Shown: piece after piece, positions 1 through 64,000 of the stretch
How positions within the stretch are numbered: the first letter of the stretch is position 1
How the letters are laid out: each line of letters begins with the position of its first letter
Source of the DNA: an uncultured Chloroflexia bacterium
GTDB lineage: Bacteria; Chloroflexota; Chloroflexia; QHBQ01; JADMIH01
Assembly (NCBI GenBank): GCA_963797095.1
Contig: CAWCNY010000003.1
Coordinates: 768,001-832,000 of the forward strand
Direction: 5' to 3'
DNA length: 64,000 bases
The notes under the pieces: generated by a model
What the model saw: only the letters and a program-made list of their open reading frames with translations
Databases searched by the model: none
Told to the model about the DNA's origin: nothing
Position numbers and translations under genes: made by a program

Positions 1-199
1 GCAGGCTCAACTCGTAGCGTAGTCTCCACAAGACTACCGGGAACACTATGTCCGTGGGGAACTGGAGATGATTGCAAATGGTGCCTGTTCGCTCGTTGAA
101 GACGCGAGTACACACTCTACAACGGAACACGTTGTAGCCGAGGGAGGTTTTCCTGGAGAGAAGGGTAGTGAAAGAGGGGGAGCAGTGAAGGCAATTCGT
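1..199 (-). pseudogene. IS6-family transposase with N-terminal zinc ribbon, 5' part (runs off the window edge; start codon appears mutated to ACG)
   Basis: Manual translation gives (T)NCLHCSPSFTTLLSRKTSLGYNVFRCRVCTRVFNERTGTICNHLQFPTDIVFPVVLWRLRYELSL: two CxxC motifs plus the IS6 LWRLRYxLSL motif. An AAGGA SD precedes ACG at 199. A possible IS end GGAAGCGTCAGAAATGAG begins at 302 on the minus strand. Confidence 0.7.
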
Positions 200-364
200 C
201 GGAAGTCCTTGGGTATTCCTTGCTAGGAGATGGCTGGAGTTGGGTAAGCATACTCTATAATCGTCATCATCGCCACCACCTGTTCTCATTTCTGACGCTT
301 CCTAGCTCTCAGGCAAATACTGGAACTGCTTGGATTACCGGTTGAAGATCCCGGATAATACTCT

Positions 365-2791
365 CTACGCCAGGGTCTTGGTGGCTTCCGCCAGGTTCAG
401 TCTGTTGATGCGCCGGATGGCGGGGAGGGTGGCAACTTCCATTGTCAGGAGGATGCCCAGGGAAGCCAGCACGTAGCTCAGCGGAGCGATCACGATCTTG
501 AATTGAATCAGGTCCGAGGAGAAAGCCGCTCCCATCTGGGCTGCTGCTAATGTTCCCAGCAAGATGCCCGGTATCAGCACCACAATCCAGGTAATGACGT
601 TCTCAATGCTCATCTGCCAGGTAATCGGGCCGCCCCCCATACCCACGGCGCGCATCGTGGCGAACTCCCGTTGGCGCTCCAGCACGTTCACAGTCATGGA
701 GTTGAACAGCAGCGCGAAAGACATCGCCACAGCGAAGGCCAGCACCACTCCCATGAAGAGATAGAAGAACCCCATAAGCGAGTTCCAGTCGCTCTCCACC
801 TCCGACTTGAGCCGCACGCTTGCCGCGCCCGGCAGATGATACAAATTGGCCTTGATAGCCTGAGCCTGGGACGGGTCCACGGTGAGGTACAGCCCATTGA
901 AGATAGCCCCGGACCCGGCAGGCACGCCCGCCAGTTGCAGGGCGGTGCCAACAGAGATAAAAGCGGACGAGCCGCTCAGTTCGTCGGACGTGCCCCCCAG
1001 CGTGAAGTCCTCCTTGCCCAGGGGAGTGCTCACCTGGAGGGTATTGCCTATGGAGAGCTGCAGCTTGTCGGCCAGATCGGGCGTGAGCACCATGCGGTTG
1101 CCTGCCAACGCCGGCTCGGGCGTCGCGCCTGCAGAGGACCCACCTGAGAGCTGCAGCACGTGCATCTTCTGGGCTGGATTGAACGCCGTGAGAAAGGCAT
1201 CCACGCTGTGGCCATTGGCCTGCAGGCTGACCGGTAGCTGGATTATCGGCTCGACCTGCCGCACGCCCGTCCAGCCCTTCACCTGATCGAGGGTTGGCTG
1301 CTGCTGGGGGTCATTGAACGTGACCGAAACGTCCCAGCGCTCCACATCATTGAAGTTGTGGCTCAGCAGGTATGACATGGAGTCGAACATACCCCAGCTC
1401 ACGAGCACGAGAATGAAGGCCAATACTATACCCAGCCCGGTGCTGAGGGAACGAGCGCGCACGCGAAACACGTTGCGCAGCGGCAATCGCAGCCAGATAG
1501 AGGGGTGCAGCCCCCGCAGCACCCGCTCCAACCAGGATACTCGCCCATGCACCAGGGCCAGAGCGGGGTCCATGCGCATTGCGTCGGCGGGGGCCATGCG
1601 CATTGCGGCGCGGGCTGGCCCCGCGCAGGCAAGCAGTGAGAAGAGCAGGCTGAGGCCCACTCCGATGATCACCACGTCAGCATAGAAACGCGACTCCACC
1701 AACGGGATGCCCAGCTCGGCCGCGTATTCGCTCGTGACCACGTTCGATAGTAACAGGCCGCCCGGAATGCCAACGATCGCCCCGCCAAGAGCGATCAACA
1801 ACCCGAAGGTCAGGTAGTGCGCCATCACCGCCCCGTTGCTGTAGCCTATCGCTTTCATCAGCCCGATCTGGGGCTGCTGAGATCGCACGGTGCGCCCGAG
1901 CATCGCGTACATAGCAATCGCCGACACGATGAGGATCAGGCCGGGCATCAGGGTGGAAAGTTCGCGATATCCGTCGAGGTCGAGGCTGAGAGCTTCGTTG
2001 GACGGCTGGGTCGAGCGCGGGGTGACGGCCGTCACCCCGTACGGCGCGAGCACGGCCTGGACGTCGCTTTGCACCTTCTGTGCATTTACGCCGGGGGCGT
2101 AGCGCACGACTATATCGTTGATAGCGCCTGCGCCGACTGCGGGGCTGCTCGCCGTTCCCTGGCCGGCTTGCGCTTGCAGCTGTTGCAACTCCGGAAGGGG
2201 CACGAACAACACGGCGAACGTGCGCGCCGAGGGGAGAATATCCTGCCTGCTTGGTGTGACTACCAGATATTCTGGGCTGGCAGCTATGCCGTCCACCGTG
2301 AAATCTGTTCGTTGGCCGTTTATGATAGGGCTCACCATGCCGCCGGGCTGGATCCCGTAAATGTCCGCAAAGTGCTTTTCAACGAGGGCCGAGGTGGTAT
2401 CGCCCGCCGACAGGTAATGACCCTGTGTGACCAGAACATCGTTCACCGAAGGGTGCTGGCCCGCCGGCAGCCCGATGAGGCGAGCGCGTATCTGCGCGCC
2501 GCTTGAAAGCTGGAAACCTGTATCAACTACGAGCCGGCCCGTGGCGGCCTCCACGCCGGGCACCTGGGCCACGGCGTCAGCAGCGCTCTCGGGCGCGGAC
2601 TGCAAGGAGAATGTGGCGTCGGCGAATTTGAGAAGGTCGTAGGTGCGGTTGTATGAGCTCGACAGGTCACGGTATGCTCCGACCAGCGCGATGAAGCTGG
2701 CGATCCCGAGCGCCACGATCAGGACCAGCGCACCCGTCTGGGCGAGGGCAGCTCGAAGGTCACGGTATGTCTTGTGCAGGAGAGTGTTCAT
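365..2791 (-). CDS. ABC transporter permease, FtsX/MacB-like (two FtsX modules)
   Basis: 808 aa with two hydrophobic TM clusters, QIGLMKAIGYS and ERQREFATMRAVG motifs, and large extracytoplasmic domains. Confidence 0.9.
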   Translation of the reverse strand: MNTLLHKTYRDLRAALAQTGALVLIVALGIASFIALVGAYRDLSSSYNRTYDLLKFADATFSLQSAPESAADAVAQVPGVEAATGRLVVDTGFQLSSGAQIRARLIGLPAGQHPSVNDVLVTQGHYLSAGDTTSALVEKHFADIYGIQPGGMVSPIINGQRTDFTVDGIAASPEYLVVTPSRQDILPSARTFAVLFVPLPELQQLQAQAGQGTASSPAVGAGAINDIVVRYAPGVNAQKVQSDVQAVLAPYGVTAVTPRSTQPSNEALSLDLDGYRELSTLMPGLILIVSAIAMYAMLGRTVRSQQPQIGLMKAIGYSNGAVMAHYLTFGLLIALGGAIVGIPGGLLLSNVVTSEYAAELGIPLVESRFYADVVIIGVGLSLLFSLLACAGPARAAMRMAPADAMRMDPALALVHGRVSWLERVLRGLHPSIWLRLPLRNVFRVRARSLSTGLGIVLAFILVLVSWGMFDSMSYLLSHNFNDVERWDVSVTFNDPQQQPTLDQVKGWTGVRQVEPIIQLPVSLQANGHSVDAFLTAFNPAQKMHVLQLSGGSSAGATPEPALAGNRMVLTPDLADKLQLSIGNTLQVSTPLGKEDFTLGGTSDELSGSSAFISVGTALQLAGVPAGSGAIFNGLYLTVDPSQAQAIKANLYHLPGAASVRLKSEVESDWNSLMGFFYLFMGVVLAFAVAMSFALLFNSMTVNVLERQREFATMRAVGMGGGPITWQMSIENVITWIVVLIPGILLGTLAAAQMGAAFSSDLIQFKIVIAPLSYVLASLGILLTMEVATLPAIRRINRLNLAEATKTLA

Positions 2792-2818
2792 GGCAGGAAA
2801 CCTCCGAGAAACATACGG

Positions 2819-3553
2819 CTACCAGACGAGCTCGGCCACGGGGATCGGGTGAGCATTGGCCTCTACGTGGTCGATCATGCCGTCCCGCAGCCTTACTACT
2901 CGATCCGCGATGGGTGCGATCGCGGTATTGTGAGTAACCAGTAACACAGTCGAGCCTTCCTGCTTGTTGAGATTGCGAATCACCTGCAAAACCTGCTGGC
3001 CGGTAGCTACGTCCAGATTCCCGGTGGGCTCGTCGCATAATATCAGGGGTGGGTGCGTGGCGAGGGCGCGAGCGATGGCCACGCGTTGTTGCTCGCCGCC
3101 GGATAGTTGCGATGGGAAGTGGCTTGCGCGCTCCTCCAGGCCCACCATGCCGAGAAGCTCGACCGCTTCGTGCCGCTGCTTGCTTCCGTCTCCTTCTACG
3201 AGAGCCAGGGCAAGCTCCACGTTCTCCGCGGCAGTGAGAGTGGGGATCAGGTTGAAGAACTGGAAAATAAAGCCGACTTTGCGGCGCCGGTATGCGGTCA
3301 GTTCTCGCTCGTCATAGCGAGCAATATTCTCCCCATCCACGATCACCGAGCCGCCGGTCGGCCTGTCCAGCCCGCCAAGCAGATTGAGAGTGGTGGTCTT
3401 GCCGCAACCCGAAGGGCCAAGAAGCACTACGAATTCTCCGCGGTTGATGAGCAGGTTAAGTCCCCGCAACGCGTGGACCGTGACGTCGCCCATCTTGTAA
3501 TCGCGCGTCAGCCCTCTCAATTCGATCAATGGCTCGGGTGATTCGATAGACAT
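2819..3553 (-). CDS. ABC transporter ATP-binding protein (LolD/MacB-like)
   Basis: Walker A GPSGCGKTT, signature LSGGEQQRVAIARA, Walker B ILCDEPTGNLD, H-loop VTHN. Confidence 0.95.
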   Translation of the reverse strand: MSIESPEPLIELRGLTRDYKMGDVTVHALRGLNLLINRGEFVVLLGPSGCGKTTTLNLLGGLDRPTGGSVIVDGENIARYDERELTAYRRRKVGFIFQFFNLIPTLTAAENVELALALVEGDGSKQRHEAVELLGMVGLEERASHFPSQLSGGEQQRVAIARALATHPPLILCDEPTGNLDVATGQQVLQVIRNLNKQEGSTVLLVTHNTAIAPIADRVVRLRDGMIDHVEANAHPIPVAELVW

Positions 3554-3563
3554 TGCACTTTCC

Positions 3564-4238
3564 TTATGAAGAGGCCGGGGACCAGGGGCTGGTAGCCTGA
3601 ACAGATCCTAGCCTCTGGCCCCTGGCCCCTGGCCCCTTTGGTTCTTCCATGATACCTTCCAGCATCAGCCTCATCGAAGCTTCAATGCTCCGCCGTAGCG
3701 GTACCGTTTCCGGGTCGACCAGCCATAGCAGCCCCAGGCCCTCATACATGCCCGTCATGGCGGTGGCCGCAGCCTGGGGGTCTACGTTGCGAAACTCGCC
3801 GCTGTCTATGCCCTGCCGGATGATCTCGCCCAGCCCCTCCTGGAATCGCCTGAGGTATTGCTTTACGGACTGCTTCACGACGTTGTGCCGGCTGATCAGC
3901 CCATAGAACTCGAGGGCGATCGGGACGAACCAGGTCATGCGCTCCAAGTCCGCGGCACTGCGCCTGGCATAGGTGATGAGCCTCTCGCCAGCGGGACCTT
4001 CGGTATGTATCAAGGTATGCAGTTCGGCGAATTCTATGTCGAAAATGCGGTTGAGCAACGCCTCGATGACGGCGTCCTTGCTCCGGAAATACCAGTAAAG
4101 CGCTCCTTTACTCAGGTGCGCCTCCTCCACGATGTCGTCCATCCGCGCCTTGTGGAAGCCAAGGCGGGCGAACACGGTGGTGGCCGCTTCGAGTATCTGA
4201 TTCTTGCGCTCTTCGCTTACGTCGGGTCGGGGGGCCAT
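3564..4238 (-). CDS. TetR/AcrR family transcriptional regulator
   Basis: N-terminal HTH ILEAATTVFARLGFHKARMDDIVEEAHLSKGALYWYFRSK. Confidence 0.95.
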   Translation of the reverse strand: MAPRPDVSEERKNQILEAATTVFARLGFHKARMDDIVEEAHLSKGALYWYFRSKDAVIEALLNRIFDIEFAELHTLIHTEGPAGERLITYARRSAADLERMTWFVPIALEFYGLISRHNVVKQSVKQYLRRFQEGLGEIIRQGIDSGEFRNVDPQAAATAMTGMYEGLGLLWLVDPETVPLRRSIEASMRLMLEGIMEEPKGPGARGQRLGSVQATSPWSPASS

Positions 4239-4257
4239 AGGCTATAGCACCTTCGCA

Positions 4258-4316
4258 AATAACTGACCGCCCAGTCGGTCAGTTATTATTATGGGTTACG
4301 AATCGAAAATTGTCAA
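4258..4316 (-). promoter_or_regulatory. Sigma70-type promoter and TetR operator of the tetR-ABC operon
   Basis: Minus strand TTGACA (4316-4311), 17 bp, CATAAT (4293-4288). A perfect 12-bp inverted repeat AATAACTGACCG-N6-CGGTCAGTTATT at 4258-4287 lies directly downstream of the -10. Confidence 0.8.
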
Positions 4317-4519
4317 TACCTTTGTCAGCAACTGATCACAAATTCGGTGGCCGTACGCTGTAAATCACAGAATTATCTGGCGGGAATTAGCCAGCAATAT
4401 GTGACGCACTCTCGCTGCTAGTTTTCAGATAATTCGGGTAATTAGGGCACCCCTATCTTCCTCTTCTTAGTGCAAACCCCTTCTCGGTCTCTTCGGCAGT
4501 AATAGACTCGACCCAAAAT

Positions 4520-5387
4520 GGTTGTGTTGCAGAAATAAGGACGCTCTGGTTGCAAGTAAAAGAGGGTATGCGGCGGCCAGAAGCCTATGGATCAAGCAGT
4601 CAAGCCGAAGGCCCGGTCGATGAACCGCACCTGACTAACAATATCGCCTTTGCTTGTTCCTTGTACCTGTCCCTTTCTCAGTTGGTTCATCGCCTCGTAG
4701 CCATCGATGGTTCGCCATGCTGTCATACAGGACCAGAATCCTAGACCCGGTCGTACACGCCCTTGATAAAGCGATGATCCTGTTCTACTATGTTGTTCAA
4801 GTACTTAATAGGTCGCAGTTTGCACGCAGGATCAAGCGTACCTTCGGCCTGCAACACCTCAACAGCTGGTGGATAGGCGGCATTCTTGTCAACATTCACC
4901 ACTCGGGGCATAACAATGTGTGCTTGGCCCAACGCTTTACGGAAAAAGCACTCCGCCGCGCCAGCATGGCGGTGGGGACTTAGCATGAACTCCAGAGTGT
5001 CGCCGGCAGAATCCACAGCACGATAGAGATACATCCATGTACCGCGCACTTTGATGTAGGATTCGTCAACTCGCCAAGAGTCATTGGTGGCTTTGAGTTG
5101 GGCACGAACACGCTTTTCGAGTTGTGGGGCATAATGCTGTACCCAGCGGTAGACCCAGCGGTAGATTGTAGTGTGGTCTGCGTGGAGGCCACGCTCAGTC
5201 ATTATTTCTTCCAGATCACGGTAGCTTAATGAGTAGCGCAAGTACCAGCGGACACAAAGCAGGATGACTTCGAGTTGATAATGTCGCCATTTGAAGGGAT
5301 TGTCCTGGTTCAAAGCTTCGCCTCCGCCATCAATAACTACACTTGCTCGATGATTTATCAGGCTTGCTGAATTTTCGCAACAAAGCC
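4520..5387 (-). mobile_element. IS6-family insertion sequence (868 bp)
   Basis: Terminal IRs GGTTGTGTTGCAGAAAT (4520) and GGCTTTGTTGCGAAAAT (reverse complement, ends 5387), 13/17 identical and resembling IS26/IS257 ends. No flanking target duplication seen. Confidence 0.85.
4592..5313 (-). pseudogene. IS6 transposase, frameshifted
   Basis: PFKWRHY..ILLCVRWYLRYSLSYRDLEE, WRVDESYIKVRG and NNIVEQDHRFIK motifs. After a 1-bp loss near 4762 the C-terminus continues in another frame (RVRPGLGF..GYEAMNQLRKGQ..) to TGA at 4592. A 12-bp duplication at 5141-5164 gives YRWVYRWV. TTG start at 5313 follows GGAGG. Confidence 0.85.
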
Positions 5388-5761
5388 CCAAGGAGGGAAC
5401 GCACCGATTATTGCAGGTGCGTATCCAGGTATTAGACGAGGAGTTGAGGCGAAGCTTCGAGCGATGGTATCCAGGCATGAGGGCAGCGATTCCAGAGCCA
5501 GGAGTAGAGCGGAAAACCGAACTGGAGGCGTATGCAGTTTATCAAGCCACTACAGCCAATGCAGCCCGACTTCGCCGGATCGAAGGGCACAAGATGGCCC
5601 GGGTGGGCTACACCATGCCCCCGGGGTTTGAATGGCCTCCATATTCACCTCCTATTCACCTTGTGTTACCCCGATATTAGCCTCTTCCTCCTATAATGGC
5701 CGTGCTGCCTGTAGTGCGGCCGGTAGCACTGTGTCGGACACGTGATCGGAGCGCGGAGGCT

Positions 5762-6775
5762 ATGGATTTGTTTCCTGCCATCTTACTATTGTGCGGAGCG
5801 GCTGTTACCGGCGCCAGCGTGCTAGTCCTGCGATGGACCGGGCATCTTGTGCGGCGCATGGGCCGCCGAGCACAACTGGGCCTCGGCATTGTTGCGTGGA
5901 TCGTTGAAGCGGTCTTTTTGGCCGCGGTGCTCCTGCTCGTGAGCGGGGCATTCGTGCCAAGCGCGGTGCTGGCTCCCGGCACCTTGAACAAGGCCTGGGT
6001 GGAGGTGACTATTGCGCTGGCTCTGCTGGCGGCGCTGGCCCTCCTCGCTCGACTGTGGGGGGTGCCAACCCTGGCCGAAGTAGGGCTCTCCGTGCCGGTG
6101 AAGGGACGGTGGGGCTACACCCTGCGAGATCTCGGCTTCGGGCTGGCGCTCGGCCTGCTCGCCGCCGGGGTTATTCCTGCAGCGGGGGCTATCGGGGGCT
6201 GGGAGCACCTGACCGGGCTGGCCCCACTCGACCAGGTTGCCCCGGACCTGCTCCTCGCGGCGGTCTTCTTCATAGCCACAGGGCTCTTCGAGGAGTTGCT
6301 GTTTCGCGGCTGCGCCTTCGCCCTGGTGGCGCGGCTGGGGGGATTGCCCGCGGCGTGGGTGATCAGCGTCCTCGTATTCAGCCTGGCGCACGGCGCGAAC
6401 CCGGGCGCGTCCGTGATGGCGGTGGTGGGCGTGGCGGTGGCATCCATCGCGCTCGCCCTGGGTCTGTTGAGGGCGGGTGCGCTCTGGCTGCCCATAGCAT
6501 TCCACGCGAGCTGGAACTGGGCTCTGGGAAGCCTGTACGGATACGCGGTCAGCGGTATCGGGCTGGGTGGTCTGATGCAGAGGGAGATCGATCCCACCGC
6601 GCCCGCCTGGGCCACCGGAGGCGGCTTTGGTCCCGAGGCTGGCCTCTTCGGAATCCTCGCATTCGCGCTGGCGGGCGTCGCCATCTGGCTATACACGGGG
6701 CAGGCGCACACGCAAGCGGGTGCGGCCCGCCTATTCGCCGCGGGCACACCGGAGAGAAGCGCCCAGGCGCGATGA
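5762..6775 (+). CDS. CPBP/CAAX (Abi) family intramembrane glutamic endopeptidase
   Basis: EELLFRG, FSLAH and HASWN motifs; many TM helices; ATG 5762 follows GGAGG (ORF track starts at 5696). Confidence 0.9.
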   Translation: MDLFPAILLLCGAAVTGASVLVLRWTGHLVRRMGRRAQLGLGIVAWIVEAVFLAAVLLLVSGAFVPSAVLAPGTLNKAWVEVTIALALLAALALLARLWGVPTLAEVGLSVPVKGRWGYTLRDLGFGLALGLLAAGVIPAAGAIGGWEHLTGLAPLDQVAPDLLLAAVFFIATGLFEELLFRGCAFALVARLGGLPAAWVISVLVFSLAHGANPGASVMAVVGVAVASIALALGLLRAGALWLPIAFHASWNWALGSLYGYAVSGIGLGGLMQREIDPTAPAWATGGGFGPEAGLFGILAFALAGVAIWLYTGQAHTQAGAARLFAAGTPERSAQAR

Positions 6776-6829
6776 AGCGGCCTGCGAAGCCCGTAGTGTG
6801 CGGAAACACTATCCACGGCAGTGACAGCT

Positions 6830-7980
6830 TCATGCAGCTTGGTAATTGTCATGGTAGTAGTCATGGATGATGCCTCCGAGAACATCCCGCCTACATATGG
6901 GAGCTGATAAGGAAACGGGTTCTTCTGCCAGCCGAACTGGGATCTGCTGGCTTATACCTTGATGTGCTCGGCGGTGATTGTAATAGTCAATGTACTTGGC
7001 CAGCACTCGCCGCAGGTGCTTTTCACTGATGATAAGCAGGTGATCGAGGCATTCCTCTCGTACTGTCCGAACCCATCGTTCCGCATATGCATTTGCGTTG
7101 GGTGCCAGGTAGGGGGTGAGTATAGTTTCAACGCCTCCAGAGACGAAAACTGTCCCGAAGGAAGAAGCGAACTTGGCATTCCGGTCGTGGATAAGGAAGC
7201 GTATGGGTAACTTTCCATCCCGGATATGCTGAGTATTCCACAGATCCCAGGCGAGATTGCGTGCTTGTTGGGTGACCCACTCGGACGTAGGGTGAGGCGT
7301 ACAACCGGCCAAGCGCACTCTGCGAGTGCCCACCTCTATGAAAAAGAGCATGTACAGCGTCTGCAAGCGTATCGTCTCCACTGTGAAGAAATCGCAAGCA
7401 AGCATCTGGCCAGCATAGTGGCCCAGGAAGGTGCGCCAACTGCTGCTGTTCTTACTGCGCTGGGTCGAGGGTGGAATACGGTTGCGTTTGAGGATGTCTC
7501 GTACAGTGGAACGCCCAATGGAGTAACCGAGTTTGAGCAGCTCACCTTGTATCCTGCATAGCCCCATCGCGGGTTCTCCCTGGCTAATCGCACGACTAGC
7601 TCGTTGATTTCTGGCCCAACAGAGGGTTTGCCAGGCCGACCTTCTCTCCGATAAGTCCACTTACGTCTCACCAGTTCTCTGTGCCACCTGAGGACGGTGT
7701 CAGGTTTGAACAGCAGGACAGCCTCGTCCAGCCTTCTGCCGACATCTGTGGCATCTCTGCTCAAGGCTTTGAGCCGAACAGCAAGGACAGCGAGCGCGCA
7801 TTTCTCCCAACGGGAAGAGCGAGGTGGCTTGGAGTTAGAGAGCTTGCGCTGTAGGATACGGAGTTGCTGACGCAGCAGTAGTATTTGGAGATCCTTGTAA
7901 CCATCGGAGGGGCGGGTGGAGACGAACAGGTCCAACAGCAGGCCAAAGATATGCGCGAAAACTAGGTGAGGCGTGGTCAT
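6830..7980 (-). pseudogene. rve/integrase-core (DDE) transposase split by a frameshift
   Basis: N-terminal half in ORF 7336-8142 (LLLRQQLRILQR..KPDTVLRWHRELVRRKW..LARENPRWGY). C-terminal half in ORF 6830-7660 (RIQGELLKLG..ACDFFTV..FLIHDR..NAYAERWVRTVREECLD..YNHRRAHQG..LGGIIHDY). Junction is a 1-bp shift near 7558. Confidence 0.85.
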
Positions 7981-8068
7981 AAATAAAGAGCCGCACTCAA
8001 GGGTTGCCTGAGCGCGGCAACCTCCGTACCATTGTGGTTGCGACACCAAACAAGGGGAGGCAACCACA

Positions 8069-8226
8069 ATGGTACAACACAATACTCTGCTTGTCATGTT
8101 GGTGCAGTTGGTGGACCACATACCAACTCCGCCACAGGTCAAGCAGGGAAGGGGCAGGCCGACTATCTATCCGGAGCGGCTCTTTCTCAAAGCATTGGTC
8201 ATTATGATCGTGAAGCATCTACATAG
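8069..8226 (+). pseudogene. Truncated transposase N-terminus
   Basis: GRGRPTIYPERLFLKALVIMIVKHLH resembles N-termini of DDE transposases; good SD GGGGAGG; similarity ends near 8226. Confidence 0.5.
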
Positions 8227-8799
8227 TAGGGTAAGAGGCCGGGTCTTGGTCGCCCAAGAACACCAACCCCTCCTTCGATCCATATCCCGGTGGTGAACCA
8301 CTGAGAGCGCCTATTTCCTGAACGCGAAGTATTGGACTATAGGACCCGAACCCCTTCAATTCACGGCCAGGTGGAGTGTAAACGAAGAAGCGTTCCCAGG
8401 TCGTTCCCTCAGGTCACATGCCACCCTTGATTGTTCCCTTTACTTGGCTTTTGCATAGCTGGTTCTTTGATTCGTACTCATGCAGAGTCCTCCATAGCGT
8501 ATCGAATGACCAGAACCCCATGCCCTTGTTGCATCAGAACCGTATAAGCTATTGCGCTCGAATCATCCACGGGACTGCTACTCGCGTATACCTCGTTGTT
8601 TACCTTTCAGTGCCACACTAAATTGGGCGAGTTTGCCTCGCACACAACACGCAGGCTGGTCAGATAGCGCGTAGAGCGCTGACGTTGCCGTGTTCGCCTG
8701 GCTGTTGATGGACACCGTGGTGGAGTTGCCTAATGGCCTGGTGGCGTACAGCATGCCAACTGCCGGCAGCACCGGGCAACTTGTATGAGGAGGTTGGAA

Positions 8800-9621
8800 A
8801 TGGCGGTCCTGAGTGCACGAAGACCTTCGAGAGAGGCTTTGGGAGAAGAAGATACGGATCCAGGCTCATCATGGAAGGGTCTCTATCGAGTGGGAGCTGT
8901 TTCGGCTGCTCTCTATGTTCTTCTGATAATAGTACCGGTCGTGCTCCTCAACATAGCGCCACAGCCTCCGCTATCGGGTGGGGCAGCCGTACTCCAGTAC
9001 ATTGCCTCAAACAAGACGGTCTACATAATAGAGTTGGTCTCATTCGTGGGGCTCAGTCTGCCTGCCATGATCGTCTTCCTGGCCCTCTATGCGGCGCTCA
9101 AGCATCTGAACAGCAGCTACGCGGCGCTGGGTGCTTTGGTAGGTATCGCCTCCGAGGTTATCGCCCTGGCCTACAGTAGCAGTCCTCCATCGCTCCATGT
9201 CGGTCTGGTGAACCTGAGCGACCGGTACGCGGCACTCACAACCGAAGCCCAACGTGCATCGTTGGCGTCTGCCGCCGAGGGACTGATCGCGATCAGCAAC
9301 GCGGTGAATAGTGCCGGCATCTTGACCGCCCTGGGTATCCTGATCATCTCGCTGGCTATGCTGATGGGCGTCTTCTCCAAAGGTGTTGCCTATCTGGGCA
9401 TAGCGACAGGTGCGCTGGGCATAGTGTGTGAGACCTTCCGGGATGTTATAGGCCCTGGCTACTATATCTACGGTCTCCTCCTCCCCACCTGGTTTATTGC
9501 GGTTGGCTGGAAACTCTACCGGCTCGGATCGAGCAGTTCACACTTGGGGAGAACCACCCTCAGCGGTCGCGGCTTTTCGGCGACAAGACGCTTCCTCGGC
9601 AAGAGTGAGGAAGAACGGTAG
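8800..9621 (+). CDS. DUF4386-like membrane protein
   Basis: Several TM helices; WKGLYRVGAVSA start and WFIAVGWKL end; ATG 8800 follows GAGGAGG. Confidence 0.65.
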   Translation: MAVLSARRPSREALGEEDTDPGSSWKGLYRVGAVSAALYVLLIIVPVVLLNIAPQPPLSGGAAVLQYIASNKTVYIIELVSFVGLSLPAMIVFLALYAALKHLNSSYAALGALVGIASEVIALAYSSSPPSLHVGLVNLSDRYAALTTEAQRASLASAAEGLIAISNAVNSAGILTALGILIISLAMLMGVFSKGVAYLGIATGALGIVCETFRDVIGPGYYIYGLLLPTWFIAVGWKLYRLGSSSSHLGRTTLSGRGFSATRRFLGKSEEER

Positions 9622-9639
9622 AAAGATAGGAACACAGCT

Positions 9640-10143
9640 ATGAAGACGCCAGACAAGATACCCTCGCCCACATCTCCAGGCAATCAAACTCCCATATCCC
9701 CTATGCCGGCCTACCGGCAATCGCCCTGGTCGATACTGCACCTGGTCAACCCGCTGACACGTTTGCTGGTGGGAAGATTGGGTCTGGGCAACGACGGGGT
9801 GCGCATACTCGAGGTGAAAGGCCGGAAGAGCGCCATGTGGCATTCCACTCCGGTGAGAATGCTCGAAGTAGATGGGAGGCGGTATCTGGTCGCGCTACAG
9901 GGCGAAACCCAGTGGGTTAGAAACCTCAGGGTCCAGGGAGGCGGACGGCTCCGACTTGGCAAGAATGTTATGCAGTTCCAGGCTAGAGAACTACCCGACG
10001 AACGGAAGTCACCGGTTCTACGTGCATACTTCAAGCGTTGGTGGTCCCAGAGCGCGCCGCTAACTACTGTGAAATCGTCCGAGGCATCAGACGCAGAGAT
10101 CGCAACGGCAGCCCCAACGCACCCGGTATTTGCGCTTGAGTGA
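9640..10143 (+). CDS. Deazaflavin (F420)-dependent nitroreductase family protein
   Basis: LEVKGRKSAMWHSTPV, YLVA..GETQWVRNLR and HPVF motifs typical of Ddn/DUF385. Confidence 0.8.
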   Translation: MKTPDKIPSPTSPGNQTPISPMPAYRQSPWSILHLVNPLTRLLVGRLGLGNDGVRILEVKGRKSAMWHSTPVRMLEVDGRRYLVALQGETQWVRNLRVQGGGRLRLGKNVMQFQARELPDERKSPVLRAYFKRWWSQSAPLTTVKSSEASDAEIATAAPTHPVFALE

Positions 10144-10278
10144 TAGGAATATGCCGGGCCAGGCACGCAAGATGGTCAGCGAGTAGCAACTCGCCTGGAG
10201 CCTGGGAGCAAAGCCAGGTAACGCATAGAACGCGGTGGAGCACAGCACCGTGGAGACAGCACATCAGGAGGTAATACC

Positions 10279-10806
10279 ATGAGCAACACATCTTTATCAC
10301 AGGAGAGGCCAAAAGTTGGGTCGGTCGTAGAGCTGGCCCGCGAGGTCGCGGGAATACAAGCACCCGCAGGCAGGTCTGGCATACGTGCGAAGCTCGGCCC
10401 CGGCGTGGTACAAGAGATCGGTATGGATGGCGTGATCGGCGAGGTTCGAGTACACTGGCCCTCTGCTGAGCTCGATACGTGGGTCGCCGTCGAGGATCTA
10501 GAGCCGACCGGCCCACAAGCACGCCTGGTGGCGATATACAGGTACGGTGCAGGTGGGCATCGCATATTGGACAGGTGCAAGGTAGTCAGTGACAGGGGTC
10601 TCAACTACAACTGGACAGTTGAGCTTTTCCCCGGAAACATAGTAAGGACGGTGCGCTCGGACGGGCTGGCCTGGACGTTCGATTGGAATCCGATGGTCGA
10701 AAGAGCCCAACCACACGGCACGATCATAGAAGATGAACTGAAGAACGCGCTGGCGGAAGACGAGCAGGCTGAAGCCCTTACCGTGGCGGAGCTTTCGACC
10801 ACCTGA
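10279..10806 (+). CDS. Hypothetical protein
   Basis: Strong SD AGGAGG before ATG; globular composition; no family recognised. Confidence 0.75.
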   Translation: MSNTSLSQERPKVGSVVELAREVAGIQAPAGRSGIRAKLGPGVVQEIGMDGVIGEVRVHWPSAELDTWVAVEDLEPTGPQARLVAIYRYGAGGHRILDRCKVVSDRGLNYNWTVELFPGNIVRTVRSDGLAWTFDWNPMVERAQPHGTIIEDELKNALAEDEQAEALTVAELSTT

Positions 10807-10911
10807 CTTAGGGCCAAGCAGTGCTGACGATGAGCGCGGCGTCCAGGCACCGCACATCTCTCGTTACTCGCCAAGCCGAGGATAATGATGCCCGATGTTG
10901 CGCGTCGAGGT

Positions 10912-11367
10912 TCAGCGTGTCCCTGGTTTTGAATCACCCTCGAGAATCTCCTTCATCCGTATGAGGCTCTGCTGATTCTCTGCCGGAACCTGCTCCTTCC
11001 GCATCAACAGTATCTGCTCTCCCAAAGTACCAATCGGTTCAAAGCGGACGCGCTGCACGAGATGCGTGCCGCCGTTTCGCGGGCTTAGGGCAAAAGACCA
11101 ACGCGTCCGAAAGACCTGGTGATCGGTGGACTCCCAACCGATCAGGGAGGGGGCTTCGAGCGCGGTGATGCGTGCGAAGCTCACAAGTTCCTGCGGCAAC
11201 GTTTCGCTGGCTTTGAATTCGGTGCCAACCCCAACCGGTCCTGGCGTAACTTGCTCCAGCACCGCCACGCTCATAGACCATTCAGCGTGCCGGCCGAAAT
11301 CCGCCAGATAACGATACACTTCGTCAGGCGGCGCGTCTATGTCGATACTTTCTTCATGTTCCCACAT
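10912..11367 (-). CDS. SRPBCC (polyketide cyclase/dehydrase) family protein
   Basis: ESIDIDAPPDEVYRYLADF..GPVGVGTEF motif; SD GGAGGGG. Confidence 0.85.
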   Translation of the reverse strand: MWEHEESIDIDAPPDEVYRYLADFGRHAEWSMSVAVLEQVTPGPVGVGTEFKASETLPQELVSFARITALEAPSLIGWESTDHQVFRTRWSFALSPRNGGTHLVQRVRFEPIGTLGEQILLMRKEQVPAENQQSLIRMKEILEGDSKPGTR

Positions 11368-11368
11368 G

Positions 11369-13141
11369 TTATCCCCCTCCGATGATATTTCGTACTTGAG
11401 CTAAAGCCAGGAACGAATCGCGCAGTGCCTGCAAGGGCACCTGCTCCGCGATACGTGTTATGATGTCGCGCGCCTGGTCGCGGCAGGCATCTGCATCGAG
11501 CGCATTTCCAAGCTCGCTTTCGATCTCCGCCAGTGCGCCGAGGATTTGCCACAAATCCCAACGCGCTCCCAGCGCTTCAGCTTCGACACGCCCCTGTCTC
11601 AAGCTCTCACGTGCGGCTTCAGTTTGTCCGAGCGCTCGCTGCGCCAGCGCCAGAATGTATAGCACCTCAGGAACGAGCGGGCGTGCACCGAAAGTGCGCA
11701 ACCGGTCGAGCCACGGCGGCGCGAGATCTATGACGCCTGAATAGTCATTTTGCGCGTTGATAAGCTGGATCTTCCCGAAAGTTATGTAGGCCGAAAAGAG
11801 CGGATCGTAGTTTTGTTCCTTGCCTTCATACGATCCCATGTGAGATGCAGCTTGATCCAATTTACCAGCCAGCAAAAGGGTTTGGACGAGCGACACTGCC
11901 GCATAAGGGCTAAGTGCCTCATAATTCGCAACTGCAAACTCAAGCGCGCGCTCCGCTAAGTCTATACCATGCTCGGTTGCGCCCAGCCTGGCGTAAACTA
12001 CTGCTAGGTCAGAGCGCGTCATCACTTGCGGGATTAGATAACCCGACACTTCGCTCAAGCGTAGCGTTTCCTCCATCGACGCGATCGCTCGTCCCGGATC
12101 GCCCCATGCCCAATAAACAATGCCCAGCGTGGATAGACTGTAGGTTTGCCCCCACAGATTGCCTATCTCTTGACTGATTTTGAGGGCTTCTTCGCCCGCC
12201 TGGAGCGTCATCTGGTAATCGCCGCGAAAGCTCTCACTTTGTGCCATCGTCGCGAGGCTATCCGCGAGCATGGGGAGGTTGTCGAGTTCGCGCCACAGAC
12301 GGCTCGCTTCCTCGATGGTTACTTTTGCCTGGTCGAAATCCCCGATAAAGGTATAGACATGGGAGGCATCGTTGAGGGTGAACGCCAATTGCTCGCGCAG
12401 GTCCAGATCGCGCGCGATGGCCGCCGACTGTTCACCGGCGGTAAGGGCTTCAGCCAATCGATTCGTAAAACGGTAAAGATTGAGCAGGTCCCAGAAAACT
12501 TTGGCCTCGACCGCGCGGTCTCCCAACTCCCGCGCCAGATGTGCTGTGCGGTTTGCCAGGTCCTCCCCCAGGTCTGGATTGAACTCCGGATTCGGTGTGC
12601 AGCGGATCTGGCACTGCGCCGCCAGGGCCGCCAACTCCAGGCCGCGATCACCGCGCGTCCGGGCGAGTGCTTGCATCTCCTCATAGTAGTCCAGCGCAGC
12701 TTTAAACTGCGAGGATAATTCCAGTACGCGCCCACGGCGCAGGAGTAGATCGCACAGCAATTGGCTGCTCGCGTCCGGGTCACGCCGTACAAGATCCAGG
12801 GCGCGGGTGTAATGAGCTAAGGCCTCGATGTTGGCATTGACGCGCATGGCTACATCGCCTGCTCGCATCGAGAACTCCACGGCCTTCGCCTCATTGCCGG
12901 CCTCGGCATGGTGCTGCGCCAACACCGGGGCGTACTCGTCCAATTGATCGGCATAGATCTGCTCTATCGCTTCTGCCACGTGGCGATAAATCCTGCGCCT
13001 CGTTTGTTTCAACAACGTGGCGTACGCCGTCTCTTGTGTGAGCGCGTGCTTGAATATGTAGGCCGGGTCAGGATCGTGAGTGCGGCGCACCAGTTGTGCG
13101 GTTTCAAGTTGGGTGAGTTGCTTTTCAATTGATGGTGTCAT
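11369..13141 (-). CDS. Winged-helix + TPR protein (C-terminal half of a cyclase-STAND-TPR architecture)
   Basis: YIFKHALTQETAYATLL..LAQHHAEAG motif followed by many TPR-like helical repeats. Confidence 0.85.
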   Translation of the reverse strand: MTPSIEKQLTQLETAQLVRRTHDPDPAYIFKHALTQETAYATLLKQTRRRIYRHVAEAIEQIYADQLDEYAPVLAQHHAEAGNEAKAVEFSMRAGDVAMRVNANIEALAHYTRALDLVRRDPDASSQLLCDLLLRRGRVLELSSQFKAALDYYEEMQALARTRGDRGLELAALAAQCQIRCTPNPEFNPDLGEDLANRTAHLARELGDRAVEAKVFWDLLNLYRFTNRLAEALTAGEQSAAIARDLDLREQLAFTLNDASHVYTFIGDFDQAKVTIEEASRLWRELDNLPMLADSLATMAQSESFRGDYQMTLQAGEEALKISQEIGNLWGQTYSLSTLGIVYWAWGDPGRAIASMEETLRLSEVSGYLIPQVMTRSDLAVVYARLGATEHGIDLAERALEFAVANYEALSPYAAVSLVQTLLLAGKLDQAASHMGSYEGKEQNYDPLFSAYITFGKIQLINAQNDYSGVIDLAPPWLDRLRTFGARPLVPEVLYILALAQRALGQTEAARESLRQGRVEAEALGARWDLWQILGALAEIESELGNALDADACRDQARDIITRIAEQVPLQALRDSFLALAQVRNIIGGG

Positions 13142-15051
13142 TCTCGCGCCGCCTGCATTTCCAAAACACGCTCCAGCACTTTGACGTTGAATTTGCGCCC
13201 GATCACCGCCGCGATTTGCAGGGTGCGTTTCGCCACTTCGGACAGTTGATCCATGCGAGCAGTCAACACACCTTGCAGGGTGTCGGGGATTTCGACGCTC
13301 ATTTCACGCGTAACCGTCCACTGACCGGATTGGAACGTAATGCCGCCGCGATCAATCAGCATCCGCAAAACTTCTTCCACGAAGAACGGATTGCCTTCAG
13401 CTTTGGCGAGAATCAACTGCCGCAGCAATTCGGGCAGCGCTTCGAAATTGAGCAAGTTGTTGATAAGCTGCTGGCTGTCCTTCTCCGAAAGGGGTGCGAG
13501 GTATAGCTCGGTGGCGCCTATGCCCGCGATTTCGCGCGCCTGCGTTATCAATTTCCAGCCCGCCGATGTTTGGTCGTTGCGCGTGACAAAGACAAAAACG
13601 ACCGGGGCGCTCGCCGCGAGTGGAGTAATTTGCGTGCAGAGTTCAATCGATGAGGGGTCTGCCCAGTGTATATCCTCGCACACAATGACGAGTGGCGCGG
13701 TGTGCGACAGCGTTTGCAGGAATCTTTTGTAGGCGGCGATGTACTGCGCTTGCAGGGCGGGGCCTTCGAGGTATTTCACCCGTGCCGCCGCGTCGTCTTC
13801 CAATCTCAATCCGAGCAAATGCCCCAGGAAAGGATAGATTTCTCTACCGTCGGGACCCAAAGAGTTGAGGGTGTGCCGGAGCGCGGCGTGTGTCTCTTCT
13901 TCCGACGAGCCTGCCGGAGCGCCGATCAGCGCGCGCAAAATCTCGGTGCTGAGGTGGTGGGCAATCGACGCGGCATACGAGAGACAGCGTGCTTCTATCC
14001 AGCGCACCGGGGCTTCCGGCTCGGTGAAAGCGGCTTTGCGCCATTCGGCGATCAGACGTGACTTACCCAGTCCGGCCTCGCCAATCACAGCGATAATCGA
14101 GCCACGTCCCAGGCGCGCGTCCGAAATGACTTGCAACAATGTCGAGAATTCTCGCTGGCGACCGACCATCGGCGAATCCAGCCCCGCGATACCGCGCCTC
14201 TGAGTGACGCCCTTGCGCTCACCGATCGGTCGATACGTTTGGATCGGTTCTTCTTTGCCTTTAACGGCGATCTTGCCGCAATCCTCGAATTCAAACAATG
14301 GCGCGATCAGCCTCTGCGTGCTCTCTGAGATGAGGATCGTGTTCGGTTCGGCGGCGGTCTGCATCCGCGAGGCGAGGTTGATTGCATCGCCCATCGCGGT
14401 GTACTCCGATTTCAAGTCGCTGCCGATATTGCCTACAACGACGAGTCCGGTGTTAAGACCGATGCGAACGCCGAAGTCCAGACCTCTTTCCGATTGCAGT
14501 TTTTCGCGGTACCGGTTCATCCCGGAGAGAATAGCCAGCGCGGCCAGCACTCCGCGCTGTGGGTCGTCTTCGTGCGCAATCGGTGCGCCGAAGAAGGCCA
14601 GGATAGCATCACCCATTAGCCGTGCGACTATGCCTTCGTAACGGTAAATAGGCTCGATAAGAAATTCGAACGCGCTGTTCATAATCTCGGCCCAGTCTTC
14701 CGGGTCGAGTTTCTCCGCCAGCGCTGTCGAGCCTTTGATATCGGCAAAGAGAATCGTGACGATGCGGCGCTCGCCTTCGATACTGCCTGTGAGCGCGGCG
14801 GCGATCTTCGACGCTATCTCTTTTATCACATAGCGGTCGATTAACGCTTGGGGTGAAGCGGCGGCGCGAGCGGACGTGGGTGCGGGCGCGGCCTGCGCGG
14901 CTTGCAGCGTGTAGCCGCAGTTCTTGCAAAAGCGAGCACCCTGCGAAACGAGCTTGCCGCAGTTAGGGCATTTCATCTCCAACGGCTTACCACAGTTCTC
15001 GCAGAACTTAGCGTCACCGGGATTTTCAAAAGAGCAGTTGAAGCACTTCAT
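13138..15051 (-). CDS. Double zinc ribbon + class III adenylate/guanylate cyclase + STAND (AAA_16-like) ATPase
   Basis: Four CxxC motifs; ILFADIKGST, MGDAILAFFG and GDAINLASR cyclase motifs; Walker A GEAGLGKS; Walker B IVCEDIHW; GNPFFVEE. Confidence 0.92.
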   Translation of the reverse strand: MKCFNCSFENPGDAKFCENCGKPLEMKCPNCGKLVSQGARFCKNCGYTLQAAQAAPAPTSARAAASPQALIDRYVIKEIASKIAAALTGSIEGERRIVTILFADIKGSTALAEKLDPEDWAEIMNSAFEFLIEPIYRYEGIVARLMGDAILAFFGAPIAHEDDPQRGVLAALAILSGMNRYREKLQSERGLDFGVRIGLNTGLVVVGNIGSDLKSEYTAMGDAINLASRMQTAAEPNTILISESTQRLIAPLFEFEDCGKIAVKGKEEPIQTYRPIGERKGVTQRRGIAGLDSPMVGRQREFSTLLQVISDARLGRGSIIAVIGEAGLGKSRLIAEWRKAAFTEPEAPVRWIEARCLSYAASIAHHLSTEILRALIGAPAGSSEEETHAALRHTLNSLGPDGREIYPFLGHLLGLRLEDDAAARVKYLEGPALQAQYIAAYKRFLQTLSHTAPLVIVCEDIHWADPSSIELCTQITPLAASAPVVFVFVTRNDQTSAGWKLITQAREIAGIGATELYLAPLSEKDSQQLINNLLNFEALPELLRQLILAKAEGNPFFVEEVLRMLIDRGGITFQSGQWTVTREMSVEIPDTLQGVLTARMDQLSEVAKRTLQIAAVIGRKFNVKVLERVLEMQAARE

Positions 15052-15360
15052 CGAAAACTCTTTACCGGTCAGCTTCGGCAGACCACACGAGCCTTATACA
15101 CGGCGGTTAATACTCGCCGAGCACGCCCCTCAGTGTATTACATATTTCGCCTAATGTCACGGTGTCTTTGACGCACGCCAGGATACCGAGCAACAAATTC
15201 TCAGTCTATCTGGCGGCTACTCACCCACTCACCTTTGGAAAAAAGTAACGCTGATATGAAGCGTCAGAGCTCAGCGCAGCAGGTCGTGTGCGCTGAGGTT
15301 GGATCGCCACTGTGCTTCTCGGCCAGCTGGCCCGCACCATCCAAATCGCTTGCTCCCTTC

Positions 15361-18069
15361 TCACGAAGCAATGCCCTCTGAGATGGCATCCTCCAGGCTC
15401 AGATTTGTGCCATAGCCATACGCCTGCTCGTAAACAGCCTGCCCCAGGCACGAACGAACCGTCGAGGTCAACCTGTCTCGGACGGTAGCCCGGACAGGAA
15501 CAATCCTGGAGTTAAGTTCGACGCGGGCAGTCTCTGCGGCACCGAGTAAGGTAGCTGCGCGTCGAAGTCGGTCTTGGTTGCCTATTTCTCGCCTTTTGCT
15601 CCCGCTCGGAGCGTGCTCTTCGGCTTTGCCATCTTTGCCATCGCTCAGGCCGCTCAGAGCCAGCTCTATTTCCGCCAATCCTTCCAGGCTGTCCGCCACC
15701 CTGTGCATGGCTCCGCTCCTCGCCAACTTCAGACTTTCCCGGAAGAGCGCTGCAGCCCTGGCGTAGTCGCCCAATCCCATCGTCGCGAACGCCAGGGCAG
15801 AGATGCTCCAACTTGGGGTCAACCGCAACTTGGCACGCTTCGCGAGCGCGATTGATTCCTCAAGGCAGCGAGCGGCGCGGGCGTACTCTCCCCGGTAGCA
15901 TAGCATCGCGCCCAGGTCGCGAAGCGCTCCATGGGTGACATACGTGTCCCCTAACCGCTTGCCTATGCCGAGACCCTCTTCCAGCAAAGACACCGCCCGC
16001 TCTAAATCTCCGCCGTCGCCTGATGCATTTCCAAGCGCCCACAGCGAGTTGGCGAGAAACAACTCTTGCCCGCGCGCTCGGCTGGTCCGCACGCATTCCT
16101 CGTATAAGGACCGCGCCCTGGCGTAGTCCCCCTGCATTCTGGCTACATTTCCCAGGTAAAGGCGGGCATGTTGTGCTACACTCTCCAGGTCAAACTTTTC
16201 TGATATCGAGAAGGCCTCTTCCAGTCGTGCCCGGGCCGTCAGGTAATCGCACATGTAGACACTCATCATAGCGGCGCTCATGAGCAGTTCCGCTTGCTTG
16301 GCCGCCCGCTCAGGATCTGCCCTGGCCGCCTCGGCTTGCGCCGAAATAACCTGCAACAGCCAGTCGCGGCTCTCTCTAAAATAGCCTCGCAGGTGCCAGT
16401 AGCGAGACAGGGCGATGCCGAGCCGGGAAGCCATGTCCAACCGCTGGTTGTCGATAGTCCAGGTCAGCACGGCCCTCAGGTTGTCGTAGTCAGCGTCCAG
16501 GCGGCTATAGACCCCTATTTCGCTTTCACCGAAGGAGGCAAGAGGGATGCTTGAGGCTATTGCAAGGTAATACTCGGCGTGCAGCAGCCTCAGGTCGTCC
16601 AGTTCGTCGCTCTCCGCCAGACGTTCCAGGGCGTATTCGCGAATCGTTTCCAGCATGGTAAATCGCGGCTCGTCGCCTGCCATCTCGGAGTGGCTGAGCT
16701 CTTTCTTCAGCAGGTTCTTGTGCAATAGCTGCGACACTCCTTCAAACATCCCGAAGCTGAGATCTGAACGAGCGTTGCATACAGCATCCGCCCCCGCCAG
16801 CGTGAAACTCCCTCGAAATACCCCCAACCGTCTGAACAACACCTGCTCGTCGCCGCTCAACAGGCTGTAGCTCCAACCAATGGCGTCCCGCAGGGTTTTG
16901 TGCCTTTCGGGAAGATCACGCGCCCCACCCGCGAGCAGGTCCAACGGCCCGTGATGCTCTTGCCGTTCTTGCATGCTTGCCGCATGCACATGCGCGTCCT
17001 GCAGCCGAGCCAGCAGCGATTTCAGCGGCAGCATCTTCGTGCGAGCCGCCACCAATTCGATAGCCAGCGGCAGCCCATCCAGCCGGGCGCAGATAGCGGC
17101 CACCAGCAGAACTGTCTCACGTGTGAGCTTGAAGAGCCTCTCGATCGCCCGGGCGCGCTCAACGAAGAGGGCCACAGCCGGGATTTCAGCCAGCGCCTCT
17201 GCGGTCATGCGGTCGATCTGGTCCGCACCCGGCACAGGCAGAGGCAACACGCTGAACTCCTGCTCCCCCCGCAACTTCAGCGCCTCCCGGCTCGTGACCA
17301 CGATCTTGAGGTGCTGGCAAGCCGCCAGCAAAGAGGCGATATCGGGAGCCGCTTGCACCACCTGCTCAAAATTGTCGAGCAGCAGCAGAGTGCGCCTGTG
17401 CCTCAGGAATCGCTTGAGAGTATCGATCAAGGGCTGAGCGCCCGTCTCTTGCAGGTCGAGGGCCCGCGCTATCGCCGGTATGACCATCTCGGGGTCGCTC
17501 AGGGAAGCAAGAGGCACCCAGAATATCCCATCCTCGATCTCACGAGCAGCCAGCGAGAGATCGTACTCCCCCGGCAATGCTTCGCCGTCCGCCAATGCAA
17601 GTTGCGCACCTACTTGCAGGGCCAGGCTGGTCTTACCGATGCCGGGCGGGCCGGTCAGCGTTAGCAGGCGTGTATCACCTCGGAGCAGCATTTCCCGAAC
17701 AGCAGCCAGTTCCTCGCCGCGCCCAATAAGCGGAGTGGGCTGAACGGGAAGATTGTTCGGACCTGTGATGGGTGACCGGTGACCCGCGTCCAACGACCGG
17801 TCGTCGCCCGTCGCCCGTCGCCCGTTGATGTGTCGGGCGGGCGAGGTTCCCCTGGCAAGTGTTACGAACGATTCGCGCTCACCCTCCGCTATGCGCAGGC
17901 ACCCTGCCAGCAACTCGGCCACCTGTCTTGAAGCTCTGCGCTGCCCGTGTTCGATCAGCCGGATTGTTGTGGCCGTGCAACCCACGCAGTAAGCGAGTTG
18001 CTCCTGGGTCAGGTCCAGTTCCTTGCGGCGCTCCTTGAGCCACCGCCCGAAAGATTGAGCGTCAGCCAT
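15361..18069 (-). CDS. XRE-HTH + STAND (NB-ARC-like) ATPase + TPR regulator
   Basis: [24 protein letters not shown]; GPPGIGKT; [10 protein letters not shown]; [14 protein letters not shown]; TPRs. ORF track start is 18102; MADAQ at 18069 preferred. Confidence 0.9.
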
Positions 18070-18118
18070 GAGTGCGTTCCATGCCCGTATCTTGAGCGAC
18101 ATACATCGCGCGAATCAG

Positions 18119-18155
18119 GTTCGGTTTTTGTTCGGTTTTTGTTGTGACCATTATA
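18119..18155. promoter_or_regulatory. 11-bp tandem direct repeat (GTTCGGTTTTT x2, then GTT) next to a minus-strand TATAAT
   Basis: Copies at 18119 and 18130; ATTATA at 18150-18155 reads TATAAT towards the XRE-STAND gene. Confidence 0.55.
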
Positions 18156-18296
18156 GCCTCACTCGCGCTTTAATGTAAGTGCCGGGACCCCGCCCGCCTC
18201 CGAGCGCCGGAGCCCGTAATCTATGCGAGGCGTGACGCTAAACGAAACGCTTAAGAGGCCCGGCGAGGGAGGCTTCAAGTGGAAGAAGGCAAAGAT

Positions 18297-18536
18297 ATGA
18301 GTTCATCACATCTATTCCTGGTGCGGTTGTGGCTGGAAGGGGGAGATGCTGAACGCAGTCCCTGGAAGTTTCGGGTGCAGCACGTCAATACTGGGAAGAC
18401 AGGCACATCCGATGGGGAGACATCGCTTATGGACCTGCTCGTTTCGATGGTACCCCACTCGAATCCCACACTTGCACCGCCAAAACCTGAGTACAACTCT
18501 GACCACGTGCGCGAGAGCGGACAATCCGGTAGTTGA
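18297..18536 (+). CDS. Small hypothetical protein
   Basis: SHLFLVRLW..WKFRVQHVNTG..SLMDLL; lies between the divergent regulator and the SLH gene. Confidence 0.65.
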   Translation: MSSSHLFLVRLWLEGGDAERSPWKFRVQHVNTGKTGTSDGETSLMDLLVSMVPHSNPTLAPPKPEYNSDHVRESGQSGS

Positions 18537-18616
18537 ACCGCCAGTAATAATGTCTCCTGACGCACAGTGATGCCGAGGGCAAATGATAAACAGCATGGTA
18601 AACAGGAGGAACGGAC

Positions 18617-21600
18617 ATGCCCACAAACAACCACACCAAGCACAGAGCCGGGATCTTGGTGACTTTCATCGCCACGTTCGCGGCCCTGATCGTCCTGGGA
18701 GCGGTCATCGCGGCCGCGGACGCGGAGGGGCAAGCGTTTGCCTCGCTGCCCGCCGGCCAGGGGGATCCAGTTCACCCCCAGCAGCCCGCCCTGGCAGTGG
18801 TGTGCGTGGACAACGCACATGGCATGTATAATCCCGGCGCGCCATGCTCCAACACGACTATCACAACCACAATCGAGGCCGCCCTGGCCCTGGTGGACAG
18901 CGGCGGCGAAATTCGCGTGGCGGCCGGCAACTACGATGCAGCGGCCACCGCCACCCAGCCAGTCAGCATTGTGGGTGGGTATGCTGGGGGTGCGGGTGGC
19001 TTCGTTAGTTCCGATCCGACGACTAATGTCTCTCAACTGGGCCAAGTCACAGTGAACAGTATCATGCAGGCCTCTAACTTTACCCTTGTAGATTCGATCG
19101 CCGGTACAGGCACCCTCAACCTGGCAGGCGTTGTCACGTGGTCCAACGGACAGATGACCGGTTCCGGCAGCACCACCATACAGTCGGGAGCCGTGCTTAG
19201 CGCCACCTGGGGTAATAATCTCGTGGGCCTGTACGGGCGCAACCTCAACAACCAGGGCACCATAGTCTTCAGCACTACTCGCGCTCTCGACCTGGCTAAT
19301 GGCTCTGTGCTCACTAACAGCGGCACATTTAGCCTGCTTTCCGATATGCTCCTGAACAAAGACGGAGGGGCTACGCCTACCTTTAGCAACAATGGCGTGC
19401 TACGCAAGCCCACAGGCACACCCGACATCGCCATCACCAACAACACCAACGGCATAGACTTCCACAACACCGGTCAGATAGACATACAGTCGGGCAAACT
19501 GAGCGTGGCAGGTGGCAGCATCTACCTCGACACAGGTACAACCGTGACGGGTATGGGCTTCTTCAGCTTGCCCGACGGCACTGCCAACTTCAGCAGCGCC
19601 TCTCCTATCAGCATATCTCGTCTTGAGCTTGGTTTGAGCGGGCTTATCACAGGCACGGGCGACTTGCAGGTGACAAGCGTGTTCAGCTGGACCGGTGGCA
19701 CGATGATGGGTCCGGGCAGCATGACGATACAGTCGGGCGCTAATCTCAATGCTATTTTCAATGTGAACGGGGTAGGCACATATGGGCGCACAATCAACAA
19801 CCAGGGCACTACCGTTTACAGCACAGGCGGCAGAACGCTGGACATCGGCACAGGCACAGCTTTCAATAACAACGGCCAGTTTCAGGCCGTGAGCAATTTC
19901 CCCATAAGCAATAGCACGGGGGGCGGCAACTCCTTCTTCAACAATAACGGTTCGTTCGTGGCGCAGTCTTCCACAATCACCACGGTTGGCGCCAACGTGC
20001 AATTCACCAACAGCGGTACGGTAGATTTGCAGGTATGCACCCTCACCCTGAACGGCACATATGTCCAGGCCGCGGGTCTCACGCACCTGGATAACGCCAT
20101 CGTCGGTGGGGGGAGTACGATGACCCTGAACGGGGGCGTGCTGTCGGGCACAGGCACGATCGGCAATCCTGTTACCAATACCAACGTTAGCAACAACGGC
20201 GGCTATGTCAGCCCAGGGGATAGTCCGGGCACGCTGACCATTTACGGGGTATACACCCAGGGGGCGGGTGCGACGCTCAACATCGAGCTTGGCGGCACCA
20301 CGCCGGGCACCGGCTATGACCAACTTGCGGTGCATGGAGCGGTCACGCTGGCGGGCACCCTCAACGTGAGCGCTATCAATGGCTTTGTGCCCCTGAACGG
20401 CAACCAGTTCACGGTGTTGACATATAACTCGCGCACGGGCATGTTCACGCAAATAACGGGCGGGCAGTTCAGCGCAGCTTACAACGCCAACGACCTCACT
20501 TTGACTGTGACGGGACCTGTGGGGACGGCCACCAGCACCCCTGGCGCGACTAACACACGCACAAACACACCCACTCCTACCCGCACACCCACGACCGGGT
20601 CCACGCCCACTCACACCCCCACGAGAACGAACACGCCAACCAACGCCCCCACCAACACGCCCACCAGAACATCTACCAATGTACCCAGCGCAACAAGTAC
20701 AAATACATCCAGCGTAACACCAACCAATTTCCCGAGTGCAACTTATACAAATATCCCGACCAATACACCCACACGTACTGCTACACCTTGCCCAGAAGCC
20801 TGGAACGTGGTTACCAACCCTAATCCAGGTATTTCTAGTGCATTAAACAGCGTAGCAGTAGTGGGGCCAACCAATATATGGGCTGTTGGTAACTACTCTA
20901 ACGATGGTACTAATTACCAAACTCTGATAGAACACTGGGATGGCTCAGTATGGAGCGTAATTGCCAGCCCCAGCTTTGGTCTCTTTGATGGGCTTGAGAG
21001 TGTGGCGGCAGCGGCGGCGAACGATGTGTGGGCTGTGGGCTCCTACACAAACGATGGCACTAATTACCAAACTCTGATAGAACACTGGGATGGCTCAGCT
21101 TGGAGCGTAGTTGCCAGCCCTGGTCCCGGCACGTATTGCAATCTACGAGGAGTTGCAGTAGCAGGGGCAAACGACGTGTGGGCCGTTGGCTACTGCAGTA
21201 ATGGTAGCACTAATTACCAGACATTGATGGAGCACTGGGATGGCTCAGCTTGGAGTGTTGTTGCCAGCCCCAATCTGGGTACTTCAGATATTCTGGACAG
21301 TGTAGCAGTAGCAGCGCCGAACGACGTGTGGGCCGTTGGCTACTACGGTAACGGCGGCTCCGACCTGACGTTGGTAGAACACTGGGATGGCTCAGCATGG
21401 AGTGTTGTTGCCAGCCCCAATCCCGCTGCATCAAATTTGCTGAACGATGTGGCGGTGGCCGCGCCGAACGACGTGTGGGCCGTTGGCAATTCTAGTGGCG
21501 GAACATTGATAGAACACTGGAACGGTTCGGCGTGGGTCGTCAGCGATACCGGTGGTGGTGGCCTAGGAGGGGTAGCGGTAGCAGCGCCGAACGATGTGTG

Positions 21601-24337
21601 GGCCGCTGGCTCTAATGGCGGGACATTGATAGAACATTGGAACGGTTCGGCATGGAGTGTTGTTGCCAGCCCCAATCCCGGTCCTACTAGTAGCCTACGA
21701 GGGGTGGCGGTAGCAGCGCCGAACGACGTGTGGGCCGTCGGTCTTTCAATAAACGGTGCCAACTCAAGCACATTGGTTGAGAGGTATAGCAGCACTTGCG
21801 GCATGACCGGCTCACCGACTTCAACGTCTACCATAATTCCAAGCGCCAGCATCACTCGTACAGCCACTGGCACCCCTACTCAAACACCACATCTCAGCCC
21901 GACCAGCACCCGAACTAATACGCGCACCAGCACACCAACATATACCCCTACACCTTGCCCGTTATCATACTGGACGCTCGACACATCCCTACCAGGTGCG
22001 CGAATGGGCGCGGCAGTAGCCACTCTTGGGAGTTTCCTGTATGAAGCTGGTGGCTACGCACCAAGTGGCAGTGCAGCTCCACAGGGCGACATAAAAGGCG
22101 ACTCACCAGAGGTAACCCAAGGTGCCACAGCAAGCCTGGATAATCCTCTCATGAACGTGACTCTCACTAACGCGGCAGGCCGCTTCAACGGGACCGGATG
22201 GTCATCGATAGCCAATCTACCTATTGCCGTAGAAGATGGCACAGGAGTAAGTAACGGTTCGCGCTTTTACGTCATGGGCGGGTATGCTGCTAGCAGCGTT
22301 GAAACCGCCGTGCAGATATTCGATCCAGGTAACAATTCATGGTCGCAGGGTGCGAGGATGCCTTCGGCGGCAGCGGGGGCAGCGGGAGTCTACTATAACG
22401 GTCGAATCTACTTGTTTGGAGGGTGTGCTAATCTACCGTGCACCGTTGCCCTCAACACCGTCCAGATATACAACATTGCCTCTAACTCATGGTCGATGGG
22501 CGCTGCAATACCGCAGAATTTGGACTTCGCATCGGCCCAGGTGATAGGCTCGTACATCTATCTGGCCGGAGGGGTAGGCCCATACCCAGCACCCGCCTCA
22601 GCCAAGGCGTACCGCTATGACCCTGCCACCAACTCCTGGAACGATCCAATCATGGCCGACCTGCCTCAGACCTGGTGGGGAGCCGCCTCGGCGGTGTATA
22701 GCGGTAAGTTCTACATGTACGGAGGGATATTGAATGGATATGACACGCTAACAAACCACACTGTCATCTATGATCCGGTATCGAATAGATGGAGTTACGG
22801 GCCGGATATGCACGTAGCCTCCTATCGCCAGCAGGGCGATACCTATCAGGGCACACCGCACATAGTGGGTGGGTCAATGGGCGTATTCATTCCAAGCAGT
22901 CACGTGGAGAAGCTTACAGCACCATACTGCGCAACGCCTTTACCCACCGCCACGATCCCGCCCGGCTCGACCAGCACCCGCACACCTACCCATACAACAA
23001 CCAGTACAGTAACCATCACCCGCACCCCAACCCGCACAATTACCCCCGGCGGTCCGACCAACACGCGTGGCCCCAGTCCTACTCCTACTCAAGACGATTA
23101 TCAGATCATCAGGGGCACGGCAACCATCGTACCCGGCACAGTAGATCTGGGTAGCCACTGCAATGATTGTTACACGACTATCTGGCTTCCGTTTACAGTA
23201 CAGTTGTATGGCCGCTCATTCTCATGGGTCTCCTCTGCATCCTCTAATGGCTTAGTCATCTTCGTGTCGGGTTCCGGTGATCCCAGGAACGTTTGTCTAC
23301 CGGTGAACTTTACCTACGACACCATCTTTGCGTTCTGGGATGACCTGACAACGGCATGCACAGGCTGCGGCATATACGAGTCGATATCCGGCGTGGCGCC
23401 CAACCGTATTCTCAATCTGGAGTGGCGAGCCCAGCTCGTTGGGGGTACCAGGCCCGTAAACTTCGAGGTCCGCCTGCATGAGAACAGTAGCCGGTTCGAC
23501 CTCATATATGGCGAGATAGACGGCAACGGCAGCAGTGCCACTATTGGCGTAGAGCACGACAATGCTGTGTACACACAATATTTGTGCAATCCATCCACGC
23601 CCGGCGATAGCGCGCACAATCCTGATGACTTGATACAGACAGGTGACATGCTCACTTTCCAGCAGCCTGATACCGGAGAGCCGTCACCCACCCCCACCGC
23701 CTGCGCGATCCAATTCTCCGACGTGCCAGATGGGTCCACTTTTTACTCATACATACGCTGCCTGGCCTGCCGTGCCATCCTGAGCGGCTACTCCGACGGC
23801 ACCTTCCGACCCAACAACCCCATCACGCGCGGTCAGCTCGCCAAAATAGCCTCCAATGCGGTTGGCCTGAACGAAGCGCACACCGAGCAGTCGTTCCAGG
23901 ATGTGGAGGTGGGCAGCACCTTTTACGACTTCATAGCCAGGCTATCGGTGCGTGGCTACATAAGCGGCTACGCGTGCGGCAGCCCTGGCGAACCATGCGG
24001 ACCCAATAACCTGCCTTACTTCCGGCCCAACAACAACGTCACGCGAGGGCAAGCGTCCAAGATCGTGGCAAACGCGGCGCTTCTTAGCCCCATCCTCCCG
24101 CCCGGCCCCCCGTCCAGCCTGCAAACGTTCCAGGATGTGCCGGAAGGGAGCACTTTCTGGGAGTGGATCGAAGAGATGGCAGGCAACGGCATAATCAACG
24201 GCTATCCCTGCGGAGGGCCAGGCGAGCCGTGCGGCCCCGACAACCTGCCTTACTTCCGGCCCAACAACAACGTGACAAGAGGCCAGGCAGCCAAGATCAT
24301 CGCCAACACCTTCTTCCCCGACTGCGAGACACCCTAG
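18617..24337 (+). CDS. Large S-layer-homology (SLH) surface protein: beta-helix-like region, Pro/Thr linkers, 7x NDVWAVG repeats, Kelch repeats, C-terminal SLH domains
   Basis: Signal peptide; G/N/T-rich passenger-like region; TPTNTP linkers; Kelch motifs ([21 protein letters not shown]); [20 protein letters not shown] repeats; SD AGGAGG. Confidence 0.9.
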
Positions 24338-24444
24338 ATGGACGTGTTGCAACAACATTTGAGTTATAAAGCACACAGCACCAATCGCAGCCAGGCTCGT
24401 CCTCGTCGATGATGCGGCTCAAGTCGCAGTAGAAAGCTCGCGTA

Positions 24445-24813
24445 GTGACGGGGCAGGTTCGAGCTATATCCAGCGCCGGGGCCTGGCAGCACGTGCCTAC
24501 CACCCTGGGACCCGGTACTCCGGTCGGAGATATCGCGTTGCTGGCGGGTGGGCCGTCAACTTCTACCTTCGAAGTTGCTATCAATGCCGATCTATTGGCC
24601 CGCTCCAGCGAAGATTTCGAATATGCCTTGCACCGGCACCCCGCAATAGCTAACAATCTCTCCCGGATCATGGCGCGACGCTCGCGCGATTTGGACTCCC
24701 GGAGGATTGATGCGTTCGTCAAGCGAGGTGAGGAAGCAGCCCGCACCGCCATACCCAGGATCACGGAACTACTCAAACCGGGCACGCAGGAGACTACTGG
24801 CGAGACCCAATAA
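24445..24813 (+). pseudogene. Collapsed cNMP-binding / patatin-like remnant
   Basis: LGPGTPVGDIALLAGGPSTST..HPAIANNLSRIMARR (cNMP-binding-like) fused to RIDAFVKRGEEAARTAIPRITELL (resembles the patatin/NTE terminal helix). Confidence 0.5.
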
Positions 24814-24827
24814 GGATTGAATATGCT

Positions 24828-25011
24828 ATGATAAAGAACCAAGGTTAGCATAACCATAAAGCGGCCTGCCCACGAAGTATTCGCCTATGTAACTCGCGTG
24901 GTAGGTCCTCTCCTGGTGGGTCGCCTCAGGCAACAGGCCGAAACAAACCTTGCCAATCTCAAGCCCGAATTGGGGCAGCGCGTAGCGCTCCCTGCGGAGC
25001 AGCAGCCATAA
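24828..25011 (+). pseudogene. Collapsed SRPBCC remnant
   Basis: Removing one extra A gives MIRTKVSITIKRPAHEVFAYVT joined to RVVGPLLVGRLRQQAETNLANLKPEL, i.e. only the first strand/helix and last helix of the fold. Confidence 0.55.
24975..25003 (+). repeat. 24-bp palindromic unit, locus 1
   Basis: GCAGC-GCGTAGCGCTCCCTGCGGA-GCAGC. Confidence 0.9.
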
Positions 25012-25043
25012 CCCTGGCGTTGTCTCCGGCGTTAAACGTGTGA

Positions 25044-26330
25044 ATGACTGAGCGGGAGTTAGATGAAACTATGATATCTTCACAGAAACAGACAAGACGC
25101 GTGGTAGTAACCGGTATGGGGGCCGTATCACCGCTGGGCAATGACGTAGAAAGCACCTGGAAGGCTGCGGTCCAGGGTCGTTCGGGCATTTTCAACATTA
25201 CCCGCTTCGACGCAACTCCATATGAGACACGCTTCGCCGGTGAAGTCAAAGGCTTCAGGGCCGAGGAATACGTGCCTCCAAAGAACATCAGGCGAATGGA
25301 TCGCTTCATTCATTACGCGATGGCGGTGTGCAAGCAGGCAGCGGGCCAGGCGCAACTCGTTATCAATGAAGATAATGCGGACGACATTGGCGTGATTATC
25401 GGCTCGGCCATAGGTGGCATCGAGACCTTGACGGAGGCGGTGCGCACGCTCGATAGGGAAGGCCCCTATAAGTTGAGCCCGTTCGCCGTACTGATGATGC
25501 TGACAGACCTGGCAGCCGGGCAAGTATCTATCGAAATGGGCATGCGAGGGCCTAATCTTGCTATTGTCTCGGCTTGCGCCTCCTCTGCGCATGCCATCGG
25601 CGAATCGGTTGAGATAATCCGCCGGGGGCAGGCGCAAGTCATGTTCGCGGGCGGTGCTGAGGCCACAGTTTGCCCCGTGGGATTATCGGTGTTCGGGGTC
25701 ATGCGTGCCCTCTCTACCCACAACGATGAACCTCAAAGGGCCTCGCGCCCTTTTGATAAGCTGAGGGACGGCTTCGTGCTATCAGAAGGGGCTGCGGTGC
25801 TGATCCTGGAAGACCTCGAGTTTGCCCAGGCCAGGGGCGCATCCATTCTGGCAGAGATTGTAGGTTACGGATCTACCGCTGACGCCTCCCATGTTACAGC
25901 CCCTCTGGAGGGCGGAGTAGGTATGGCGCGAGCGATAGTTCGGGCTCTCAACAGCGCCGGACTCGAGCCGAAAGACATAGATTACATCAATGCACATGGC
26001 ACCAGCACGCCTCTCAATGATAAGAACGAGACGGCGGCCATAAAAACGGTCTTCGGTGAGGATGCCTACAGGATACCCGTTTCTTCAACGAAGAGCATGA
26101 CCGGACACATGGTAGGCGCGACGGGCGCTATTGAGATGATCTTTTGCATCAAAGCTATTCAGGAAGGTATAGTTCCGCCGACCATCAACCGGCAGGTGCC
26201 CGATCCTGAGTGTGATCTCGATATTGTGCCTGATGAGGCACGCCGAATCAAAGTAAGACGAGCGCTCTCGAACAGCATGGGATTCGGTGGGCATAATGCC
26301 GCCCTTATCGTGAAAAGTTTCGAAGACTAA
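25044..26330 (+). CDS. fabF: Beta-ketoacyl-ACP synthase II
   Basis: RRVVVTGMGAVSPLG, catalytic SACASS, NAHGTST, STKSMTGH, SNSMGFGGHNA; alternative start 25071. Confidence 0.95.
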   Translation: MTERELDETMISSQKQTRRVVVTGMGAVSPLGNDVESTWKAAVQGRSGIFNITRFDATPYETRFAGEVKGFRAEEYVPPKNIRRMDRFIHYAMAVCKQAAGQAQLVINEDNADDIGVIIGSAIGGIETLTEAVRTLDREGPYKLSPFAVLMMLTDLAAGQVSIEMGMRGPNLAIVSACASSAHAIGESVEIIRRGQAQVMFAGGAEATVCPVGLSVFGVMRALSTHNDEPQRASRPFDKLRDGFVLSEGAAVLILEDLEFAQARGASILAEIVGYGSTADASHVTAPLEGGVGMARAIVRALNSAGLEPKDIDYINAHGTSTPLNDKNETAAIKTVFGEDAYRIPVSSTKSMTGHMVGATGAIEMIFCIKAIQEGIVPPTINRQVPDPECDLDIVPDEARRIKVRRALSNSMGFGGHNAALIVKSFED

Positions 26331-26570
26331 CCTCACTTCCAACTTTGGTACTCAATCAATTTCGGCAGGCTCAGCGTCTATGATCCCGCCCCATAGATAG
26401 CAGGCCTTTGGGTCGGTCGCTTTAGTAGTTGCAACACAGCCTCTATGGTATACTAGGGCATATTCGGAGATATTCGGACAGACTTGTACCTATTGATTAG
26501 GTACTTTGTCAGGTATATTACTTTAGATTATTAGTGCAGCCCTGCCGCTCTGGCTGCGAAAGGCGTCGGA

Positions 26571-29252
26571 TTGGGTACTGAACAGGGCTCTGATACTGAT
26601 GTCCAAAGGATCTCTCCTCATACCCATGATCCTGCTTCCCCGATGTTGGGCCCTCAGGGCGCGCTCCCTGCAACACCCAACCCATCGATCTACTCTCCGA
26701 CCCTTCTTAGCAACTCTATCCTGAATGGGCGTGGGAATGGCCCGGTGCGCATATCGCTGATCCAGCAAATGCAGCAATCGCACGGCAACCGCGCCGTACA
26801 GAAATTCCTCCAGAGATCCTCCACAGCAAACTCATATCCCAAGCACGACAGTAGGATAGCTCCGATAACTCCGATAACTCCGGCCCCGTTCACAAACCTC
26901 GCCGAATACGAAGCGGAAAACCTCAACTTATCTGCTCCTGAGCCCACATCCCTTCCTGAGCTCCACCAACCTCAAATTCATGGAAACCAGGAGATAGAGA
27001 CGGACAGGTACGGGCGGCTGGAGCAGCGCATAGCGCTCCCTGCGGAGCAGCGCGTAGATGGCCTGGTTCTTGTACAGCGCTGCGGTGCGGAGGTGCATGA
27101 AGGCTGTGCCTGCGCGGCGCATAAGGGAGCGTCCGCAAGTCCTGCTGACAAAGACAATAGCCAGTTACCTGTGCAAACGCGGCGCGGCTCAGATCATTTG
27201 CAGCGGGTGCCCGCCTCCACTTCAGGGACGCGCGCCTCTGGCGCAACAGGAATGCCTGTGCAGAGAGATGGTAAGACAGGCGCCCAACCTGCACCCACTG
27301 GAGGCATCCAGGCCCCATCCGGACCCCCACCATCCGCGGGCACCATAATTAAACTGCCGGGGGCAACACTCTTCAACGTCTCCAAGGCTATCGATGTGGG
27401 GAAAGGTACCGAGGGTTCGGTGCCCCTTTACGAGGGGCTTGTCGAAGTGCCCTACATCGGACCTGTGAAATTGGACGTGAAGGGCACAGGCAAACTGTCA
27501 CCCTCGCTCACGCTAAGTGCATCGGGCAGTCTGCATGATGCGCAAGTGCAAACCCCTTCTACTTTGGCGCAGACAGGTGCTAAGATGGAGGCGAGTTACG
27601 CGAAGGAGGGCACTACCGTAGGAGGCGCTGTTGGAGGCTTTGTACGCAATGTCACCGGCAGCGAAACGGCAGGCGGCCTTGCAGGGGGCGCTGTCGGGGC
27701 AATGGTAGGATCGGTTGGAGGAGGTGCCTATGGGGCATACAAAGGCGGCGAAGCCGGAATACGAGCCGGCGCCGGCCTGCCAACCGCGCCTGTCTCTTCC
27801 AGCGCGCCGATGCTCGGCTCAGCTAAACTCACCGCCGAAGGACAGGCCAAAGGTCGCCTGGACGGGGAGGTGGCTATTGAAGCCAGCGCTAACCCAACTC
27901 TGCTACCGGGCAAGGGCAAAATCAAGGTGGGGTTGAAGGGCGGCCTCGGCCTGGGAGCCACCGGGCAGGCCACAGTAGGCGCTCAAGTTGGTTACGACCC
28001 GGAATTCAAGGGTAAGGGCCGGGACAAAGAAGTACCGATCAAATTCCAGGATGGTAAGTTGACGCTGGAAAAGGCCAGCCTCGATTTGAAAGCCTCGATC
28101 AACCTCGACCTGAGGGCTATAGGCTTTGCTGAAGCCAGGCTTCTCCTGGGTATCGGCAGGTTCCATGACGATCGGGCAAAGGCCGGGACTGCCCAGGGAG
28201 CCGCCCCTGCGAGCGCACCGGGGAGCGCTTCTGCGGGTCCCTCTCCGAGCCCTTCAGCGGGTGGGGCTGGGAAGGGCGGCGCAGTCTGCAAGAAAGTTGA
28301 CGACAAAGAGGCGCTCCCCGACAAGGCCTGGGACGACATGACCAGTATCGAAAAGGTCTGGCGCAAAGAGTGGGACCTGCTTAATAAGGAGTGGAAGCTA
28401 TGGGAACTGGCTTTCTCCGTCTCCACTTCCAAACCCGGCGATAATATGGAGGCTCAGGTTGAGCAGAAGAACATAAAGGTAATAGATGCCAACGAATGGC
28501 TCAACACCATAAAGAAGGTGGGCACAGCGGTTGCAAATGCTCCCAAGGCGTTGGGGGCTGCAAAGAACGCCTTGGGCCTCAATACGCCTGCGAATGACAA
28601 CGACTGCATACCTGATGAGTCGCCCGGCGCTGTAGAGGAGGATGTTAAAAAGGCGAAGGCTGCTTTGGGAGATAGGCTATTCTGGCGCGAAGAACTTCAA
28701 AACGTCCTGGGCCTGGGCAAAACTGCGGCCTTATCGCGTATCACGAAGTGGAAAGCACAAGCCATACTCCACCAACTTGCGTCAACAACCTTCGACAGCG
28801 AAACTCAGTACTCTTTCGATTCAACCAAGGCCGGCCAGCGCGAGGTTTCGCCAGGCAACCGCGCTAAATACGGGTTTACAAACCCGGCGAAGACCTCGAC
28901 CGTAGGGTTGCAAATCCTGACCAAGGGGCTTAGATCCGATTCACCCCCACCCATTCAAAGTGGTAGCGCGGAGTACCACCAGACAAAAGCCAGATACGAT
29001 AGCAAGCGAGGTCCCGCTCATAAGAACTTCGGCTTTGATGTTGCAGTTCTCGGCCATGGTCCCGAAGGCGCTTCCACATATTGGAATAGGATTGGACACA
29101 CGCAGGCTAAGGCTGATAACAAAGCCTGGAACAATGATGCCGCCAACTATCATGGCCCCGAGCATGAGGCCGAGTCCGCTGCATCAGGAGGCAGCTCCGA
29201 GCGCTATCGCGTGCCGTCCCAACTCATTGGAAGCCACTCTGACTGGTTGTAA
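26571..29252 (+). CDS. Putative polymorphic toxin with eCIS-effector-like QR motifs and C-terminal HNH/EndoVII (GH-E-like) nuclease
   Basis: GNRAVQKFLQR, VQRCG, LQR and PVQR motifs; glycine-zipper; C-terminal LGH..ASTYWNRIG..WNNDAANY..PE; followed by SMI1/KNR4 gene; start uncertain. Confidence 0.75.
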   Translation: MGTEQGSDTDVQRISPHTHDPASPMLGPQGALPATPNPSIYSPTLLSNSILNGRGNGPVRISLIQQMQQSHGNRAVQKFLQRSSTANSYPKHDSRIAPITPITPAPFTNLAEYEAENLNLSAPEPTSLPELHQPQIHGNQEIETDRYGRLEQRIALPAEQRVDGLVLVQRCGAEVHEGCACAAHKGASASPADKDNSQLPVQTRRGSDHLQRVPASTSGTRASGATGMPVQRDGKTGAQPAPTGGIQAPSGPPPSAGTIIKLPGATLFNVSKAIDVGKGTEGSVPLYEGLVEVPYIGPVKLDVKGTGKLSPSLTLSASGSLHDAQVQTPSTLAQTGAKMEASYAKEGTTVGGAVGGFVRNVTGSETAGGLAGGAVGAMVGSVGGGAYGAYKGGEAGIRAGAGLPTAPVSSSAPMLGSAKLTAEGQAKGRLDGEVAIEASANPTLLPGKGKIKVGLKGGLGLGATGQATVGAQVGYDPEFKGKGRDKEVPIKFQDGKLTLEKASLDLKASINLDLRAIGFAEARLLLGIGRFHDDRAKAGTAQGAAPASAPGSASAGPSPSPSAGGAGKGGAVCKKVDDKEALPDKAWDDMTSIEKVWRKEWDLLNKEWKLWELAFSVSTSKPGDNMEAQVEQKNIKVIDANEWLNTIKKVGTAVANAPKALGAAKNALGLNTPANDNDCIPDESPGAVEEDVKKAKAALGDRLFWREELQNVLGLGKTAALSRITKWKAQAILHQLASTTFDSETQYSFDSTKAGQREVSPGNRAKYGFTNPAKTSTVGLQILTKGLRSDSPPPIQSGSAEYHQTKARYDSKRGPAHKNFGFDVAVLGHGPEGASTYWNRIGHTQAKADNKAWNNDAANYHGPEHEAESAASGGSSERYRVPSQLIGSHSDWL
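27021..27057 (+). repeat. 24-bp palindromic unit, locus 2 (about 1.5 copies, in frame within the toxin)
   Basis: GAGCAGCGCATAGCGCTCCCTGCG-GAGCAGCGCGTAG, encoding EQRIALPAEQRV. Confidence 0.9.
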
Positions 29253-29303
29253 CTTAGTTGCTACATATTGCGAATTATAGAGTGCTCCAGGATAACGTTG
29301 CTT

Positions 29304-29406
29304 GAGCAGCGCGTAGCGCTCCCTGCGGAGCAGCGCGTAGCGCTCCCTGCGGAGCAGCGCGTAGCGCTCCCTGCGGAGCAGCGCGTAGCGCTCCCTGCGG
29401 AGCAGC
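29304..29406 (+). repeat. 24-bp palindromic unit, locus 3: tandem array of 4 perfect copies plus 7 nt
   Basis: GAGCAGCGCGTAGCGCTCCCTGCG at 29304, 29328, 29352 and 29376, then GAGCAGC. Confidence 0.97.
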
Positions 29407-29640
29407 TTACTGCCTATGGCGCTCGGAATTGGCGGACCCTGCTGGAGAGTGTAGTCCGGCAGACGTCCATTATAGCACATATGTGCTGTTATGCTGTCAG
29501 GACTAGAGATAGTACACACTGTGCAAACGCGAATATGAGCAACCACACACTTGACCCACCTTATTCGCGCCTGACCACAGCCCATGAATGGGCATGGCTT
29601 TAGCCATTCTATTGTAAGTTCAACCGGGAGGGAAATGCAG

Positions 29641-30234
29641 ATGTCGAATAAGGGTGTAGCAGCGCGTAGCGCTCCCGGCGGAGCAGCCAGAATGCGCGAA
29701 GTCTGGGACGATATTGAAGCATGGTACAAGGAGAACGCGCCTCGCCTCTACAATGACTTAGACGAGGGTGCTTCCGAAGAAGAAATAGAAGATGCAGAAA
29801 GGCAACTCGGCCTGACCTTGCCCGAAGATTACAAAGCGTCATTGAAGATACATAATGGCGATGTATACCTGCACGACTATAACTATCTAAGCCTGAAGGG
29901 CGCCCTTCGCAAGTGGTCGCTCATGGTGCGCCTCGGCAAAGAAGGCACGTTTGAGGGCAGAGAGGTTGTGGGTGCAAGCGATGGCAAGATACAGGACAGA
30001 TGGTGGCACGAAGGTTGGATACCCTTCGCGGAAGATGGTGGGGGTAACATGCTCTACATAGACATGGCCCCGGGCGAAAAGGGCAACAAAGGCCAAATAC
30101 TACAGATGGAGCTTGATTCAGGACCATTCAGCACTGAATACAAGTCCTTCCTCGAGTACATGGAGCATTACAGGGACGCGCTACAACGTGGCGTTTACGA
30201 GGTCAATTCAGACGGCATGCTTTCCGAAGCGTGA
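29641..30234 (+). CDS. SMI1/KNR4 (SUKH) family immunity protein
   Basis: GASEEEIEDAERQLGLTLPEDYKASLKIHNG; WWHEGWIPFAEDGGGNMLYIDMAPG..GQI; SD GGAGGG. Confidence 0.92.
   Translation: MSNKGVAARSAPGGAARMREVWDDIEAWYKENAPRLYNDLDEGASEEEIEDAERQLGLTLPEDYKASLKIHNGDVYLHDYNYLSLKGALRKWSLMVRLGKEGTFEGREVVGASDGKIQDRWWHEGWIPFAEDGGGNMLYIDMAPGEKGNKGQILQMELDSGPFSTEYKSFLEYMEHYRDALQRGVYEVNSDGMLSEA
29658..29687 (+). repeat. 24-bp palindromic unit, locus 4 (in frame in the immunity gene N-terminus)
   Basis: AGCAGC-GCGTAGCGCTCCCGGCGG-AGCAGC, with one substitution in the hairpin loop. Confidence 0.9.
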
Positions 30235-30458
30235 CACATGCGATGGTGCATACAACCGAGCGACACAATGTTGATGTGGGGGCGATAAACCGGGTGTGAA
30301 CTTTGCAGCCCCGAGGCAGTAAATCGGAGGGGTGCTTCACTGAGCGAACAACGCGGCATGTTCCGGCAGCGATTGAGTGCCCTGCAGAACGCACTCATAT
30401 ACGCCCCTGAGCACGAGAGCAGACAAGCCTGGACGCCACGTATGATGTATAATTGGGC

Positions 30459-31112
30459 ATGGGCAATATGGGCACCATGGGAAGAGCATACCATCGCCGC
30501 AGACGGTCTGGCTACCTTGTCTATTACGACAGGCCGAGCAACTCCACCCCATTTCGCTCCCTGGTACGCTATGCGCGACGGCTGGACCGGACTCACGTCA
30601 GTTCTTCCCTGATGGCGGTGCTGGTGGGGTTTGCACTGACCATGATCTGCCAGGGCCACTTCGTTGACGGCCGGTTCACCGGCCCGCACCTGATGATCCT
30701 GGGCGGATCCATGCACCACGATGCATTTGCCCATCAAGACTTTCCTGAGGACGGCACCTGGGATCCCGCCCAACCGGATGGCATAGGTATAGACGATCCA
30801 GCCACACTCGATCATCACAGCCATGCCGGTGTCTACCCCCAAACCCAGGCATTTACCTCGACAACCCCCACAACGCCCACAGGAAATTCAATCGGCGCTA
30901 ACTCAGCCAAGGCTGCCCTCAACCCCCTGGTGGAATCGGGAAGCAGCGTCGCCCTGAGCTACCTGATCACTCTGTTGCTACTGGGGTTTGCCCTCAGTCT
31001 GCGACGCGGCGAGATAGGAGAGACCAACCAGCACAGGTCACAGGTCAACTCCCCGCCCGACCCTCCCCCGCCGCGCCCTTATTCTACCGGCGCTCTTGTA
31101 TTAGCGCCCTAA
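30459..31112 (+). CDS. His-rich membrane/exported protein with C-terminal polyproline (DUF2946/CutF-like leader candidate)
   Basis: Hydrophobic segment then CQGH, MHHDAFAH, DHHSH; second TM; SPPDPPPPR near the C-terminus. ATG 30459 lies 5 nt after TATAAT (30448-30453), possibly leaderless. Confidence 0.6.
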   Translation: MGNMGTMGRAYHRRRRSGYLVYYDRPSNSTPFRSLVRYARRLDRTHVSSSLMAVLVGFALTMICQGHFVDGRFTGPHLMILGGSMHHDAFAHQDFPEDGTWDPAQPDGIGIDDPATLDHHSHAGVYPQTQAFTSTTPTTPTGNSIGANSAKAALNPLVESGSSVALSYLITLLLLGFALSLRRGEIGETNQHRSQVNSPPDPPPPRPYSTGALVLAP

Positions 31113-31246
31113 TCCTCCCACGATCACGACCACAATTGTAGGTCGAACCAATCCAAAAATATCTGACCCTGAGCACGCGGACCTGGACCAGGTGCCTGGC
31201 ACTTGTGCCTTGATCCGGCTATCATTGATGAAAGGGAGTTCTAACT

Positions 31247-31822
31247 GTGCAACGACTAAATCGCGCTTCAATGCGCATCCTGATAACTTGCAGCGCCGTG
31301 CTGCTCATGAGCATCCTCTTTGTGACTGCCGCTAGCGCCCACGCTCACATCGAAAGCTCGACCCCCAGCGACGGGGAAGTGCTCACCGCCGAACCCTCCA
31401 CCGTCAGCGCAGTGTACGGCGAGGAAACGTCCCTCACCGGCACCAAATTCGAGGTTTCCTATGCCAAAGACGCCTCCTCCACTGCCCAGGTAGTGGCGCA
31501 GGGTGCGGTAGATGTCAACGACCGCACCAAAGTAAGCGCATCGCTCCCGGCTGGCCTGGGCGATGGCATATACTCGGTCAAATGGCACACTCTCACCGAG
31601 GACGACAACGGGCAGGTGGACGGCACGTTCAGCTTCACCGTAGCCAGCGGTGGGACGGCATCCGGCTCCACAGGCCAGACAGGCAGCGAGCAAGAGCAGC
31701 CTGAGGCAAGCGAGTTGCCAGCTACCGGCCAGCCCGACGGGGTATCGTGGCTGGGAGTGCTGCTGGTAGGGGTCGCCCTGCTGGGCAGCGGCCTTGTCGT
31801 GCGTCGCCGGGCGGCGCGCTAA
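31247..31822 (+). CDS. copC: Copper resistance CopC domain protein with LPXTG-type sorting signal
   Basis: Signal peptide ASA-HAHIESSTP (His1); YSVKWHTLTEDDNG..GTFSFTV; C-terminal LPATG + hydrophobic helix + RRRAAR. Confidence 0.85.
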   Translation: MQRLNRASMRILITCSAVLLMSILFVTAASAHAHIESSTPSDGEVLTAEPSTVSAVYGEETSLTGTKFEVSYAKDASSTAQVVAQGAVDVNDRTKVSASLPAGLGDGIYSVKWHTLTEDDNGQVDGTFSFTVASGGTASGSTGQTGSEQEQPEASELPATGQPDGVSWLGVLLVGVALLGSGLVVRRRAAR

Positions 31823-31842
31823 CCGCCTGCAAGACCTTGACC

Positions 31843-31896
31843 GCGCAGGTCGCGCCGCCCCTCGCCCTGGGAAGCTGAGAACGGCGCGACCTGCGC
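31843..31896 (+). terminator. Intergenic 15-bp perfect hairpin (mRNA stabiliser or partial terminator)
   Basis: GCGCAGGTCGCGCCG-N24-CGGCGCGACCTGCGC; no strong U-tract. Confidence 0.55.
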
Positions 31897-32003
31897 AGGT
31901 TCCAATTCCGTGGTAATACTATTTATCAACCGGTCATGACCTCTGGCCTTGCGATCCTGGCTCTGCGGGTGAGCGGCTCCCCCTGGAAAGACCCCCGAAA
32001 CCT

Positions 32004-34455
32004 ATGAAGCTCCGCGCAATCGTGGCCGCCTGTGTGCTGGTCGCAGGGCTAACCTTCTTGCTGACGCTCAGCGCCGAGGCACACTCTCTCCTTGTCAGCT
32101 CCGATCCGGCCTCCGGCGCAAAACTGGCAACCTCACCCGCCAACGTCCAGATGACCTTCAGCGAGGGGGTCGAGCCTGCTTTCAGCAGCTTCGACGTTAT
32201 CGACCGCACGCGCAAGAGCTACGTGGCCGGTGCCCCCACCATCGATCGTGTCAAAGGCCTGGTCACCGTCCCTTTGCAGCCCAACCTGACGCCCGGCAAC
32301 TACGTCGTGCAATGGAAGGTCGTGTCGGTCGTCGACGGCCACCTCACTCGCGGTAGCTTCGCCTTCAACGTAATCGGTGGGCCTGCCGTGCCCACTCCTG
32401 TTGTGTCCCAGCCTATAACTGGCAGCAACTCCCTGACCCCTCAGCCCACGCTTGAGCCGACCATCGAGCCGCTCCCCGAGCTGCCGTCCGGCACGGAAGG
32501 AGGAGCCACGGGCAAGTCAACCGCGCCAGGCGTGCTCGACGTAGCGGTGCGCTGGCTCGACACCCTGCTGGCCGCCTGCGTGATCGGCGGCTCGGTGTTC
32601 AGCTTGCTTATCGTGCCGGGGGTGATCGCCCGCCTGCCTACAAGCCCGCGCGAAACAGCCGAGCAGAAGGGCCGGGCCCAGGCCGGGCCCGCACCCCGGT
32701 TGCAGGAGGAGCACGCCGAGATCCGCGCGCGCCTGGAGCAGCGCTTCACGCGCGGTTCGCTGGTCGCGGGCGCACTCCTCATCCTCACCCTTGGGGCAGA
32801 GCTTGTTTTGCAGGCCATGCGCGTCACCGAGACCGACCTTGGCTCGGTCCTCTCTCAGGCCGATGTGCTTGGTGCGGTGCTCGAACTCCAGTTTCGGTGC
32901 CTCTCTTGAGTGGCGCGCCTTTGCCATTTTTGCCATAGTCGTATTGCTCGCGGCTGTCCTGATAACCTATAAAGCGGGGCGCAGAACTGACGCGCCCTTC
33001 GGGCTGGTCGTGTTGCTGGGCACCGGCTACTACTGGGCGCAGACCGAAAGCTCCCACGCCACGGCCCTGAGCGAGCAGCCGGGCGCCGGCATCCTGCAGG
33101 CGCTCTCCCCCCTGTCAAACGTGGTGCACCTGCTCGCCACCGCCATCTGGATCGGCGGCATATTCTACTTTGTGGCCGTGCTCCTGCCGGTCCTGCGCGG
33201 CCTGACCCCGGTGGGGCGGTCCGTCGTATTGCGCGATAGCATCACGAGCTTCAGCCAGGTTGCCCTGGTGACGGTGCCCCTGGTAGCTCTCAGCGGCACG
33301 ATCATCTACCTGGCCGAGCAGCCGAGCGTGGAGAGCACTCTGAACACCGGCTATGGGCGCGAGGTATTGATCAAGGTTGGCCTCCTTGCGGTGCTTATGA
33401 TACCTGCCGCGTACAATCTGCGCCGGGTCGGCCCCGGCCTGGTGAGATTCCGGGATAAGATAGGCCCCGCATTGCAGGCCCTCGCGAATGGCTTCCGCCG
33501 CTCGATCCGCGCCGAGGCCCTGCTGGTCAGCACCGTGCTGATCTTCTCCGCCCTGCTCACCCTCTCGGCCCCCGCCACCGACCCATCGGTCTACTCGCGG
33601 GCAGCCGCCACGGAGGTCGCGGCCCAGGCAACGGCCAGCGCGCCCGTCGTGGCGGCAATCGCAACGCCGGTTGCCTCCCCCACGCCCGGCAAGCCGCAGC
33701 TCACCGCCACCACTCCCCCGCCTGCCACCCTCACCCTCACGCAAACCGTGCGCGGCGTCGATGTATCGTTGACCGTCATGCACAACGGGGTTGACGACGA
33801 CCTCGGCGTAACTATGCGCGACACCAACGGCCCGATCCTTGCCTGTGGGCCGACCCCCACTCCGGATGCCGACTGCGCACTGACCGTCAAAATTACCCTC
33901 ACCGACCTGGAAGACAACACCGGCAGCACTGTTGTCGCGGACCCCACCGGCGATGGCGGCTTCGCCGTGCCGGAAGGCCCTTATCTGCCCTTTGACGGCG
34001 CATGGCAGGTGCTGATCAGCGTAAGGCGCTACAACCAGCCGAACGACGTGAAGGCCGCATTCCGTTACTTGCTGGAGGGTGCCAGCCTGACGGGTAAGAT
34101 CAGCGACTACGTCAACGTGGAGGTTGCTACCGACCCCGACCCGCCGCGCTCAGGCGAGGTGGCGTTCACCTTCCACCTGACCGATAACAACGGCCAGCCG
34201 GTCAACGACGCCACGATAGTCGTCCAGGGTCTCATGCCCGCGCACGGTCACATAACCGAGGTGGAGCAGATGAGCAACACCGCAGGCACGTACACGACCA
34301 GCCTGCTCATGCCGATGAGCGGCGGGTGGTCCCTCGAGATGTCGATCAGCAGGCCGGACCATGACACCGTGGCGGCTGAGGTGGCGCTCGACCTGGAAAG
34401 CTCGGACTACGATCTTACGCCCTACCCCAGCCCCAACGCGCCCATATCACCCTGA
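32004..34455 (+). pseudogene. CopC-CopD-YtkA/FixH-like copper transport fusion, interrupted by a frameshift near 32880
   Basis: AEA-HSLLVSSDP..WKVVSVVDGHLTRG (CopC); ESSHA, HLLATAIWIGG, YGREVLIK, IRAEALL (CopD); MPAHGH..MPMSGGW (YtkA-like). Frames join if TC is restored at GTGCTC(TC)GAAC. Confidence 0.8.
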
Positions 34456-35454
34456 ATTCGCAGGACGGTCGCGTCGTGGCCGTCCGGACGGTAACGGATC
34501 GTGCGCTACTTCGTGCTTGTAGTGCTCGATGGCTCCTCTCGTGCTGTACCAGCGCCCGCCTCGTTTTACCGCGTCGATCTCCCCTTTGCGCGCCAGCAAG
34601 CCGAGATAGTTCACGCTGTAGCCCGTCCCCTCGGCTAGCTCAGACATACGCAGATACTCGTCAGTAGGTGGAGTGGCGCACACCTCCAGGTAGAGGTCAA
34701 GCCCACCTTCCACCGCCCGCCCGATCAGGTTCACCAGCGGGCTATACCTGCCCGTATCCGCCTGCTGCAACCCCCGCAGATACGCCCCCCGCCAGTCGCG
34801 CAGCAATAGCGCCGGTGGGTACCCGCCCTGCATCAGCAGCAGGTCGAGCAGCAAACGCCCCACCCGGCCGTTGCCATCAACAAAGGGGTGTATCGCCTCG
34901 AAGGCGTGATGCGCGAGGGCTGCGCACACCAGAGGCTCGTAGTCGAGACCGCCCGTGCCGAGCCATTCGAGCCAGCTAGCGACCAGCTCCGGCACTCTGC
35001 CGGGAGGGGGAGGGGTGAGGGGCACGCCGCGTATATAGACGGCGCGCTCCCTGAAATGCCCGGCACGCGGGTCTATGCCACTCATGATCATGCGGTGCAG
35101 ATAGAGCACCGTTTCCAGCGTGAGCCGGTTGCCCGCATCCGCAAGCGCCATCAGGTAATCAAAGGCAGCCGCGTGGTTGGTCGCCTCCAGGTGCTCGCGC
35201 AGGGGGTGTCCCCCGATTGTTACGCCCGCTTCGAGCACTATGCGTGTCTCCCGCAGGGTGAGGGTATTGCCCTCGATGGCGTTGGAGTGGTAGGTAAGCT
35301 GTATGCGCAGGTCCTCGGCTAGCTGGCGCACCACGTCGGCGGGCAGCGGTCGGTAGCGGTCAAGGCGACCCTTCTTGGCAGCCAGCCTGCGTGCCAGCCG
35401 CACGTCGAGGCGTACCGGTACGTTGCTGTTATCGCTATGGCCCGGATATGCCAT
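34447..35454 (-). CDS. Fic family protein (class II) with C-terminal excisionase-like HTH
   Basis: HPFVDGNGRVGR Fic motif; N-terminal inhibitory SNAIEGN; C-terminal LRMSELAEGTGYSVNYLGLLARKGEIDAVKRGGRWY; start at MAYPG after GAGGAG/GGAG. Confidence 0.92.
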   Translation of the reverse strand: MAYPGHSDNSNVPVRLDVRLARRLAAKKGRLDRYRPLPADVVRQLAEDLRIQLTYHSNAIEGNTLTLRETRIVLEAGVTIGGHPLREHLEATNHAAAFDYLMALADAGNRLTLETVLYLHRMIMSGIDPRAGHFRERAVYIRGVPLTPPPPGRVPELVASWLEWLGTGGLDYEPLVCAALAHHAFEAIHPFVDGNGRVGRLLLDLLLMQGGYPPALLLRDWRGAYLRGLQQADTGRYSPLVNLIGRAVEGGLDLYLEVCATPPTDEYLRMSELAEGTGYSVNYLGLLARKGEIDAVKRGGRWYSTRGAIEHYKHEVAHDPLPSGRPRRDRPANSG

Positions 35455-35462
35455 GATCTCCA

Positions 35463-35528
35463 TCTCCTCGTGAAAACTATATTGATTTACTAATTCTACC
35501 ATAGATCAATATAGTTTTCACGAGGAGA
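35463..35528 (-). promoter_or_regulatory. 24-bp perfect inverted repeat enclosing the fic promoter
   Basis: TCTCCTCGTGAAAACTATATTGAT-N18-ATCAATATAGTTTTCACGAGGAGA; minus strand reads GTGAAA-17bp-TAGAAT with an extended TG. Confidence 0.8.
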
Positions 35529-35678
35529 GACCAGGTTTGTGCAAATTAAGAAGCTCACATAGAAGATGCGGAAGTCGAGCCGGAACAAAAAGGCTCCATG
35601 CGGCCACTTTTTTGTCGCGACAAAAATTGAGAAGGAGTGCGCCTTAGCCGGTAATCGGCATTCTCGTCCGACTACCGA

Positions 35679-36485
35679 CTACCGGAGAGGACCGACATCG
35701 CCCGGAGCCGCAGTGTAGCGAGCCAGGCCGGCACCCGGACCCAGCGCTTCAGCAGGTATCACCAGGCGCCTCGCCTTGCGGTCCAGGGCCAGCACCAGCA
35801 GATCGACTATGCTGTTCAGGTGGAGCACGCCGCTGTTCACCACCAGGTCGTAGAGGCGCGCATCCGCCGGGTTGTGGTGATGCGTTGTCATAAGGAAGTG
35901 GGCGCGTTGCTGGTCTTTGGCCTGGATGCGCTGTTGTGCCTCCGCGTGGCTCAAGCCTTCGCGCCGCATGACGTATGCGATGCGCTGTTCCAGCGGCGCG
36001 ATGATTCTTACGTGCAGCACGTCGCGGTGGGTCGCAAGGAGCACCTGGGCGCCACGCCCCACGATGACGGCGTGCCCTACTGTGACCGCCCCTTCAACCA
36101 CTCGCCTGCGCGCCTCATCATACGCAGGCTCGTCGAGGGTGAGTTGGACGGGTAACGGGGCAGGCACCGACGATTGGACGATACCCAGGCTCGAGAGTAT
36201 TCGCGATGCCAGGGTGTCAGCATACTCGTCGTGCGCTTCAGCCTCAGCCACGCTGACGCCTATAGCACGCGCCACTTCTACGACCACCTCGTGATTTACC
36301 AGGTGCCACCCAAGCCGCTCGGCCAGGCGCGCAGCGACCTCCCCGCCGCCGCTCCCGTACTCACGCGATATGGTCACAGCTTTCATCATCCCGACCAACG
36401 ATTCGGTTCCGCTCTCGCCGCCTGTCATCTCTACCCCTTCCTGCTCTTGCTCCTGGGCCTTCGGTACGTCTTGCATATCCCCCAT
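35679..36485 (-). CDS. Cytidylate kinase-like family protein
   Basis: VTISREYGSGG, VIVGRGA, LHVRIIAP, YDLVVNS motifs. Confidence 0.88.
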   Translation of the reverse strand: MGDMQDVPKAQEQEQEGVEMTGGESGTESLVGMMKAVTISREYGSGGGEVAARLAERLGWHLVNHEVVVEVARAIGVSVAEAEAHDEYADTLASRILSSLGIVQSSVPAPLPVQLTLDEPAYDEARRRVVEGAVTVGHAVIVGRGAQVLLATHRDVLHVRIIAPLEQRIAYVMRREGLSHAEAQQRIQAKDQQRAHFLMTTHHHNPADARLYDLVVNSGVLHLNSIVDLLVLALDRKARRLVIPAEALGPGAGLARYTAAPGDVGPLR

Positions 36486-36562
36486 GTGAGATTCCCCCTT
36501 CTGTTCGCTATCTGCTCACTACCGGCAGTATGGCACCCTCTCTATAAACACCTCTATATTAA

Positions 36563-36674
36563 CTCTATTGAGACACCTCTATTGAGACACCTCTATTGAG
36601 ACACCTCTATTGAGACACCTCTATTGAGACACCTCTATTGAGACACCTCTATTGAGACACCTCTATTGAGACAC
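36563..36674. repeat. 14-bp tandem repeat CTCTATTGAGACAC x8
   Basis: Perfect copies every 14 bp from 36563 to 36661; degenerate copies back to about 36535. Confidence 0.97.
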
Positions 36675-38444
36675 CGGCTTTTCCAGAACCAGGTCCGGGC
36701 TGAGCGCCTCGGGAGCCCCCTCGATGGCCCTGCTCTCCGTGTCGGCAGCTGCGCGGGCGGTGCTGCGGCGAAGGGCGATCTCCGGTATGAAAGCGACAAA
36801 GAACGTCGATATCGCCAGTACGATCGCGCCTATCAAGAACGCCTCGGTGGTGGCCGCTCCCAGCGCGGGTTTGATCGGGGCGGTGATCGCGGTGATCGTC
36901 TGGTCTACCTGCGCGGCGGACAGACTCAGGCCCTCCAGTTGCTGGCGCAGGGTGGAGATCGTGTCGGGGCTGATCAGCGCTTGAGGGCTGATATTGCTCA
37001 GGAAAGCGCCGAACTGGGGGTTCGATTTGAGCTGATCGGGGAGTAGAGCCTGGTACTCGCTGGCGAACCGGTTGTTGACGATGGTGCCGAAGACGGCCAC
37101 CCCTATCGTGCCGCCAATCGAGCGGAAGAAGGTGGTAGCCGAGGTCACAACACCCAATCTCTGCGGTGGAAAAGCGTTCTGCACGATGAGGGTGTAGAGG
37201 GGCTGCGCGATGCCGAGACCTATGCCCATGACCACCATGTAGGCCGCCGTTTGCAAGGTGGGTATATCAATTGCCATTGTGGAAAGCAAGAACATCCCGA
37301 TCGCCATTACGATCTGCCCGATTATCGCCAGTATTCGATACCTGCCGGTGCGGCTCACTATCTGGCCGGATATGATGCTGAATACGATTGAGCCGAACAT
37401 GAGAGGCACGATTGCGTTGCCGCTGTTGGTGGCGCTTTGACCTTGCACCCCCTGAATAAAGAGCGGCAGGTTGATGATCGCGCCGAACATGCCCAGGCCC
37501 ACCAGAGCCACCGTGATCACAGACAGCACGAAGATGCGGTTCTTGAACAGGTCGAGCGGGATGATCGGCTCTGCCGCTCGCGACTCTCGCCACAGGAAGA
37601 GGGCAAGGAACACCGCACCTATGACGAACATGGTCAGGATGGAGCCGGAGCCCCAGGGGAAGTCCTTGCTGCCCCCGAGTGACAGAGCCAGAAGCACAGG
37701 GGTCACCGTGCCGATGAGAGTTAGCACGCCCACCCAGTCTATCGAGCGGCTACCGCTTCGGGCCTGGATGATATTGGGGAAGGTAAAGGCAACCATGGGG
37801 ATCGCGATGAGGCCCACCGGCACATTCACATAGAACACCCACTGCCAACCTATGTTATCCGTAATGAAGCCGCCAACGGTGGGTCCAATTACCGAGGCTA
37901 TGCCAAATACCGCCCCGAACAGGCCCTGCCAGCGCCCCCGGTCGGCGGGTGCCACCACATCGCCCACGATGGTGAAGGCGTTAGCCAGCATCAGACCGCC
38001 GCCTATGCCCTGTATGGCCCGGAAGAATATCAACTCTGCCATGCCGACTGTAAGACTGGGCACCGTTATGCCGAACAGGTTGAACTCGTCTGTGCCGCTG
38101 GAAAGGCCGGAGAGCATTGAGGCCCCTATAAAGATGACCATGCCCCCCACGAAGAACCATTTGCGGCCAAAGAGGTCGCCGATCTTACCCGCAATCGGCA
38201 CTGTGACGGTGGAGGTGAGCAGGTAAGCGGTGGTGACCCAGGCGTAGTGCTCCAGGCCCCTGAGATCGCTCACAATGCGGAACATGGCCGGGCCAACAAC
38301 GGTCTGGTCGAGAGCCGCAAGGAGCAAGCCGAGCATGACCCCGCCCATAATGACATAAAGCTGCCTGCCGTGCACCTCGGTGGGTATGTGGGCCGGCATT
38401 TGCTGAGGGCTATCGGCCGATATTGCAGGACTTTGCTGTTCCAT
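36663..38444 (-). CDS. MFS multidrug transporter, DHA2 (14-TMS) family
   Basis: LAALDQTVV, GKIGDLFGRK, FRAIQGIGGG, WQWVFYVNVPVG, EPIIPLDLF. Confidence 0.95.
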   Translation of the reverse strand: MEQQSPAISADSPQQMPAHIPTEVHGRQLYVIMGGVMLGLLLAALDQTVVGPAMFRIVSDLRGLEHYAWVTTAYLLTSTVTVPIAGKIGDLFGRKWFFVGGMVIFIGASMLSGLSSGTDEFNLFGITVPSLTVGMAELIFFRAIQGIGGGLMLANAFTIVGDVVAPADRGRWQGLFGAVFGIASVIGPTVGGFITDNIGWQWVFYVNVPVGLIAIPMVAFTFPNIIQARSGSRSIDWVGVLTLIGTVTPVLLALSLGGSKDFPWGSGSILTMFVIGAVFLALFLWRESRAAEPIIPLDLFKNRIFVLSVITVALVGLGMFGAIINLPLFIQGVQGQSATNSGNAIVPLMFGSIVFSIISGQIVSRTGRYRILAIIGQIVMAIGMFLLSTMAIDIPTLQTAAYMVVMGIGLGIAQPLYTLIVQNAFPPQRLGVVTSATTFFRSIGGTIGVAVFGTIVNNRFASEYQALLPDQLKSNPQFGAFLSNISPQALISPDTISTLRQQLEGLSLSAAQVDQTITAITAPIKPALGAATTEAFLIGAIVLAISTFFVAFIPEIALRRSTARAAADTESRAIEGAPEALSPDLVLEKPVSQ

Positions 38445-38529
38445 ATCTCGTTTGCTCCTATTCCTATTGTTGGGTTAGAGCGTTATGGGTGCTCGCGATC
38501 GGACGCGGTAGGCTCACCTACTGCAAACT

Positions 38530-39003
38530 CTATTCCACGGTGACGATAAGTTTGCGGAGGAGGCTATTGAGTTGCTCAAGCTCGTCATCGTTCAGGCGCT
38601 CGGTCATCTTCCCCGTCTGTTTCTGGCGCTCCGCCTCGATCTCTGCGAGCTTGGCTGTTCCCTCCTCGGTAACCTGAACATATACCACGCGGCGGTCAGC
38701 CCGCGCCCGCACCCGTTCCACCAGGCCCGCATCTGTCAGACGGTCCACTATGCCGGTGGCCGTAGCGCCCGATTGGTGCGTCATCTGGGCGAGGTCGCTC
38801 ATGGTAGCTATCCCATCGTAGGCTCCCAGCGTCCACATCACGGCTGCCTGTGGCAGCGTCAGCCCTATCCGCTCCATGAAGCCGCCGGTCTGCTTGTGGC
38901 CCTGCCACATAAGTGCCCGAAGCGTGGCCGAAAGCATCTGCAACAGGTCAGCTCGCCGCCTGGTCTCGCCATTTACAGGAGCTACAACCTCATCTATTTT
39001 CAT
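38530..39003 (-). CDS. MarR family transcriptional regulator
   Basis: GLTLPQ..MSDLAQ..ATGIVDRLTDAGLVER..DRRVVYVQVTEEG. Confidence 0.92.
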   Translation of the reverse strand: MKIDEVVAPVNGETRRRADLLQMLSATLRALMWQGHKQTGGFMERIGLTLPQAAVMWTLGAYDGIATMSDLAQMTHQSGATATGIVDRLTDAGLVERVRARADRRVVYVQVTEEGTAKLAEIEAERQKQTGKMTERLNDDELEQLNSLLRKLIVTVE

Positions 39004-39033
39004 CTTTGACCTCGCTTCCTGGCTCTCTTTGCC

Positions 39034-39123
39034 TTGACATCTCAATATCGATCCTGTAAGATACTTCGCGTGGCGAAATATTTACCATGTTGATAATTAT
39101 ACACGCAAAATGACCGATGTCAA
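39034..39123. promoter_or_regulatory. Overlapping divergent promoters with central MarR-type operator
   Basis: Plus: TTGACA(39034)-17-TAAGAT(39057). Minus: TTGACA(39123)-16-TATAAT(39101). Imperfect palindrome ATACTTCGC-GTG-GCGAAATAT at 39061-39081. Confidence 0.75.
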
Positions 39124-39148
39124 TATCTGGGTCCCAAGGAGAAAATAG

Positions 39149-42100
39149 TTGATAGTCCTGACAAAGCAGGCGCTAAAGAGGCCGTCGATCACTCTGGTAA
39201 TAGCGGTAGCTACTGTGGTTTTCGGGTTGCTGACGCTCGGCTCGGTAAAGCAAGAGCTTTTCCCCAACATTTCGTTCCCTATCGTCTCGGTCACAACCGT
39301 TTACCCCGGCGCTTCAGCCGAGGTGGTGGACCAGGACGTAACAGCGCCTGTAGAGCATGCCATTTCAGGCATACCAGGCATTCAATCGAGCCAGTCCACT
39401 TCGGCTGAGGGCTTCGCATTCACAATCATCCAGTTCGATGTGAATGCCGACCTGAAAGAAGCCAAAGCCAACGTGCAGGACAAGATCAGCGCGCTCAAGC
39501 TGCCGAGCGGCGTGCAAACCCCACAGGTAGGCACCTTCGACTTTACATCTCTGCCCGCCATCAACGCCAGCGTAAGCGGCAAAGACAACAGCGTCAGCCT
39601 TTCCGATGTTCAATCGCGGATGGAATCAGAGGTGGCACCGGCCCTGTCGGCCATCCCAGGCGTCAGCAATGTGAGCCTGACGGGTGGCGAGCAAACCCAG
39701 GTGCTCGTAACCCTCAACCCCACCAGCCTGGCCCAAAACAACCTGACCCAGCAGCAGATCGTGCAGGTGCTGCAAGCCAACAACCTCCTCTATCCGGTGG
39801 GCACGCTCGATGAAGGCGGGCGCTCGCTGCCCCTGCGCGTGACGCACCAGTACAGCAGCACCGCTGAGATAGCCAACCTGGTGATAGGCATAAAGGGCCT
39901 GAACTTGACGGGCAGCGGCGCGGGCGGAGCGACCGCACCGGGCACGACCGGCACGAACCCCTCACAGACCCAGCCGCACATACCCAATTCCATGCTGCTT
40001 CATTTGAAAGATGTGGCTACTGTTGAATTGAGCAAGACGGGCGGTGCCACCATCACGCGCACCAACGGCCAGCCAAACCTCGGCTTGCAGATATTCACCG
40101 ACCAGAACGCCAATATCGTGGATGTTACGGGCGCGGTGAAGAAAGTGCTCCAGGATGCCCAAAACGCCCAGAGCGACACGCCTATCACCTTCAAGATCAT
40201 CAGCGAGCAGGCCACCACAATCCAGAATTCAATAGGCGGGGTCGCCCAGGAGGGCCTCCTTGGCGCGCTGGTGGCGGTGGTGGTGATCTTCCTCTTCCTC
40301 CTCTCCTTGCGCACCACTCTCATAGCGGCGGTTTCCATACCCGTGTCGGTGGTGGTGGCTCTAATCATGATGCAGTTGCAAGGCTTCTCGCTCAACGTAA
40401 TAACGCTGGGCGGCCTGGCGGTGGCCATCGGGCGCGTGGTGGACGACTCTATCGTGGTGCTCGAAAACATCTACCGCCACGTACGCAAAGGAGACGATGT
40501 CAATACCTCTGTGCTTGAGGGCGTGCGCGAGGTGGCGGGCGCAATCACCACTTCCACCCTGACCACCGTGGCCGTATTCTTGCCCCTCGGGCTGGCGGGT
40601 GGCCTGGTGTCCAAGCTGTTCCTCCCCTTCTCCTTGACCGTCACATACGCCCTGCTGTCATCCCTGCTGGTGGCCCTCACCGTGGTGCCCCTGCTGGCCC
40701 GCCTCTTCATGGGACGGCTGCAAACGGGGGCACACGAAGGTGACACCTGGCTGCAACGCGTCTACACTCCCGTTCTCAAGTGGGCGCTGCGCTACCGCTG
40801 GGCTACGCTGGGGATCGCGGCGCTTCTTTTCGTTGTCAGCATCGGCGTGGCAACCCAGTTGAAGTTCACTTTCATACCCGACACAGCCCAGAAGAATATC
40901 TCCATCAAACTGACCACACCTCCTGGCACCGACCTGCAAACCACCACCGCGAGAGTGTTGCAGGTCGAGGATATAGCCAGAAACCTCCAAAGCCAGGGCA
41001 AAGTGGCCGACATCCAGACCACCATCGGGCAGGGCGGTAACTCGCTCAGCAGCGCCGCTCTGGCGGGCCGTACCGGCACCAGCACCCCCAATCAAGCCTC
41101 CATTACCCTGGCCCTCCCTGCAAACTCGGGCGATCCCCAGGCCCTGGCCGATAGCATCAAAGCGCAGATCGGCCAGATCGGTGGCTTCAACTCGGTAACC
41201 GTCCAAACCGTAGGGGCATCCTCATTCGCAGCAGGTGGGGCCTCAACCGGCCTCGACATTGTGCTTGTCAGCCCCGACCAGGCCGCGCTGCGCGCCGCAA
41301 ACCAGAAGATCCTGGATCGCATCGGCGGCGATAAGGGTGCCGATTTGAACGTGACCAACGTCACCAGCAACCTGGCCGACGTGAAACCCGCTCTCAAAAT
41401 CGACGTTGACCCACAGAAAGCCATCTTGCACGGCACTACCACCGCCCAGGTAGCCCTTCAGATACAATCTCTACTGAACGGCCAGTCCATAGGCAACGTC
41501 ACCCTGGTGGGGCAGGATGCCTCCAACGCGGGCGATGCCGGAAAGCCTCTCAACCTCTTCGTACAGGTGGACCCCGCGTCGATCACCCTCCAAAGCCTGC
41601 GCGATATGAAAGTCGGCACTCTTAACCCCGTGGCCCTCTCCGAGATAGCCACCATCGACGAAGTGCCGGGGGCCATCAGCATCACGCGCATCAACGGCGA
41701 CCAGGCCGCCTCTATCACCGGGCAGATCACCAGCAACGACACCATCAACGTACAGAACCGGGTCGTCTCGGAAATCAAGAAACTAGACCTGCCCGCTGGC
41801 GTACAGGTAAGCGGAGGCGCGCAAGCCCAGTCCCAGGCCCAGGCGCTGGGCGGCCTTGGCACTGCCCTCCTCGTAGCTATCGCCCTGGTCTACATAGTCA
41901 TGCTCTTCTGGTCAGGCTCCTTCCTCAACCCGTTCGTGATCCTCTTCTCGCTGCCCCTTGCCGCCATCGGCGCGATCTGGGGGCTTTTCATCACGGGCAA
42001 GCCGATCGGTATCACCTCGCTCGTAGGTATGCTGATGCTGATCGGTATCGTGGTAACCAACGCCATAGTGTTGCTCGACCTTGTGGAACAGCATAAAGCA

Positions 42101-42403
42101 CGCGGCCTGAATACTTACGACGCCCTTGTGCAGGGAGGCCGCACGAGAGTACGCCCGATCCTGATGACCGCTATCGTCACTATACTGGCGTTGGTGCCGC
42201 TCGCCCTCAGCGTTGGCAGCAGCGATAGCTTCCTGACCTCCGACCTGGCGATCGTGGTGATGGGCGGGCTATTCACCTCCACCTTCCTGACACTGCTTGT
42301 GGTGCCCGTTGTGTATAGCCTGGTTGATGGAGCGCGCGGACGGCTGAGGGGCGGAGCCAGGGTGCCTGCCGCAACGACATCTCAAGCGCCTGAAGCAGCG
42401 TAA
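39149..42403 (+). CDS. RND efflux transporter permease (AcrB/SwrC-like)
   Basis: ELFPNISFP..YPGASAEVV, GRVVDDSIVVLENIYR, GIVVTNAIVLLD, RVRPILMTAIVTILALVPL; TTG start after AAGGAG. Confidence 0.95.
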   Translation: MIVLTKQALKRPSITLVIAVATVVFGLLTLGSVKQELFPNISFPIVSVTTVYPGASAEVVDQDVTAPVEHAISGIPGIQSSQSTSAEGFAFTIIQFDVNADLKEAKANVQDKISALKLPSGVQTPQVGTFDFTSLPAINASVSGKDNSVSLSDVQSRMESEVAPALSAIPGVSNVSLTGGEQTQVLVTLNPTSLAQNNLTQQQIVQVLQANNLLYPVGTLDEGGRSLPLRVTHQYSSTAEIANLVIGIKGLNLTGSGAGGATAPGTTGTNPSQTQPHIPNSMLLHLKDVATVELSKTGGATITRTNGQPNLGLQIFTDQNANIVDVTGAVKKVLQDAQNAQSDTPITFKIISEQATTIQNSIGGVAQEGLLGALVAVVVIFLFLLSLRTTLIAAVSIPVSVVVALIMMQLQGFSLNVITLGGLAVAIGRVVDDSIVVLENIYRHVRKGDDVNTSVLEGVREVAGAITTSTLTTVAVFLPLGLAGGLVSKLFLPFSLTVTYALLSSLLVALTVVPLLARLFMGRLQTGAHEGDTWLQRVYTPVLKWALRYRWATLGIAALLFVVSIGVATQLKFTFIPDTAQKNISIKLTTPPGTDLQTTTARVLQVEDIARNLQSQGKVADIQTTIGQGGNSLSSAALAGRTGTSTPNQASITLALPANSGDPQALADSIKAQIGQIGGFNSVTVQTVGASSFAAGGASTGLDIVLVSPDQAALRAANQKILDRIGGDKGADLNVTNVTSNLADVKPALKIDVDPQKAILHGTTTAQVALQIQSLLNGQSIGNVTLVGQDASNAGDAGKPLNLFVQVDPASITLQSLRDMKVGTLNPVALSEIATIDEVPGAISITRINGDQAASITGQITSNDTINVQNRVVSEIKKLDLPAGVQVSGGAQAQSQAQALGGLGTALLVAIALVYIVMLFWSGSFLNPFVILFSLPLAAIGAIWGLFITGKPIGITSLVGMLMLIGIVVTNAIVLLDLVEQHKARGLNTYDALVQGGRTRVRPILMTAIVTILALVPLALSVGSSDSFLTSDLAIVVMGGLFTSTFLTLLVVPVVYSLVDGARGRLRGGARVPAATTSQAPEAA

Positions 42404-42437
42404 CCAGCGTAAGAATAAGGTGGCTGTAAATTACAGA

Positions 42438-42481
42438 AGCAAACAAACACCTGCTCGGCACCGAGCAGGTGTTTGTTTGCT
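42438..42481 (+). terminator. Long perfect hairpin after the RND gene, likely intrinsic terminator
   Basis: AGCAAACAAACACCTGCTCGG-CA-CCGAGCAGGTGTTTGTTTGCT (21-bp arms, U-rich 3' arm). Confidence 0.75.
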
Positions 42482-42558
42482 GGAGTTCCTCATACCCAAC
42501 AGGCCACGACCGTGGAAACCTGTGATACACTATAGAAGCGAGAAGTGGGTAGGCTGGT

Positions 42559-44205
42559 ATGAGTGTGGAATCGAGCGTCAATAGCAGCATAGCTGATCAA
42601 GAGGAGCCGGTGCGCGCCTTACTTCAGGATGCGCTGATGCTGCCTGCACCACTCAACACCAACATTCACAAAAGCGATCAGATGTACAATTTCATCACTT
42701 CCGCTCGTGGAAGCGAATTGATCGCCCGCTCCGAGTACTTCACTTCCGGCGTCTATTTGCTTAAGATAGTCGAACAACTGGTCCTATGGAAGTTCGGCTC
42801 ATTTGAAGGCGTGCGGTCGTTTCTCGACTTCGCCAGCGGCTACGGCAGGCTCACCCGGTTCCTCGTACAGGACCTGCCCGCTGAGCGCATCTGGGTGTCC
42901 GATATTCAAGCCGAGGCGGTGGCTTTTCAGCGATCTGAGCTCGGAGTGCATGGCTTTGTCTCCACCCTCGATCCCGACGCCCTGGAATGCGATGAGCTAT
43001 TCGACTGCATCTTTGTGGTCTCCCTCTTCAGCCATCTCCCACCCACAACATTCGTCCGGTGGTTGAAGAAACTCTACAGCCTGCTAAAGCCCGGTGGGCT
43101 ACTTGCTTTCACGGTGCATGACGAGAGCGGCCTGGCAGCGAGCGAAGCAATGCCCGACAGCGGCATCTCCTTCTCAGAAGGAAGCGAGATCGACTCGCTC
43201 GATACACAAGACTACGGCCGCACAATAGTTACAGAAGCTTTCGTACGCCGCTCCATCACCGAAGCCACCGGACGCCCGGTTTACAGGCGTATCCCATTCG
43301 GGATGCTGTTGCACCAGGATATCTACCTTGTCGCCAACGAGCCATCATCCGACTTTTCCGGCCTGCATTTCTCCTATTTACCTCATGGCGCGGTCGATTA
43401 TGCCCTGTGGAGGGGGCCGAATGAGCTATATGTGCGGGGCTGGGCCGCAGATATGGACGAGGCACGTCCGCCCGTCGAAGTGCATATTTTCGTCGATGGG
43501 CAGCTCCGCCAGAAATGCACCCCCTCTATCTTTCGCACCGATGTGCGCGAGCACTTCAAGGACGACAGGTTTCTTCATGCAGGGTGGGACTGTTCCTGCC
43601 ACTTCACCGATAACGACCCCACCCGGCTGCTCACGATAAAGGCCATATCGGGTAGCGGGGTCGAATCGCTCCTCTATATCGGCGCTATCGCCCCGCTTCT
43701 GCCTGCTGGCAAGGCCGAACTGTGCCTCTGGATAAAGCCGGGCGAGCTATACGTGAAGGGGTGGGCTGCCGATGCATCCGGCTACGACTCACCTGTGGAG
43801 GTAGAGATATCGGTGAACCGGCAGCTTCGGCAAAGGGTCAAGCCCTCCGTGTACCGCCCGGAGTTGTACGAGCACTTTCAAGACGACAGATTCTTACGCG
43901 CCGGCTGGGAATGCCTCTGCCGGCTGGACGAGAGCGATCCGAGCCAGGAGATAGTGGTGAAAAGCAAATCGGGCGGCGGGGAGTCGCTGCTTTATCGCGG
44001 TACAATTGGCGCGCTTGAAGCGCAGGGCGATATCGCATTCGGCCAGCTACGCGAAGCGCTGATCCGCTTGCAGGCCGACCTGCACCGTCGCCTGGAGTAT
44101 ATCAGGCACCTTGAGACCGAAATAGCCCACAAAAACGAGGCGTTGGCGAATCTGGAAACCAACGAGCGTCGCTGGCCCTGGCAGCGCCGCCCGCCTCTCA
44201 GTTAG
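42559..44205 (+). CDS. Class I SAM-dependent methyltransferase with two tandem beta-rich repeats and C-terminal coiled coil
   Basis: FLDFASGYGRLTRFL, FDCIFVVSLFSHL, LKPGGLLAFT; repeats starting 43387 and 43708; heptad-like tail. Confidence 0.88.
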   Translation: MSVESSVNSSIADQEEPVRALLQDALMLPAPLNTNIHKSDQMYNFITSARGSELIARSEYFTSGVYLLKIVEQLVLWKFGSFEGVRSFLDFASGYGRLTRFLVQDLPAERIWVSDIQAEAVAFQRSELGVHGFVSTLDPDALECDELFDCIFVVSLFSHLPPTTFVRWLKKLYSLLKPGGLLAFTVHDESGLAASEAMPDSGISFSEGSEIDSLDTQDYGRTIVTEAFVRRSITEATGRPVYRRIPFGMLLHQDIYLVANEPSSDFSGLHFSYLPHGAVDYALWRGPNELYVRGWAADMDEARPPVEVHIFVDGQLRQKCTPSIFRTDVREHFKDDRFLHAGWDCSCHFTDNDPTRLLTIKAISGSGVESLLYIGAIAPLLPAGKAELCLWIKPGELYVKGWAADASGYDSPVEVEISVNRQLRQRVKPSVYRPELYEHFQDDRFLRAGWECLCRLDESDPSQEIVVKSKSGGGESLLYRGTIGALEAQGDIAFGQLREALIRLQADLHRRLEYIRHLETEIAHKNEALANLETNERRWPWQRRPPLS

Positions 44206-44630
44206 CAGCGCCTACCTGGGCGTGATTCGAGGCCAAACTCTTACCTTTTGGCTACATTCCACATCGGAAAACTGTGATACACTATAGAGGGTGGGCGACA
44301 GCAGTGTAGGAACCCGCAAGGGCTTGCGCACGCGAGCTTCACTGCCTATCTTTCTCTATAGATGCGTAAATTGGAAGATCCGGCCCCGGATTTGTGCTCC
44401 AGTTGGGATATGTCGCACTACTATATGTTAACGCTCTTGTATTGAATTTTCGCTGGGAGATTTACGAAACGCATCTGATAGTGTAAACTGGAAGACAGTC
44501 TTGAGGTGATCCGGGCTCAGTACGCAATACGCAATACGCAGTCCCTGCCTCGCTCACCCCAGGAATTCAATCCAAAGCCTTTCATTACTCGCCCGTTTCA
44601 ACTTGGTTTCGCTTTGCATGGAGGCACCTA

Positions 44631-47600
44631 ATGAACCGGCAAACACTCAGGCCACGACTGCGAGCGTGGTCCTTCTTCTTTGCCTTGACGCTGGCGCTGC
44701 TTATTGTCGATCAAGGCTTATCGCCTATGATAAGCTCGTTCGCCGCCGGCGCCGCGGCGAACAGTACCGGCAGCCCGGCAGCTATCGTCACCGCCAATGA
44801 GCCTTTGGCGGCTTCCCTGCCCGTCCAGGAAGCGGCTCTGCCCATCTCCTCGGCCGCCAGCGCCCTGCAAGCGCCGAGCAATTCAGCGCCTGTGGCAGCG
44901 GCCCCCGATGCCGTTACTATTACTGCCACCAAGCGCGACGGCATAGCGGTTGACCTCAACAGCGACGGCAACGTCAACCCTGGCGACACCATAAGCTACA
45001 CCGTCACGATCACCAACAGCGGCACCAGCGACGCCACGGGGGTGGTGTTCAGCGACCCCATTGATCCGAACACCACCCTGGTAGCAGGCTCAATTGATGT
45101 CGGGCCTATCGCCTTCAACGACGTTTACACCACCGTAGGCAACACCGTGCTGGCCGTCGGCGTGTCCGAGGCCGGGCCGCACGTGACCCTTCCCTCTACA
45201 AGCGGCCTGCTCGCCAACGACGTAGACATCGACGGGGCCATTACCCTCACCTCCGCCAGCGGCAGCAGTTCCCAGGGCGGCACCGTCACGGCCAGCTCCG
45301 ACGGCACTTTCCGCTACCTGCCGCCCGTCGGCTTCACCGGCACCGATACCTTCCAGTACACCATCAGCGACGCCCAGAACCTCAACAGCGTCGCCACCGC
45401 CACCATCAACGTGGTCAATCGCGTCTGGTACGTGAACAATGCCCTCGGCTCCAACGGCGACGGGCGCTCCTCGTCGCCGTTCAACGCCCTCACCAACGTC
45501 AACGGCGCGGGCGGCGTGGGCGACTCCGATGGGCCTAACGACTACATCTACTTATTTACGGGCAGCGGCAACTACACGGGCGGCCTGCCCCTGGAGGCCA
45601 GCCAGACCCTCATCGGGGAGGGGGTAGCCCTGGTAGTGAGCGGCTTCATCCTCAACGCTGCAGGCTCGCGGCCAACGATCACCAACTCCGGCGGCGACGC
45701 TATAGCGCTCAGCACCAACAACACGATCTCCGGCCTGAACGTGCTAACCGGCGGGGCGGCTCTGTTCGGAGTTCGCGGCACAAGCGTGGGCACCCTCACA
45801 ATCAACAACGCCTCGATCAGCGGGGCGGGCCAACCTGTTGACATCGTGACAGGCGCGCTCGCCGTCACATTTGACAGCATCTCCACCACGAGCAGCAGCA
45901 ACAGGGGCGTGAACCTCGATACCGTAACAGGCTCGTTCGCGGGCAACGGCGGCTCCCTAGCGGGCATCACCGGCACAGCCTTCAGGGTGAACGCAGGCAC
46001 AGCTACCGTCTCCTACTCCGGCACGCTCACCAATACGGCGGGCCTCTCGGTGCAGGTCACCAACCGCTCAGGCGGCAGCGCCACCTTCAGCGGCGCGATC
46101 ACCGACACCGGCACCGGCATTTCGCTCACGAGCAACACAGGCTCAACCGTCACATTCTCAGGCGGTATCTCGGCCAGCACAGGCGCGAACACCGCCTTCA
46201 CCGCCACCGGCGGCGGCACAGTCAACGTCACCGGCGGCAACGTGCTCACCACCACCACGGCCACAGCCCTCAACGTAGCCAACACCACCATCGGCGCGAG
46301 CAACATCAACTTCCGCAGCATAGCCTCCAACGGCGCGGCCAGCGGCATAATCTTGAATAACACGGGCGCAAGCGGCGGCCTGGTAGTCACCGGGGGAAGC
46401 ACCGCCGGCAGCGGCGGCACGATCCAGAACTCGACAGGCGATGGCATGTCGTTGCAGAGCACGCGCAATGTATCTCTCAGCTACATGAGCATCACCAACA
46501 ACAACGGCAACGGTATCTTCGGCAACCAGCTTACCAACTTCACGATAGCCAACAGCGGCGTCACCAACAACGACGCCGACAACGTGGGCACCGCCGAGGC
46601 GGGCCTCCGCTTCGGAGTGCTCCTCGGCACCTGCGCCATCACCAACACCACCGTCAGCGGCACCAAGGGCGACAACATCCGCATGGACCCGAGCAGCGGC
46701 ACCCTCACCAACCTCACCATCAGCGGTTCCACCATCGGCCCCAACCCCGTCGGCACGGGCGGCAACGGGCTTGCCCTGGTCACCACCGGCAGCGCCGTCG
46801 CCACCATCACGGTCAACGGGTCGAGCCTCTTCACGGGCAACCAGGCGAGCGGCTTCCTGACCACCATCGCGGGCGGCACCTCGGCCACCATCAACATCAG
46901 CAACTCCACCTTCCAGGACAACAACATCAACGTTGACCTGGGGAGCAGCGGCACCGGCGCTCAAGTCATCAACGTCAGCAACAACACCCTCCTGCGGGCC
47001 ATCTCTAACTCGATGAACATCGTCGGCGACGGCGACATCGACGGCACTATCACCGGCAACACCATCGGCAACGGCCTTGCCGACTCTGGTTCGCGCGACG
47101 CTTACGATATAGGTGTAAGCCACCGCAGTAATCTGGGCTGGCGGCTCGCGATCACCAATAACATCGTGCGTCACAGCGACTTCGAGGGGATCTTCGTCCG
47201 CTCAGGCGATATTACCGGCACCTCCGGCACCCTGGACCTCACGGTGACGGGCAACACGGTCTCTCCGCCCGACGACAACTCAGGCTTCCCGGCCTCCCCA
47301 CGAGGTATTTACGTCCGCTCGCGTCAGAACACCTCCCTTTGCGCTTACATCGCCAACAACGAGAGCCAGGGTAACGGCAACGCGGGCTTCCACCTTCAGG
47401 AGAGCGATGCCTCCGCCTTGAGATTGCAAGGCTTCACCGTAGACGGGGCCACCACCATAACGGCCAACGGCAACCACACCAATGGGGGCGCGCCAACCAC
47501 CACTACCTTCGGTGAGCCGTTCGCTGGCGGCTGCACAGTGCTGCCTCCTCCTGAGCCGAACTCGCCCGATGCCTCGCAGGATGCGGGCACCACAACCCCG

Positions 47601-49940
47601 GTAGACACGACCACCCCCTCACAGGGCGACGAGAACGAGTCCAAAGCTACCCCCAACAGCACTGGCACCAGAGACGCCAGGCAGATGCCCCTCGCCGAGA
47701 ACAGCAGCGCCGCCAAAGCCGAGGACCAGGCCAGCGGCACCGCTACCACTGCTACCACTACCACTACCACTACCACTACCACTACCACTACCACTACCAC
47801 CAAATCCAACGCCCAACCCACCACCGGCTCCAAGTCGAATCCGCAGGGCACACCTCAGTCAAAACCCCAGGCACCTGAGCTGGCATCCTTCCCCGCCAAC
47901 ATCGGCACTCTGCCCGCGGGCCAGCACATGACCATCATCTTCAGGGTGACGGTCAACGGGCCGCCGATCCCCGCCGGGGTGAATAACGTATCCAACCAGG
48001 GCACGATCTCGGGCTCCAACTTCTCCAACGTGCTCACCGATGACCCCGACACCGGCGCTCCCAATGACCCCACACTGACCGTGGTGGTGGCCGTGCCCGA
48101 CCTCTCTCTCAGCAAGGCCGACAGCGGGGCCACCTTCACAATAGGCCAGGTCGTCACCTACACGCTGGCTTACAGCAGCACCGGCACCCAGGGAGCCAGC
48201 GGCGTGGTGCTGACCGACACCGTGCCCCTCAACACCTCGTTCAACGCCGGGTCGAGCAGCGGAGGGTGGGCTTGCACGCCCAACGGCAACGCGGGCGGCG
48301 TTTGCACCAACCCTATTGGCGCGCTCCCCTCGGGCACAAACGGCTCCAAGATCTTCGCGCTCAATATACTTGCGGGTTTCCCGCCGGGTAGTAACGTCTT
48401 CACCAACACAGCCCAGATCGGCGATGACCACGCGAACGGCAACGATCCTACACCCGCCAACAACACCGCCAGCGATATGACATTTGTGTTCGTGCCAACA
48501 CCTACGCCCACCAACACTCCCACAAATACGCCCACCAATACACCTACCAACACACCAACGGACACTCCAACCAACACACCCACCAATACCCCAACCAATA
48601 CCCCAACCAGCACCGCCACCAACACAAACACGCCCACCGATACTCCTACAAATACGCCAACCAGCACCCCTACCGACACCCCGACCAATACCCCTACCGA
48701 CACCCCGACCAATACCCCTACCGACACCAACACTCCTACAAACACCCCTACGGTAACGCCCACGCCCACCGACACCCCGACCAACACCCCGACTGAAACT
48801 CCAACTAACACCCCCACAGATACACCGACAGTCACCCCCACCAACTCGCCTACAGATACTCCAACTCCTACCGACACGCCTACAAACACCCCAACAGATA
48901 CACCTACAAACACTCCTACCGATACCCCCACAAGCACGAACACCCCTACCGATACCCCCACAAGCACCAACACACCGACCGGCACACCAACTAACACCCC
49001 GACCAATACCCCCACAGATACACCCACCAGCACCGCCACCAACACAAACACCCCTACCGATACTCCTACCAACACGCCGACCTTCACGGCCACCAATACC
49101 GCCACAAATACGCCTACAGGCACCCTGACACCACAGCCGACCAATACGAGTACAAACACCCCAACCAATCCGCCAGGCAGCACGAACACACCAACCAACA
49201 CCGCCACCGACACCCCCACGGCCCCGGCGGCAACGAGCACGCAAACCAACATACCTGGAAACACGCCAACCAGCACGGCCAGCCCCACCGCCTGCGTCTT
49301 GAGCTTTACCGACGTCACACCCGACGATTGGTTCTACGAGTACGTTCAGTATCTGTACTGCCACGGTGTGGTCAACGGGTACAATACCAATCCGCCCTGC
49401 ACCACCGGCACCCCGTGCTTCAGGCCTGACGACGCTACCACAAGGGGCCAGATAGCCAAGATCGCGGTGCTGACCTTTGGCTTCACGATAGACACGACGG
49501 GAGGGCCTCACTTCTCCGATGTGGAGGTAGGCTCAACCTTCTACTCATATATCGAGACCGCCTATAACCTGGGCATCGTCAACGGCTACTCGGACCGCAC
49601 CTACAGGCCCGCCAACAACGTGACCAGGGGCCAGATAGCCAAGATCGTGGTGAACGCGGCCATCATCGCGGACCCCGGCCACTGGACTCTCTTGAACCCA
49701 GGCACCAACACCTTCCAGGACGTGGCGGTAGGCTCAACCTTCTTCCGGTGGATCGAAACGGCTTACGCTCACAACTTGATAGAGGGCTATCCTTGCGGCG
49801 GTCCCGGCGAGCCGTGCGGCACTGGCAACAAGCCCTACTTCAGGCCAGGTGCAGATGCCACCAGGGCGCAGATCAGCAAGATCGCTTACCTGTCGGTGAC
49901 AGATACTGCCCTAAAGCGAGGGCAAGTGTTTCAGCGCTGA
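44631..49940 (+). CDS. Large SLH surface protein: DUF11-like and cadherin/Ig-like domains, beta-helix, poly-Thr, long Pro/Thr linker, SLH domains
   Basis: [59 protein letters not shown] repeats, [19 protein letters not shown]; SD GGAGG. Confidence 0.9.
47754..47801 (+). repeat. ACCACT hexanucleotide microsatellite encoding 16 Thr
   Basis: 7 perfect ACCACT copies plus ACCACC. Confidence 0.9.
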
Positions 49941-49971
49941 GCGAAAGAGCCAGGGTCGCATGATCTGAATT

Positions 49972-50009
49972 TAAAAAAGCCAATGGCGAAACTGCCATTG
50001 GCTTTTTTA
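49972..50009. terminator. Bidirectional intrinsic terminator
   Basis: TAAAAAAGCCAATGGC-GAAACT-GCCATTGGCTTTTTTA between convergent genes. Confidence 0.9.
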
Positions 50010-50022
50010 GATTGCTATTCCC

Positions 50023-50448
50023 CTAAGATCCGGGCCTGGTGGGGAGACGGAAGATCCGACCGGCCACACCGTAGCCGCCATCTGCCACGTCCAGGATGTA
50101 ACACGTTACCCGCGTGCGGCTCTCATTCAGGGCCTTTCCCTCAATATCGGCGATAGCCTGTGTGACATCAGCAACCAGCCCCGCCTTGCTCTCGGCGTTG
50201 AGCACCCCTTCGGGCACCGTCACCACCACCCGGTAGCGCGGCTGGTCGAACAGCGTGGCGAGCTTGCCGCCGACCGCGTGCCCGTCGGGCGGCATATCGT
50301 GAATGTAGGCCCAGGCAAAGGCCTTGTTTGGCGAATCCTGCGGCACGCCCTCCCACTTAAAGAGCAGGTCGGTCAGAGTGCTCATCAGGGAGGCTTTCTT
50401 GCCCGACTCCATGGCACCGGCCGGCACATAGAGATCAAGTTGTGGCAC
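50023..50448 (-). CDS. Tautomerase superfamily protein (Pro-1)
   Basis: GTG-CCA start after AAAGGAG gives PQLDLYVP; two beta-alpha-beta units. Confidence 0.8.
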   Translation of the reverse strand: MPQLDLYVPAGAMESGKKASLMSTLTDLLFKWEGVPQDSPNKAFAWAYIHDMPPDGHAVGGKLATLFDQPRYRVVVTVPEGVLNAESKAGLVADVTQAIADIEGKALNESRTRVTCYILDVADGGYGVAGRIFRLPTRPGS

Positions 50449-50545
50449 GACGAAAACTCCTTTCATGCGCTGCACGAGTAATATTGTTAGCGGTTCACAC
50501 TCCGACCATCATAAGGGTTGGTAACGCCCATGATTAGGATTTTAT

Positions 50546-50583
50546 ACTAGAATATAATTCTTGTCGAGTGGCTGTGCTATAAT
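50546..50583 (+). promoter_or_regulatory. Probable TetR operator and extended -10
   Basis: ACTAGAAT-ATA-ATTCTTGT imperfect palindrome (50546-50564); TG-C-TATAAT ending at 50583. Confidence 0.55.
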
Positions 50584-50613
50584 TTGGCAAATAAGTGAGA
50601 GGCGAGTGACACG

Positions 50614-51219
50614 ATGGCGCGAGGCAAACTTGTAGCTAGCAGCGAGCGAAGGCGGCAGGAGATCATGGCCGCGGCGCTCGATTGCTTCACGGCCAAAGGC
50701 TTCAGCGAAACGAGCATGAGCGATATTCAGGAGCGGTCGGGTGCGAGCATGGGCAGCATCTACCATCACTTCGAGAGCAAAGAGCGGCTGGCCGCTGCTC
50801 TCTACCTGGAAGGCTTGAAGGGCGTTCACGGGGAGATAAGGCGTGTCCTAGCCGGTACCGAGCAGCCGGAGGCCGGGATCAAAGGACTGGTTAGGGCTTA
50901 TATAGACTGGTTCATGCAGCATCCCGACCTGGGACACTACCTGTTTCAAGGTATGGGAGCGCAGTATCTGGAAGTAGAGGGCGAGAAGATACGCGAGGAG
51001 ACCGGTATGTTGCGGCGCGACCTGGGAGGCTGGCTGCGGCCCCACATCGAATCGGGCAGGATCACCAACCTGCCAGGCGAACTTTACAGCCCGCTGATGC
51101 TCGGCCCCACACGCGAATTCTTGCAGCAATGGCTCGTACGCCGCAGCCCCACAGACGTGAGCGCGAGCAGCCAGGCCCTGGCTGACGCCGCCTGGAGAGC
51201 TTTAGCGGCGGCTCCCTGA
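50614..51219 (+). CDS. TetR/AcrR family transcriptional regulator
   Basis: RRQEIMAAALDCFTAKGFSETSMSDIQERSGASMGSIYHHFESKE. Confidence 0.95.
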   Translation: MARGKLVASSERRRQEIMAAALDCFTAKGFSETSMSDIQERSGASMGSIYHHFESKERLAAALYLEGLKGVHGEIRRVLAGTEQPEAGIKGLVRAYIDWFMQHPDLGHYLFQGMGAQYLEVEGEKIREETGMLRRDLGGWLRPHIESGRITNLPGELYSPLMLGPTREFLQQWLVRRSPTDVSASSQALADAAWRALAAAP

Positions 51220-51264
51220 CGGTGATCCACCAAGCAAGGTCATCGCAGCCCCAACACCTCGTCG

Positions 51265-51455
51265 CAGGGGCAGGCACCCCGCAAAGGCTCAGGAACAGCT
51301 CCAACGCGCCTGCCTCACCTTCGAGCCGGATCAGGCCGCGAGAAACCGCCTCGTCCGGCGCGACCTTGCCGGTAAGCAAGTCGAGATAGGTTGGCACATC
51401 TGTATAGAAGACCGCATCCGGGTCTACCGCTTCGCCTTGCTTGACTCTTCCCTGG
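51265..51455 (-). pseudogene. SCP2 sterol-binding-domain fragment
   Basis: VKQGEAVDPDAVFYTDVPTYLDLLTGKVAPDEAVSRGLIRLEGEAGALELFL; no credible start. Confidence 0.55.
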
Positions 51456-51554
51456 GGTTGATCTATAATCTTTATAGAACATTTGTGCGGTTTCGCGCCG
51501 TACATTTCTCCAGATCTCTCAAATTACACAAGATCGCAAAAGGAGGGCCCCGGT

Positions 51555-52145
51555 ATGCTCCAGAGGAACCTCAGCCCCGGGCTCTATGTAGCGACACGCA
51601 CGATCCACCGGACAAATGCGGGGATAGAAGGCGCAATTGTAGCGCGCTTCGTCGCCAGGGCAACCGCCCTTGGCCCTCTGGTCCAGGCATCACCGAACCT
51701 CCAGGCCCGACTGCTGCAAGAGGTCAAGGCCGTAGCACTACGCATCAACGCAAGCACCGAGGTAGGGGTGCCCTCTGGCTACGGCAGACATGTCCTCTAT
51801 GAAGACCCCGACCGCTGGTCCCTCGCCGCCATTATCCTGCGGCCCGGCCAGCGTACAGAGTTACATGACCATGCCAGCTGGGGATGCGCGGTTACCGTCC
51901 AGGGCATCGAGCGCGACCGGCGCTTCGTACACGATGCCGAGGGGAACCCGATCCTGAGCGGCGAGCGCGACTACCTGCCTGGGACAGGCTATGTCTTCGA
52001 CCACATCGCTGTTCACCAACCGGTCGGCGCCGACCCGAGCCGGGTAACGGTAGCCCTCCACTTCCTGGCGCACGATATCCGCCGCAATAATTCACATCGC
52101 GAGATCGTTACACTATCAAGGCCAAGCATTGAGGATGCTGCATGA
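51555..52145 (+). CDS. Cysteine dioxygenase-like cupin
   Basis: YGRHVLY, LRPGQRTELHDHASWG, AVHQ, VALH; SD AAGGAGG. Confidence 0.75.
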   Translation: MLQRNLSPGLYVATRTIHRTNAGIEGAIVARFVARATALGPLVQASPNLQARLLQEVKAVALRINASTEVGVPSGYGRHVLYEDPDRWSLAAIILRPGQRTELHDHASWGCAVTVQGIERDRRFVHDAEGNPILSGERDYLPGTGYVFDHIAVHQPVGADPSRVTVALHFLAHDIRRNNSHREIVTLSRPSIEDAA

Positions 52146-52208
52146 AATCAGGTGCATCACCGAAAGACGCGCTCTGCGATCATTTCAGAAATTGGTCCAT
52201 CCGGCCCC

Positions 52209-52238
52209 TTGACATGTGACCTATTGGTCACATATAAT
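52209..52238 (+). promoter_or_regulatory. Promoter with internal ArsR operator; probably leaderless
   Basis: TTGACA(52209)-18-TATAAT(52233); perfect ATGTGACC-TATT-GGTCACAT (52214-52233); ATG 6 nt after the -10. Confidence 0.8.
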
Positions 52239-52244
52239 AAGGGC

Positions 52245-52598
52245 ATGGAAATAGAACACGTGTTCCACGCGCTGGCCGATCACCATCGCCGATATTTACT
52301 CGATTTGCTCTCCCGGTCCGGCGGGCAGACCCTTACCGAACTGAGCGCCCACCTGCCCATGAGTCGCTTCGGTGCAATGAAGCATCTGCGGGTCCTCGAG
52401 GACGCAGGGCTGGTCACGACCCGTAAAGTTGGACGTGAGAAGCGGCACTATCTCAACCCTGCCCCCCTCCAGGATGTTGCCGATTGGGTAGAGAAGTACC
52501 GCCGGTTCTGGGACGAGCGCATAGACCGCCTGGAGGACTACCTCCGCGAGCTTCAACAGGAACAAAAGGAGCGGAAAAATGACCCTAACAAACCCTAG
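52245..52598 (+). CDS. ArsR/SmtB family transcriptional regulator
   Basis: VFHALADHHRRYLLDLL..MSRFGAMKHLRVLEDAGLVTTRKVGREK. Confidence 0.92.
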   Translation: MEIEHVFHALADHHRRYLLDLLSRSGGQTLTELSAHLPMSRFGAMKHLRVLEDAGLVTTRKVGREKRHYLNPAPLQDVADWVEKYRRFWDERIDRLEDYLRELQQEQKERKNDPNKP

Positions 52599-53088
52599 CC
52601 CTAACGCGCCCGGCACCTCCGGTCAGGCCAATCAGAACAAGGGCGAAGTCACCCTCACACGCATTATTGACGCGCCTCGAGATCTAGTGTTCGAGGCGTG
52701 GACCGACCCGAAACATATGGCCCGGTGGTGGGGTCCAAAATACTTCACCAACCCGGTGTGCGAGCTGGACGTGCGGCCCGGCGGCGCGATCCTCATCCAT
52801 ATGCGCGCACCCGACGGCACCATCTACCCCATGAAGGGCACGTTCCTCGAAATCGTCAGGCCTGAGCGGCTCGTCTTCAATAGCATCGCTATCGAGGACG
52901 AAAGCGGTAACTCCATCCTCGAAAGTCTCACCACCGTCACATTCGAAGAGCACGAAGGCAAGACGAAACTCACCGTGCACGCCGCCGTCACCAGGGCAGA
53001 ACCAGGCTCCGAAGGGGCGCTCGCCGGCATGGAAGAGGGCTGGAACCAGAGCCTCGACAAGCTCGCCGAATATCTGGCCAAAGTCTAG
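52579..53088 (+). CDS. SRPBCC/AHSA1 (Activator of Hsp90 ATPase 1-like) protein
   Basis: TRIIDAPRDLVFEAWTDP..WWGP..DVRPGG..GWNQSLDKL. Confidence 0.9.
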   Translation: MTLTNPSPNAPGTSGQANQNKGEVTLTRIIDAPRDLVFEAWTDPKHMARWWGPKYFTNPVCELDVRPGGAILIHMRAPDGTIYPMKGTFLEIVRPERLVFNSIAIEDESGNSILESLTTVTFEEHEGKTKLTVHAAVTRAEPGSEGALAGMEEGWNQSLDKLAEYLAKV

Positions 53089-53334
53089 ACTCTAGCATAG
53101 GAGGGTGTGCAGGGGGCCACCCCTGCCGGGGCTCGGGCATCGGACATTCTTAATGACCCCGTGCGGTGCTCCCAGTAGGACAACGGGAAATACTCCCTTT
53201 GGTAGACCTTCAGATACTGCCTCTCACGGTCCCGTCGGGTATGCTATGCCCCAAAACCACCTCAATTCTCATCTTATTATGAGTTGTGATCTACAGCTCA
53301 CAACTCCCCAGAATAGAACGAAGGGAGCAGAACG

Positions 53335-53890
53335 ATGGAAACAGCACATAAGAAGCCGACGGCTGAACGGAACCTCGACGGCTATGGAGCGCCCCCGATC
53401 CCCTGGGCGAAGGTGCAGGAGCAGCTGGACCGAGGTCTCTCGCAAGAACCCGAATCGGGTGGACCTGGTCGACATACATGCTGGCTGGCAACCGTGAACC
53501 CGAACGGCAGGCCGCATGTAGTGCCGCTGGGCGCTCTCTGGGTGGATGGCCTCCTTTACTTCAATGCCGGTGCAGCCACCCGTAAGGCGAAGAATCTCAG
53601 CCCAAAACCCGAACTGCGTCATTTCGGTCGCTACTCACGATTTCGACCTGGTCGTGGAAGGCATGGCTACAAAAGTGATTGACCTGGCCACGGTCCGGCG
53701 TATCGCTGAGGTATACAGGGTGCAGCGCTGGGAGGCAACCGTGGATGAGGAGAACGTTTCCCTGACCGCCCCGTACAGCGCACCCAGTGCAGGGCCGCCT
53801 CCCTGGGACCTGTACAAGGTAACGCCGGAGACAGTGTATGCCTTTGGTACGGCCGAGCCGTATGGCGCGACACGTTGGAGATTCGCGTAG
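53335..53890 (+). pseudogene. Pyridoxamine 5'-phosphate oxidase-like protein, frameshifted
   Basis: WLATVNPNGRPHVVPL..TRKAKNL, then +1 shift near 53598 to AQNPNCVIS..DLVVEG..ATRWRF. Confidence 0.8.
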
Positions 53891-53925
53891 GTCGAGCATA
53901 AGCAGTCCGTTAGAAGGAGCCTTCA

Positions 53926-54295
53926 ATGAAATCAGTAGTCTCAAAAGACGGCACCCCTATCGCATATGACCGGCAGGGTCAAGGGCCTTCGCGCTGATCG
54001 TCGTAGCGATGCGGTCAAGTATGCCTTCACGGCGGGCAGGCGGGCCATGAAGGTTCCCAAGCTGATCGCGATTGGGGATGCCGACAGCGTCCGCCCGTCG
54101 CACGCGTTGGAGATGTACGAGTGGCTCGGAGGCGGTCCGGTGATCCTCACGCCGGACGGCAGGTTGGGCGCGTTTCCGAAATCACAACTCGCCATCCTTC
54201 CCGGCACTTCGCACTTCAATATCCTCTACCGCACCGATCTGCTCATCCCGATCGTCACGCAGTTCCTCGACTCACCCATGCCGGAGGGCAAGTAA
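53926..54295 (+). pseudogene. Collapsed alpha/beta-hydrolase remnant
   Basis: MKSVVSKDGTPIAYDRQGQGP (after AAGGAG) joined out of frame to KVPKLIAIGDADSV..QLAILPGTSH..IVTQFLD; nucleophile region missing. Confidence 0.7.
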
Positions 54296-54383
54296 TGTGC
54301 AGCATCATCAGGCCGCTGTTCAACTTTGAGCCGCCCGCCACCCGGCGGATCTCATAGCACACCTCAATGAATGGAGAACAAAC

Positions 54384-54977
54384 ATGGGCAAAGTTATCAC
54401 AAATATTACAATGTCGCTGGACGGCTTTATCGCCGGGCCGGGAGATGACGTTCAGCATCTCTTTAAGTGGTACTTCAGCGGCCCCACCGAAATTGCGGTG
54501 CAGGGCGGGAGGATGGTGCTCAAGGTGTCGCCGGAGAGCGCAGCCCTCCTCGAGGAATCGATAAAGGCCACCGGAGCAATGGTGGCAGGGCGCAGGATGT
54601 TCGATCTCGCCGGGGCCTGGGGCGGTAGTCCCCCCTTTGCGCCCTGTTTCATAGTCACTCATAATGTCGCACAGGAATGGGTCAAGGAAGGCTCGCCCTT
54701 CACCTTCGTCACAGACGGCGTAGAGAGCGCCGTCAGGCAGGCAAAGGCGGCAGCAGGCGACAAGAACGTGGCCGTAGCCACCGCCAGCATCACCCAGCAG
54801 TGCTTGAAAGCCGGGCTGCTTGACGAGATACATATCGATCTGGCCCCCGTTCTGCTCGGCGACGGCATCCGGCTGTTCGAGCATCTCGGCATCGAGCCGG
54901 TTGAGCTTGAAACGGTGAAGGTCGTACGGGCCCCCGGTGTAACGCACCTGGGATTCCGCGTCATAAAGGAGAGCTAA
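54384..54977 (+). CDS. Dihydrofolate reductase family (RibD C-terminal domain) protein
   Basis: MSLDGFIAG, GRRMF, AGLLDEIHIDLAPVLLGDGIRLF. Confidence 0.92.
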   Translation: MGKVITNITMSLDGFIAGPGDDVQHLFKWYFSGPTEIAVQGGRMVLKVSPESAALLEESIKATGAMVAGRRMFDLAGAWGGSPPFAPCFIVTHNVAQEWVKEGSPFTFVTDGVESAVRQAKAAAGDKNVAVATASITQQCLKAGLLDEIHIDLAPVLLGDGIRLFEHLGIEPVELETVKVVRAPGVTHLGFRVIKES

Positions 54978-54978
54978 C

Positions 54979-55758
54979 GTGAATTCAGTACGGTCCAAGG
55001 ATGGTACAACCATCACGTTCGATAAATTGGGTGAGGGATCGCCCGTCATCCTGGTGTGCGGCGGGTCAGTCGATAGAATGTCAAATGCGTCACTGGCCGA
55101 ACTCCTGGCAACCCATCACACCGTGTACAATTACGACCGCCGTGGCCGTGGTGAAAGTGGCGACACCCCGCCATACGCGGTCAAGCGCGAGATCGAGGAT
55201 ATGGACGCCCTGATCAATGAGGCGGGCGGCTCGGCCTTCCTGTACGGTGCGTCATCCGGTGCCGCCCTTGCACTCGAGGCGGCAGCGAGCGGCCTCTCGG
55301 TCACAAAATTGGCATTGTGGGAGCCACCCTATATACTGGAGGGCACCCGCCCTCGGCCACCCGCGGACACCGCCTCTATTTACACAGAGCTGGTATCGTC
55401 GGGTCGTCGCGGCGATGCAGTCGAGTACTTCATGGCGAAGGTGGTCGGCCTCCCCGACGAGTTCGTTGCCCAGGCTCGCAGCGCCCCCTGGTGGCCCTGG
55501 CAGGAGGCCCTCGCTCATACGCTCGCATACGACGCCACGATCATGGGCGACTATTCGCTGCCGGAGGAGCGCGCCGCCAAAGTCAAAATACCAACGCTCG
55601 TACTGGCAGGTGGGGCAAGTTGGGACTGGATGCGCGACACGGCACAAGCGCTGGCGCGTGCCCTACCCGGCGGAGAGTACCGCGTCCTTGAGGGCCAGGA
55701 GCATAACATCGACGCGCAGGTACTGGCACCCGCTTTGGAGGAATTCTTCGCTGGCTGA
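54979..55758 (+). CDS. Alpha/beta fold hydrolase
   Basis: YDRRGRGESGD, GASSG nucleophile elbow, PTLVLAG, LEGQEH. Confidence 0.92.
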   Translation: MNSVRSKDGTTITFDKLGEGSPVILVCGGSVDRMSNASLAELLATHHTVYNYDRRGRGESGDTPPYAVKREIEDMDALINEAGGSAFLYGASSGAALALEAAASGLSVTKLALWEPPYILEGTRPRPPADTASIYTELVSSGRRGDAVEYFMAKVVGLPDEFVAQARSAPWWPWQEALAHTLAYDATIMGDYSLPEERAAKVKIPTLVLAGGASWDWMRDTAQALARALPGGEYRVLEGQEHNIDAQVLAPALEEFFAG

Positions 55759-55846
55759 GAAAGATACCGGCTCGCTCCAGGTTCCGGTATCTCCAACGAT
55801 CTGGCATGGAGATACCGGAACCTGTTGAACCGGGGAGACCAAACCA

Positions 55847-57967
55847 ATGCGCCCTGTACAACCGTCACAGTCGGGCCACCTTACGCTCGCAGGCTTCGGC
55901 ATCTACTACGAGATGTTCGAGCCTGCCGACACTGTCGAGGCACCCGCGCTGCTCCTTCTCCCGACCTGGCAGATCGTACACAGCCGTCATTGGAAGATGC
56001 AGGTGGCCTACCTGTCGCGCCACTTCCGGGTGATCACCTTCGACTCGCCTGGTAACGGCGGTGCAGAGCGCACTGAAGACCCGGCTGCTTTCGAATACGA
56101 CCGCGTCATCGACCAGGGGGTCGGGCTGCTTGACCATCTTGGCATGAAACAGGCCGCGCTCCTAGCCTTCTCCAGGGGGTGCTTCTACGCCCTCTGGATG
56201 GCCGCACGCTACCCCGGCAGGGTTAGGCGCCTGATCTTGATAGGCAATGGAGTCGCGCCCGACTTCTCGCCATCCGCAGACCCGACCTTCTGGGAGCGGC
56301 ACGACACCTACGACGGCTGGGAGAAGTGGAACGCTCATTACTGGCTTGAACACTATCCTGAGTGGCTCGACTTCTTCTTCGGTGAGTTTTTCACCGAGCC
56401 CCACTCCACCAAGGGCTTCGAAGATTGCGTCGCCTGGAGTATGGAGACCACCCCGCAAATCCTCACACACACCGTAGCCAACGCCGGTCTCTTCCCCAGG
56501 ATGCCGGTGCGGCAGGTGCTGGAGAGCGTTACATGCCCGGTGCTCCTCATCCATGGAGAGGACGACCGCATCTCCGAGATCGAGGTTACCAGGCAGCTGG
56601 CCGAGGCGCGCCCCGATTTTGAGTTTCTTACCCTCCAGGGAAGCGGTCACGGCCTGCATGTACGCAACCCGGTCAAAACGAACCTGGAGGTCGCCGGCTT
56701 CATGGGCGCAACCGGCCCCAGGCAGAGGACCTGGCATCATGCGCTCACCCGCAAGCCTCGCCGCGCCCTCTATATTTCAAGCCCAATCGGCCTGGGGCAT
56801 GTGCAGCGCGACCTGGCGATTGCCCGCGAGTTGCGCGCCCTGGTGCCCGACCTTGAGATTCTTTGGTGGGCGCAACCCCCCGTAACCCGCGTGTTGCAGG
56901 AGGCGGGCGAGTTCATTCACCCGGCCAGCCGCCGGATGGCCTCCGAGTCGGCTCACTGGGAGGAGGAGTCGTCCGGTCACGAGCTGCACGCTTTCTATGC
57001 CTTCCGCCGCATGGACGAAATCTTCCTCTACAACTTCATGCTCCTCCACGACCTCATGAGGGAGGAGCAGTACGATCTGTGGATCGGCGACGAGTCGTGG
57101 GAGCTGGACTATTACCTGCACGAAAACCCCGATCTGAAAACCGCGCCCTATGCCTTTCTGACCGATGTGATCGGCTTCTTGCCCGTAGACCCGGAGGGCG
57201 ACCCGCGCGAGGCTTACGTCTGCGCCGACTACAACGCCGAGATGATAGAGCAGAGAGCGCGCTACCCGCGACTGCGCGATCTATCGCTTTATGTGGGAGA
57301 GTATGACGACCTGCCGCCCGACTACTTCGGGCCTGGCCTCCCGCGTATCCGCGATTGGGCGCGAGAGTGGTTCGAGGCGGTGGGCTACGTCCTCCCATTC
57401 GCCCCCGGCGACTATCGAGATACAGCAGCCCTGCGGGCCAAACTAGGTTACGACAAAGACGGTGGGGCCGGCCCGCTCCTCTTCGCAACTGTCGGCGGCA
57501 CATCCGTCGGGCGCAATCTGCTTCAGAAGATAGCCGAATCGTTTCCCATCCTGCGCGAAGCAATAGCGGACGCCCGGATGGTGATGGTCACAGGCCCGCG
57601 CATCGACCCCCGCGATCTACCCGATGCGGCCGGCATGGAAAAGCGGTCATACGTGCACAACCTGTTCGAGCACCTGGCCTGCGCCGATGCCGCCGTAGTG
57701 CAAGGCGGCCTCTCCACCTCAATGGAGCTGGTGGCGGCGCGACGCCCCTTCGTCTACTTTCCTCTGCGTAAGCACTGGGAGCAGTTGCACCACGTGGCAT
57801 ACAGGCTGGACCATTACAATGCCGGCACCAGGCTCGACTATGGTGCCACCACCCCGTCGGAGTTAGCCCAGGCGTTGAAGCAGACCTTGCAGACCCCTGT
57901 AGACTACAGAGAGATCGCCCCAGGAGCGGCGCGTAGGGCCGCTGAGCGCATCGCGACTCTCCTGTAA
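55847..57967 (+). CDS. Alpha/beta hydrolase fused to a GT-B glycosyltransferase (GT28 C-terminal-like) domain
   Basis: FDSPGNG, AFSRG, PVLLIHGEDD, GSGH; then SSPIGLGHVQRD, TVGGTSVG, AVVQGGLSTSME, HWEQ. Confidence 0.85.
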   Translation: MRPVQPSQSGHLTLAGFGIYYEMFEPADTVEAPALLLLPTWQIVHSRHWKMQVAYLSRHFRVITFDSPGNGGAERTEDPAAFEYDRVIDQGVGLLDHLGMKQAALLAFSRGCFYALWMAARYPGRVRRLILIGNGVAPDFSPSADPTFWERHDTYDGWEKWNAHYWLEHYPEWLDFFFGEFFTEPHSTKGFEDCVAWSMETTPQILTHTVANAGLFPRMPVRQVLESVTCPVLLIHGEDDRISEIEVTRQLAEARPDFEFLTLQGSGHGLHVRNPVKTNLEVAGFMGATGPRQRTWHHALTRKPRRALYISSPIGLGHVQRDLAIARELRALVPDLEILWWAQPPVTRVLQEAGEFIHPASRRMASESAHWEEESSGHELHAFYAFRRMDEIFLYNFMLLHDLMREEQYDLWIGDESWELDYYLHENPDLKTAPYAFLTDVIGFLPVDPEGDPREAYVCADYNAEMIEQRARYPRLRDLSLYVGEYDDLPPDYFGPGLPRIRDWAREWFEAVGYVLPFAPGDYRDTAALRAKLGYDKDGGAGPLLFATVGGTSVGRNLLQKIAESFPILREAIADARMVMVTGPRIDPRDLPDAAGMEKRSYVHNLFEHLACADAAVVQGGLSTSMELVAARRPFVYFPLRKHWEQLHHVAYRLDHYNAGTRLDYGATTPSELAQALKQTLQTPVDYREIAPGAARRAAERIATLL

Positions 57968-57997
57968 CCTCCTGCAACAGCCCATTCATCTACACCT

Positions 57998-60900
57998 TCA
58001 AGCCTCTTGCACCCCGGCAGAAAGTACCTCCTCTACTATCTGCTCCAGGGTCCTTGTCTGTCTTTTACTTGAGGCTGCGATAGGTTGGCGGGAAGGATCT
58101 GCTGTCATCATTTCCTCGATCTCTCGCACTCGATCTCTTGTCTGTTTGTTGGCCGCCGGGTGCTCGGCGACTAAAGAGAGGATCTCCCGGCCTTGCTCAG
58201 GCTGCCCCTCACCCACCTGAGTCTCAGCTGTGCTCGCCAGGATATCCAGCGCCACCGGCCACGCCTCGATTCCCATGGCGATCCCCAGAGCCCTATGCAG
58301 GTGAGACAGTGCCGCCTGGCCTTCGCCCAGAGCCTGAGCCACTCTACCCAGGGTATTGAGCGCAGCGGCCATGCCGCGCCTGTAACTGGTCTCCTCGCAC
58401 AAGACGAGCACCTCGCGCAACAGACGTTGGGCCAGCGAATAATTCCCCCGCGAGAAGGCGAGATAACCCAGCTGCTGGAGGGGTAGGGCCATGTGCTGGC
58501 GGTCCCCTATCTCCTTGAAAGCGTCCAGGCTCTCCTCCAGGAGCGACTGCGCTTGCGGATAGTGGCCCGAGTACAACGCTATCGTGCCCATCTGGTGCAG
58601 GGCGTTGGCACGGCCCCAGCGATGGCCGATTTCACGTGAGATAGCAAGCACCTCCTCACAATATCGCCCGGCATCTGCGTACTCACCCAGGGCAATAGCC
58701 ACGCTGGCCATATCGTTGAGGCAGAATATCATAGCCCGGCGGTCCCCTGCTTCTCTTGAGATATGGAGGCTCTCCTCGTGCAATTGTTTGGCCCCCTTGT
58801 ACTCCCCCAGCAGATACGCCACGTTACCCAGGTCGCTGAGCGAATATGCGGTTCCCCACCGGTCGCCTGCTTCTCTGAACAAAGCCAGGCTCCGCTCAAG
58901 GAAACCCCTGGCTTGCTCGTATTCGCTCTGTAAGCGCGCCACCGTGCCGAGAAGGTTCAGCGAGAAGGCAATCTCTCTGTGCGCTCCAATACGTGACAGG
59001 AGGGTAATACTTCTCTCGAGCAGATGGCGGCCCTTGATCGTGCGACCCAGGCGCGACCCTGAGATCGCTCCATGTCGGGCCAGCACTTTGCCGAGCACCA
59101 ACACCTGCTCTTTGTCCTCGATTTCCTCAGTGCCGGTTTCGGTGCCGAAACTCAACACCGAGACCGCCCGCCCAAACGACTCGTCAGCTTCGTGTAGCAG
59201 GCCGCGGCTCTCGTAATAGATCCACAGCCCGTCTATGAGCCTATCGATCGTCTCGATCTTCTTTTGCTCGATGCTCCAACGCCATGCTTGTCGCACATTG
59301 TCAATATCGGCGGTGATTTCTTCTATCGCGGACAACTGTTCTTTCCCGCGCAATCGTTCCTCCCGCCGTTGGACAAAGTCCGCGTAGTAATCTGCGTGCC
59401 GGTCTTGCGCCAGCGCTGCTGCGCCTGGCACTTCACCCAGCCCGGTATAGGCATACTGGCGCAAAAGCTCGTGCATCTGGTAGCGTCCAGGGGGGCCACG
59501 GTGCAGCCACGATTTGGCGATCAAGGATGAAAGCACCGGCAGAGTGGCACCCATCGCCTGCTCGGCGGCCTCGCGGCGGAATCCTCCCTGGAATATAGAT
59601 AGACCGGCGCATATCAGGCGCTCTTCCTCAGAGAGGAGATTCCACGAATAATCGAAAACAGCCCGCATGCTCCGGTGTCGCTCAGGAACGTCGCGCAGGT
59701 GCGTGGTGAGGAAGTCGAGGTTCCTGGTGATCTCCTGGGCGATTTCATCGCACGAAAGCGTGGGAGTCCAGGCCGCGGCCAACTCAACCGCAAGCGGCAG
59801 CCCGCCGAGCAACCGGCAGATGCGCACAACCGCCCGCTTGTCCTCCTCGTCCAGCACGAAGCTCGAATCGAGGCGGCGAGCGCTTTGCGTAAACAATTGC
59901 ACCGCGGCATAGCTCCCCAGGTCGCCGAACATTGCTTCTTCCGGGTAAGGTAAGCCGCTCACCGCCAGCACCCATTCGCCCTGCAAATTCATGCGCTCGC
60001 GAGTCGTCGCGATGATCTTTACGCCCGGCGCGCGATTAAGGATCGCGGCCAGCAGGCCGGTAGCATCGGAAAGATGCTCCAGGTTATCCAGCACCAGGAG
60101 TACCTCTTTATCGCTCAATTCATCGAGAAGCTGGCTTTGTTCGTCTTTGTGGCTGGAGAAAGAAAGCCCGATGGCCGACCCTATCGTAGATGCGAGAAAC
60201 TCCCCTGAGCGCACAGGTGCCAGCGACACGAAATACACCCCATCCGCAAACGCTCCTATCTGCTCGGTGGCCGCCTGTAGAGCAAGTCGAGTCTTGCCGC
60301 TACCCCCCTGGCCGGTCAAGCTGATCAGCCTGCACTCGGGGCGCTCGATCAATTGGGCCAACTCCACCAGTTCGTGCTCACGCCCAACGAAAGGGGTCGG
60401 TTGAAGCGGGAGATTATGTGGGTGCAGGGAGGGGAGAACCAGTCGCCCTTCTAGCGAGGACCCGCTACTGCCCACATAGCCATATCCGGAGCCGCTACCC
60501 TCCATGTCACTGCGCTCCGACGCCCTGATACGCTCGTATAGCTCGGTGGTTTCCTCCGTCGGCTCCACGCCAAGCCCTTCCCGCAGCAGGCGGCGGCAGG
60601 TCTCGTACTGAGCGAGCGCGGCGCTCCGCTCCCCGCGCAGTACAAGCAGGCGCATCACCTGGCGATGGGCTTCCTCGCGCCAGGGGTCGATCTCAAGCTG
60701 CCGCCAGGCGTAGCTGTGCGCCTCGTCGTATGCGCCTCGCCTCTCGTAATACGCCGCCAGTTGGTAGAGAGCCTGGAGCACCTGCCGCTGTAGCTCGTCC
60801 CGCTGGAGAAGCATCCATTCTTCAAACGCCACGCTCTCCTGAACAAACAATCCGTCCAGGAAAGGGCCACGGTACAACTCGACGGCTTGCCGGAGCCTCT

Positions 60901-61294
60901 GCGAGCAGGGGATGCATACCTCAAGGCGGCGGTGGGTGTGGCGGTTGCAGGCCTCGAAGAGGGCAGTAAAAGTTGCTAAATCCACCAGGGAGTCGCCTGC
61001 GGGGTTGAACCGGACCGACTCCCGCGTGACTAGCAGGAAGGGCGGTTCGGCGCTTGCGTCGTGGATCGTGCGGCGCAGATTGGAGAGAGCCTGGCGCAGA
61101 TTGGCGCGAGCTACCTCCTCAGGCTGGTGGGGCCAGAGCAACCCGGTGAGCAGATCCCGGTTGTGCGGGCGCTCCGGTTGCGCAGCCAGGTAAGCGAGCA
61201 AGGCGCGCACTTTAGACGATTCAAAGCCCGTTACAGGCCGCCCGTCCACCACTACCTCAAGCGCACCCAGAAGCGATACTTGCAGACGTGTCAT
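57998..61294 (-). CDS. SARP/AfsR-type regulator (wHTH + BTAD + STAND ATPase + TPR)
   Basis: LQVSLLG..KVRALLAYLA..LLWP..NLRQALSNLRR; LYRGPFLDG; DPWREEAHRQVM; GQGGSGKT; LLVLDNLEHL; GLPLAVELAA; TPRs. Confidence 0.93.
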   Translation of the reverse strand: MTRLQVSLLGALEVVVDGRPVTGFESSKVRALLAYLAAQPERPHNRDLLTGLLWPHQPEEVARANLRQALSNLRRTIHDASAEPPFLLVTRESVRFNPAGDSLVDLATFTALFEACNRHTHRRLEVCIPCSQRLRQAVELYRGPFLDGLFVQESVAFEEWMLLQRDELQRQVLQALYQLAAYYERRGAYDEAHSYAWRQLEIDPWREEAHRQVMRLLVLRGERSAALAQYETCRRLLREGLGVEPTEETTELYERIRASERSDMEGSGSGYGYVGSSGSSLEGRLVLPSLHPHNLPLQPTPFVGREHELVELAQLIERPECRLISLTGQGGSGKTRLALQAATEQIGAFADGVYFVSLAPVRSGEFLASTIGSAIGLSFSSHKDEQSQLLDELSDKEVLLVLDNLEHLSDATGLLAAILNRAPGVKIIATTRERMNLQGEWVLAVSGLPYPEEAMFGDLGSYAAVQLFTQSARRLDSSFVLDEEDKRAVVRICRLLGGLPLAVELAAAWTPTLSCDEIAQEITRNLDFLTTHLRDVPERHRSMRAVFDYSWNLLSEEERLICAGLSIFQGGFRREAAEQAMGATLPVLSSLIAKSWLHRGPPGRYQMHELLRQYAYTGLGEVPGAAALAQDRHADYYADFVQRREERLRGKEQLSAIEEITADIDNVRQAWRWSIEQKKIETIDRLIDGLWIYYESRGLLHEADESFGRAVSVLSFGTETGTEEIEDKEQVLVLGKVLARHGAISGSRLGRTIKGRHLLERSITLLSRIGAHREIAFSLNLLGTVARLQSEYEQARGFLERSLALFREAGDRWGTAYSLSDLGNVAYLLGEYKGAKQLHEESLHISREAGDRRAMIFCLNDMASVAIALGEYADAGRYCEEVLAISREIGHRWGRANALHQMGTIALYSGHYPQAQSLLEESLDAFKEIGDRQHMALPLQQLGYLAFSRGNYSLAQRLLREVLVLCEETSYRRGMAAALNTLGRVAQALGEGQAALSHLHRALGIAMGIEAWPVALDILASTAETQVGEGQPEQGREILSLVAEHPAANKQTRDRVREIEEMMTADPSRQPIAASSKRQTRTLEQIVEEVLSAGVQEA

Positions 61295-61405
61295 AAGCCC
61301 TCACACCTACGACCATATATTGACGGCTCATGCAGGTCATTTAGCCTAACTTGCTTATCCGGCATATCCAACACGGTTTGTTAGCCAGTATACACCTCTA
61401 CGGAG

Positions 61406-61450
61406 TCCTTGCATACTCCTTACGCTCTCCTGACGTTCGTGCGCTAGATT
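61406..61450 (+). promoter_or_regulatory. SARP-type direct-repeat boxes upstream of a -10
   Basis: TCCTTGC (61406), TCCTTAC (61417), TCCTGAC (61428) at exact 11-bp spacing; TAGATT at 61445. Confidence 0.65.
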
Positions 61451-61531
61451 GGCATCAACCCGGCGCCCACACGGGCTACACGAGGCAACGAGCCCGGCAT
61501 GAGTGCCATCCGGCTACAAAAGGAGGGATCT

Positions 61532-62416
61532 ATGTATGTTCACGGCGCAGTTGCAGAAAAGAACGATAGAGTAGCGCCACCCGCCACAAGCACCGCTATA
61601 GCCTCGATAACGGATGCCGCGAGCAGGGAGCGGGCTGCCCGCCTCGTCAAGAATGGCGCTGCCGTGGCTGCGTTCGTGCGCAGCGTGTGGGTGCTCTGGA
61701 TAGACCCGGCCAACCATGAGGCGGTCGAAACGATCTACAGGATAAAGGGGGAGAAGCGCACCGGCAGGCCGATGGCCACCGCGTTGGGGGCCGAAACCTT
61801 TGTCGAGCTGCTCGACCCCGACAGGATAGCTCCCGGCGTGCGGAAGATATTCCTCGACCCGGAGGAGCTAAAGCTGCGGCTGAGCATGCTCTGTCTTATC
61901 AGGGCACCCATCAAGCGATCCGCCGTGGAGATGCTGCCTCCCATCATAGTCTCACATACGCCTGATGGCACAGCCTGGCTTCAGAACTGCGTGACAACCG
62001 GCCCCGCGCCTGCCGTTCGTCTGGCCGAATCGATCCTGGGCCAGGGGGTCGCCTTCCCATCGGTCACGTCCATGAACGTCAGCGGCCTCCCTGAGATCGT
62101 GCAGCAGGACGAGGCAGAAGCCTTCTGCCGGGAGCGCCGGGTTCCGCTCGCCCTCATCGACCCTGGCGACAAGCCTCTGGTGCGCGGTTCGTTCCCGATC
62201 ATCGGGGTAAACAAGCAAGGCGTGAGGCTGATACGAAATGGGCACTTCCCCGGCTACCTCTTCCGCTACCTGCTGGACGGCGCGGAAGTCGAGTTGGACG
62301 GAGCGGCGCTCGCGAAATTCCCATTGGTGAGAACCCACAGCGAGGAGGAAGCATCCGGCACCGGCGCAACCAGGCTACGCGAAGAGATCATAGCCCGGTT
62401 ATCCGGGCGTAATTAG
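61532..62416 (+). CDS. YrdC/Sua5 (TsaC)-like domain protein, divergent
   Basis: AARLVKNG..DPANHEAVETIYRIKGEKR..RPM (compare IyxxKgR) and VTSMNVSG (compare TSANxSG); SD AGGAGG before 61532. Confidence 0.65.
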   Translation: MYVHGAVAEKNDRVAPPATSTAIASITDAASRERAARLVKNGAAVAAFVRSVWVLWIDPANHEAVETIYRIKGEKRTGRPMATALGAETFVELLDPDRIAPGVRKIFLDPEELKLRLSMLCLIRAPIKRSAVEMLPPIIVSHTPDGTAWLQNCVTTGPAPAVRLAESILGQGVAFPSVTSMNVSGLPEIVQQDEAEAFCRERRVPLALIDPGDKPLVRGSFPIIGVNKQGVRLIRNGHFPGYLFRYLLDGAEVELDGAALAKFPLVRTHSEEEASGTGATRLREEIIARLSGRN

Positions 62417-62433
62417 TCGAATAGGAGAAGATA

Positions 62434-63846
62434 ATGGCAGTAATAAGCAGACAAATGAAAGGGCAAAGCCAGCTAAGCGACGCGGCAATCCAGGACCTCA
62501 AGATCCGGTTGCGCGGTCAGTTGATCGGGCCGGACGACCCGGAGTATGACGCCGCACGCCGCATCTACAACGCCATGATCGACAAATATCCGCGCCTGAT
62601 CGCCCGCTGTCAGGACGTGGCTGATGTTGTCGCCGCCGTCAACTTCGGTCGCGACAACCGGCTCCCCATCGCCATCCGGGGCGGCGGCCACAACGGCCCC
62701 GGCCTGGCTCTCGTAGACGATGGGCTGGTGATCGACCTCTCGAACATGAAGGGGATTTACGTCGATCAAGCGGAGCGCGTCGTGCGCGTTGAAGGCGGCT
62801 GCCTGTGGGGCGATGTCGATCACGCCACCCACCCGTTCGGCATGGCGGTGCCGAGCGGCTTCATCTCCACCACAGGCGTGGGCGGCCTCACCCTCGGCGG
62901 TGGAGTCGGCTACCTCACACGCAAGTATGGCCTCACTATCGACAACCTGCTGGCGGTCGATATAGTACTGGCCGATGGGCGGATCGTGACCGCCAGCGCC
63001 AATGAAAACGCCGACCTCTTCTGGGCCGTGCGCGGTGGAGGAGGCAACTTCGGGGTTGTCGCCTCCTTCCTCTTCAGGCTGAGCCCCGTCAGCATGGTTT
63101 ACGGTGGTCCCATATTCTGGCCGCTGGAGAAAGCGGACATCGTCATGAGGCGCTGGCGCGATCTCATCATGTCCGCACCGGGGGAGCTTAACGGCTGGTT
63201 CGGCTTCCACTATGTGCCGCCTGTGCCGATGTTCCCCCAGGAACACCATTTCAAGAAGGTGTGTATAGTCTCCTGGTGCTATACAGGCGATATGGACCGC
63301 GCGGAGGAGGTTTTCAAGCCGATCCGCGAGTTCGAGACGCCGCTCATGGACTTCGCGGGGCCCATCCCCTGGCCTGCGCTCCAGAGCCTGTACGACGCGC
63401 TCTACCCGGCGGGCTTGCAGTGGTACTGGCGCACCGACTTCGTCAATGAGCTGAGCGATCAGGCCATTGAGACGCATCTGAAGTACGCGGACCAGTTGCC
63501 GACCGGGCACTCGACCATGCACCTCTATCCGATCAACGGGGCTGCACACCAGGTCGGGCCGGATCAGACGGCGTGGAGCTACAGGGATGCGAACTTCGTA
63601 GAGGTGATCGTGGGGGTTGACCCCGACCCTGCCAACAATAGTCGCATGACTCAGTGGGCCAGGGATTACTGGGACGCCCTGCACCCCTACTCGGCGGGCG
63701 GGGCCTACGTGAACATGATGATGGATGAAGGCGAGGAGCGAGTGAAGGCGGCTTATCGCGACAATTACGGGCGGCTGGTCGAGGTCAAGAACAAATACGA
63801 CCCGTCCAACCTGTTCCACGTGAACCAGAACATCAAGCCGTCCTGA
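62434..63846 (+). CDS. FAD-binding oxidoreductase (FAD_binding_4 + BBE domain)
   Basis: IRGGGHNGPG (covalent-FAD His), GGLTLGGG, DLFWAVRGGGGNFGVV, YVN..NYGRLVEVKNKYDPSNLF. Confidence 0.93.
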   Translation: MAVISRQMKGQSQLSDAAIQDLKIRLRGQLIGPDDPEYDAARRIYNAMIDKYPRLIARCQDVADVVAAVNFGRDNRLPIAIRGGGHNGPGLALVDDGLVIDLSNMKGIYVDQAERVVRVEGGCLWGDVDHATHPFGMAVPSGFISTTGVGGLTLGGGVGYLTRKYGLTIDNLLAVDIVLADGRIVTASANENADLFWAVRGGGGNFGVVASFLFRLSPVSMVYGGPIFWPLEKADIVMRRWRDLIMSAPGELNGWFGFHYVPPVPMFPQEHHFKKVCIVSWCYTGDMDRAEEVFKPIREFETPLMDFAGPIPWPALQSLYDALYPAGLQWYWRTDFVNELSDQAIETHLKYADQLPTGHSTMHLYPINGAAHQVGPDQTAWSYRDANFVEVIVGVDPDPANNSRMTQWARDYWDALHPYSAGGAYVNMMMDEGEERVKAAYRDNYGRLVEVKNKYDPSNLFHVNQNIKPS

Positions 63847-63869
63847 GGCCAGGAAGCGAATAGAGCAGG

Positions 63870-64000
63870 TTAGCTACCTTTCCGGCTCAAGTGGCCGCCG
63901 CCGCGCCCGTGGCGTGCGGCCACAACCTCGGCCATGATGGCGAGGGCGATCTCGGCGGGTGTCTGCGCGCCTATGTCCAGTCCGATAGGCGCGTGGACCC
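63870..64000 (-). CDS. xdhC: XdhC/CoxI family protein, C-terminal end only (partial)
   Basis: Manual translation [35 protein letters not shown], stop at 63870. Confidence 0.85.

Follow-up and report, generated by a model that had tools for sequence, protein, structure and literature searches.

The small dispersed repeats (SDRs) of Nostocaceae are reportedly mobile without coding capacity, and we know of neither tandem amplification nor in-frame genic copies among them. They measure 21-27 nt (Elhai et al. 2008, Genome Res 18:1484, cited in PMC3116915), and SDR5 has been reported at HIP1 sites (PMC5861425). Rickettsia palindromic elements (RPEs) are selfish palindromic sequences of ~100-150 bp that occur singly and in frame in unrelated genes (Ogata et al. 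2000, 2002, via PMC10969869). GTAG-REPs are 20-40 bp stem-loops (stem 5-13 bp, loop 2-20 nt) with an unpaired GTAG at one end, >90% conserved in most families and degenerate in some; in the portions of the paper used here they are mainly extragenic and mostly inverted (HH/TT) dimers, HT dimers being absent or rare (Di Nocera, De Gregorio and Rocco 2013, PMC3733652). Two families from this source enter our comparison by description and not by consensus sequence: GTAG-1 of Thauera sp. MZ1T, which is small, tandemly clustered and has a 5-bp stem, and GTAG-23, which is clustered and occurs in the Chloroflexi member Thermomicrobium roseum. The oligonucleotides d(GCGNAGC) and d(GCGNNAGC) are exceptionally stable DNA mini-hairpins with a C-GNA-G triloop (Kimoto and Hirao 2026, PMC13037366). 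According to the parts of that review used here, the motif is a stem of G-C and C-G pairs capped by a GNA or GNNA loop. Of the GCNNNGC fragments, those with a GNA loop alone fold into mini-hairpins (Tm 70-76 C), GCGCAAGC melts at 72 C, the stability lies beyond conventional thermodynamic models, and in nature the motif is known from single sites at phage ssDNA origins and at N4 promoters. For bacterial genomes, our literature search on mini-hairpin repeats returned nothing relevant beyond this review.

The repeat described here, GAGCAGCGCGTAGCGCTCCCTGCG, is 24 nt long and was met in a 64-kb window (the whole stretch of DNA that was analysed) of the 93% complete genome of a soil bacterium of the Chloroflexota. 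It shares with SDRs a length of ~24 nt and dispersal at a specific short word, the sequences being unrelated. Like RPEs, it lies in frame in unrelated genes, is absent from orthologues and is translated as an extra peptide segment tolerated at permissive sites; unlike RPEs as described in the source above, it has a 24-nt unit with stems of 4-5 bp, an unrelated sequence, a host among the Chloroflexota and tandem arrays that encode up to 56 aa. Its likeness to GTAG-REPs extends to a stem-loop behind GTAG within the 20-40-nt range (24 nt, 5-bp stem), complementary stem changes with G-T pairs between subfamilies, tandem clusters, a species-specific family in a size class of 20-100 units, and ORF copies that encode tens of residues, placed in loops or at protein termini (PMC3733652). 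It may depart from most of the families covered there in its tag, an intact GTAG being present in just 25 of the 43 units. It does depart from them in that units are exclusively head-to-tail and mostly genic (10-12 of 19 loci), and from GTAG-REP/REPIN-RAYT systems in that neither a RAYT above the cut-off nor a Y1 gene flanked by units was found in its genome. The mini-hairpin sequence motif is present, and the positions that vary coincide exactly with the loop N, the folding being predicted in our case; unlike the known mini-hairpins, this is a dispersed, tandemly amplifying genomic repeat, of a kind that the portions of PMC13037366 used here do not mention. Finally, STRR-like heptanucleotide arrays, found in this genome and in cyanobacteria, are likewise short tandem arrays that occur at the edges of genes and in some cases in frame, but have a period of 7 and not 24/25 and lack the two-hairpin anatomy and the constant AGCAGC boundary. 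This genome has 676 such period-7 arrays. One copy of our repeat, at C3:960221, adjoins GAGTGGT/GAGTAGC heptamers, and the first 14 nt of the unit resemble two degenerate heptamers (GNGNAGC).

Copies in the window and in the genome

With up to 3 mismatches allowed, the window contains seven unit matches, all on the + strand, against an expectation of 0, since none of 100 dinucleotide-preserving shuffles of the window gave any match. They fall at the four loci named in the preliminary description, whose start points 24975 and 29658 differ from our 24973 and 29657 only by the phase chosen. The first copy (24973-24996, GGGCAGCGCGTAGCGCTCCCTGCG, 1 mismatch) and a 7-nt partial unit (together 24973..25003) lie at the 3' end of an open stretch of 58 codons on the + strand (24835-25008) that reads ...GQRVALPAEQQP followed by a stop. 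This stretch has neither an ATG nor a Pfam match, and its earlier label of SRPBCC remnant was not borne out. The copy lies 40 nt upstream of a fabF-like ORF (25044-26330), and no synteny was found upstream of fabF in four relatives. The second copy (27021-27044, + strand, GAGCAGCGCATAGCGCTCCCTGCG, 1 mismatch, loop G10 to A) is followed by a 13-nt partial unit (GAGCAGCGCGTAG at 27045-27057), and the whole (27021..27057) is read in frame as EQRIALPAEQRV in an 893-aa ORF (26571..29252, + strand). We describe this ORF as putatively polymorphic-toxin-like; it matches no Pfam or NCBIfam family, and the plain name of toxin used before goes further than that. Only its residues ~10-100 are common to many paralogous ORFs of the order, the conserved part amounting to the N-terminal ~90 aa, and the unit falls in the non-conserved stretch behind this N-terminal domain. 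The third locus is an intergenic + strand array (29304..29406) of four exact head-to-tail units (29304-29399) and a 7-nt partial, beginning 52 nt past the stop of the same ORF. The fourth (29657..29687, + strand), a unit with 2 mismatches (TAGCAGCGCGTAGCGCTCCCGGCG, 29657-29680) and again a 7-nt partial, lies in the N-terminal tail of a SMI1/KNR4 (SUKH-1) gene (29641..30234, + strand), where it is read as VAARSAPGG, codons 6-14. The earlier assignment of this gene as an immunity gene of the SMI1/SUKH-1 type is clear (PF09346, 1.5e-23, domain from residue 43), and its homologues (<=53% identity) align only from residue 16-18 on. An alternative in-frame ATG at 29692 would place the copy in the leader of the gene.

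The partial next unit reads GAGCAGC at 24997-25003, 29400-29406 and 29681-29687. As every locus in the window ends in such a partial unit, the (A)GCAGC direct repeat proposed earlier is real. The unit is indeed stop-free in five of its six frames, the sole closed one being AGC AGC GCG TAG, and the two frames described for the window are those in use (EQRIALPA in the ORF at 26571-29252, VAARSAPGG in the SMI1 gene from 29641).

Genome-wide, at the same threshold of <=3 mismatches, 43 units were found at 19 unrelated loci on both strands of five contigs, with 0 matches in the reversed-sequence control, and the proposal of a dispersed element thus holds. An ordinary coding VNTR or minisatellite is ruled out by the same unit standing at 19 unrelated loci on five contigs. 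A locus holds either one copy or a head-to-tail array of at most seven units; all ten multi-unit loci are head-to-tail, and inverted pairs number 0. The period is usually 24 nt and is 25 nt at three loci, all intergenic. Arrays start at ...CAGC in 17/19 cases, end after AGCA(G) in 19/19, and are typically bounded on both sides by the word (R)AGCAGC; terminal partial units of 10-14 nt occur at four loci. Units are identical within the array at six of the ten multi-unit loci, and variants group by neighbourhood, nearby loci carrying the same one. Near-identical units per array and the sharing of variants by neighbouring loci together support amplification in place once a site has been seeded, with mainly short-range spread. 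A model of two-sided homology was dropped, left-flank homology to the 3' end of the unit being clear at only 2-3 of the 19 loci. GC skew was noisy on all eight contigs and gave no replichores, hence no call on replication-strand bias.

Outside this genome, the unit is absent from 40 relatives and from a collection of 185,579 species genomes, and the genome_contigs collection gave 0 matches. Three isolated single matches among metagenome_contigs, in DNA of 65-70% GC and with no partial unit behind them, and one among viral_contigs, which is the same sequence as one of the three, look chance-like. The plasmid and phage sets gave no match, with the proviso that the low-complexity filter of BLAST may hide repeats. 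The best reading of this distribution is that the family is young and probably private to one species or genome. In a read search, three soil-metagenome DNA runs contained 0.12, 0.10 and 0.00 of the words and RNA runs none. Contigs from the soil runs were short (54-241 nt) and of low depth, consisting of array interior and loose ends that match other arrays, the 25-nt variant among these ends. In two runs, short contigs join array interior to the right flank of the MshEN locus on contig C8; these two may be the source sample and are therefore not independent support.

These data bear on the possibility that the copies are an assembly artefact, or look-alikes produced by independent local tandem duplications. 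A long-read assembly may miscount tandem copies, and no read or contig of the soil runs bridges 24973, 27021 or 29657. Against this, an independent origin of the same 24-mer at 19 unrelated loci, with none in the reversed control, is impossible, all genic copies keep long ORFs open, and the soil-run contigs reproduce both the junction at the C8 MshEN locus and the 25-nt variant. We give this explanation practically no credence.

Anatomy and variation of the unit

The 24-nt unit can be written as GCGNAGC + AGC + GCGNAGC + GCTCCCT. It thus contains the mini-hairpin heptamer GCGNAGC twice, on one strand only; these two motifs per unit are a new observation beyond the preliminary description. The 25-nt form has GCGNNAGC in place of GCGNAGC and includes GCGCAAGC. 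Variation between loci is concentrated at the two loop N positions (1 and 11) and the stem pair 8/14, the remaining 20 of 24 positions showing at most three departures each among 23 locus-types. In the 29 entries compared, pair 8/14 is G-C in 14, G-T in six, A-T in nine and unpaired in 0, counts which are not independent events because units and loci share descent. Unit junctions are GCGNAGC or GCGNNAGC in 29/29 entries, and 27/29 have a GNA loop in the internal heptamer; the loop G is fixed in 27/29 and the loop A in 29/29. By comparison, the GTAG tag reads GGAG in nine of the 18 units where it is not intact, GAAG in six, and GCAG, ATAG and GGGG in one each.

Stems are small (4-5 bp), and alternative folds are available. 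The 5-bp stem behind GTAG is GCTCC-CTGC-GGAGC, which in T14 variants extends to 6 bp (TGCTCC/GGAGCA); the others are AGCGC-GTA-GCGCT and CTGC-GGA-GCAG. The variation is best accommodated by a second hairpin CTGC-GNA-GCAG rather than by the GCTCC-CTGC-GGAGC described earlier; in this favoured fold the GTAG tag is itself a hairpin loop. Nearest-neighbour folding (ViennaRNA) gave no excess stability over shuffles, with z = -0.35 for the 31-nt element and z = -0.35 to +0.9 over RNA and DNA folds, none being more stable. The argument for hairpins therefore relies on published oligonucleotide data and on the pattern of variation, which points to the two predicted GNA mini-hairpins as the constrained feature.

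Genic copies and empty sites

Ten loci are securely genic and two possibly so, and the other seven are intergenic. In-gene copies are in frame, the long ORFs stay open at all of them, and they sit in loops, linkers and tails. The units are read in three different frames and from both strands, as 8-aa modules such as EQRVALPA and AARSAPGG, and QGALRAA from the other strand. The 25-nt period occurs at 0 of the 12 genic loci, where only the 24-nt form is seen. The in-frame placement of genic copies agrees with the preliminary description, but preservation of frame by design is doubtful: with all three 25-nt loci intergenic, it looks like a filter of survival or selection.

In-frame insertion itself, also claimed before, is documented by empty sites in orthologues of four host genes (protein identity 50-83%), which miss exactly the repeat-encoded residues. 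In galactokinase (GalK), 40 aa corresponding to five units are absent from 9/9 aligned public same-genus orthologues. The AlphaFold model of the protein (pLDDT 81.7, pTM 0.81) places the insert as a segment of pLDDT <50 between two strands, which we count for its probable structural tolerance. The sole orthologue of the MshEN-domain protein is without 56 aa (seven units), its zero-unit form aligns gap-free, and at the empty site it reads ...CCG followed by GAGCAGCGCGCC. For the CBS protein, 2/2 extracted orthologues are without 3-7 residues in a variable Q-rich linker (7 in the one of 83% identity, 3 in that of 70%; orthologue L049 stood outside the comparison) and have a native CAGCAGC at the empty site. 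For a GT4 glycosyltransferase, 14-15 aa are absent from 7/7 orthologues. A native (G/C)AGCAGC word is thus already present at two of the empty sites (MshEN and CBS). The C-terminal tail of a DUF389 protein was too variable to call an empty site.

One might suppose that the unit is selected for a function of its own, as a protein module (EQRVALPA), as a regulatory RNA, or as a site for protein binding or priming. Fourteen loci are sense to the local gene, three antisense and two unclear; the EQ frame is used at six of the ten secure genic loci, and the RRERYALL frame never, though it is the commonest available (35% of GAGCAGC sites in long ORFs); and mini-hairpins are described at phage priming and promoter sites in the parts of PMC13037366 used here. 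However, the orientation bias shrinks to 9 versus 3 (~p = 0.07) when neighbouring loci are merged as one event, the copies occupy three frames, both strands and seven intergenic loci, their hosts are functionally unrelated to each other, none of the relatives searched has the unit, Rfam gave 0 matches over 24000-31000 at E up to 1, and folding showed no excess of stability. A function of this kind is, in our judgement, highly improbable.

Routes of spread

The preliminary description proposed mobilisation by a RAYT. The RAYT model NF047646 gave four matches, the best at 38 bits against a cut-off of 80, and with GTAG intact in little more than half of the units this proposal found no support. 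The genome has four Y1 genes of the IS200/IS605 type, the lone one being IS200-type (61.6 bits), and the search for a unit-flanked RAYT or Y1 gene returned nothing unit-like out to 700 bp from each of the four. Resident IS605-like copies have ends (GGCGGCTAAGAC...AGCCGCC) and a target (TTATC) unrelated to the unit. A sister 24-nt unit lies just inside the left-end hairpin of a 376-bp IS605-derived MITE; an IS200/IS605-derived MITE (PATE) as the identity of the repeat itself was ruled out, since ends and target differ and only the sister unit lies within such a MITE. Reverse transcriptases gave 24 matches at at least ten loci, the nearest tens of kb from the repeat loci, and GIY-YIG three matches, none near them. 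Searches for Y1/RAYT, RT and GIY-YIG genes thus found no dedicated enzyme beside any of the 19 loci; at 93% completeness, the missing part of the genome may hold such a gene.

A minimal REP mobilised in trans by an HUH Y1 enzyme, whether a RAYT or an IS200/IS605 TnpA, would insert 3' of AGCAGC, and since the unit ends in AGCAGC, self-targeting would build tandem arrays. The target-like word that is constant at both array ends, the GTAG followed by a 5-6 bp stem in the GTAG-REP format, the precedents for 5-bp stems, tandem clusters and intragenic units in the GTAG superfamily (as far as the parts of PMC3733652 used here go), the four Y1 genes, the sister unit in the MITE and the several variant lineages, each at four or more loci, are all consistent with it. 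It is weakened by the RAYT score, the IS200 type of the lone Y1 gene, the empty surroundings of the Y1 genes, the different target and ends of the IS605-like copies and a GTAG that is intact in only part of the units; the inverted pairs typical of REPs and REPINs are never seen, and terminal partial units of 10-14 nt are unexpected from a fixed cut site. We regard this route as unlikely.

Reverse transcriptases of the DRT2 type produce tandem units by template jumping on RNA with repeated ends. A telomerase-like or DRT2-like enzyme could in the same way template-jump on a short RNA with AGCAGC repeated ends and add tandem units to 3' ends finishing in AGCAGC; the element with a single unit shows the repeated ends that this requires, arrays are whole numbers of units, and RT loci are at hand in the genome. 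All of them are far from the repeats, however, no separate template-like copy was found beside an RT gene, and the idea is pure analogy, so that we rate it very improbable.

The explanation to which we give about half of our confidence is a species-private, REP-like "mini-hairpin satellite" that seeds at pre-existing AGCAGC and grows by slippage, the unit having been added at ~19 unrelated sites. A strand with AGCAGC at its end, nascent or displaced, would pair with a copy elsewhere and return, so that seeding would be microhomology template switching and not the work of a dedicated RAYT. Arrays would then lengthen via slipped-strand mispairing, stabilised by the mini-hairpins, and selection would purge frame-breaking or disruptive copies. 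Several points count against this satellite: a sharp constant array boundary is equally expected from a site-specific enzyme, reaching five contigs with nothing but 6-10 nt of microhomology should be a rare event, nearest-neighbour folding shows no excess of stability, and the incomplete assembly possibly lacks an enzyme gene. In a bolder form, which we hold to be doubtful, the satellite would be autonomous: the GNA-triloop pair would spread to new AGCAGC sites through template switching of hairpin-stabilised, nuclease-resistant single strands without a dedicated transposase, or via an ssDNA enzyme reading GNA mini-hairpins. If true, few known self-spreading DNA elements would be smaller, and the unit would act as a natural source of 8-aa protein insertions.

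Tiny palindromic repeats in genes are known (RPEs, intragenic REPs). The present family is unusually clean, being apparently young and private to one genome, with four empty sites resolved to the codon and with frame-breaking 25-nt and frame-keeping 24-nt units separated by location. It links mini-hairpin DNA, well studied yet biologically obscure, to the spread of a repeat on the scale of a genome, and offers a testable system for asking whether transposase-free hairpin slippage and template switching can disperse a repeat and remodel proteins, as in the 40-aa loop gained by galactokinase.

Copies of the unit in the window and in the source genome

The 24-mer GAGCAGCGCGTAGCGCTCCCTGCG has seven matches in the window at up to three mismatches, all on the + strand, and none in 100 dinucleotide-preserving shuffles. 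The matches form single units at positions 24973-24996, 27021-27044 and 29657-29680 and four exact tandem units at 29304-29399. A partial next unit trails every one of these loci, being 7 nt long at three of them and 13 nt long at 27045-27057; it is this partial unit that the preliminary description had noticed as a flanking (A)GCAGC repeat. The feature is real, and its reading as an in-frame insertion holds. Between the four-unit array and the SMI1 gene, positions 29442-29620 give short matches on many contigs of the relative G001 and some in the relative G015 (pieces of 59 nt at 81% and, in one case, 179 nt at 74%), which points to a further dispersed repeat or the end of an IS.

The degenerate consensus RAGCAGCRCGNAGYGCTCCCTGCG was run against the whole source assembly (G000; 6.02 Mb in 8 contigs, completeness 93%), with the reversed pattern as control. 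With 0, 1, 2, 3 and 4 mismatches allowed, 28, 37, 43, 43 and 49 units were found, against 0, 0, 0, 0 and 2 matches of the control, and up to four mismatches gave 23 loci. Two lone 4-mismatch matches inside genes (C2:1097891 and C6:578973, probable chance matches) and two copies of a sister unit were left out. The final census comprises 43 units at 19 loci, on both strands of contigs C2, C3, C4, C6 and C8. Nine loci hold one unit and ten are head-to-tail arrays of 2-7 units, with no inverted unit pair among the 19. The period is 25 nt at C3:958764 (three units), C3:960221 (one) and C8:114672 (five), where ...CTGCGCAAGCAGC replaces ...CTGCGGAGCAGC.

A 20-nt degenerate pattern, at up to one mismatch, matches the source genome 43 times and none of 40 relatives, 24 from its genus, 14 from its order and two from its class (0 of 36 without four flagged unpublished genomes). 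Counts of the junction pattern in the relatives, at up to three mismatches, were no different in kind from those of the reversed control, a 30-nt pattern had no match in 185,579 species represented by one genome each, and no unit was found in plasmid and phage collections searched with the low-complexity filter on. A 23-nt pattern gave three isolated single copies in metagenome contigs of 65-70% GC, none with a trailing partial unit, and one match in viral contigs identical in sequence to one of these; all are taken for chance coding matches. Within all that was searched, the family is therefore private to the source genome.

Cyanobacterial SDRs, those of Elhai (2008), are reportedly of the same size as the unit. 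Tandem Repeats Finder reported 2,259 arrays in the source genome, 676 of them with a 7-nt period, STRR-like heptamers that include GAGTGAC and AACCAGG, as well as arrays of 6-9 copies of the 20-mer AGAGGAGAGCTTGCAAGAGG at several loci on C2, C4, C5 and C6. Among described repeats the GTAG-tagged REP superfamily comes closest; according to PMC3733652 it includes members with 5-bp stems, tandemly clustered members, intragenic members and one family from a Chloroflexi species. The unit family departs from three usual features of GTAG-tagged REPs, namely a conserved tag, extragenic inverted dimers and association with a RAYT. Like the Rickettsia RPEs (PMC10969869), it writes peptides into proteins.

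Predicted mini-hairpin anatomy of the unit

Written across the junction between copies, the unit reads GCGNAGC + AGC + GCGNAGC + GCTCCCT. Among 23 locus-types, the loop base of the junction heptamer (position 1) is G in 11, A in five, C in four and T in three, that of the internal heptamer (position 11) is T in 12, G in six, A in four and C in one, positions 8 and 14 are G/A and C/T, and the remaining 20 positions show at most three departures each. In 29 distinct unit-plus-context entries the 8/14 pair is G-C in 14, G-T in six, A-T in nine and never unpaired, with A8 occurring only together with T14 (one-sided Fisher 0.003, uncorrected for shared descent). Of these entries, 27 have GNA as the internal loop, and the junction is GCGNAGC, or GCGCAAGC in the 25-nt form, in all 29.

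Both heptamers and the 25-nt junction correspond exactly to what Kimoto and Hirao describe as mini-hairpin DNA. According to their review (PMC13037366), only GNA loops form the mini-hairpin among GCNNNGC fragments, with a Tm of 70-76 C (72 C for GCGCAAGC), and the RNA forms are far weaker. The complement of GCGNAGC, whose loop is TNC, falls outside this class. Standard energy models predict AGCGC-GTA-GCGCT plus CTGC-GGA-GCAG for the 31-nt element (-6.9 kcal/mol, z = -0.35) and give z ~0 for the arrays, with no excess stability in either case; according to PMC13037366, such models do not capture mini-hairpin stability. The two predicted GNA mini-hairpins are under constraint, and this predicted anatomy is the new point; a literature check, not exhaustive, found no link of GCGNAGC mini-hairpins to a dispersed bacterial repeat.

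Host genes, reading frames and empty sites

Genic calls combined Pfam with codon-model scores of stop-to-stop ORFs, the model having been trained on the source genome. Ten of the 19 loci lie in frame within well-supported genes, and the in-frame placement claimed at the outset stands. Seven are in sense orientation: galactokinase (GalK; five units mid-protein, EQHGVLPA / EQRGVLPA), an MshEN-domain protein (seven in a linker, EQRVALPA), a DUF190-CBS protein (one in a linker, QQREVLPA), a HisKA_3 histidine kinase (two in the C-terminal tail, EQREALPA), a GAF-GGDEF protein (one in the C-terminal tail, EQHGVLPA) and, in the window, the 893-aa toxin-like ORF at 26571-29252 (one after the N-terminal domain, EQRIALPA) and the SMI1/SUKH-1 gene at 29641-30234 (one in the N-terminal tail, VAARSAPGG). 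Three are antisense, in a GT4 glycosyltransferase (two units in a loop, SQGALRAA), a DUF389 protein (two in the C-terminal region, PQGALRAA) and a flavodoxin-like protein (one at the C-terminus, PQGALRAV). Two further genic loci are uncertain, one in a 58-codon open stretch at 24835-25008 of the window, with no ATG and no Pfam match, and one in the N-terminal region of a spermidine-synthase-like ORF. The other seven are intergenic and include all three 25-nt loci, so that the frame-breaking period is seen at 3 of 7 intergenic versus 0 of 12 genic loci, the split to be expected from a selection filter.

Direct reading bears out that the unit is stop-free in five of six frames, the closed one holding the TAG of GTAG. 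GAGCAGC occurs 1,798 times in the source genome, and where it falls within ORFs of 400 codons or more the frames are distributed as follows: EQ 27%, AA 7% and the closed frame 15% in sense, and RRERYALL 35%, QGALRAA 13% and the third frame 2.5% in antisense. The ten secure loci use EQ six times, AA once, QGALRAA three times and RRERYALL never (chance of the latter ~0.01). Relative to the local gene, 14 of the 19 loci are sense, three antisense and two unclear, or 9 sense versus 3 antisense with clusters counted once. The bias is modest, and peptide tolerance or a link to transcription could be its cause.

Orthologues with empty sites were found for GalK, MshEN, CBS and GT4; no orthologous site turned up for the three genic or quasi-genic copies in the window. 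GalK has a match in 24 of 25 other same-genus genomes (three of the 24 unpublished), and the orthologues listed give two adjoining match pieces that skip query residues 255-290. In an alignment of nine public orthologue loci (two from unpublished genomes being left out), exactly 40 residues between VPLG[LF] and E-x-x-G are absent from 9 of 9. The MshEN protein has an orthologue in only one of 25 genomes, at 65% identity and without 56 residues, to which the source protein aligns gap-free once the seven units are taken out; this orthologue reads CCG GAG CAG CGC GCC at the site, so the first 10 nt of the unit are already there. Two of three CBS orthologues were extracted (83% identity without seven residues, 70% without three), both with the gap in a Q-rich linker and a native CAGCAGC at the site, and GT4 lacks 14-15 residues of a variable loop in 7 of 7 public orthologues. 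By parsimony, on which the argument rests because the relatives are distant, the copies would have been inserted in the source lineage.

An AlphaFold2 model of GalK from a 10-sequence alignment (mean pLDDT 81.7, pTM 0.81) has its only long low-confidence segment at residues 211-246; this segment is the insert (residues 208-247 in model numbering), which is predicted to lie between strands 199-204 and 252-258. The rest of the genic copies occupy either tails and linkers not covered by a Pfam domain or a variable loop. Copies appear to be filtered by frame and by permissive site.

Some host proteins and neighbours have features of their own. The MshEN-domain ORF with its seven units (C8:127650-129416, in the extracted region L088, C8:126500-131500) has 589 codons and its orthologue in the relative G014 is a 1,153-codon open frame with further domains after ...DPFELS; downstream of its array the source gene may have undergone truncation or rearrangement. 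The first ~90 residues of the toxin-like ORF (window 26571-26870, motif ...GNRAVQKFLQ) match no Pfam model and are found again N-terminally in dozens of ORFs, whose lengths vary widely, from 14 other genomes of the order and five other places in the source genome, seemingly behaving like a shared trafficking or pre-toxin domain. A giant cell-surface protein seems to be encoded at 18617-24337, where, judged by eye, a 1,906-aa ORF has long Pro/Thr-rich linkers, WAVG/HWDG repeats that resemble propeller units, Kelch-like repeats and, at the C-terminus, three SLH-like segments.

Array boundaries, growth and mobilisation

Read from the flanks, arrays start with AGCAGC, after one variable base, at 14 of 19 loci, with GCAGC at 16 and with CAGC at 17. 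A partial unit of 5 nt or more closes all 19, measuring 5-8 nt at 15 loci and 10-14 nt at four. Units are added at pre-existing AGCAGC words. They are identical throughout in six of the ten arrays, and the GalK variants stand in blocks of 3 + 2, which fits amplification in place; arrays grow where they are. Variants cluster by neighbourhood: GCGTAGCGC is common to the four loci of the window, which lie on one strand within 4.7 kb, and to the three on C8, A8/T14 to three loci at C3:952-960 kb and GCGGAGTGC to two loci at C2:989.6-989.9 kb. Spread is mainly local.

The preliminary description had the unit mobilised in trans by a RAYT or Y1 enzyme. The RAYT reading gains no support: in the source assembly, 93% complete, model NF047646 finds nothing above its 80-bit cut-off (best 38 bits) and no unit-like core lies within 700 bp of the four genes matching PF01797 (Y1_Tnp). 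Three of these are IS200/IS605 TnpA genes with TnpB-like ORFs downstream, and the fourth encodes a lone protein of 150 aa (NCBIfam IS200-type 61.6 bits, RAYT model only 19.4 bits). None of 24 reverse transcriptase matches and none of three GIY-YIG matches in the source genome is near any unit locus. The lone Y1 gene (L016:1408-1857, an extracted region, = C4:494955-495404, minus strand) has no TnpB partner and lies immediately upstream of a gene resembling amidophosphoribosyltransferase. Ahead of this Y1 gene stand small GC-rich hairpins, each with no more than 1-3 copies in the genome and so not a dispersed repeat.

Outside the window, a 376-bp element occurs twice at 99% identity (C4:557507-557880 and C2:787241-787616). 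Its left end matches the left-end hairpin of an IS605-like element at C3:965.9 kb and is directly followed, inside the element, by the sister 24-nt unit AAGTAGCGCGTAGGGCTCCCTACC in two copies. This element is probably a MITE of IS200/IS605 origin that harbours a nested mini-repeat, so the sister unit would have been nested in a MITE which then moved; this is the only link of the units to Y1 elements.

Mobilisation by a Y1/HUH enzyme is in our estimation improbable: it would give the sharp array boundary and the several variant lineages found at four or more loci each, but end homologies that vary from 5 to 14 nt, the 10 nt of unit sequence native to the MshEN site and the sharing of variant and strand inside clusters fit hairpin pairing better than a fixed-cut transposase. 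In the hairpin-pairing model, mini-hairpins on the G-rich strand would stabilise slipped intermediates and so let arrays grow; they would further allow a nascent or displaced strand with AGCAGC at its end to pair with a second copy and then return, adding whole units at a new AGCAGC site. We infer this combination of slippage and template pairing at roughly even odds, and the seeding step with less confidence than the whole. The mini-hairpin anatomy makes the seeding mechanism testable.
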